Shown: one piece after another, positions 1 to 30,324 of the stretch
How positions within the stretch are numbered: position 1 is the stretch's first letter
How the letters are laid out: every line of letters starts with the position of its first letter
From: a virus
Reading direction: 5' to 3' (one strand)
DNA: 30,324 bases
Virus record (IMG/VR): IMGVR_UViG_3300045988_066580
Coordinates: 1 to 30,324 of that record
Notes under the pieces: model-generated
What the model was told of the DNA's origin: nothing
What the model saw: only the letters and a program-made list of their open reading frames with translations
The model's database searches: none
Program-made: the position numbers and the translations under genes

Positions 1-44
1 GTAGGTACTAGGTACTGTGGGGGTAGGTACTAGGTACTGTGGGG
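1..44. repeat. Two tandem copies of the 22-bp unit GTAGGTACTAGGTACTGTGGGG (contains TAGGTAC twice); same unit as 30248-30324
   Basis: Read directly: 1-22 and 23-44 are identical and are followed by a G-run. Confidence 0.95.
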
Positions 45-47
45 GGG

Positions 48-66
48 GTGGGTACCTAGTACCCAC
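48..66. repeat. Inverted repeat GTGGGTAC-CTA-GTACCCAC (8-bp arms) next to the tandem repeats
   Basis: Arms 48-55 and 59-66 are exact reverse complements. The arm sequence is related to the GGTAC core of the tandem unit. Confidence 0.8.
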
Positions 67-158
67 GAAGTATAACCATATTTCTTTAAGGATAACCATT
101 TAAGAAAAAACATATAAGATAGTTTGCGCTTTGGTTGAGTTTATGTTATTGTCAAAAT

Positions 159-944
159 ATGGCAAAGATTAAAGAACAAGGGTTCGTAGCAGTAAGACAC
201 TGCATCATTCGAGACCGCACCATAGGCGTCTATACGAAACTCGTCTACATCATCATCGCTGACCACAGCGACGAAAACAATCTCAGCTTCCCGAGCGTAA
301 GCACCATAGCCGCCGAAGCCGGATGCACACCAAAGACGGCACTAAAGGCCATAAGGGAACTAATCGCCAAAGGGCTCATAACGCGGGAACATCGAGCACT
401 AGCCAATGGCGGCACCACGTCGTGCCTTTACCATCTTGAGGAGCCACGCAATTTCAAAGCCAATACTGAAAGGGCTAGGCAGTCTGACCCTGATACGCTT
501 GATAAAACGGTTTACCAAGCTCCAGAATCGACTACCACGGTAGAACCCGCACGCGAACCCGCACCGGTAGAACCAGCGCCACATAAGCGCGAGGAATACC
601 CGAACGCATTCGAACAACTATGGGCAATCTATCCGAAGCATGTGGCCAAGATGGCCGCTTACAAGGCGTGGCGTAAAGCAAAAGTAGGAATGAACAGCGC
701 CTTCCTCATGGCCAAGGTGCAAGCATTCGCAGGCCAGTGCGCCAACACGGAAACCCGGTTTATACCCAATTTCGCCACATGGCTCAACGGGGAAAGATGG
801 AATGACGAATACCGTCCAGACCCGCCACAGTCGCGTAAGCCCGCCACGAACGCGGAACGGAATATGCGGAATCTCGCTCAAGCGATGCAGTCGGGAACTG
901 ACCTTTTCGGCTTTCAGATTGAGTCCGGCGTGTCGCGTCCGTAA
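159..944 (+). CDS. Replisome-organizer / DnaD-like winged-helix protein (putative replication initiation)
   Basis: ORF track 135..944. ATG 159 (MAKIKEQGF) is preferred over TTG 135. N-terminal wHTH (SFPSVSTIAAEAGCTPKTALKAIRELIAKGLI). C-terminal FEQLWAIYPKH..KAWRKA..TWLNGERWNDE motif is remembered from phage replication-module proteins. Confidence 0.6.
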   Translation: MAKIKEQGFVAVRHCIIRDRTIGVYTKLVYIIIADHSDENNLSFPSVSTIAAEAGCTPKTALKAIRELIAKGLITREHRALANGGTTSCLYHLEEPRNFKANTERARQSDPDTLDKTVYQAPESTTTVEPAREPAPVEPAPHKREEYPNAFEQLWAIYPKHVAKMAAYKAWRKAKVGMNSAFLMAKVQAFAGQCANTETRFIPNFATWLNGERWNDEYRPDPPQSRKPATNAERNMRNLAQAMQSGTDLFGFQIESGVSRP

Positions 945-955
945 TCATGTATAAT
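926..955 (+). promoter_or_regulatory. Promoter-box variant c0: CGGCGTGTCGC-N13-TATAAT
   Basis: Same CGGCGTGTCGC box as the other six copies. It overlaps the last codons of the 159..944 gene. TATAAT lies at 950-955. Confidence 0.5.
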
Positions 956-1086
956 CGATTAATGCGACATGGAATGATGAATCAACCGCATTGTATGCCA
1001 AGTGGCCGCAAGTTGTGGCGACGCTTGGTGCTGAGGCGTTTCCGCTAGTGCATGTCAAGTTCGCTTATTGATAACGGTTCTCATTT

Positions 1087-1125
1087 ATGCCAGCTGATTT
1101 GTTTCGGCGGGCATTTTCTCTTTTC
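1087..1125 (+). terminator. Candidate intrinsic terminator (imperfect stem ATGCC..GGCAT plus T-rich tail)
   Basis: ATGCCAGC..GCGGGCAT stem followed by TTTCTCTTTTCT, directly upstream of promoter box c1. Confidence 0.35.
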
Positions 1126-1166
1126 TCGGCGTGTCGCACTCAACAATGATGTATTATGTAATTACC
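1126..1166 (+). promoter_or_regulatory. Conserved promoter box c1: TCGGCGTGTCGC-N14-TATTATGTAATTACC
   Basis: Near-identical to 2758, 3916 and 6123. TATTAT lies at 1153-1158 and the ATG follows 31 nt later, after an AGAAAGGA Shine-Dalgarno. Confidence 0.65.
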
Positions 1167-1189
1167 ACCGATAAGAAAGGACAAACAAA

Positions 1190-1450
1190 ATGATTAAACT
1201 CCAACCGTACAATCAAGGCGAATACATCTGCGACGCATACGTCATCATCGACGAAGAAACCGCAACCGCACACGTCCGCAACATTGACCACGGAATCAAC
1301 TTCGACATTGAGAATCTGAACAGTACAGGCGGTATTCTGTTCACCCTCAGAATTGAAATGCTTAAACGAGGATACAAACTCGGCAGATTCAAACCTGACT
1401 ACACCACCGAGGGCGGCTACAATGTGGACGTCTACGAACGCAAAGCCTGA
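1190..1450 (+). CDS. Hypothetical small protein (cassette 1 ORF, 86 aa)
   Basis: ORF track. It has the conserved leader with an AAAGGA RBS and is closed by the conserved hairpin. Confidence 0.7.
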   Translation: MIKLQPYNQGEYICDAYVIIDEETATAHVRNIDHGINFDIENLNSTGGILFTLRIEMLKRGYKLGRFKPDYTTEGGYNVDVYERKA

Positions 1451-1464
1451 AAATACTTATACTA

Positions 1465-1486
1465 GCCCCGCCCGCAAGGGCGGGGC
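1465..1486 (+). promoter_or_regulatory. Conserved hairpin GCCCCGCCC-GCAA-GGGCGGGGC (9-bp GC stem, GNRA loop, no U-tract)
   Basis: Perfect inverted repeat read directly. It is followed by CCTCAATGAAAGGAAAATAAA and ATG 1508. Confidence 0.85.
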
Positions 1487-1507
1487 CCTCAATGAAAGGA
1501 AAATAAA

Positions 1508-1915
1508 ATGCTGACACTATTCAACGATATACCCCCGTATGACATGCATTCCGTCGTTGAGTGCGACAAGACAAAAGACACGGCAATCTTCGAAACCGCA
1601 CTAACCATACAAGACAACCCCAAAATAGCCCGCTACCGCGTATGGCTCTCAGCATGGAAAGGCTTAGAAAACCGGCTGAGAAGCGGAGCACAATATAAAA
1701 CCTACATGATGGACGTCGTAGCCCCATCAGACTGGACGATTGATAAAGTCCACAATACGATACTCGCGTACCTTGCTGGAATCAGTCGGCTGGACTTCTC
1801 AAGCGGCATCCGATGGCGACACGGTGACTACCAGCCACAGCCACACGATTCAATCCAGGAAGACTACATCCTTTACCTTGACGACTTTCTGGACTCAATC
1901 ACACCAAACTTCTGA
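1508..1915 (+). CDS. Hypothetical protein (135 aa)
   Basis: ORF track. GAAAGGA RBS 8 nt upstream. Confidence 0.7.
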   Translation: MLTLFNDIPPYDMHSVVECDKTKDTAIFETALTIQDNPKIARYRVWLSAWKGLENRLRSGAQYKTYMMDVVAPSDWTIDKVHNTILAYLAGISRLDFSSGIRWRHGDYQPQPHDSIQEDYILYLDDFLDSITPNF

Positions 1916-1927
1916 AGGGGAGCAATC

Positions 1928-2341
1928 ATGGGCAATATCAATCATCCAGCACACTACACCGACGATACGAAGCCTTGCGAATGCATTGAAGTCGCGCAAT
2001 ATCACAGTTTTTGCGTAGGCAACGCGATAAAATACGTGTGGCGGCACCGACTTAAGGGGCGCCCCCTCGAAGACTTGCAGAAAGCGGAATGGTATCTGCA
2101 GAGGGCTATCGACAATGGAGAGAAATGCCGTCTGCAAATCGATGGCGAGCCATTGGACGCGCACAATCTCATGCAAGTGGGTAAGTGCTGTCTCTACATG
2201 GACAACCTGTTTGATATTGCTAGGCGCGCTGTGACCTACCGTGAAGGCTTTTTCTGGATATACCTGCGTAAAGGTGATTTGCAAAACATGTTGCGAATCG
2301 TGAAAATGATGCAAGCGGAATGTAAGGATGGATTGAAATGA
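1928..2341 (+). CDS. DUF3310-like phage protein
   Basis: N-terminal INHPAHYT..CIEV..GNAIKYVWRHRLKG..EDLQKAEWYL matches the remembered DUF3310 pattern (NHPxHY..gNaiKY..R...K...DL.KA.). Confidence 0.6.
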   Translation: MGNINHPAHYTDDTKPCECIEVAQYHSFCVGNAIKYVWRHRLKGRPLEDLQKAEWYLQRAIDNGEKCRLQIDGEPLDAHNLMQVGKCCLYMDNLFDIARRAVTYREGFFWIYLRKGDLQNMLRIVKMMQAECKDGLK

Positions 2342-2781
2342 ACAAGTTGCAGGTGCAGGCGCTCCTAACCTATGCCAGCGCTTTTGATAATCGTCTTGTG
2401 ACCGATATCCAGGTGGCCGCATGGATGGAAGCGTTAGCCACTGACATGCGACTTGACGTGGCGAAGGAAGCGATACGCCAATTTTTCGCGAGCCCGGAAT
2501 ATGTGAAGAAGCGTCCGTATCTCATGCCCGCCGACGTTAACAGCTTTTGGCGTAGGTGGAAACGTGACCATACGCCTTCCGAGGCTGACATTACGCGGGA
2601 GATGGCCGCGCTTGGCATTGAGGGTGATGCGAGTTGGGAGTATCGGCGGAATCGGTTGAGTGGGCGTGGTTTGGAAGAGTCCGCGCAATCCGCTAAACGG
2701 TTCCGTGGTCTTGAGAGCGCGCGGGGGTTGAGTCGTTTGGGTGAGATTCTACCGCGTTCGGCGTGTCGCACTCAACAATAA
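2338..2781 (+). CDS. Hypothetical protein (147 aa), ATGA-coupled to the upstream gene
   Basis: ORF track. The last codons are encoded by promoter box c2. Confidence 0.65.
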   Translation: MNKLQVQALLTYASAFDNRLVTDIQVAAWMEALATDMRLDVAKEAIRQFFASPEYVKKRPYLMPADVNSFWRRWKRDHTPSEADITREMAALGIEGDASWEYRRNRLSGRGLEESAQSAKRFRGLESARGLSRLGEILPRSACRTQQ

Positions 2782-2798
2782 TGTATTATGTAATTACC
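2758..2798 (+). promoter_or_regulatory. Conserved promoter box c2
   Basis: TCGGCGTGTCGCACTCAACAATAATGTATTATGTAATTACC. TATTAT lies at 2784-2789 and ATG 2821 follows after 31 nt. Confidence 0.65.
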
Positions 2799-2820
2799 AA
2801 ACAAAGAAAGGACAAAGAAA

Positions 2821-3075
2821 ATGACCAGCATCGAATTCACCAAGACCAGCACCTACGCGGACCTTCTCCACTGCTGGGAGAATGAAGACTACCAGCTTGA
2901 CGGCATGAACTACGAACTCCGCTACTGCGAGCCTATCAGCCGTGACCAAGCTGTTGACGATGAAGGCCACGCCATGCATGACGAATACATCTTTCACAAG
3001 CCGGGCGAAGAGTTCTACAACCCGTCTAGGACGTTCACCGCCGAAGAGGTCGAGCAGTTCGCCCAGACTTGGTGA
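2821..3075 (+). CDS. Small strongly acidic protein (cassette 2 ORF, 84 aa)
   Basis: ORF track. Hand count gives about 19 D/E versus 5 K/R. It has the conserved leader and RBS and is followed by the conserved hairpin. Confidence 0.75.
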   Translation: MTSIEFTKTSTYADLLHCWENEDYQLDGMNYELRYCEPISRDQAVDDEGHAMHDEYIFHKPGEEFYNPSRTFTAEEVEQFAQTW

Positions 3076-3117
3076 CAACCATAGCGGCGGAGGCAACCGC
3101 ACAACCCTCTATCCCAA

Positions 3118-3133
3118 CCGCCCGCAAGGGCGG
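3118..3133 (+). promoter_or_regulatory. Conserved hairpin, left arm truncated (CCGCCC-GCAA-GGGCGG)
   Basis: Same loop, right arm and downstream ACCAATTGAAAGGAACAATA-ATG as the other copies. Confidence 0.7.
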
Positions 3134-3156
3134 GGCACCAATTGAAAGGAACAATA

Positions 3157-3750
3157 ATGACACTCAATGAAAAATATATGGCAGTACTCAACGAAGTCCC
3201 CAACTTCGTCACCGACCTCACCGCCAACGCAGGGCAACGCACCTACAAGTACCTCAACCTATCCACCATCCTCAAGACCATCAAACCTATTTTTGCGAAG
3301 CATGATTTAGCCTTCCGACAGGTGGTGCGCATGGGCGCGGTAGGCGAAAAAGTGAGCTACGGCACGGTCGAAACAATCATTTTCGACGCTGAAGAGACCT
3401 TGAACGTCGGTTATTACCCCTTCATTATTGTCCCCGACCCTCAGGCAATCGGCTCCGCAGTAACCTACGCGCGCCGCTACTCCCTCTACGCTGTCCTTGG
3501 TATCTTCCCCGACAAGGACGACGACGGAGCCGCCATGCGCGACTATTCCACCCCACAGCATCCACGCAAGGCCACGGCACAGGAAGTCAACGACCTTAAC
3601 GACATGGCCCAGGCCGCTGGAACAAATCTTGGGTTTTATGTCAATGCTTTGGCATCGCAGTTCGGCCATGAGGTGCGTAAGCCTCAGGACTTGACCGAAC
3701 ATGACGTCATGCTTCTCCGTCAGGCCATCAGTAAGAGCGGCAATAAGTGA
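3157..3750 (+). CDS. erf: ERF-family single-strand annealing protein
   Basis: Central GSAVTYARRYSLYAVLGIFPDKDDDG is the classic ERF motif. ATG 3157 is preferred over TTG 3142, which lies inside the conserved leader. Confidence 0.8.
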   Translation: MTLNEKYMAVLNEVPNFVTDLTANAGQRTYKYLNLSTILKTIKPIFAKHDLAFRQVVRMGAVGEKVSYGTVETIIFDAEETLNVGYYPFIIVPDPQAIGSAVTYARRYSLYAVLGIFPDKDDDGAAMRDYSTPQHPRKATAQEVNDLNDMAQAAGTNLGFYVNALASQFGHEVRKPQDLTEHDVMLLRQAISKSGNK

Positions 3751-3914
3751 AAAAGGTTGCTATATTCTGCGGTTTCTTGGCGCTTACGATTGTGTCCGCT
3801 GTTGCTTTGGGAGTGGCATTTCAATGCGATGATAGGCTCATGATTCTTCTCGCATTGGTTACTATCCTTATTGGTTTGGCTGGTATGGGTTTCGTTGTCA
3901 TGGATTATCTCTAG
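3747..3914 (+). CDS. Small 2-TM membrane protein (55 aa), GTGA-coupled to erf
   Basis: My translation: VKKVAIFCGFLALTIVSAVALGVAFQCDDRLMILLALVTILIGLAGMGFVVMDYL. It is below the 60-aa cutoff of the ORF track. Confidence 0.5.
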   Translation: MKKVAIFCGFLALTIVSAVALGVAFQCDDRLMILLALVTILIGLAGMGFVVMDYL

Positions 3915-3915
3915 T

Positions 3916-3956
3916 TCGGCGTGTCGTAACCCAAACTGTTGTATTATGTAATTACC
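3916..3956 (+). promoter_or_regulatory. Conserved promoter box c3
   Basis: TCGGCGTGTCGTAACCCAAACTGTTGTATTATGTAATTACC. TATTAT lies at 3942-3947 and ATG 3979 follows after 31 nt. Confidence 0.65.
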
Positions 3957-3978
3957 AAACAAAGAAAGGACAAACAAA

Positions 3979-4173
3979 ATGAACATCAACCTCAGCACAG
4001 CAGAAGACTACATCATCAGCTACCTTGAAAACAGCGGACAGGATGACGGCAACTGGGACACCTACGAAGCCGCGAAAGACCTCCGCAACATCTGCATCCT
4101 GAACGGGTACACCGATTATGAACAGGTAGACCCCGACGAGTTCACCGAACTGCTCAAGGAACACGCACTCTAA
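3979..4173 (+). CDS. Small strongly acidic protein (cassette 3 ORF, 64 aa)
   Basis: ORF track. Hand count gives about 15 D/E versus 3 K/R. It has the conserved leader and is closed by the hairpin. Confidence 0.75.
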   Translation: MNINLSTAEDYIISYLENSGQDDGNWDTYEAAKDLRNICILNGYTDYEQVDPDEFTELLKEHAL

Positions 4174-4184
4174 ACCAAACCACA

Positions 4185-4206
4185 GCCCCGCCCGCAAGGG
4201 CGGGGC
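4185..4206 (+). promoter_or_regulatory. Conserved hairpin GCCCCGCCC-GCAA-GGGCGGGGC
   Basis: Perfect copy, followed by ACCATCTAATGAAAGGAACAATA-ATG 4230. Confidence 0.85.
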
Positions 4207-4229
4207 ACCATCTAATGAAAGGAACAATA

Positions 4230-4502
4230 ATGAAAGATACAATAACCCTTGCCCAATACGTCAGATTCCTCAAAGAGACACTAACACAGCTCGAAGAAGT
4301 GGCTGAAGACTCACCAGACATTGAACTAAAAGACTACACGCCGCAAATCGCAATCTACCCCAATTCCAGAGAGGACGCCCTCGACTTGATATACCTGGCT
4401 GGAATCGAACCAGCGATTTACAAAAACATCGTAAGAGGACAATTCAACACCGTCAACGGAATCGCCTACGTCCACTACGACGAAGAGAAAGAGGATAAAT
4501 GA
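4230..4502 (+). CDS. Hypothetical acidic protein (90 aa)
   Basis: ORF track 4215..4502. ATG 4230 is preferred because the upstream MKGTI codons are the conserved leader. Confidence 0.7.
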   Translation: MKDTITLAQYVRFLKETLTQLEEVAEDSPDIELKDYTPQIAIYPNSREDALDLIYLAGIEPAIYKNIVRGQFNTVNGIAYVHYDEEKEDK

Positions 4503-4909
4503 GACTCACACTATGGCCGGGAGCCATGCCAATCACATTCAAAACCGTCGCCGGAGAGCGAGAATACAAAGTCATGAAGGGTGTTTACGGATACCTCATT
4601 CAATCCAAAAACGGCAATTTGTTCACACTGGACAATGGAAACAACTTGCGCGTAGTTGACCCTAGCAACGTCCAATATCTTAACTCACTGACAGAGGGGG
4701 AACGTCTAAAATTCCTCCGCAACACGTTCGGCATCAGCCAACGAGAACTGGCCAGAATGTACGGCGTCCGGCAAGCAATGGTAGCTCACTGGGAAACAGA
4801 CTACAGGCATATCGCCCCGAAACGCGTCGAACAAATTGAAGCCACACTATTCAACGCTTACATTCGCACAGCATCTAGAGCCGGGCTTCCGGTAGGAAAG
4901 GAAAACTAA
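4499..4909 (+). CDS. XRE-family helix-turn-helix protein
   Basis: C-terminal LKFLRNTFGISQRELARMYGVRQAMVAHWETDYRHIAPKRVEQIE is an HTH_3-type motif. ATGA-coupled to 4230..4502. Confidence 0.7.
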   Translation: MRLTLWPGAMPITFKTVAGEREYKVMKGVYGYLIQSKNGNLFTLDNGNNLRVVDPSNVQYLNSLTEGERLKFLRNTFGISQRELARMYGVRQAMVAHWETDYRHIAPKRVEQIEATLFNAYIRTASRAGLPVGKEN

Positions 4910-4910
4910 A

Positions 4911-5798
4911 ATGAGAATTCTGAACGTCTCTCAAGCACAGGACACGCAAGCATGGTTGGACGCCAGAATAGGCAAAATCACTGGCACCAAAGCCGGAACG
5001 CTCGCGCTCGAACATTACGCCCAGAAGGACGTAGCCAAGCTCGAAGCCATGGCAGACAAGGCAAAGACCGAAGAAAAGGCCGAAGAATACAGAGAGAAAG
5101 CCGAACAAGCCAAACGAGATAACGCACGGTTGAAAGTCAACCTCGACTTCTGGCAGTTTCTTGCTGACATGATTGCGGAACAGCCGGACGGAGAACCGCC
5201 AATGGAACGCGGACACCGTTTGGAAAACACTAACATCATGATGGCGTGCAAGAAACTTGACATTTCTCCCGACATTGTGGAATTCGATACTGGAATGTGG
5301 GTAAGTGACGTGGATGACCGTATTGCGGTCAGCCCGGACGCCCACGAAAAACCGCAAATCGATATTAGCGGGCTGAAATATAATCCCACGTTCGCGTTCG
5401 AAGCGAAAAGCCTGGGCACGAAATACCATTTGCAGACGGTTGTCCCGTTCCGCGCATTCCAGATGCTCAACGATCCTGAAACTCCGAATAGTCAACGTGA
5501 TGAATTGCGGTCGTTGGCGCTCAAACTGTTCCCGGAGATTTTGGAATCGCGTAGGGAGTTCGACTTCATCCCTGAACAGTATCAGGCTCAAGTGCTCCAG
5601 TATTTTGTCGTTAACCCTGACTTGCAGACAGTGTATTTCACCATGTACGACGATAGGGTATATAGTAGTCTGCGACATGAGGTGTTCGCGGTTGACCGGC
5701 TGAGTGTCGCAAGTGAAATCGAAGCACAGGAGACAAAGGAATTGCAGACATTGGCACTTATTGACGAACTGCAAAAACTGGGGGGTGTGGACTGGTGA
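4911..5798 (+). CDS. YqaJ-like (lambda Exo-type, PD-(D/E)xK) recombination exonuclease
   Basis: N-terminal QAQDTQAWLDARIGKITGTKAGTL matches the YqaJ pattern (Q.s.eWl..R.G.iTaS). The gene is in the same arm as erf. Confidence 0.65.
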   Translation: MRILNVSQAQDTQAWLDARIGKITGTKAGTLALEHYAQKDVAKLEAMADKAKTEEKAEEYREKAEQAKRDNARLKVNLDFWQFLADMIAEQPDGEPPMERGHRLENTNIMMACKKLDISPDIVEFDTGMWVSDVDDRIAVSPDAHEKPQIDISGLKYNPTFAFEAKSLGTKYHLQTVVPFRAFQMLNDPETPNSQRDELRSLALKLFPEILESRREFDFIPEQYQAQVLQYFVVNPDLQTVYFTMYDDRVYSSLRHEVFAVDRLSVASEIEAQETKELQTLALIDELQKLGGVDW

Positions 5799-6073
5799 GC
5801 ATTTCACGACGTGTCATTTACGCGGTGTTCGATGATTGCGCGGGATGCAGACACCGTGAGTTGATTGACGAACTCCGAAAAATGGTGTTGCGCGTCAAGA
5901 AGAAAACGGGCGTTATGATTGCGCTCATGGTTGTTCAGCCGGGGAATAGTCGTTACTGGACTTTGCGCAAGTGTCACAAGTATTCTAATGCGCCGTTCTT
6001 CGTGTTCGATGGGGTGTGTTATCGCCATGTGGATGCGCTTGAGGTGCAGTGCTTGGCGTATTGCAGTCGTTGA
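5795..6073 (+). CDS. Hypothetical protein with CxxC motif (possible thioredoxin-fold)
   Basis: ORF track. GTGA-coupled start. VFDDCAGCRH is present near the N-terminus. The fold assignment is weak. Confidence 0.45.
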   Translation: MSISRRVIYAVFDDCAGCRHRELIDELRKMVLRVKKKTGVMIALMVVQPGNSRYWTLRKCHKYSNAPFFVFDGVCYRHVDALEVQCLAYCSR

Positions 6074-6080
6074 AATTCAG

Positions 6081-6118
6081 GGGAACCTACGAAGGAATTT
6101 CGTGGGTTCCCTTTTTTT
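6081..6118 (+). terminator. Strong intrinsic terminator (13-bp stem, GGAAT loop, T7 tract)
   Basis: GGGAACCTACGAA-GGAAT-TTCGTGGGTTCCC followed by TTTTTTT, immediately before promoter box c4. Confidence 0.85.
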
Positions 6119-6122
6119 ATTT

Positions 6123-6163
6123 TCGGCGTGTCGTGTCCGCAAGTAGTGTATTATGTAATTACC
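6123..6163 (+). promoter_or_regulatory. Conserved promoter box c4
   Basis: TCGGCGTGTCGTGTCCGCAAGTAGTGTATTATGTAATTACC. TATTAT lies at 6149-6154 and ATG 6186 follows after 31 nt. Confidence 0.7.
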
Positions 6164-6185
6164 AAACAAAGAAAGGACAAACAAA

Positions 6186-6389
6186 ATGAACACCGAAACC
6201 AACTGCTTCAAGGGATACCACATCAAGGCCACCACCAACGAGGACGGCACGGTAGACGTCGAAGCATGGTGGAACCAGAACGCAACAGGCGAATACTGCG
6301 AGACACCACACGCGTACGGCAAATTCGCCACCAGAAAAGAATACCTCAAGTGGCTCACCGGCAAGTTCGCTGAAATCGTCGGAGAATAA
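6186..6389 (+). CDS. Hypothetical small protein (cassette 4 ORF, 67 aa)
   Basis: ORF track. It has the conserved leader and is closed by the hairpin. Confidence 0.7.
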   Translation: MNTETNCFKGYHIKATTNEDGTVDVEAWWNQNATGEYCETPHAYGKFATRKEYLKWLTGKFAEIVGE

Positions 6390-6397
6390 CCCACCCC

Positions 6398-6419
6398 GCC
6401 CCGCCCGCAAGGGCGGGGC
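6398..6419 (+). promoter_or_regulatory. Conserved hairpin GCCCCGCCC-GCAA-GGGCGGGGC
   Basis: Perfect copy, followed by ACCAATTGAAAGGAACCAGCA-ATG 6441. Confidence 0.85.
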
Positions 6420-6440
6420 ACCAATTGAAAGGAACCAGCA

Positions 6441-6587
6441 ATGAGCAAAAACGACGGATTCGTGGCAATGCTCTTTATTTTCGGATTCGTATTATCCGCG
6501 AACGAAGACATGAACTTCATCAATATTATCGGTGTCGCGTGCGTGTTTTCGGCACTCTACATCTACCGCAAAGGAGCGAAGAAATGA
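6441..6587 (+). CDS. Small 2-TM membrane protein (48 aa)
   Basis: My translation: MSKNDGFVAMLFIFGFVLSANEDMNFINIIGVACVFSALYIYRKGAKK. The ATG sits at the canonical distance from the hairpin and RBS. ATGA-coupled to the next gene. Confidence 0.5.
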   Translation: MSKNDGFVAMLFIFGFVLSANEDMNFINIIGVACVFSALYIYRKGAKK

Positions 6588-6946
6588 ACAAAGCAGTACA
6601 GGCCGGACTAGTCGCCGGATACCTCAACACTTGCGTCCAGCTCACGGACGGGTACGGAATGAAATTAAGAATCATGCGTGAAAGCTGGAAAATGGCGTGC
6701 GACAAAGTAGCCGACCATTACGAACAACTCACGCAATCCACGGACGATAACCGCAAACAATGTGTGGCGGTAGGGAAAAAGACACAGGCGCAAAGCTTGA
6801 AGAATCTTGCCGTGTGCGGTTGGTGTCTCGCTCCCTTCATCACTTTCCCCGTATGGCTCCTCATGGCGAGGAAGACGGGTTTACGTGGCTATCTGACGGC
6901 AGTGAGCGTATGCGCGTTCACCCGGCATATCGCGGAAATGTATTAA
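6584..6946 (+). CDS. Hypothetical protein with C-terminal hydrophobic segment (120 aa)
   Basis: In-frame part of track ORF 6425..6946, starting at MNKAVQAG. Its ATG overlaps the stop of 6441..6587. Confidence 0.55.
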   Translation: MNKAVQAGLVAGYLNTCVQLTDGYGMKLRIMRESWKMACDKVADHYEQLTQSTDDNRKQCVAVGKKTQAQSLKNLAVCGWCLAPFITFPVWLLMARKTGLRGYLTAVSVCAFTRHIAEMY

Positions 6947-6956
6947 GGGGGATGCA

Positions 6957-7235
6957 GTGGAATATAAGAACGTTGACGCCTACGATTATAAGGTGATGGC
7001 ACACTACTCCGCAAGCGGGGTCGTCTGGGAGGTGTACGAGCGTACCGCAGACGGTTGGGAGAAACGCAAACGCGGATACGACAAGCGGGTCGCCAAAGCA
7101 AGGGAGAGAGCGCACGCGGTTATCGTTCGGCTTGCCGAAGTGCGTTATGGCGCTGATTATCGCGTGTCCAGGTTGGTGCCATTGAAGTATCCGATGTGTT
7201 GGGGTGTGTTTGTCGAACGTCGGCGTGTCGCATAA
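6957..7235 (+). CDS. Hypothetical protein (92 aa), GTG start
   Basis: ORF track. AAGGGGG lies 5 nt upstream of the GTG. The last codons (ERRRVA) are encoded by promoter-box copy c5. Confidence 0.6.
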   Translation: MEYKNVDAYDYKVMAHYSASGVVWEVYERTADGWEKRKRGYDKRVAKARERAHAVIVRLAEVRYGADYRVSRLVPLKYPMCWGVFVERRRVA

Positions 7236-7255
7236 CCAAGTATTGCATGAAGAAC
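7220..7255 (+). promoter_or_regulatory. Degenerate promoter box c5 (TCGGCGTGTCGC-N9-TATTGC)
   Basis: The box is intact, but the spacer is shorter and the -10 and leader are degenerate. No cassette ORF follows. Confidence 0.4.
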
Positions 7256-7273
7256 TCTGCGACTGACACCACA

Positions 7274-7295
7274 GCCCCGCCCGCAAGGGCTGGGC
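7274..7295 (+). promoter_or_regulatory. Conserved hairpin, one mismatch (GCCCCGCCC-GCAA-GGGCTGGGC)
   Basis: Same flanks (CACAGCCCC..) as the copy at 4185. Followed by ACACTTAATGGAAGGAATAAAAC-ATG 7319. Confidence 0.75.
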
Positions 7296-7318
7296 ACACT
7301 TAATGGAAGGAATAAAAC

Positions 7319-7474
7319 ATGTATACGGTCCGTTTTAACGACCTCGAATACGTATGTGACACATTCAGACAAGCCGTAGCCATGGCAAGAAAAACAGTGG
7401 AACACGGAGACGTCGCAACCATTCTTGATGATGAAGGCGAAGAAGTCGCATCATTTCACCCAATGGAGGAATAA
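7319..7474 (+). CDS. Hypothetical small acidic protein (51 aa)
   Basis: My translation: MYTVRFNDLEYVCDTFRQAVAMARKTVEHGDVATILDDEGEEVASFHPMEE. Canonical distance from hairpin and RBS. Its stop overlaps the HNH start (TAATG). Confidence 0.5.
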   Translation: MYTVRFNDLEYVCDTFRQAVAMARKTVEHGDVATILDDEGEEVASFHPMEE

Positions 7475-7815
7475 TGCTAGCGAAAGAAGGCAAACCAAAA
7501 GAGAAGAATCCAACCGAAGAAACCCGCCAACTCGTGTTGGAACGTGACCACTACCGTTGCGTGAGGTGCGGACGTGACATAAGATACACGCCCTTCGGCT
7601 ACTCCATCCACCACCGGCGCTTACGCTCGCACCCCTATGCTGAAATGCATTCCAGCTCGAACCTCATAACCCTCTGCGGTTCAGGCACCACCGGTTGCCA
7701 CGGTTGGGTGCATGAAAACGTGAAAGAAGCCGAACGACTGGGATTAATCGTTTCAGGCTTCGCACGACCCGAAAGCATTCCAGTGCAAACGTGGGACGGG
7801 TTGAAAGACATTTAA
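7474..7815 (+). CDS. HNH endonuclease
   Basis: RCVRCGR..YSIHHRRLRS..SNLITLCGSGTTGCHGWVHEN carries the H-N-H and zinc-binding Cys pattern. Confidence 0.8.
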   Translation: MLAKEGKPKEKNPTEETRQLVLERDHYRCVRCGRDIRYTPFGYSIHHRRLRSHPYAEMHSSSNLITLCGSGTTGCHGWVHENVKEAERLGLIVSGFARPESIPVQTWDGLKDI

Positions 7816-7825
7816 AAAAGAAGAA

Positions 7826-7853
7826 GCCGCACGGTTTTCTTTCACCGTGCGGC
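7826..7853. terminator. Bidirectional terminator between the convergent arms
   Basis: GCCGCACGGT-TTTCTTTC-ACCGTGCGGC. On the - strand it is followed by TTCTTCTTTTTT; on the + strand it is preceded by A6 and lacks a good U-tract. Confidence 0.85.
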
Positions 7854-7903
7854 CTATCAATGACAACACTAAAAGTCAATCGCTAAAACTTTCAGCACCT
7901 CAC

Positions 7904-7932
7904 ATTATACTAGGCCAACGTATTTTCGTCAA
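7904..7932 (-). promoter_or_regulatory. Consensus-like sigma70 promoter TTGACG-17-TATAAT on the - strand
   Basis: TTGACG lies at 7932..7927, a 17-nt spacer follows, and TATAAT lies at 7909..7904. It spans the holin stop codon and points at the terminator. Confidence 0.45.
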
Positions 7933-8209
7933 CAAACGTTTTACCAAGTTTGCCGCCCATCACCTGATTGACAACAGTGTAAACCGTCTGTGAAACACCA
8001 ATCACAGCAACAAGCAGTACACCCCACGTATAACCGTGGTTGAACCCGCCCACAGCCGCGATAGCCAACATACCCAACACGACACTGACCGCGAGACTAA
8101 ACAAGGCGGTCATGTTATCCGGCAGAACAGGTTTAACAACCTGCACGAACACGGGAGCAACCAAACCTACAATCGCCACCGCGATAGTCTCAGCCTGAGT
8201 AATATCCAT
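7910..8209 (-). CDS. Holin (about 3 TM segments)
   Basis: 99 aa with three hydrophobic stretches and a charged C-terminus. It is the last gene of the late operon, next to the endolysin. Confidence 0.65.
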   Translation of the reverse strand: MDITQAETIAVAIVGLVAPVFVQVVKPVLPDNMTALFSLAVSVVLGMLAIAAVGGFNHGYTWGVLLVAVIGVSQTVYTVVNQVMGGKLGKTFVDENTLA

Positions 8210-8221
8210 AATTTACTCCAA

Positions 8222-9454
8222 TCACCAGTACAAGGTTTCGCCCGGATAAATCACATTAGGATTGCCCGAACGATAACCCTTAATCTGACTCACACTAATC
8301 TTATACCGTGCCGCAATCGAGCTTAACGTGTCACCAGACTGCACAGTATAACGACGTGCCGTGGAAACATTGGACCCGCGACGGCAAACACGCTCACCCG
8401 CATAAATAACATTAGGATTGCCCGAACGGTAGCCCGCCCAATCATTCCAACTGCCACCATACCGTGCCGCAATCGAGCTTAACGTGTCACCAGACTGGAC
8501 GTAAACGCATTGCGCGGAAGATTGGACCGTACCACAGCCAAGACGATTATTAACAATCCGCATGACCGCATCATAATAACCACCCAGCAAGGCTCTACGC
8601 GTAGCCCCATTACCATACTTTCCCGCGATCACATCATTTGCCATCTGGTTGACGTCACCGTTAGGTGTGGTGTTCGGCGTATCATGCTTCACCGTGGTAG
8701 GTGTTCCTGTCTGAGCGAACGAGTTCGGCACGCACCCAACACGCTCACCGCAGGCAACACGTCCCCAAGCGTTCCTATCACCGAAGAACAAGTCAAGGTC
8801 AAGGAACCCACCATACCCATTCAACAAGCCGTGAGACGTGTATTGCAACATTCCCTCGCCAGCACTGCCAGCATTCCATGGCTGAGACTGATAGCCGGTC
8901 GGCGCATTACTCGCATATTGGGCTTTCCACAGCATACAGTGGGCACGCACATCCTGCGGAATCTGCCACACTGCGGAAGCTTGAACGTAAACGACCGGCC
9001 ACACGCCGGTACGCTCATGCACTCGATTAACCCACTCGCGCACCCAATTGCCATTACCCCACGCCGCATTATCGTAGCTCTCCCAATCCAATACAAGCAT
9101 GGAACGCCCCACATAAGAGCCGATAGTGTTCACGAAATAGTCGGCTTCCGCAAGCGCGTTACCACCGTCCGCATAATGATACAGGCCATGAACCTTATTC
9201 GTCTCAATCGCACCCGTGATCTGACTCACCCAATGAGAGTTAGTGAAATTCACACCCTCCGTGGCCTTCACAATCATGAAGTCACCTGGAACGATGCGCG
9301 TAATGTTCGCTGGTTGCCATCCGCTCACGTCCGCACCATTCATGTTCGCTAACGCGACGCTTGGTGTGAGCATGATAGTCGAACTCAACGCCAGACCGGC
9401 AACCGGCCTGACCATGCTTCGCTTGATACGCTTATGTTTAGGTGTTCGTTTCAT
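8222..9454 (-). CDS. Endolysin: signal peptide + GH25 muramidase + 2 LysM domains
   Basis: N-terminal MKRTPKHKRIKRSMVRPVAGLALSSTIMLTPSVALA looks like a Sec signal. GADVSGWQ..VKATEG.. is GH25-like. Two C-terminal YxVQSGDTLSSIAARY..GNPNVIY LysM repeats are present. Confidence 0.9.
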   Translation of the reverse strand: MKRTPKHKRIKRSMVRPVAGLALSSTIMLTPSVALANMNGADVSGWQPANITRIVPGDFMIVKATEGVNFTNSHWVSQITGAIETNKVHGLYHYADGGNALAEADYFVNTIGSYVGRSMLVLDWESYDNAAWGNGNWVREWVNRVHERTGVWPVVYVQASAVWQIPQDVRAHCMLWKAQYASNAPTGYQSQPWNAGSAGEGMLQYTSHGLLNGYGGFLDLDLFFGDRNAWGRVACGERVGCVPNSFAQTGTPTTVKHDTPNTTPNGDVNQMANDVIAGKYGNGATRRALLGGYYDAVMRIVNNRLGCGTVQSSAQCVYVQSGDTLSSIAARYGGSWNDWAGYRSGNPNVIYAGERVCRRGSNVSTARRYTVQSGDTLSSIAARYKISVSQIKGYRSGNPNVIYPGETLYW

Positions 9455-9762
9455 TTTTCCCCCTTACTGCTTGCGCAAGTACGAATCTTGTTAGTCATCT
9501 CAGTGCCCACACCATTACCCCCAAGCGCATGGTAGGCGGTGTAGACGCGTTCGACTGTTTCCTTGTCCGCAATTGGCACGAACCCGTTATGTTCCCGCTG
9601 TTCGTCAAACTGTTTCAGCTTGCAGAATAATAGTTCTTTCACACCCTCGCGTAATGGGTTGCGTTTCGCATCGATTCTATTCAACACCCATTGCACGATG
9701 ATAGTCACCGTCTGACTGCCGAGAATCGCGCAAATAACAGCAGTTTCCATTAATTGTCCCAT
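9451..9762 (-). CDS. Hypothetical N-terminally membrane-anchored protein (lysis-module associated)
   Basis: ORF track. Has an N-terminal hydrophobic helix and is ATGA-coupled to the endolysin. Confidence 0.55.
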   Translation of the reverse strand: MGQLMETAVICAILGSQTVTIIVQWVLNRIDAKRNPLREGVKELLFCKLKQFDEQREHNGFVPIADKETVERVYTAYHALGGNGVGTEMTNKIRTCASSKGEK

Positions 9763-11006
9763 TCGATAGGCGGCATTGTGAAATCATAGGTGATTTTCAT
9801 TGTCTGCCGGCTGTTCTTCGTCACGGGATTATCCAATCTCGCGCGGCTGAAGTACTGCGTGCCCAAGTCCAAACCCAAGTAATTATTATCGAGTAGGAAA
9901 TCAGACATGAAACAACCGTGTAAATACGAACTATAAGAATTGTAAGAGCCACACCATTTTTGCCGTGACTCTAGTACGTTCGCGTTATCGTCAATGTCGA
10001 ACACAAGCCCGCCAACAATAATTGAGTCCTCTTCCGGCAAGGCAGTCAAATCGTAACTGTTTTGACCGGGAGTGCTTGGGATGACGAAGGTGCGAAGCTG
10101 TTCGAATCCTGTGGAACGCTCAACAAGCGTCCTCGTACCCGATACGTTTTCCATGGTGAAGAACGTGTCACGCTTAGGATGCCAGCAAATCGAATCAACA
10201 CGATTACCCGTCGTGACTTTCGTCGGGTTCGTCAAATCGGAGAGCGGAGCATGATAGACGTAACTCTTACTACATGACCACCAAAGCTCGCCACGGCGGA
10301 AAGCAATCCGAGAATTATTAGAGAACTCACGTAAAGGATGGTCGGTAGAAATCGCGGTACCTCCCTGAAGCCAATCGATGAAATCATCAACCGTCACAAA
10401 AGTCACGCCACCCACATACTGGTAAATGAGCGTCTTACCATCGTTCACGATACCTCTGCTAGAGGACACATTTTTATTCAGTAGGCCGACTCTGTAAATG
10501 TAGTCGAAATTAGTGGACTGCATGGTGGTGTAGACACTCTGAAAACTGCCGTTCGCCTGAGTTGTGGCGAAATCATACACGAAACGCTGAGAGTTCGCCT
10601 TCTGATAACTCTCAGCCGGGTTGAACGAACCCCTATCGTTAGCGCTGCTGCTTGCACCATACCCACCATAGGCCAGCGCGTTACCGTGTATGACTCGTTC
10701 CCTCTCGTTAGCCGCGCCAGCGTAATCAGTCAATGTTAGACCTGTGTTCAACCCTTTACTCATGTAGATACTGGCAGTAATACTGGCAAGGTCAGTGGTC
10801 ACAGTCGTACTCGTAGAAGATGCGTGTTGCAACTGCATGAAACGACTGTTAGTGACCTTACGCAACGCACCATAAACGAACGGGCTCACGTAATTGTCAT
10901 GTTCCTCGCATTGCGCGATACTCCCGTCAATATTCCTCACTTCCACCTTGACATGCCCGTGCACCTTAAAATCAGGGTCCACACGTGCCACTAAATCAAC
11001 AGCCAT
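9750..11006 (-). CDS. Putative tail fibre / receptor-binding protein
   Basis: 418-aa ORF immediately downstream of the Tal-like gene. The call rests on position only. Confidence 0.45.
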   Translation of the reverse strand: MAVDLVARVDPDFKVHGHVKVEVRNIDGSIAQCEEHDNYVSPFVYGALRKVTNSRFMQLQHASSTSTTVTTDLASITASIYMSKGLNTGLTLTDYAGAANERERVIHGNALAYGGYGASSSANDRGSFNPAESYQKANSQRFVYDFATTQANGSFQSVYTTMQSTNFDYIYRVGLLNKNVSSSRGIVNDGKTLIYQYVGGVTFVTVDDFIDWLQGGTAISTDHPLREFSNNSRIAFRRGELWWSCSKSYVYHAPLSDLTNPTKVTTGNRVDSICWHPKRDTFFTMENVSGTRTLVERSTGFEQLRTFVIPSTPGQNSYDLTALPEEDSIIVGGLVFDIDDNANVLESRQKWCGSYNSYSSYLHGCFMSDFLLDNNYLGLDLGTQYFSRARLDNPVTKNSRQTMKITYDFTMPPIEWDN

Positions 11007-11021
11007 TGTATTGTAATCCTC

Positions 11022-12812
11022 CTAGATTGTAACGGTAACGCCCACATTTAATTCTACAATTGTCAGCCTATACGTGCCCGTTGGGGCTCCCTGCACGGTT
11101 GAAACGTCCAGACTCGTAGACCCGTCAACCACTGGCGGCATTTCAACAGTCCAAGTGGAATCATCGTTAGCAAGGGTGAACACCGAATCATTCTCGGCGT
11201 TAGATATGGTGATAGTGTGCTTATCATTCGCAAGCCAGACAAACGGCTGAAGAGTATCCGACACGGTACGCATCGACTCCACGAAACGCTCCACCGAATC
11301 AGACACGGAAAGCTCCGACAACTCGGGGAACGAAACCGTAGCCAAATCGGACACGTTACGCATCGAACCCATGAAACGGCTGACGGCATCCACAACGCGC
11401 GTATCCGGGCGTTCATTGCTCACACCACCATACGCGCCACGAGCACGTATGAACACCTGACCATCGTTCTTCGCAATGCTACCGGCCCCAGTATGCGACA
11501 AGTACAAGTCAAGCGTAAGCGAATCATTGGCCGAAACGTTCGTAATCAGGAACGGCAAACCGATAGTCACCCAACCGACCTCGCAAGCCTGCTGGATACG
11601 AGCACCAGCCCTCTCCCCATTCAGTAGCCAATACCCGTCCAGCTCGCCAGCCGTCGTGGTCTTGACATTAAGACAGGCATAGACTTCAAGCCACGTGTCC
11701 GCGTACACGTCCAATTGCACGGGGAGCACACGCTGTGCCGTTGAACCGAGCGTGAAATCATCCGTCGTGAACGCCTGAAACACAGACTCCTGCTCGGTGT
11801 TATCCGTATCACCTGACAGGGGGTCAGTTGCAACCGTGAATGACGGTGGCACATAATCCAACGTCACACTATCATCATCATGACCGCTACTATGATGGAT
11901 AACGGAAACCTTCGTGACCACCTTTGCCTGCAACGGCTCATCCCAAACTGCGACAATCTCACCCAAGCGTAGCCCTTGGATATCATCAACCGCGGTCAGG
12001 TCATACGAGATAGTCGGATACGCGGTAACAGCCAGTTTCTTCTTCGCGTCCGCGAGCAGGTTAGCGGCGACCGTGTAGCGTTCGTCCTGCCATTCCTGCC
12101 GTTTCGTGTAACGCTTGCGCGCTTCCGTCTCGCTCAAGCCCAGACCAACATACCAGCCGAAGTCTTCCACGAGCTCGCTGTCATTGTTGACGCCGCGCAC
12201 GGTCAAACCGTTAGCGCCGACCGGATGCAACACGGTACACGTGGGAGGTGTCTCCGTCTTCTTGATATCATCCAGATTATCGCCATACGTGAAGACGCGC
12301 GACGGCGTGGAAGGCAAAGGCTTCAGGAAGTCAACCACACGATTATACGAATCGAACGACAAGCGCAGGTCGGCAAGATTCGCCAACCACTGCAACAGTT
12401 CAGTAACCTTCTTGCCCTGCAAATCGGCGTACACGCGCCTATCGGTTTCGATAGTTCCAACGGTCCACAAGGTCGGGGCAAGCACTTTACTCACAGCATC
12501 GGCGAAGCGTAGGTTTTCACACTTGAACGTCTCAAGTTCGATATTAGCCATTTCCGACTGACATTCGTCCGCGGTAAGTTCCGCGATACCATCGCCACGC
12601 GCCCGGTCAACCTGAGTCACCACATACCGACGACCATTAAACACTAGCTCCATGTCGCTCACGATGTCGCGTGCTTCGGCCAGCGACGTGTCAACGCTAA
12701 GCCGGTTTGTTGAGTCGATACGTTCGTCAACGGTCCACTCGGACACGTCGTTTACCGCGCGAATCGGCTTACCGTCCAAGCCGCAAAGATATGCAACCTC
12801 ACTAGCCTGCAT
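11022..12812 (-). CDS. Tail-associated (Tal-like) baseplate / tip protein
   Basis: 596-aa ORF following the Dit-like gene in standard siphovirus order. Confidence 0.6.
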   Translation of the reverse strand: MQASEVAYLCGLDGKPIRAVNDVSEWTVDERIDSTNRLSVDTSLAEARDIVSDMELVFNGRRYVVTQVDRARGDGIAELTADECQSEMANIELETFKCENLRFADAVSKVLAPTLWTVGTIETDRRVYADLQGKKVTELLQWLANLADLRLSFDSYNRVVDFLKPLPSTPSRVFTYGDNLDDIKKTETPPTCTVLHPVGANGLTVRGVNNDSELVEDFGWYVGLGLSETEARKRYTKRQEWQDERYTVAANLLADAKKKLAVTAYPTISYDLTAVDDIQGLRLGEIVAVWDEPLQAKVVTKVSVIHHSSGHDDDSVTLDYVPPSFTVATDPLSGDTDNTEQESVFQAFTTDDFTLGSTAQRVLPVQLDVYADTWLEVYACLNVKTTTAGELDGYWLLNGERAGARIQQACEVGWVTIGLPFLITNVSANDSLTLDLYLSHTGAGSIAKNDGQVFIRARGAYGGVSNERPDTRVVDAVSRFMGSMRNVSDLATVSFPELSELSVSDSVERFVESMRTVSDTLQPFVWLANDKHTITISNAENDSVFTLANDDSTWTVEMPPVVDGSTSLDVSTVQGAPTGTYRLTIVELNVGVTVTI

Positions 12813-13514
12813 TTATAACCACCTCATGAGATAGCGGAACTGGCCGCTGTTGATGTTCTCCGTTTCGATGTGATTCACATCACGCAGTCGGGGGAATACG
12901 CCGGACACTTCTGCCACAAGCAGGTTATTACCATTGTCCATTACCTGATTATGCTGACTGTCAATCACACCACCCGTGAGCGTCTTGTCAATGCTCAGCG
13001 TCTCCCCGTTGACCGTGATTGACGGCTTGCCGGTAGCCGTGAACGTTAAGACTGGCAGGATAGTGCAATTTGTATCGATGCTGATTGTCTCCGCTAAATC
13101 AACTTGCTGTGCTTCGCCGTACCTGTACGGGTCATAGCAGTTAAAAACGAACTCGCCTCTGCAATAGGTGGGCTTATCATCCGACAGGCTGACAGATGAA
13201 ACAATACCGGTATAGTAGCCCGTCTGGTCACTGAAGCGGATAGTGCTCGGCTGTTTGATATTAAGGAAGTGTGTTAGCTTTGCCTGCATGTCAAGCAATC
13301 GGCAGGAGAACATGGCGAAAGAGACGGTAATCTCACGCACGGGAAGACGACGGCTCACGAACCTACCGCCGTCCCCACCCTTGTAGTCCACTCCGGTAAC
13401 ATCTGGACTCAGCAGACCCCGGCCGGTAATATCCTCAATCCAAAGCGTCATACCATCAGCCGCGAACAGATTGGCAAGACTCACATTGTTGTAGTACACA
13501 TCAACCATACTCAA
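12813..13514 (-). CDS. Distal tail protein (Dit-like)
   Basis: 233 aa, directly downstream of and overlapping the tape measure gene. Confidence 0.6.
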   Translation of the reverse strand: MSMVDVYYNNVSLANLFAADGMTLWIEDITGRGLLSPDVTGVDYKGGDGGRFVSRRLPVREITVSFAMFSCRLLDMQAKLTHFLNIKQPSTIRFSDQTGYYTGIVSSVSLSDDKPTYCRGEFVFNCYDPYRYGEAQQVDLAETISIDTNCTILPVLTFTATGKPSITVNGETLSIDKTLTGGVIDSQHNQVMDNGNNLLVAEVSGVFPRLRDVNHIETENINSGQFRYLMRWL

Positions 13515-15910
13515 GCCCTCCGCATATCACGCTTCTGCAAACGGTGCAATTCCTGAGCGATAAGACGAATATCATTATCCGAACGCACCTGCATACTCTG
13601 AATAACAATACTAGTCTGCGGAATCGTGGACGTGACACCACTAGCAGACTTGTCAAACACCGGCAGTGAGCCAGTAGCAGTAGTCGGCACCTTAACCGCG
13701 TCCACCATATCCAAACTCAACGAGTCCAACGAGTCCATCAAACCACTAGTATTAGCCTTGATACCCATCTCAATACCGGACGGAATATACTTGCCAACCT
13801 CTTCGGCCATGACACGAGACGGAGAATGAATACCCAACGCCTGCTTAGCCCAATTGACAATTTTGCCACCGAACCCGAGAATATTATTCTTCACCCAATT
13901 AAACATGTCACTGATACCATTCCACAGGCCTCGAACGATATTCCCTCCAGCATCCTTAAGCCAGTTCACCGCGCCATTGAAACAATCCCTGATTTTGCCG
14001 GGGATACCCTTGATGAAGTCAACTGCATCATTGAATCTGTTCACGATAGCGTCCTTGGCTTCCTGGAATTTGCTTCCGAACCATGCGCCAATATCATTGA
14101 AGAAACCCTTGATTCTGCCGGGGATACCGCTGAACCAATCTGTGACGGCATTCCACGCGTTTTGGATGTTCGTCCCGGCGTCGGTGAAAAACTTGGTGAT
14201 ACTATCCCAAATGTTTTGGAAGAAGTCGCAAAGTTTTTGCCACAAGTCTTGCATGGTCTTGCAGAAGTCCTGCCAGGCTTGTTTACCCGCGTCAGTCTGC
14301 GTGAAAAAGTAAACCAAACCAGCTATAAGCGCCGCCAGCAGGGTGATGACCAATATAATCGGATTAGCCGCCATAGCCGCGTTAAACAGCCATTGCGCTA
14401 CCGTAGCGGCAGTCTCCGCAATACTGAACGACTTAAGAAAAGCGACCACGCTACTGATGATTTGCGCGGTCTTGAACACGGCAAAACCGGAGCCGATGCC
14501 AACAAGGGTTGAAACAATCCACGTACTATTCGCACTAAACCAGTCGGAAAATGCTTTCAGAAGGTCAAGCGCTGGCTGGATTGAATTGCCAATCACGGTG
14601 AACACGCCACCAATGGTAGTGCCAAGATTCCCCAAAATATTGGCTAGTCCGCTCCAATCGGTATTGTTCACGAAGGCGGTAAACTTCTGCGTCATATCGG
14701 TCAATCCAGATAGGAATTCTTTCACAAATGGTGTGAAAGCGTCACCCAGTGTACCGGCCATAGTGCGTTTGAACGCTTCCCACTGTTGACCGATGCCCAT
14801 AGTGCTTTCTGCCGCCTCATCGGTCGCGCCCTTAATATTCTCATAAGAATTCGGAACGTTGCCGAGAGCTTCAATCATGCCAAGAGCGTTATCCTCGCCA
14901 AGACTAGACCAAAGCGTTGACGCTAGACTGGCTTCCTTGGTCTTGTCGGTCATGGTGCCCATCTCACCAATGACCGCATTTAACACGTCTTCCGCAGTGG
15001 CCTTCCCGGCCTTGAAACTGTTGAAAACGTCCTGAGTGCCCTTCGAGAACTCTCCAATACTCTGCTCTATACGCCCGTCCGTAAGTGAGGTCAGGAATTC
15101 GTTCAGGAAGTCGCCCACCTTGTCAAGCTGATAAGCACCGGAATCTACACCGGCCTGCAACAAGCTGAAGTACTCTTGCGCGCTGGTTCCTGCTTCAGCC
15201 CAACGGCCAGAATACTCGGACAGGTTGTCCGCGAGTTCGTCGGTATAGTTCAACCCGTTTTGCATACCCTTGGTCATAAGGTCGGTGGCATCCTGCGCAC
15301 TCAAACCGAACTTCTCCATAAGGACTTTCACGCCACGCACGGATTCGCCAGCGTCCGCGTCGAACGTTTGCGCCCACACTTCCGTTGCCTTGGTGACAGT
15401 GTTCAAGTCACCCTCACCAATGCCACGAATCACAGAACTGACATTAGACGCGACATTAGCCACGTCCTCCAAGCTTTCGCCCCAGCCTTGCCGGTAGAGT
15501 TCGCCCGCTACCTTGCCAGCATTCTGTGCGGCCACACTACCCTTACCCAACTGGGCTTCCAAAGTGCCTTGCACATCAATCTGACTAATAGCCGTGTCAA
15601 TACCAGTCTTGAACACGCCACCAACAGCGGCAAGAGCGCCACCAATACTCGCGACTTTAACAAGCTTGCTAGGCAGACTCAACCCTAACCCGTCCGCCAG
15701 TTCACTAATACCGTCGAACGTTTTACCGAAAGCGTCCTTAATACTCGGCGCATTCTTGCCACCATTCTTGCCAACGTCTTCGGTGGCCTTGTCCGCCTGC
15801 TCCGCTGACTCTTTAATATCGTCAGTGGCGTTCTGGATATTCTTAACGCCCTTCTCATAGCCGCTAGTGTCTATAACGGCATCGAAACGAATCTCACCCG
15901 CTTGCGCCAT
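13511..15910 (-). CDS. Tape measure protein
   Basis: 799 aa, Ala/Gly/Leu-rich with central hydrophobic segments. Longest gene, in the canonical position after the chaperones. Confidence 0.85.
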   Translation of the reverse strand: MAQAGEIRFDAVIDTSGYEKGVKNIQNATDDIKESAEQADKATEDVGKNGGKNAPSIKDAFGKTFDGISELADGLGLSLPSKLVKVASIGGALAAVGGVFKTGIDTAISQIDVQGTLEAQLGKGSVAAQNAGKVAGELYRQGWGESLEDVANVASNVSSVIRGIGEGDLNTVTKATEVWAQTFDADAGESVRGVKVLMEKFGLSAQDATDLMTKGMQNGLNYTDELADNLSEYSGRWAEAGTSAQEYFSLLQAGVDSGAYQLDKVGDFLNEFLTSLTDGRIEQSIGEFSKGTQDVFNSFKAGKATAEDVLNAVIGEMGTMTDKTKEASLASTLWSSLGEDNALGMIEALGNVPNSYENIKGATDEAAESTMGIGQQWEAFKRTMAGTLGDAFTPFVKEFLSGLTDMTQKFTAFVNNTDWSGLANILGNLGTTIGGVFTVIGNSIQPALDLLKAFSDWFSANSTWIVSTLVGIGSGFAVFKTAQIISSVVAFLKSFSIAETAATVAQWLFNAAMAANPIILVITLLAALIAGLVYFFTQTDAGKQAWQDFCKTMQDLWQKLCDFFQNIWDSITKFFTDAGTNIQNAWNAVTDWFSGIPGRIKGFFNDIGAWFGSKFQEAKDAIVNRFNDAVDFIKGIPGKIRDCFNGAVNWLKDAGGNIVRGLWNGISDMFNWVKNNILGFGGKIVNWAKQALGIHSPSRVMAEEVGKYIPSGIEMGIKANTSGLMDSLDSLSLDMVDAVKVPTTATGSLPVFDKSASGVTSTIPQTSIVIQSMQVRSDNDIRLIAQELHRLQKRDMRRA

Positions 15911-15911
15911 G

Positions 15912-16259
15912 TCACATCCCCCGTTCCAATTGCTTCACGTATTGTCTCAACACTTTGTCTCCCTTTTTCGCTTGCGCCGCACCAACCGCAACATACATAT
16001 CATTAACATGTAGTATGCGGTCACGGATAGCAAGACTACGGCCAGCATTCAACAAGGCTATGAAAGTCTCGTAACTCACTTCGTCCGCCATCACGTCACG
16101 GATAGCCTGCCAGCCATAATATTTGCCGAACTCGGCTAACAGTAGCTCGTCATCACGAAAAAACGCCGAAGCCTTAGCCTTGCTCTCAGCCTCCCGCATG
16201 GCTTTAAGCTTCGCTAACTGCTTCGGCGTGAAATCGTCAATGACCTTATGCACCGTCAT
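15912..16259 (-). CDS. Tail assembly chaperone (second)
   Basis: Position between the first chaperone and the tape measure. It has its own ATG. Confidence 0.5.
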   Translation of the reverse strand: MTVHKVIDDFTPKQLAKLKAMREAESKAKASAFFRDDELLLAEFGKYYGWQAIRDVMADEVSYETFIALLNAGRSLAIRDRILHVNDMYVAVGAAQAKKGDKVLRQYVKQLERGM

Positions 16260-16274
16260 TGACTACCCCCCACT

Positions 16275-16628
16275 TTAGAAATACGTTTTACCGAAAACGA
16301 AACGCATAATCTGACGCATGACCGCCTGATAGGCGAGCGGGTATTTCTGTTCCGCTTCCTCCGCCCACGTTTTAAACTCTTCGGTCGGGGAGACGAGTGG
16401 GATAAGCAGATTACACAAGTCGGTTTGAACCTTCAGAAGTTGCTTACTGCTCATGTCCTGGGCGTTCAATGCTTGAAGGGTTTTCACCTTGTCCATGAAC
16501 TTCAGATACGTGCCAGCGCCCATAGGATTCACGGTGAACACAGTGCCTTCGGGATTATTGGAGGTAATCAGTTTGAAAGTGTGTTCCTCGGTCTGCTCGC
16601 GAGTATCGATAGTGACGATTTCAGACAT
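16275..16628 (-). CDS. Tail assembly chaperone (first)
   Basis: 117-aa acidic protein directly after the major tail protein gene. Confidence 0.5.
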   Translation of the reverse strand: MSEIVTIDTREQTEEHTFKLITSNNPEGTVFTVNPMGAGTYLKFMDKVKTLQALNAQDMSSKQLLKVQTDLCNLLIPLVSPTEEFKTWAEEAEQKYPLAYQAVMRQIMRFVFGKTYF

Positions 16629-16656
16629 GGTTTAGTCTCCTTACTTCTGGAAGGTG

Positions 16657-17208
16657 TCAGCCTTGCGCCACGTCAACATACTTCTGCTGTTCCGGGTCAT
16701 ACTTGGTGCGCTTCGACGGGTCGGAGCAACCGAAGTTAACGTAACCCTTCTCGTCCGGGAGCATGGTAATGTTCAATTCAATCGTCACCGGGTCACTAGT
16801 GCTACCGATGGTGAACTCGCCACCGTTCTGAATCAGTGCGGCCGGGATATACACGTCGTTAGTGGAATCTGCGTCACAAGTATTGTGAATCACGATAGGC
16901 TCGCTAGTGATGGCGGAGCATTCACCCGCACCGAACGTGACCTTGGTGCCTGCCGTGCCCTTAGTAGCAAGAGACGGGAAGATGCGGCCAAGCACTGCCA
17001 TGTTCGGAATGATGAGTGGAATAGTGGCACTAATCTCGCTATAGGTTCCGGTAGGAACACTAATGGTTCCGGCCTGTGACTCCACGTCCACGGTGTTCGG
17101 GGTGAGGGTGATAGTGATGCCATCGGAGCCGACGAGCTCGGGGGCGAATTCTTCCTGGCCGATGTATACGGTTTTCTTGCCGATTAGACTGTAGTCTGTG
17201 GTGGCCAT
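16657..17208 (-). CDS. Major tail protein
   Basis: 183 aa, Thr/Gly/Val-rich and beta-type in composition. Canonical position, with an AGGAG RBS. Confidence 0.6.
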   Translation of the reverse strand: MATTDYSLIGKKTVYIGQEEFAPELVGSDGITITLTPNTVDVESQAGTISVPTGTYSEISATIPLIIPNMAVLGRIFPSLATKGTAGTKVTFGAGECSAITSEPIVIHNTCDADSTNDVYIPAALIQNGGEFTIGSTSDPVTIELNITMLPDEKGYVNFGCSDPSKRTKYDPEQQKYVDVAQG

Positions 17209-17254
17209 ATTGTGTTACTCCTTATTGAGAATGATTATCGTTTTTCCTTGGTTC

Positions 17255-17695
17255 CTAGTTTATCACTTTTACCCCACTTAAGTCTGGGAGTGGGTAGGTG
17301 ATGGTGAAGTGGATGCTTTTCACGTAGTGGCCTTCACTGTCTACCGCGTCTAGGTCTATACTGCTTGCGGGGCTTATGGTGAGTTTGTTGTAGACTATTG
17401 GGCTTTCGGGTTGACAGCTTAGCGTGCATTGGTCTACTAGTTGCGTGTTGATGTATTCCATGAGTTTTAGTAGATATTCGCCTTGTCGGATTACATCGTA
17501 GAAGCGTGTGCTTATGGTGAGTTGGTCAGTGTAATGACCGTTGCCGTTGCTTACGGTGGTTGAGGTTATCCATATGCCATCCTTACTGCTGACTGCGCCC
17601 GTGTCTAATATGGGGCTTTCGTTTACGAAGATGGTTTCCCCGTAAGTGCCGAAGCCGTGTTCTGCTAGGTCTAATGCTACTGCCAGTTCAATCAT
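17255..17695 (-). CDS. Tail terminator / neck protein candidate
   Basis: Position in the head-tail joining block only. Confidence 0.4.
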   Translation of the reverse strand: MIELAVALDLAEHGFGTYGETIFVNESPILDTGAVSSKDGIWITSTTVSNGNGHYTDQLTISTRFYDVIRQGEYLLKLMEYINTQLVDQCTLSCQPESPIVYNKLTISPASSIDLDAVDSEGHYVKSIHFTITYPLPDLSGVKVIN

Positions 17696-18036
17696 TTTAG
17701 TATCCTTTGGAAATAGTTGTCCGCGTGTGCTTGGGCTTTGGCTACTGCCCGGTGTAGGTAGAATCTTGTGCCGGGGTGTCGATGGTTTTCGTATTCTCGT
17801 CGTTTGGCGTATGGGACTCTGCCGCCACCGAAGGCGACATAGCCTTTCATGCCTTGGAGTTTGAAACGGCCCGACTGTTTCAACAGGCCGGGGTGTTTGT
17901 CTTCGGGGGCTTTGCCGATTGGCGCGTTGGTTACTGCATCCTTGTGGATATCGGTGAGCATGTGGGCTAGCCCGTTGCGCATGGCTTGCCGTCCTTGCGC
18001 GTATACGCCTTTATTGATTGTGACGTGGAGACTCAT
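17692..18036 (-). CDS. HK97 gp10-family head-tail joining protein
   Basis: GGGRVPYAKRREYENHRHPGTRFYLHRA resembles the HK97 gp10 pattern (..vpYa..vE.G......pfl.pA). Confidence 0.55.
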   Translation of the reverse strand: MSLHVTINKGVYAQGRQAMRNGLAHMLTDIHKDAVTNAPIGKAPEDKHPGLLKQSGRFKLQGMKGYVAFGGGRVPYAKRREYENHRHPGTRFYLHRAVAKAQAHADNYFQRILK

Positions 18037-18410
18037 AGTGTGCTCCTCCCGTAGGGTTGAGCGTAGACGGTGATGAAACGTGTTTCCCCGGTGGTCATGT
18101 CGTCACCTTGGCTTGCTTGAGTGATTTTGAACGCTCGGTTTTTGGTTTTGACTATCAGGTCTAATAGCATGTCGGGGTCGCGTAGGTCTGCGGGTATGTC
18201 TTCGGCTCTTAGGTGGAATCGGCGTGTGGCGATACGTACACCGTAATCTCCGAAAGCGTCGGAGTTGGTTGAACGCTTGATTATCGCGTGTACATCCGCT
18301 AGCTTCTTGTTGTTTCGTTCACTGCTCGCATACTTCCAGAGTTCGACGGTTTCGATTTGCTCGGGGAATAGCTCGAAGGGGTCACACGTCAAGTCCGTCA
18401 CCGTCCCCAA
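18033..18410 (-). CDS. Head closure / head-tail adaptor candidate
   Basis: Position only. Confidence 0.4.
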   Translation of the reverse strand: MGTVTDLTCDPFELFPEQIETVELWKYASSERNNKKLADVHAIIKRSTNSDAFGDYGVRIATRRFHLRAEDIPADLRDPDMLLDLIVKTKNRAFKITQASQGDDMTTGETRFITVYAQPYGRSTL

Positions 18411-19026
18411 TCCAATACGGCACTACTGGCAGTGTGTTGGGTGTTGCGATACCTCCGACGCCTAACGGCTTATCGCAGAGACTCCACATGTTAATGACAC
18501 TTAGATATGGTTGGATTGCTTGAGTGAGCGTGTCGGTGGCAGTGTCGCGTTGATAGGATACGCTAACGTCTTCGATGCTCTTGCTAGTGATAATGTCACT
18601 TTCGTCTGCATGGCGTTGCATTGCACTGGCCATGCCTGACAACACAGATTGCAGACTAGCCGGGAGGGTATCGAACCCGTATGCTCCTGTGACGGTTACG
18701 ACGGTGCCCGGCTCTACCTTGGTGTCGAGTGTGAGCGTATTGCCGTACATTTGTTCGACTTGGCCGGTTTCGTAATCCATATCGCCCACAGTTGGATTGA
18801 ATGTGAATGCGGACACCGTTGTACCGTTAATTCTTACGAATGCGACTGCCTTATACCATGCGCCCAAGTCAACAGTATGGCCATCCTCTCCAACGATGGC
18901 CGATTGCTCACCAGTGGATTGTGCCACCATTGCGCCACATAAGAGTTTCTGCAATGCGGGCAGTATAGTCGGCAACCATTTACGCGCATTCTCCCCGCCA
19001 ATATTATCAATCGGGATAAAAGACAC
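18382..19026 (-). CDS. Head-tail connector candidate
   Basis: Position only: first gene after the capsid block. Confidence 0.4.
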   Translation of the reverse strand: MSFIPIDNIGGENARKWLPTILPALQKLLCGAMVAQSTGEQSAIVGEDGHTVDLGAWYKAVAFVRINGTTVSAFTFNPTVGDMDYETGQVEQMYGNTLTLDTKVEPGTVVTVTGAYGFDTLPASLQSVLSGMASAMQRHADESDIITSKSIEDVSVSYQRDTATDTLTQAIQPYLSVINMWSLCDKPLGVGGIATPNTLPVVPYWIGDGDGLDV

Positions 19027-19049
19027 TTTGTTTCCTTCCGAAATAGAAA

Positions 19050-19075
19050 AGGGGTACCACTATTGTGATACCCCT
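19050..19075 (-). terminator. Candidate terminator after the capsid block (- strand)
   Basis: On the - strand, AGGGGTA-12 nt-TACCCCT is followed by TTTCTATTT. Confidence 0.45.
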
Positions 19076-19088
19076 ATTCTACCGTCTG

Positions 19089-19313
19089 CTATTCCTCAGC
19101 TACAGCGTTCAAAATCTCGTTAACCTTAGCAGTGACAGTAGCTAGATTTGCGTCACTTGCAAGTGAGGTAATTGCGCGGAGCTTGGTCAAAGCGGTTTCA
19201 CCACTTGTCCCAATATCGATGTGTTTGCCGGTCTCGTCCACGAAGCTTACTTCGGTAACATGTTGATTCTTCGGAGCGTCCCCGTCCGCGAGATGTGCGT
19301 AAATATTAGTCAT
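19089..19313 (-). CDS. Hypothetical 74-aa protein (possible head decoration or accessory)
   Basis: ORF track. Sits between two hairpins directly downstream of the capsid gene. Confidence 0.5.
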   Translation of the reverse strand: MTNIYAHLADGDAPKNQHVTEVSFVDETGKHIDIGTSGETALTKLRAITSLASDANLATVTAKVNEILNAVAEE

Positions 19314-19331
19314 GTCTAATCCTTAAAACAA

Positions 19332-19357
19332 GGGGGTAGAGTCTTAACCCTACCCCC
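19332..19357 (-). terminator. Candidate terminator / attenuator after the capsid gene (- strand)
   Basis: On the - strand, GGGGGTAG-10 nt-CTACCCCC is followed by TTGTTTT. Confidence 0.45.
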
Positions 19358-19368
19358 GTCACTTATCG

Positions 19369-21126
19369 TCAGGCGCCAGCCTTCGGAGTCAGGACACCGG
19401 CACTCTTAACCTTGGTCAGAGCGCCACCGGCGAAAATCTCGCTCAGGTACTCCTGCTCGTTGGTCTTGAGCGCGAAGTTGGTGAACGCGCTGATGGACGT
19501 ATCACCCACCACACCATAGGCTTCCGGAACGATAATCACGGCGCGGGTATTCGCGTCATCCGCATCAGTCCACCAATCCGGGGTGATAACCTTATCGACA
19601 CCGAGGTAGGCGGCGAGGTTGTCGTTGCCGTAGCCGACGAGCGGGCGACCGATACCGTCCGCGGCGGTGATGACGTCAACCTTGGTCTCGGGACTCATGA
19701 CGAGTACCTTGGTGCCGGCGGCTGTAATCTTGGATGCAAGACCGACCACATCGAGCACGAGATTAGCACGAGTACCCTCGGCCGCGCTCAGAACGAAATT
19801 CTTCCCCGCGAACTCGCTGGAAGTGTCCTTAGCATCGGTCTGCACGGAGCGGAAGAAATCAAGGTCGGTATAACCGCCAAGAATAATCTGACGGTCGATA
19901 GCGTGCAGAATGTAGTTCGGCATCTCGGCCAGCAGATACTTCACGAGTGCGCCCGGCTTATCGGTGCGACGAATATCGCCCTTGTTAAGCACTGCATACT
20001 TCACCACGAAATCGGCGGCGAGCTTGCGCTCAACCAGGTTGAACTTCTGGGTCTTCTTGCTGGTGCCATAGTCGGCAACCTTGTAGCCGTGGGCGCGGGT
20101 ATCATCGGTCAGGCCTGCCAGCTGAGCGCCGACGGTGAAGCTGTCAACGTCAAGCTTACGATACAGCGGCCACAGTTCGGAAGCCTTGTTGAGAGCGTCT
20201 TCAATCTCCGTGATAACGCTGGTCGGGACAAGCTTGCCGACACTAGCTTCATCGATGGAAGAGTTGTCGGAATAGGCGTGGCGTGCCAGTTCCTCACGCC
20301 AAGCATTCTTGAAGCCCTGCACTCCCTGGTTATCGGTACGCCACAACGCCTGTTCGTACGCCTTGGTGGCATCCTCGCTCTTCAGCCAGTCCTTCAGCGG
20401 GTCACTGGTCTTGGCGAGAGACTGACGCGCACCCCCCGCACTATTGATGATGATATTGGTTCGACCATTAGCCACGGTACCCTCCTTGCTATTCTCCACG
20501 TCATTGGACTGGTCGGGGGTCTCCGGCCTATCATCCGTGTCATCGGTCTCGGTCAGCCCGTTGATGGCGTCCGTGATCTGGTCGAGCAAAGACTGGGCTT
20601 CATCCTTGGTGAGATTGTTTTTGAGTTCCATAATTTTCCCTTCGATATTGTTTAGACTGCGGAATACGGCCTTACTGTCCGCACCACGATAGACCACGCT
20701 AATCTCAACGAGTTCGGCGTTATGGATTACGCCCTTTTCGTCGGGGTCGGAGTCGAAATCGATTGTGATGCTAAACGAGTTCGTCAGCATTCCCTCGCTT
20801 GCCAACTGTCGCACGTTCCGGCCTTGCTCATTATCGCTTAACCTTGCCTGAGCCATTAGACCATCATCAGAGAGCCAAAGCTTCTCAATGATGCCGACTT
20901 GCGCGGTAATGCTCGGCATGTGGTCGAGCAGTAGCGGCAAGGTCAGATGGTCGGAGTCGGCTAGGTCTGTCACGAGCTTGAGTTGACCATCGTTCACGGG
21001 GGCTTGCAAGGTGTGCAAGTCTACCGTGTAGCCGTTGGTCATGCGCGTCCCGCTGTTTGCGAGGAATGTCAACGTGTGGCCGTCACTGCTGACGTTGCTG
21101 GCGCCGCATGTGAGTGTCTGTTGCAT
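19369..21126 (-). CDS. Prohead protease - scaffold - major capsid protein fusion (HK97 type)
   Basis: The N-terminal ~170 aa have an S78-like protease pattern (LLLDHMPS..VGIIEKLWLSDDGL..GMLTNSFSITIDF). An acidic coiled linker follows, then a ~350-aa capsid-like C-terminus. Confidence 0.75.
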   Translation of the reverse strand: MQQTLTCGASNVSSDGHTLTFLANSGTRMTNGYTVDLHTLQAPVNDGQLKLVTDLADSDHLTLPLLLDHMPSITAQVGIIEKLWLSDDGLMAQARLSDNEQGRNVRQLASEGMLTNSFSITIDFDSDPDEKGVIHNAELVEISVVYRGADSKAVFRSLNNIEGKIMELKNNLTKDEAQSLLDQITDAINGLTETDDTDDRPETPDQSNDVENSKEGTVANGRTNIIINSAGGARQSLAKTSDPLKDWLKSEDATKAYEQALWRTDNQGVQGFKNAWREELARHAYSDNSSIDEASVGKLVPTSVITEIEDALNKASELWPLYRKLDVDSFTVGAQLAGLTDDTRAHGYKVADYGTSKKTQKFNLVERKLAADFVVKYAVLNKGDIRRTDKPGALVKYLLAEMPNYILHAIDRQIILGGYTDLDFFRSVQTDAKDTSSEFAGKNFVLSAAEGTRANLVLDVVGLASKITAAGTKVLVMSPETKVDVITAADGIGRPLVGYGNDNLAAYLGVDKVITPDWWTDADDANTRAVIIVPEAYGVVGDTSISAFTNFALKTNEQEYLSEIFAGGALTKVKSAGVLTPKAGA

Positions 21127-21192
21127 TCGTGTTTCCCTTACGTTTGGAGCGTCCTTACGGGGCTTTATTGCTCTATACTGATTCTAACACTA

Positions 21193-22029
21193 TTAATGAG
21201 AATGATTCTCATTAATTATTGGGCTGAGATTGCCGATTATTTGTTTCTCCCAGTCACTGAGCGGCCATACGGTCACATCCTCCGCGGCCTTCAGTTCCGC
21301 GGCCTTCAGTTCCGCGGCCTTCAGTTCCGCGGCCTTCAGTTCCGCGGCCTTGGCCTCGCTCATCAGATAGCCGCCGCCGTAGATGGCCTTCCTCACCGCC
21401 CTCTGCGAGTCAAGCGCCCGAATGAACGCCACATCCGAAGCCTTGACGCGGAACTCGACCTGCTTGCCAATCTTCCCGAGCCTGCTCACGGTAAGCAGTT
21501 CACGCGGATACGCGTATTTCGGCGGATGCCTGCGTTGCTCTTTCCTGACGCGCTTCACGGTCTCGTCGATCGCGTTGGCCAAGTCCGGCGCGGTGCGGAT
21601 CAGGTCATCACCGAAACTCGTCACGAACGACGTGTTGACCTGCGCGCCGTTCGCGTATTCGATGGTCGAATTCGTGACGATCATGTGCGCCCCATTGCAC
21701 GACGTGCTGGAGAAGATCGTGAGATACGGCGCGAACAGGAAGAACGGAATTTGCTCCGTCCGATAGAACGTGCAGATCTTCGCCAGGATGCTGAACGGCG
21801 GATTATCCACAACCACCGCACCGCCCGAATAGTCGAACCGCTCGTAGTCCCCGCCCGGATAGAACGGGCGCACCACCTTGCTGGGGTCGATACCATATTC
21901 ACTGCATGCCCAGTCCTTTATCGTCTCATACACTTCGGGTGGAGTATAGCAGTCATCCGTGGTCTTCTTCGGCTTGAATTTTTCCACGAATCCGTCATAA
22001 TCGTTAAACGTTGCTTGTCTTGCTTTCAT
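21193..22029 (-). CDS. DNA methyltransferase (DNPPF motif IV; probably N6-adenine) with C-terminal (AAELK)n repeat
   Basis: KKTTDDCYTPPEVY..RPFYPGGDYE..VVVDNPPFS is present. Start ATG 22029 overlaps (ATGA) the stop of the Com-like ORF, so the track extension to 22095 was rejected. Confidence 0.7.
   Translation of the reverse strand: MKARQATFNDYDGFVEKFKPKKTTDDCYTPPEVYETIKDWACSEYGIDPSKVVRPFYPGGDYERFDYSGGAVVVDNPPFSILAKICTFYRTEQIPFFLFAPYLTIFSSTSCNGAHMIVTNSTIEYANGAQVNTSFVTSFGDDLIRTAPDLANAIDETVKRVRKEQRRHPPKYAYPRELLTVSRLGKIGKQVEFRVKASDVAFIRALDSQRAVRKAIYGGGYLMSEAKAAELKAAELKAAELKAAELKAAEDVTVWPLSDWEKQIIGNLSPIINENHSH
21281..21353. repeat. 15-bp in-frame tandem repeat TCCGCGGCCTTCAGT x4 plus a partial fifth copy
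   Basis: Perfect copies at 21281, 21296, 21311 and 21326, with a partial copy at 21341-21353. Encodes KAAEL repeats in the methyltransferase. Confidence 0.95.
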
Positions 22030-22166
22030 TCGTGTACTCTTGTCTGACTCAATAAAACAATATGGTAGAGCATATACGCGCGGCAGTTGGGGCACTTGAG
22101 CATGAGGCGAACACTATGTTCAGTCTCGCCTAGGAAACGTCCGCACTTCTTGCACTTGATTTCCAT
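22026..22166 (-). CDS. Com-like zinc-ribbon protein (46 aa)
   Basis: My translation: MEIKCKKCGRFLGETEHSVRLMLKCPNCRAYMLYHIVLLSQTRVHE. The CxxC-N16-CxxC spacing and context resemble Mu Com. Its ATG directly follows the portal stop, and its stop overlaps the methyltransferase ATG. Confidence 0.6.
   Translation of the reverse strand: MEIKCKKCGRFLGETEHSVRLMLKCPNCRAYMLYHIVLLSQTRVHE

Positions 22167-30324: not shown

Follow-up and report, generated by a model that had tools for sequence, protein, structure and literature searches.

Repeated promoter and hairpin sequences flank exchangeable small genes in the early region of a probable Bifidobacterium siphophage

The early region of the window (the whole analysed stretch of DNA, 30,324 nt) carries nearly identical promoter boxes, each followed by a small open reading frame and a GC hairpin, which raises the question of whether these repeats only express the small genes or also allow them to be exchanged. 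The window is the complete genome (~30.3 kb) of a gut siphophage whose host is probably Bifidobacterium. The nearest cultured relatives are phages of B. asteroides (portal 51% identical), the GH25+CW_7+LysM endolysin has relatives among phages of Actinobacteria, and a B. pseudocatenulatum chromosome contains a homolog of one small gene family (F6). No repressor, integrase or lysogeny genes were found in the window. An ERF single-strand-annealing protein (3157..3750, + strand; PF04404, E = 3.5e-18) is encoded with its partner, a YqaJ-type exonuclease (4911..5798, + strand; PF09588) that has more than 1000 metagenome homologs, with 89-95% identity among the matches listed. The window was compared with 28 related metagenomic genomes; all 29 are metagenome assemblies from a single ~85-95% identical cluster, and one unusual arrangement is supported by contig 29647_11 only. 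The early backbone was collinear across the 29 genomes and contained five slots with differing contents.

The account that we favor, with a probability of roughly 0.7, is that the rightward early operon contains five expression slots, each with a box promoter and a leaky hairpin, whose cargo is exchanged at the flanks. Judging from the layout, the box promoter would start or restart transcription past true terminators and feed the cargo as well as the backbone genes that follow. Promoter activity, start sites and hairpin behavior were deduced from sequence and layout only, without 5'-end, Term-seq or reporter data.

The element TCGGCGTGTCGY-N14-TATTATGTAATTACC was matched exactly four times, at 1126, 2758, 3916 and 6123 on the + strand (0.00 in shuffles), as an earlier note on this DNA had listed. 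Further exact copies of the core CGGCGTGTCG lie at 926 (+), 7221 (+) and 26319-26310 (-), in agreement with the variants reported at 926, around 7220 and on the opposite strand before the tRNAs. In all, the promoter/leader is present in the window as four exact copies and three variants, and the GC hairpin as five copies, none of which is expected by chance, and every box is oriented with local transcription. The 10-bp box CGGCGTGTCG occupies about -37..-28, the position of the -35 hexamer, and is followed by N15 and TATTAT, a spacing that was invariant in 91 copies. TATTAT is followed by an AT-rich discriminator and then by an A/C-rich leader of ~25 nt, which contains the Shine-Dalgarno sequence GAAAGGA. 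The ATG, said to stand 31 nt after TATTAT, does so in three copies and stands at 32 nt in the 1126 copy; the first leader had been misread as AAACAAAG... and is actually ACCGATAAGAAAGGACAAACAAA. The palindrome GTAATTAC, proposed as a regulator target, is common and not universal; since relatives carry an allele without it (TATTATAAAACTATC), such a role has not been demonstrated.

The first element, promoter variant P0 (926..955, + strand; box 926-935, N14, TATAAT 950-955), overlaps the last codons of Rep and in relatives drives three tandem paralogous genes, or g135 directly. In the window it is followed by the remnant of a deleted tandem-paralog array (956..1125, +), whose alignment to contig 038840 covers the third paralog's 3' end and the terminator; the remnant itself ends in a U-tract terminator, with a stem at about 1087-1114 followed by TTTTCTCTTTTCT. 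Slot 1 (1127..1486, +) comprises box 1127-1136, TATTAT 1152-1157, the leader, F5 at 1190-1450 (86 aa) and a hairpin at 1465-1486. Slot 2 (2759..3133, +) has box 2759-2768, TATTAT 2784-2789, F6 at 2821-3075 (84 aa) and a shortened hairpin at 3118-3133, and slot 3 (3917..4206, +) has box 3917-3926, TATTAT 3942-3947, F1 at 3979-4173 (64 aa, pI 4.05) and a hairpin at 4185-4206. A canonical intrinsic terminator (6079..6122, +; 15-bp stem, then TTTTTTTATTTT; z = -5.4) abuts the promoter of slot 4 (6124..6419, +; box 6124-6133, TATTAT 6149-6154, F2 at 6186-6389 with 67 aa, hairpin 6398-6419), and U-tract terminators immediately abut both P1 and P4. Slot 5 (7221..7295, +), taken earlier for a weak promoter variant, is instead the decayed remnant of an emptied slot, with an intact box (7221-7230), a decayed -10, no cargo and a hairpin with one mismatch (7274-7295). 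The remaining box promoter (26286..26319, - strand; box 26319-26310, N16, TGaTATATT with the -10 at 26293-26288) precedes the late operon of tRNAs, terminase, structural and lysis genes and is kept in relative 044552. The suggestion that the box supplies the last codons of upstream genes held for Rep and g92b, where the overlap is kept, and failed for g147, where the window alone has lost a TAG that most relatives keep; these codons are not a design feature.

The hairpin CCCCGCCCGCAAGGGCGGGGC was exact at 1466, 4186 and 6399 (0 in shuffles). The copy at 3116 has two mismatches and a shorter stem; the copy at 7275 has one mismatch. Three of the four full-copy hairpins fold (about -22 kcal/mol) into a 9-bp stem capped by a GCAA loop. 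Compensatory changes occur at three stem pairs, pairing is kept in 95% of cells, and the wobble changes match the + strand RNA. The next backbone gene begins, with its ribosome site and ATG, ~20 nt on. No T-run or U-tract was found 3' of the hairpins and, pending transcription data, they are probably not strong terminators; a leaky attenuator and/or a 3'-end stabilizer of the cargo message, acting at the RNA level and not as a full stop, is what we would infer.

The structural selection on the stem would also fit a timed switch, in which the hairpins stop or attenuate host RNA polymerase and cargo comes first, a phage factor loading at the box (Q/AlpA-like) or on the RNA (N-like) later allows read-through into the backbone genes, and shuffling merely follows from the repetition of regulatory sites. 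Every slot has the order promoter, small ORF, hairpin and backbone genes, which resembles that of lambda pR-cro-nutR/tR1 and of T4 immediate-early versus delayed-early read-through. The predominance of GNRA loops (GCAA; GCGA in locus L230) points the same way, as does the box-less, leaderless 61-aa HTH_17 gene that opens the leftward operon, with a similar HTH gene seen by eye at the same place in the sister clade and in BlindBasel1. However, the hairpins have no U-tract although the phage has U-tract terminators elsewhere, and hairpin-less promoters drive backbone genes directly in some genomes, where the promoter alone precedes ERF or g135. Loop sequences also vary freely, even in one genome (GCAA, ACGC, ACAA, ACAC, AAGC, GCGT), which disfavors a loop-specific RNA-binding antiterminator. 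Such a switch remains possible but is unlikely.

The exchange of cargo between slots, which we prefer as the explanation, was supported by comparison of the 29 genomes. At least eight named and ~5 further cargo families were found in the slots. A slot holds 0-2 small ORFs, empty and doubled slots both occur, and one family can occupy different slots in different genomes. Slot 1 contained F5, F4, F6 or none; slot 2 contained one of six unrelated families (F4, F3, F7, F6, F2-like or F1) or none, with F3 seen there six times; slot 3 contained F1 in 28 of the 29 genomes; slot 4 contained F2, F7, or F6-like plus F4; and slot 5 contained F3, F8, F4, F7 or tandem cassettes, or was empty. Where unlike cargos occupied the same slot, the flanks were shared and homology ended 0-17 nt past the ATG and 0-11 nt short of the hairpin. 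The closest of the relatives, 041424 (~95% protein identity), has F6 in slot 1; the promoter of its empty slot 2 is fused straight to ERF, and its slot 5 has a deletion in common with the window and more advanced decay. As far as genome comparison can show, cargo has been replaced, moved, tandem-duplicated or deleted precisely at the flanks. The earlier note had proposed a portable PeSL-like cassette and a search of relatives for small ORFs that are present, missing or replaced; swaps exactly between box and hairpin across 28 related genomes, with breakpoints at the ATG and the hairpin, therefore meet this comparative test. Because related phages carry different small genes in the slots, the repeats appear to double as expression signals and recombination handles, in the absence of transcription data. 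The flanks are nearly identical from slot to slot (promoter-leader ~75 nt, hairpin-RBS ~45 nt) and would thus supply portable homology; the phage ERF/YqaJ pair presumably catalyzes exchange between these short repeats, an untested inference.

Phages often reuse one promoter type, as in the T7 A1-A3, SPO1 and phiC31 early promoters. The repeats might accordingly be ordinary signals, kept identical by functional selection in a phage that simply requires the same strong promoter and RNA-stabilizing hairpin several times, with cargo differences arising by unrelated illegitimate or general recombination. The honeybee relative BlindBasel1, which has a promoter, ORF, GC hairpin, GAAAGGAAC and ATG with unique sequences, is consistent with this. 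We nevertheless find it improbable, as non-functional spacer and leader variants are also identical and move between slots: within-genome cross-slot spacer identity was 27 compared to 15.2 +/- 3.0 when permuted, and 0 of 2000 permutations reached 27, in a test that takes no account of genome phylogeny. Breakpoints cluster at the repeat edges, 041424 has a leader remnant without a promoter between F6 and F5 and a deletion junction inside the shared GAAAGGA motif, and the emptied slot has decayed. Repeat-mediated exchange cannot be strictly separated from general recombination merely tolerated at the boundaries.

The Rep promoter (124..161, + strand) is of canonical host type, TTGCGC-17-TGtTATTGT, with a leaderless ATG 6 nt on at 159, and was the sole intergenic match to TTGnnn-N17-TGnTAnnnT in the window; no other canonical promoter was found in the early region. 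Relatives with a diverged Rep keep TTGCAA-17-TGtTATAGT-7-ATG, and relatives and BlindBasel1 use TTGACA/TTGCAA-17-TGtTAnnnT. Since Rep promoters are canonical in these phages, the box promoters, without a -35 or a correctly spaced TGn, form a separate class. The core GCGTGTCG adjoins promoters in the sister clade (43 on the + strand vs 12 on the - strand in 728 kb), in BlindBasel1/BlindUri1 and in prophage loci of Bifidobacterium type that are related to a prophage of B. pseudocatenulatum, and once precedes an AcrIC5-family gene. Given the missing -35 and TGn and this recurrence beside other Bifidobacterium phage promoters, the box is, by inference, most likely a docking site for a trans-acting factor. 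The separate promoter class and the recurrence also lend support to the earlier idea of a non-TTGACA box as a dedicated regulatory target. Docking would define a delayed-early/late promoter class. A dedicated factor likely reads the box and none has been identified; the 61-aa HTH_17 protein encoded first in the leftward operon (29983..30183, - strand; PF12728, E = 2.3e-10) is a candidate by inference only. Its gene has a box-less TGaTACAAT promoter (30183-30175) with the ATG 6 nt on at 30168. Inspection by eye, without a Pfam scan, placed a similar small HTH gene first in the leftward operons of the sister clade and BlindBasel1.

The box may yet turn out to be an operator or an atypical host -35. 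The Lactococcus Chi sequence is GCGCGTG, which GGCGTG in the box resembles. A Chi-like hotspot or a stoperator-like repressor operator that is merely near promoters and not a promoter element could explain why the box is asymmetric and strictly co-oriented with transcription, and why its distance to the -10 varies (15, about 27 or 40 nt, inverted once). Such a non-promoter role is highly improbable: no repressor or integrase was found in the window, nothing else occupies the -35 position in the window clade, the N15 spacing to TATTAT is fixed in 91 copies, and every observed copy directly adjoins a -10/-35 pair. That in-genome repeats made assemblers mis-join mixed-strain cargo can be practically dismissed: the data are short-read metagenome contigs throughout, but exact identity runs for about 40 nt in the promoter and about 30 nt in the hairpin, less than a typical final k-mer. 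The layout of the window was reproduced in four contigs of 20-50 kb, one from a k=119 assembly, and non-majority layouts likewise came up repeatedly in several data sets and contigs: F3 in slot 2 is one, and another is the combination of F4 (slot 1) and F7 (slot 2), present in 3300045988 as well as in 3300023504.

The array is an analogue, outside that family, of the PeSL/PmSL cassettes of T4-like myoviruses (Arbiol et al., 2010, PMC2839356; Comeau et al., 2014, PMC4122927). Both have repeated short regulatory motifs that end in a Shine-Dalgarno sequence and start codon before small ORFan genes, both show replacements, insertions and deletions between close relatives bounded by the motifs, and in both the driver is proposed to be homologous recombination between copies. 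The PmSL subtype also has a regulator box (Mot box) and a TATTAT -10 without a -35. In contrast, the PeSL stem-loop, for which transcription termination has been demonstrated, lies within the promoter motif or overlaps it, whereas here promoter and hairpin stand on opposite sides of the cargo without a U-tract. PeSL promoters are near-consensus sigma-70, while CGGCGTGTCG replaces the -35 here; PeSLs number ~50 per 170-kb myovirus, compared to five fixed slots here, where the phage is a 30-kb siphophage and its host Gram-positive, and there is no evidence for mini-circles. Lambdoid morons (HK97/HK022; PMC3594210) likewise consist of a single added gene between genes adjacent in relatives, with a promoter of its own upstream and a hairpin downstream, as in slot 2, filled in the window and empty in 041424. 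Morons are autonomous, with their own terminator and deviant GC, and are expressed from repressed prophages (PMC3594210), whereas here cargo GC lies in the backbone range, no lysogeny genes were found, the cassette promoter is also the sole promoter for downstream backbone genes, and the flanks are common to all cassettes.

Integron arrays share ordered, promoter-proximal small accessory genes, hairpin-forming repeat ends and contents that vary between relatives; unlike them, the window has no integrase that could be found, each slot has its own promoter and is interleaved among essential genes, and exchange is presumably homologous (ERF) and not site-specific. In T4 MotA-dependent middle promoters, a good -10 is paired with a box specific to the phage, which lies around -30 and takes the place of the -35. 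The box promoters share this arrangement, which implies an activator or sigma appropriation, with a different box sequence, a different host and a factor dependence that is only inferred; no MotA or AsiA homologs were detected. The Mot box is mentioned in PMC4122927.

The cargo ORFs of the window (86, 84, 64 and 67 aa) are mutually unrelated, as first described, falling into separate families at BLASTP E<1e-5. Cargo dN/dS was 0.07-0.39 (0.07 for F5) and GC 0.48-0.55, inside the backbone range, and the cargos are real proteins under selection. No match was found in Pfam, PHROGs or NCBIfam, nor in the PDB for a confident structure model of F6. They are plausibly host-takeover or anti-defence genes, the latter by association only, as none of the window's four cargo proteins matched a known Acr family. 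The likeness to acr-aca loci lies in the Bifidobacterium-type prophage locus L230, where an AcrIC5-family gene is set in the same order of box, promoter, AAAGAAAGGACGAACAAA-ATG, 59-aa ORF and GC/GNRA hairpin, and in the Bifidobacterium-type prophage homolog of F6, which has an HTH gene directly behind it.

The 41-nt pattern TCGGCGTGTCGY-N14-TATTATGTAATTACC occurred in four exact copies on the + strand (1126, 2758, 3916, and 6123) and in none of the shuffled sequences, which confirmed the four box and leader copies described in the earlier note. The exact 10-mer CGGCGTGTCG was present seven times in the window: six copies were on the + strand within the rightward gene block, and the seventh was on the - strand (26319-26310), before the leftward tRNA/terminase block. 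The hairpin sequence was found five times on the + strand, where none was expected. When the copies were printed side by side, the 5′ half of the unit consisted of the box, 15 variable nt, TGTATTATGTAATTACC, an A/C-rich leader with GAAAGGAC, and an ATG; the 3′ half consisted of a small ORF with its stop, 9-43 nt, GCCCCGCCC-GCAA-GGGCGGGGC, and CACC..GAAAGGAA..ATG of the following gene. All copies had the leader GAAAGGAC-N7-ATG, placing a Shine-Dalgarno sequence and the start codon of a small variable ORF at the end of the motif, and the hairpin was located 250-350 nt 3′ of the promoter, beyond the cargo ORF.

Relatives were collected from IMG/VR in two steps, a scan with the -10/start motif and then a protein-anchored fetch, which yielded 28 contigs of ~30 kb. 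The same backbone order was observed in all 28: Rep, slot 1, g135, DUF3310, g147, slot 2, ERF, tm55, slot 3, g90, HTH, Exo, g92a, slot 4, tm48, tm120, g92b, slot 5, g51, and HNH, where a slot is a box promoter with its leader, zero to two cargo ORFs, and the GC hairpin. The small ORFs clustered into eight named cargo families (F1 to F8) and about five unnamed ones, at least 12 across the 29 genomes. Slot 1 held F5 in 16 genomes, F4 in four, F6 or an F6-like gene in three, and no cargo in two (040564 and 048955), in which the promoter directly drives g135. Slot 2 carried F4 (16 genomes), F3 (six), F7 (two), F6 (the window), an F2-like gene, F1, or nothing (041424, in which the promoter is fused to ERF), and slot 3 carried F1 in 28 genomes and F2 in one. 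F2 occupied slot 4 in 17 genomes and a divergent 67-aa family in four; F7, an F6-like gene plus F4 in tandem, and no cargo were also seen there. Slot 5 contained F3 in 17 genomes (three subtypes), F8 in two, two tandem cassettes in two, F4, or F7, and was empty in the window, 041424, and 063342. The degenerate copy reported earlier at 7220 was present, but comparison with relatives identified it as the decaying remnant of the emptied slot 5 (7221-7295, +), shared with 041424, rather than a variant cassette. Families F3, F4, F6, and F7 were each found in three or four different slots, depending on the genome. The earlier note had suggested comparing relatives for cassette-level replacement or absence between box and hairpin, and both were found in the 28 related genomes; judged by this comparison, cargo has been relocated, replaced, lost, and doubled at the promoter-leader and hairpin-RBS boundaries. 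Within-slot conservation across genomes was uniform, at about 0.9, and did not single out promoter or hairpin; the signal is the conservation between slots.

A small RNA in 926-1125 was rejected, as this stretch aligns with the 3′ end of a tandem-paralog array that is present in relatives and deleted in the window. In relatives, Rep and slot 1 are separated by three tandem paralogous genes of 138-155 aa (oriented segment of 038840, positions 1824-3134), and the last ~25 codons and the terminator remain at 956-1125 of the window.

The hairpin had a nine-bp GC stem of about -22 kcal/mol. In its variants, 95% of the cells were paired, compared with 36-58% at slid control positions, and compensatory double changes were present in three pairs (G-C to A-U and C-G to U-A); single changes were mostly G-U wobbles, which are valid only in + strand RNA. 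The loops were variable (GCAA, ACGC, ACAA, ACAC, AAGC, and GCGT) and the stem was kept; F8 had a different hairpin of similar size. The pattern argues for a role of the stem itself and not of loop-specific recognition. A rival explanation is a timed terminator/antiterminator switch. The terminator scan called the true terminators of the phage (6079-6113, +; 7855-7824, -) and none of the five hairpins on the + strand, no T-run followed the hairpins, and a GC stem without a directly following U-tract does not meet the criterion for an intrinsic (Rho-independent) terminator. The loop variability is evidence against boxB-like recognition, and a lambda-type nut/boxB site is disfavoured by the lack of a conserved loop sequence and of any Rfam match (Rfam on the window returned tRNA only). 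RNase III sites are disfavoured by the 9-bp stem. The next backbone gene starts ~20 nt past the hairpin without its own promoter, so the hairpins are inferred to pass much transcription. In our reading, also an inference, the hairpin would attenuate transcription leakily, protect the 3′ end of the promoter-proximal cargo message, or do both, and would double as a 3′ homology block. In BlindBasel1, a honeybee phage of B. asteroides, an ORF is followed by a unique GC hairpin without a U-tract, GAAAGGAAC, and an ATG; the intercistronic hairpin-RBS design is thus ancestral, and the novelty of the window clade is its homogenisation into one sequence.

A second rival is that the cassettes are ordinary repeated signals, and the junctions between unlike cargo bear on it. 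Where the same slot held unlike cargo, homology covered the upstream gene, box, -10, and leader, ended 0-17 nt past the ATG, and restarted 0-11 nt 5′ of the hairpin. Slot 1 of 041424, the closest relative (~95% protein identity to the window), contained the promoter, F6, a promoter-less leader remnant, F5, and the hairpin, and its slot 2 was empty, whereas in the window slot 1 contained only F5, and F6 occupied slot 2; F6 has thus been relocated very recently. The deletion junction in slot 2 of 041424 fell within GAAAGGA, a motif common to the leader and the post-hairpin ribosome site. Cargo pseudogenes were detected (F3 of 056667 stops at codon 7, and F4 of 063342 is frameshifted), and intact cargo demonstrated a dN/dS of 0.07-0.39, indicating purifying selection. 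Spacer alleles typical of one slot were also found in other slots. Near-identical spacers across slots within a genome numbered 27, compared with 15.2 ± 3.0 after permutation, and 0 of 2000 permutations reached 27 (phylogeny ignored); this excess points to intragenomic gene conversion between promoter copies.

The generic sigma-70 consensus scan called none of the repeat copies because the -35 position is GCGTGT. The proposal that TTGACA is missing at this position was therefore correct, while Rep keeps a canonical promoter: it is located at 124-161 (+), reads TTGCGC-17-TGtTATTGT with an ATG 6 nt after the -10, and is leaderless. It was the only intergenic match to a strict TTGnnn-N17-TGnTAnnnT search of the whole window; relatives with a diverged Rep kept TTGCAA/TTGCAC-17-TGnTAnAnT-7-ATG, and the intergenic promoters of BlindBasel1 read TTGACA-17-TGtTATACT. 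Since canonical promoters are used in the same phages, the box promoters are a separate class, without a -35 and with TG abutting TATTAT instead of a spaced TGn, and a role of the box as the -35 element of the host primary sigma is disfavoured. U-tract terminators immediately adjoin P1 and P4, the box promoters of slots 1 and 4, and the genes downstream of box promoters, including ERF, Exo, and HNH, have no other promoter; the box promoters must on these grounds be active, an inference made without transcription data. The late operon is also headed by a box copy, with TGaTATATT. The palindrome GTAATTAC, put forward as a possible regulator target, proved dispensable, as alleles without it occur in relatives (TATTATAAAACTATC, ..GTAATTATC, and TAATATTTAATTACC); conserved instead are an AT-rich discriminator and, directly after it, A(C/T)C. 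A literature search with the box sequence found only primers. At 30183-30166 (-), the promoter of the 61-aa HTH_17 gene reads TGaTACAAT with an ATG 6 nt after the -10, so that this gene appears leaderless as well, and the leaderless geometry of Rep and HTH_17 is kept in relatives despite sequence divergence.

The core GCGTGTCG is a wider feature of Bifidobacterium phages. In the sister clade (~30-kb phages with an exonuclease 46-48% identical; 52 loci), GCGTGTCG-CTGA-TTGCCT-N17-TGTGATATATT was found before ERF and Exo, and GCGTGTCG had 43 copies on the + strand versus 12 on the - strand in 728 kb, with about 11 expected per strand. Both honeybee phages (BlindBasel1 and BlindUri1) had exactly one copy of GCGTGTCG each, just upstream of a canonical promoter. 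The exact 10-mer, inverted, adjoined TTGAAA-17-TATACT in Bifidobacterium-type prophage loci, and GGCGTGTCG-TAC-TTGATT-N17-TATAAA drove a 59-aa gene at the AcrIC5 locus. The box has as rival readings an operator or a Chi-like site; because the cis element is conserved beside promoters at variable register, it is best read as a protein-binding site, with factor-dependence inferred, and in the window clade it has replaced the -35. The nearest parallel to this box-plus-(-10) logic is the middle promoter of T4 (PmSL; Mot box plus TATTAT). The HTH_17 protein is a candidate for the factor that reads the box, as the leftward operon begins with a similar small HTH gene in each of the three clades; this likeness was judged by eye, with Pfam confirmation for the window only, and a host protein is equally possible. 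Mining of 12-mer repeats in the sister clade recovered LysM coding repeats and no promoters. Sister-clade promoter modules in the locus L183 (6660-6837 and 7697-7941) combined GCGTGTCG with two further elements, the inverted repeat GTCCTAC..TAGGAC upstream and a long palindrome across -10/+1 (TGATATATTATATATATCA), and the promoters of BlindBasel1 had the -10 embedded in an inverted repeat (TGTTATAC..GATAACA); these inverted repeats may be operators.

An assembly artefact is unlikely, since exact repeat runs were only 30-40 nt, minority layouts recurred across several contigs and data sets, and four contigs (20-50 kb), including a k=119 assembly, carried the window layout. Short homologies suffice for SSAP/exonuclease pairs, and ERF/YqaJ are inferred to catalyse the cargo exchanges. 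The fullest reading of the system, to which we would give only about one chance in four, is that CGGCGTGTCG docks a factor common to many Bifidobacterium phages and prophages (HTH_17 or a host protein) and that, by its shift to the -35 position in the window clade, it makes all non-immediate-early transcription factor-dependent; with the hairpin gating read-through, the five slots would then amount to a "phage integron", integrase-free and ERF-driven, that displays and exchanges anti-defence genes, including anti-CRISPRs, heading every early operon.

The array had been described as PeSL-like. PeSL cassettes are defined by an early promoter close to the sigma-70 consensus (TTGACA-N17-TATAAT), with AT-rich sequence upstream, and by a stem-loop that belongs to one composite motif of ~50 bp together with this promoter, where it is placed between -35 and -10, overlaps them, or lies just outside (PMC2839356, PMC4122927). 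Transcription termination at the stem-loop, strong promoter activity in vivo, and mini-circle formation are further PeSL traits; on the first of these, the hairpins of the window show no U-tract at the sequence level. In the window, the sigma-70 consensus was not met, with GCGTGT at -35, nor was the composite motif, as the hairpin follows the cargo; the motif ending in a Shine-Dalgarno sequence and start codon was met, and so were motif-bounded insertions, deletions, and replacements among close relatives. The description thus stands for function and motif-bounded changes and fails for composite motif and consensus. Both systems have in common regulatory repeats as recombination handles around ORFans, and the phage lineages are unrelated. 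The cassettes resemble morons, the extra genes of lambdoid phages (PMC3594210), in that promoter, gene, and hairpin are added between neighbours (slot 2 is empty in 041424, and slot 1 in 040564 and 048955). However, the foreign base composition of morons was not observed (cargo GC 0.48-0.55 versus backbone 0.44-0.56). Morons are autonomous transcription units with their own promoter and terminator. The window has a promoter-like element and a hairpin without a U-tract, followed by backbone genes without another promoter; backbone expression relies on the cassette promoter, and no terminator is evident. The likeness to integrons is superficial only, because the adjacent tyrosine-recombinase integrase is absent: none of the scanned ORFs of the window matched an integrase or recombinase family. 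We rate the array as an independently evolved split-flank cassette system (5′ promoter, 3′ hairpin) with a non-canonical box promoter, of which factor-dependence and activity are inferred.

To our knowledge, descriptions of PeSL-type cassettes that act as handles for recombination come almost exclusively from T4-like myoviruses, whose hosts are Gram-negative. In the window clade, a very abundant group of small siphophages of a key gut genus, the same evolutionary device would have arisen independently and with another architecture, and the variation (29 genomes, five slots, and at least 12 cargo families) suffices for recombination junctions to be read directly. We are aware of almost nothing on lytic phage biology in Bifidobacterium. 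The cargo provides a shortlist of mobile, selected, and putatively strongly expressed small proteins (no transcription data) as host-takeover or anti-defence candidates, and the non-canonical promoter class (box plus -10) and portable expression module might serve as testable, reusable genetic tools for bifidobacteria.

None of the eight named cargo families matched Pfam, PHROGs, or NCBIfam. Seven of them were net acidic, with a pI of 4.05 for F1 and 4.26 for F6. The AlphaFold model of F6 was confident and alpha/beta (pLDDT 88.4); no PDB match was obtained at E <= 0.001, and the single match was viral and uncharacterised. F6 had about 40 cluster relatives, including one from a B. pseudocatenulatum prophage, where it lies between integrase and lysis genes, without box or hairpin flanks, directly upstream of an HTH gene. 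In L230 (ENA ERZ28636769 scaffold_92), a Bifidobacterium-type prophage, a gene of the Pfam AcrIC5 family (PF22147, E = 2.7e-23; 3109-3400) was located 2.6 kb from an F6 homolog. Its grammar was a GGCGTGTCG box, promoter, AAAGAAAGGACGAACAAA-ATG, the 59-aa ORF, and a GCGA-looped GC hairpin without a U-tract, and its leader was near-identical to that of the window. That the cargo are anti-defence genes remains a guess, with associative support that is not evidence for any particular cargo.

Tandem 22-bp iterons (GTAGGTACTAGGTACTGTGGGG) were found at 1-67 and 30248-30324, directly upstream of Rep. Both window ends lie inside this one array, which therefore indicates a complete, circularly assembled genome of ~30.3 kb, and the array is a probable origin of replication. 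The rightward genes encode Rep (HTH_36/DnaD-like), DUF3310, ERF, an HTH protein of XRE type at 4499-4909, a YqaJ exonuclease, small membrane proteins, and HNH. A first leftward group encodes the HTH_17 protein at 29983-30168, SSB, an AAA ATPase, and GNAT, and a second comprises two tRNAs, terminase, portal, an apparent protease-capsid fusion, siphovirus tail genes, and a GH25+CW_7+LysM endolysin. The scanned ORFs of the window included no integrase or repressor family, and INPHARED megablast gave no DNA-level match for either the early or the structural region. The host is most probably a Bifidobacterium, as inferred from a portal 51% identical to those of the Bifidobacterium asteroides phages BlindBasel1 and BlindUri1, endolysin relatives in phages of Actinobacteria, and the F6 homolog in the prophage within a 1.07-Mb B. 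pseudocatenulatum contig. A scan of genome contigs for box-N15-TATTATGTAATTACC gave 0 matches, and one with the leader AAGAAAGGACRAACAAAATG returned only unrelated MAGs, mostly Firmicutes; AAGAAAGGACRAACAAAATG is a generic strong ribosome site and thus alone uninformative on the host. The exonuclease had 1024 homologs at E<=1e-10 in public assemblies, by which count the window clade is abundant; the 120 matches listed of these were all close relatives (89-95% identical), and the sister clade was reached only with a two-clade alignment.

Several further features were observed. On the + strand of the early region, the cargo ORFs and the first post-hairpin genes (g135, ERF, and g90) had a C-over-G, A-over-T coding strand, and g147, tm55, g92a, and g92b, further along each segment, were G-rich, an alternation with the period of the slots. 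The palindromic motif TTATTGATAACGGTTCYCATT / TTAATGAGAATGATTCTCATTAA, which could be an operator or RNA element, occurred at 1063-1085, 17220-17242, 21191-21216, and 24322-24344, always intergenic and in three of the four cases between late genes. The second tRNA (25898-25972, -) was assigned no anticodon by ARAGORN ("tRNA-???") and matched Rfam tRNA at 39 bits. Overlapping ORFs at 26322-27412 (-; 234 aa, AAA-like, and 163 aa, GNAT) matched phrog_11143 positions 9-191 and 204-323 and may represent a split or frameshifted gene. A 585-aa ORF (19369-21126, -) with a prohead protease domain (Peptidase_S78) and a major capsid domain looks like a protease-capsid fusion, and the 300-aa ORF upstream of the capsid gene contained five copies of a 15-bp tandem repeat, TCCGCGGCCTTCAGT (21281-21355), and a weak match to the Pfam "Decapeptide repeat".

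Follow-up and report, generated by a model that had tools for sequence, protein, structure and literature searches.

Repeated U-less hairpins in the early arm of a probable Bifidobacterium phage as the apparent right-hand ends of swappable cassettes

Five copies of one hairpin stand directly before genes of the early arm in a viral record of 30,324 nt (IMG/VR IMGVR_UViG_3300045988_066580; this entire stretch is the window below), and the locus raises the question of what a strong stem-loop is doing ahead of genes that have to be transcribed. Three copies match GCCCCGCCC-GCAA-GGGCGGGGC exactly, one carries a single stem mismatch and one has a truncated left arm (Table 1), just as an earlier note on this DNA had described; these five matches compare with 0.00 expected from 100 shuffles. 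The stem is 9 bp long and all G/C, and the perfect hairpin is a 22-nt palindrome. Its predicted fold reaches about -24 to -25 kcal/mol in the three perfect copies (-24.5 in copy A), -14.4 kcal/mol in the short-armed copy B and -17.7 kcal/mol in the mismatched copy E. The stem follows the preceding stop codon by 8-20 nt, and the ATG of the next gene lies 20-23 nt 3' of it, a spacing that the window sequence bears out. The 3' tails of the five copies read CCTCAATGAAAGG, ACCAATTGAAAGG, ACCATCTAATGAAAGG, ACCAATTGAAAGG and ACACTTAATGGAAGG, with a T-run in 0/5. No Rfam covariance model matched the hairpin, the search of the window returning only two tRNAs and one chance match (E = 0.4).

Four of the window hairpins close a cassette. 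From 5' to 3', each cassette consists of a CGGCGTGTCG box, about 15 nt of spacer, TATTAT, a 35-nt UTR with a GAAAGGA ribosome site, a small ORFan, the hairpin and a second ribosome site, and it separates a predicted resident early promoter from the core gene that comes first in an early operon. The exact box occurs seven times in the window against 0.14 expected. Together with TATTAT it precedes four ORFans here and is present in all relatives, and we infer that this module is a promoter. P0, a member of the same promoter-like family, stands in the window without a cassette; in two relatives (L060 and L065) the equivalent site, a putative promoter, directly heads the core gene of slot A, one of the five cassette positions described below. 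The next promoter-like module lies 1.1-2.2 kb from each hairpin, beyond the core genes. The small ORFs of the four cassettes are mutually unrelated, and none of the ten cargo ORFan families has a Pfam or PHROG match. The cassette 3 family, F4, comprises 92 homologue clusters, and the long contigs that carry it measure about 30 kb; its predicted structure is a confident three-helix bundle (pLDDT 93) for which the PDB offered no structural match. The genome family probably represents ~30-kb phages of gut Bifidobacterium.

Table 1. Cassette modules, cargo ORFs, hairpins and terminator-like elements of the window
Feature	Position	Strand	Description
Terminator-like hairpin with T-tract	1087-1126	+	ATGCCAGCTG...CGGCGGGCAT then TTTCTCTTTTCT; just 5' of cassette 1 box
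P0	926-953	+	CGGCGTGTCG box and TGTATAAT; same promoter-like family, without cassette
Cassette 1 promoter-like module and 5' UTR	1125-1189	+	Box 1127-1136, TATTAT 1152-1157, GAAAGGA; direct-repeat families D1, D7, D9
Cassette 1 cargo	1190-1450	+	ORFan family F1, 86 aa; slot A in most relatives
Hairpin copy A	1465-1507	+	1465-1486 perfect 9-bp stem, GCAA loop; with linker and ribosome site of gene starting 1508
Cassette 2 promoter-like module	2757-2820	+	Box 2759-2768, TATTAT 2784-2789; overlaps 3' end of 147-aa gene
Cassette 2 cargo	2821-3117	+	ORFan family F3, 84 aa (2821-3075), and its own 3' UTR (3076-3117)
Hairpin copy B	3118-3156	+	3115/3118-3136, left arm truncated, 6-bp stem left, GCAA loop; with ribosome site of erf (3157-3750)
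Cassette 3 promoter-like module	3915-3978	+	Box 3917-3926, TATTAT 3942-3947
Cassette 3 cargo	3979-4173	+	ORFan family F4, 64 aa, pI about 4
Hairpin copy C	4185-4229	+	4185-4206 perfect; with ribosome site of gene starting 4230
Canonical intrinsic terminator	6079-6120	+	15-16-bp stem then TTTTTTTATTTT; directly before cassette 4 box; -24.6 kcal/mol, z = -5.4
Cassette 4 promoter-like module	6122-6185	+	Box 6124-6133, TATTAT 6149-6154
Cassette 4 cargo	6186-6389	+	ORFan family F5, 67 aa; from the ORF list
Hairpin copy D	6398-6440	+	6398-6419 perfect; with ribosome site of gene starting 6441
Cassette 5 remnant	7219-7266	+	Box 7221-7230, truncated -10 region, junction near 7245-7248, last 19 nt of F9-type ORF (7248-7266)
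Hairpin copy E	7274-7318	+	7274-7295, one stem mismatch; with ribosome site of gene starting 7319
Terminator-like hairpin	7824-7855	.	Convergent junction at the early arm's end; T-run on minus strand only

A slot map of 29 related ~30-kb genomes places the ten ORFan families in five fixed slots. Five families change slot between genomes, independent assemblies included: F2 occupies slots A and B, F3 and F6 each occupy A, B and D, F7 is found at B and E, and F8 at B, D and E; F4 sits at slot C wherever that slot was mapped. Two of these placements recur in independent assemblies: F3 at slot A in two Logan runs, and F3 at slot B in one ENA and one Logan assembly. At its three slots the F6 cassette retains 94-97% identity from box to hairpin (297 nt) against only 24-46% in the flanks, and in comparisons between slots the box and the hairpin mark the limits of similarity. 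In empty slots, such as slot D of L066 with its cassette-4-type module, the promoter module is fused directly to the core gene, with no ORF and no hairpin. As judged from these comparisons, the hairpins are the right-hand ends of swappable cassettes that stand before early genes at five fixed places, and their copies would be identical because the whole cassette moves between slots. The earlier note mentions neither the promoter-like module that precedes each small ORF nor the slot-to-slot movement of the entire unit.

The two imperfect copies differ in origin. The left arm of copy B is short because the F3 UTR of the window is joined to the hairpin at CCAACCG/CCC. In L032, L005 and L093 this UTR runs on into ...CCAACCGG or a ribosome site; F3 thus travels without the canonical hairpin, which is therefore not obligatory. 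For copy E, the expectation that every hairpin lies between a small ORF and the next ribosome site held only in part: all five copies exist, but a cassette ORF precedes only four. The fifth stands behind the scar of a 258-nt deletion, recognised by aligning the remnant with L007 and L022, where the slot-E cassette is intact. Lost in this event were the -10 region, the UTR and nearly the whole of an ORF of 78 aa that relatives keep; the deletion is flanked by ATTG repeats and is common to the window and L032 (same contig as L041), and L042 likewise lacks the slot-E ORF. On this alignment the fifth hairpin copy is the leftover of that deletion.

The hairpins do not look like terminators. Across the 29 genomes, the 9 nt after the stem contain 0-3 T in 120/120 copies, so the missing U-tract that had been noted for the window holds throughout. 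Canonical hairpins with U-tracts occur in the same genomes where no gene needs read-through (1087-1126, 6079-6120 and 7824-7855 in the window); the T-rich tract before the slot-A box is kept in relatives, and the terminator before slot D is conserved in them. Compared with an intrinsic terminator, the element has the G+C-rich hairpin, lacks the 7-9 nt U-tract and does not mark the end of a transcription unit. A scan of the window found no CGGCGTGTCG box between the hairpins and the core genes behind them, in agreement with the earlier statement that these genes have no promoter of their own. This context, a gene start close downstream and no promoter, argues against termination at the window hairpins. 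The view that they are not simple full terminators is thus upheld by the absent U-tracts, by the U-tract terminators used elsewhere and by core genes without their own box.

A leaky, factor-assisted terminator or attenuator is a different matter, possible though doubtful: part of the polymerases from a strong cassette promoter (predicted) would be stopped or paused, leaving the ORFan in excess as an immediate-early product and the core genes lower or later as delayed-early ones. Such a brake would fit a strong G+C-rich stem so soon after a stop codon, and third-position C falls a little on passing each hairpin: it is 0.52-0.58 in the ORFs of the cassettes and 0.40-0.47 in the first gene after the stem. 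Stem mismatches in all deletion-bearing slot-E copies (window, L041 and L042), where the cassette promoter and ORF have been deleted, fit a brake that is no longer needed. Some real termination at the hairpins is conceivable too, since the stem-loops of PeSL (promoter-early stem-loop) cassettes, of a similar G/C-tract type, cut lacZ expression in E. coli as strongly as rrnB T1 (PMC2839356). Yet all 120 copies lack a U-tract although the same genomes use U-tract terminators elsewhere, and U-less hairpins brought about no termination by purified mycobacterial RNA polymerase, which is not that of Bifidobacterium, even when NusA and NusG were present (PMC3993855). Moreover, all core early genes would depend on passing the hairpins, because no other box promoter exists. 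An RNase III processing site was also considered and rejected, since it needs about 20 bp or more of double-stranded RNA and the stem has 9 bp. The hairpin may act as an attenuator or as a 3' stabiliser, and among these RNA-level roles the stabiliser is preferred.

Variation within the hairpin bears on whether the structure matters as RNA, as DNA or as a protein-binding site. Three stem pairs show double compensatory changes, a result matched by 4/500 shuffles, and G.U intermediates are present among the variants. In the wobble comparison for a sense-strand RNA, C.A mismatches and U.G pairs occur at similar frequencies, and the hairpin may form as single-stranded DNA. An action at the DNA level only, with the palindrome promoting recombination or template switching or marking where a mobile element ends, and with no function in the transcript, nevertheless appears unlikely. 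It would explain why crossovers map to the hairpin, as those of PeSLs map within the loop (PMC2839356), why loops are inverted (GCAA to TTGC, present in two assemblies independent of each other, and ACGC to GCGT), as is characteristic of intrastrand events in palindromic DNA, and why hairpin variants have become alike at different slots within a genome (for example slots B and C of L056). It does not account for the maintained compensatory pairs, and homology alone has no need of a palindrome; a family search of 20 window proteins turned up neither a transposase nor an integrase. A more distant relative keeps an unrelated U-less hairpin (GGGCACC-CACCAA-GGTGCCC) at the same position in the transcript, and this cannot be shared homology because its copies differ between slots.

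The loop is equally informative about the earlier suggestion of a boxB-like GNRA loop read by a protein, which found no support. Binding by a phage protein, whether to a boxB/nut-like site for antitermination or to the operator of a translational regulator, would suit the identical window copies, the GNRA-type GCAA loop and the basic uncharacterised small proteins encoded in the arm (for example 6957-7235, containing EKRKRGYDKRVAKARERAH). At orthologous sites, however, the loop may be GCAA, ACGC, ACAC, ACAA, CCAA, GTAA, GCGT or TTGC, and before erf (slot B) it is ACGC in 18/27 copies; the stem changes in compensated pairs instead of keeping fixed bases, and the distant relative has its unrelated hairpin. 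Downstream of the stem the copies share only the ribosome-site consensus, there is no conserved boxA-like partner, and the stop-to-stem spacer travels with the ORF and differs between families. Empty slots carry the same core genes, presumably expressed, without the hairpin. The hairpin also has no Rfam match, and recognition by a protein is highly improbable. Among the proteins, no family match points to an arginine-rich antiterminator. The element at 26197-26225, previously taken for a degenerate relic of the hairpin, is not a decayed copy: it has a separate conserved stem, CCCGYCTAG/CTAGACGGG, with a variable loop in 18 relatives, and abuts a tRNA-Ser on the minus strand.

The explanation that we moderately favour is that the hairpin forms the 3' boundary of a self-contained, exchangeable expression cassette, is read through, and serves both as an RNA 3' stabiliser or insulator and as a DNA crossover point. 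As for the DNA, cassettes would be exchanged through the short homologies that the common promoter and hairpin/ribosome-site modules offer, and the exchange could rely on the Erf and YqaJ-type exonuclease that the phage encodes or on template switching at the palindrome; the same arm encodes erf (3157-3750, an ERF family match) and a YqaJ-like gene (4911-5798). Counting against this explanation, the right-hand crossover homology is short, about 25-45 nt, and F3 moves without the canonical hairpin. At the RNA level, the sense transcript would fold a stem of about -24 kcal/mol that, because it lacks a U-tract, should not release RNA polymerase, and transcription would continue into the core genes. 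Third-position C is in keeping with such read-through, at 0.40-0.47 in the first gene after each hairpin and only 0.20-0.29 in the operon-distal genes, and the stem mismatches of the deletion-bearing slot-E copies fit this explanation too. Cleavage of the A/U-rich linker would then leave the stem to block 3' exonucleases, the outcome being a stable, abundant, short ORFan mRNA insulated from the downstream message. Overall, the observation made in the earlier note is partly confirmed and its interpretation partly supported.

Several known systems share elements of this arrangement. Intercistronic mRNA-stabiliser hairpins, such as REP in E. coli malEFG, those of the Rhodobacter puf operon and the RNase III-processed hairpins of the T7 early region, likewise use a stable U-less stem-loop to set the promoter-proximal cistron apart from the remainder of an operon, and a high ratio of upstream to downstream product is likewise proposed. 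Unlike them, the present element has a stem of 9 bp, less than a classical RNase III site requires, and is repeated within a mobile cassette. The morons of lambdoid phages, reportedly described by Juhala et al. in 2000 and also discussed in PMC2839356, are likewise insertions into an otherwise conserved genome, in which a single accessory gene with its promoter and a hairpin has come to lie between two neighbouring genes. Morons have unrelated flanks, true terminators and expression independent of their neighbours, whereas the cassettes have flanks from a conserved repeated family, a hairpin without a U-tract and downstream genes predicted to depend on the cassette promoter. The lambda nut/boxB site acting with N is also a small early-transcript hairpin before genes needing read-through, and most copies here share its GNRA-type loop; it differs in its 5-bp stem, conserved pentaloop and boxA partner, against a 9-bp stem, a variable tetraloop, no conserved partner motif and absence from empty slots. 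An integron cassette was rejected on the absence of an integrase family among the 20 window proteins and on the perfect 22-nt palindrome, where an attC site would have R/L boxes and extrahelical bases.

Among elements of Actinobacteria, the U-less 'I-shaped' putative terminators are also G+C-rich hairpins after a stop codon; put forward as terminators, they did not bring about termination in vitro (PMC3993855). The SAS/ESAS elements of Cluster K mycobacteriophages similarly combine an early-region inverted repeat with a conserved motif directly 3' of it, which in some genes extends over the ribosome site and start codon (PMC3203893). In these phages the inverted repeat of ESAS is imperfect and 17 bp long, its spacer measures 4-13 bp, and SAS is GGGATAGGAGCCC; the repeats stay with particular gene families, and no promoter module or ORF shuffling is described (PMC3203893). 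The PeSL cassettes of T4-type myoviruses (Arbiol et al. 2010, PMC2839356; Comeau et al. 2014, PMC4122927) likewise have repeated early-promoter (here predicted) and G/C-tract stem-loop motifs that flank ORFans, a Shine-Dalgarno sequence and start codon at the 3' edge, and motifs that act as linkers for modular shuffling with crossovers in or beside the stem-loop. The PeSL promoter and stem-loop form a single intergenic motif of roughly 100 bp, the stem-loop usually lying inside the promoter, and the ORFans are arranged in tandem in hyperplastic regions of 170-250-kb genomes with Gram-negative hosts. The cassettes described here share the repeated promoter-like consensus, the G/C stem-loop in the motif and the exchange of ORFans; their promoter and stem-loop are not contiguous, the two halves being split around the ORF, with the promoter-like module 5' and the stem-loop 3'. 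They have no sequence relationship to PeSLs, belong to a 30-kb genome of a probable Bifidobacterium phage, and each heads a core-gene operon that must be read through. By its sequence organisation, the locus is thus a PeSL-like or moron-like system.

Hairpins 1 to 4 each close, on the 3' side, a larger unit that recurs in the window and has four parts, a cassette made up of a promoter-like module, a small ORFan, the hairpin and a second ribosome site that leads into a core gene. The hairpin itself is a 22-nt palindrome, GCCCCGCCC-GCAA-GGGCGGGGC, present in exact and variant copies in the window (table) and found zero times in every shuffle of it. It starts 8-41 nt past the cargo stop codon, carries no T-run 3' of the stem in any window copy, and is followed by an ATG 20-23 nt past the stem. 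The earlier note had described the copies, the missing T-run and the distance to the start codon correctly, and the hairpins it singled out are real and non-random; what it missed is the mobile promoter-ORFan-hairpin cassette system to which they belong.

Coordinates of the cassettes and of other features in the window
Feature	Position (nt)	Strand	Description
Early arm	135-7815	+	HTH_36/DnaD-like initiator, DUF3310, ERF, HTH protein, YqaJ-like exonuclease, HNH protein
Minus-strand arm		-	Lysis and structural genes, including terminase and GH25-CW_7-LysM endolysin
Promoter-like modules	1125, 2757, 3915, 6122		TTCGGCGTGTCG-N15-TATTATGTAATTACCAAACAAAGAAAGGACAAACAAAATG, ~65 nt
Cassette small ORFs			64-86 aa, all four mutually unrelated
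Hairpin, exact	1465, 4185, 6398
Hairpin, left arm shortened	3115/3118
Hairpin, one mismatch	7274
Core genes after second ribosome site			135-aa gene, erf, 90-aa gene, 48-aa gene
Extra box, P0	926-953	+	CGGCGTGTCG at 926, then TGTATAAT
Extra box	7221		CGGCGTGTCG
Extra box	26310-26319	-	CGGCGTGTCG, upstream of tRNA genes
Boxes overlapping upstream genes	2757-2781, 920-944, 7219-7235		C-termini SACRTQQ, SGVSRP and RRRVA before the stop
Canonical hairpin + T-tract	1087-1126		Before slot-A box
Canonical hairpin + T-tract	6079-6120		Before slot-D box
Terminator-like hairpin	7824-7855		Closes early arm; T-run on minus strand
F4 ORF	3979-4173	+
Candidate early non-coding RNA	958-1137	+
GCTTATTGATAACGGTTCTCATT motif	1063-1085
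GCTTATTGATAACGGTTCTCATT motif, 22/23	24322-24344	
Related AT-rich palindromes	17220-17242, 21191-21216
Terminal tandem repeats	1-67, 30226-30314		22-nt units (GTAGGTACTAGGTACTGTGGGG)
Palindrome adjoining the repeats	48-66
Stem at tRNA-Ser(GCT)	26197-26240		CCCGYCTAG/CTAGACGGG, variable loop 12-20 nt
Second tRNA-like gene	25898-25972	-	Rfam tRNA, 39 bits; ARAGORN 'tRNA-???', abnormal two-base anticodon
Tandem 15-nt units	21281-21355	-	Five units (TCCGCGGCCTTCAGT) within structural-region ORF 21193-22095; would encode a pentapeptide repeat

Exact copies of the 10-nt box CGGCGTGTCG number seven in the window, against 0.14 expected. Position, conservation and a -10-like hexamer suggest that the module is an early promoter and 5' UTR of the phage, with a -35 region that is not sigma-70-like. 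At three sites the box overlaps the last codons of the upstream gene, so the left edge of the cassette helps to set the C-terminal residues of core proteins.

A search of IMG/VR with the exact hairpin returned 34 stretches, nearly all from ~30-kb contigs, and an exonuclease search returned 28 relatives at 87-96% amino acid identity. These relatives and the window together hold 120 hairpin copies in five slots (A-E), each defined by the core gene downstream. Ten cargo families (F1-F10), without a match for any of them in Pfam or PHROGs, fill the slots: F1, F2, F6, F10 or the pair F3+F1 at slot A; F2, F3, F6, F7 or F8 at slot B; F4 only at slot C; F5, F6, F8 or F3+F2 at slot D; and F7, F8, F9 or a deletion at slot E. 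Comparison of these arrangements shows the cassette architecture, its exchange among slots and breakpoints at the box and the hairpin. From box to hairpin, a length of 297 nt, the F6 cassettes of slots A, B and D share 94-97% identity, and the sequence outside is unrelated (24-46%). Spacer variants 3' of the stem track the slot and the spacer 5' of the stem tracks the ORF, which places the right-hand crossover in or at the hairpin. Assembly chimerism or misassembly at repeats was rejected as the cause of the slot changes, because the arrangements recur in independent ENA and Logan assemblies and any one family occurs at most once per mapped genome. Two Logan runs independently place F3 at slot A; at slot B it appears in an ENA assembly and in a Logan assembly that agree even in their TTGC-loop hairpin.

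Among the cargo, F4 alone is confined to a single slot; the protein is acidic (pI about 4), ranges from 69% to 94% identity over 92 clusters, and is predicted with confidence to form a three-helix bundle (pLDDT 93), a model for which Foldseek returned nothing from the PDB below E = 0.5. A 65%-identical homologue of F3 (gene 4001-4255 in L087-L089, which are Bifidobacterium pseudocatenulatum and metagenome contigs) lies in an integrase-flanked element of Bifidobacterium genomes. Near it in L087, beside an HTH gene, is a 59-aa gene with a Pfam match to the anti-CRISPR AcrIC5, a neighbor that hints that cargo ORFans may belong to anti-defence neighborhoods.

Empty slots reveal how hairpin and cargo are coupled. 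In two relatives (L066 at slot D, L041 at slot B) the promoter module and ribosome site are fused straight to the core gene, with neither ORF nor hairpin; the core genes therefore do not need the hairpin, and the comparison shows that it arrives with the inserted ORF. In L060 and L065 the slot-A gene lies directly behind the box site P0, a putative promoter read as driving it; the entire 958-1507 block is missing from both. The fifth hairpin of the window is the remainder of a 258-nt deletion between two ATTG repeats, which took the -10 region, the UTR and almost the entire F9 ORF. Deletion-bearing stems are mismatched (GGGCTGGGC in the window, GTGCGGGGC in L041, two mismatches in L042), a weak hint of relaxed selection; this decay covers only 2-3 lineages, with a mis-scored Fisher p = 0.17. 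F3 has a 3' UTR of its own; the window shows this UTR fused to the resident hairpin between CCAACCG and CCC, which accounts for the left arm being short at 3118. F3 cassettes at slot A lack a canonical hairpin altogether.

Predicted RNA folds are strongest for the perfect copies, at -24 to -25 kcal/mol, against -17.7 for the copy with a mismatch and -14.4 for the one with a short arm; the GAAAGGA ribosome site stays unpaired. Covariation shows the stem to be under selection: double compensatory changes occur at three stem pairs (pair 4, C-G to A-U; pair 6, G-C to A-U; pair 8, C-G to U-A), a level attained by only 4 of 500 shuffles, and G.U intermediates are found. Wobble asymmetry on the sense strand, compared in order to tell RNA from DNA pairing, showed U.G and C.A variants in about equal numbers, so that the selected fold may be RNA or single-stranded DNA. 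The loop varies freely: it is ACGC at slot B in 18 of 27 genomes, and the forms ACAC, ACAA, CCAA, GTAA, GCGT and TTGC are also found. A more distant relative of ~28.4 kb retains the box promoter and the layout with different hairpins, likewise without a U-tract (for example GGGCACC-CACCAA-GGTGCCC, between a 96-aa ORF and the exonuclease gene). Loop variation and these different hairpins speak for a generic stable stem and against a GNRA loop recognized in the manner of lambda boxB, an analogy that is not supported. Rfam, at a permissive threshold, returned nothing at the hairpins.

Two of the loops are exact inversions, TTGC of GCAA and GCGT of ACGC. They occur with unchanged arms in L045 (slot E, 8139), L064 (slot B, 5199), L095 (7955) and L096 (3569), and the TTGC form is present in two independent assemblies. 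Such loop inversion bears the mark of intrastrand switching, or of a cruciform processed at the palindrome, and shows that template-switch-type events take place there at the DNA level.

None of the 120 copies is followed by a U-tract, and the core early genes all lie behind a hairpin without a further box promoter, which bears out the earlier note's view that these are not simple full terminators; a stabilizer or an attenuator, both among its options, may be right too. Relatives conserve the T-rich tracts that precede the slot-A and slot-D boxes. Third-position C is 0.52-0.58 in cargo ORFs, 0.40-0.47 in the first gene past each hairpin and 0.20-0.29 in operon-distal genes; a composition gradient thus continues across the hairpins and begins anew at every promoter module. 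Over 1190-7815 (+), promoter-near genes are C-rich and G-poor, and distal genes G/T-rich (G3 or T3 up to 0.39-0.43). A serious rival reading makes the hairpin a partial brake on transcription, as the G/C-tract stem-loops of PeSL (promoter-early stem-loop) cassettes strongly lowered expression in E. coli (PMC2839356); U-less hairpins, however, did not terminate purified mycobacterial RNA polymerase, even with NusA and NusG (PMC3993855). A terminator role on the antisense strand was rejected, the T-rich tail on the minus strand being found in one copy only. The cassette hairpin falls short of the defining features of an intrinsic terminator, of a nut site, of an attC site and of an RNase III site.

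In the mechanism proposed here, the module would act as an early promoter and polymerase would read through the hairpin; cleavage in the A/U-rich linker would follow, after which the stem would shield the ORFan mRNA from 3' exonucleases and insulate it from the downstream message. Exchange would use the shared modules as substrates (~65 nt left, ~25-45 nt right), plausibly through the Erf/YqaJ-type recombination pair of the same arm, or through template switching at the palindrome. A bolder claim, which we put forward tentatively and consider rather doubtful, is that gut Bifidobacterium phages have, in the stretch from box to hairpin, a platform dedicated to gene exchange. Its five docking slots would each supply a promoter and ribosome site; ORFan cassettes, possibly anti-defence, would be moved when phage Erf and exonuclease anneal single strands on linkers of 25-65 nt, or when template switching is stalled by the hairpin; and the U-less hairpin would have been selected as both DNA crossover site and non-terminating RNA 3' cap. 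Such a platform would amount to a 'recombineering landing pad' made by nature, and would carry PeSL-type evolution beyond giant myoviruses, down to minimal genomes of siphovirus size.

The window resembles a complete phage genome, and the same 22-nt tandem repeats at both ends imply that it is complete and either circularly permuted or terminally redundant. The repeats adjoin a palindrome and the initiator gene, and look like origin iterons. Megablast of positions 1-8000 against GenBank phages gave no match. By terminase and endolysin, BlindBasel1 and BlindUri1, two phages of Bifidobacterium asteroides, come closest among isolates (33-53% amino acid identity; terminase 53%), and BlindBasel1 is without a repeated promoter or hairpin family. 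The closest endolysins in genomes are from Bifidobacterium (48-58%), B. pseudocatenulatum has an annotated homologue of cargo F3, and the related contigs come from gut metagenomes; these matches make a gut Bifidobacterium the very probable host. Among 185,579 species genomes none contains the cassette promoter pattern, and hence no prophage copy was found.

Behind the P0 box promoter, ~170 nt without an ORF end in their own hairpin and T-tract, making this stretch a candidate early non-coding RNA. The GCTTATTGATAACGGTTCTCATT motif within it recurs at a second site, in the gap that separates the terminase gene from a 711-aa ORF whose counterpart in L093 has a Phage_portal Pfam match; read on the minus strand, this second site closely follows a TATAAT. 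The motif could be an antisense pairing site, a shared operator or a late-promoter element. The supposed degenerate hairpin relic at 26197-26225 is rejected as a copy, being part of a separate conserved stem directly 5' of tRNA-Ser(GCT) and downstream of the minus-strand box. In the minus-strand tRNA transcript that stem may serve as a leader or as a processing structure.

The setting is an abundant, uncultured ~30-kb phage family, probably of human-gut Bifidobacterium, in which the effect of a strong U-less hairpin on an actinobacterial transcript is put to a natural test: full, empty and deleted slot states and canonical terminators are available for comparison, all in the same genomes. The ten fast-evolving, promoter-proximal ORFan families are candidates for host-takeover or anti-defence functions, and the modules could be portable expression parts for Bifidobacterium. 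If correct, the cassette reading would describe a general phage route for trading small accessory genes with core operons undisturbed.

Among known elements, the cassette hairpin resembles the intercistronic stabilizer hairpins. The cassettes are similar overall to morons, which differ in having unrelated flanks and true terminators, and in layout they recall the Cluster K mycobacteriophage repeats ESAS/SAS (PMC3203893). Closest of all known systems is PeSL, from T4-type phages (PMC2839356, PMC4122927), which also has the repeated early promoter, the G/C stem-loop with a Shine-Dalgarno at its 3' edge, ORFans as cargo, and shuffling in which crossovers fall at the stem-loop. Unlike in PeSL, the promoter and stem-loop halves lie here on either side of the ORF, polymerase has to pass the hairpin, and the cassettes head core operons, whereas PeSL ORFans stand in tandem in hyperplastic regions. 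The carrier, too, is different, a 30-kb phage of an actinobacterium; if the reading is correct, PeSL-type shuffling of regulatory cassettes is not confined to T4-like giants.
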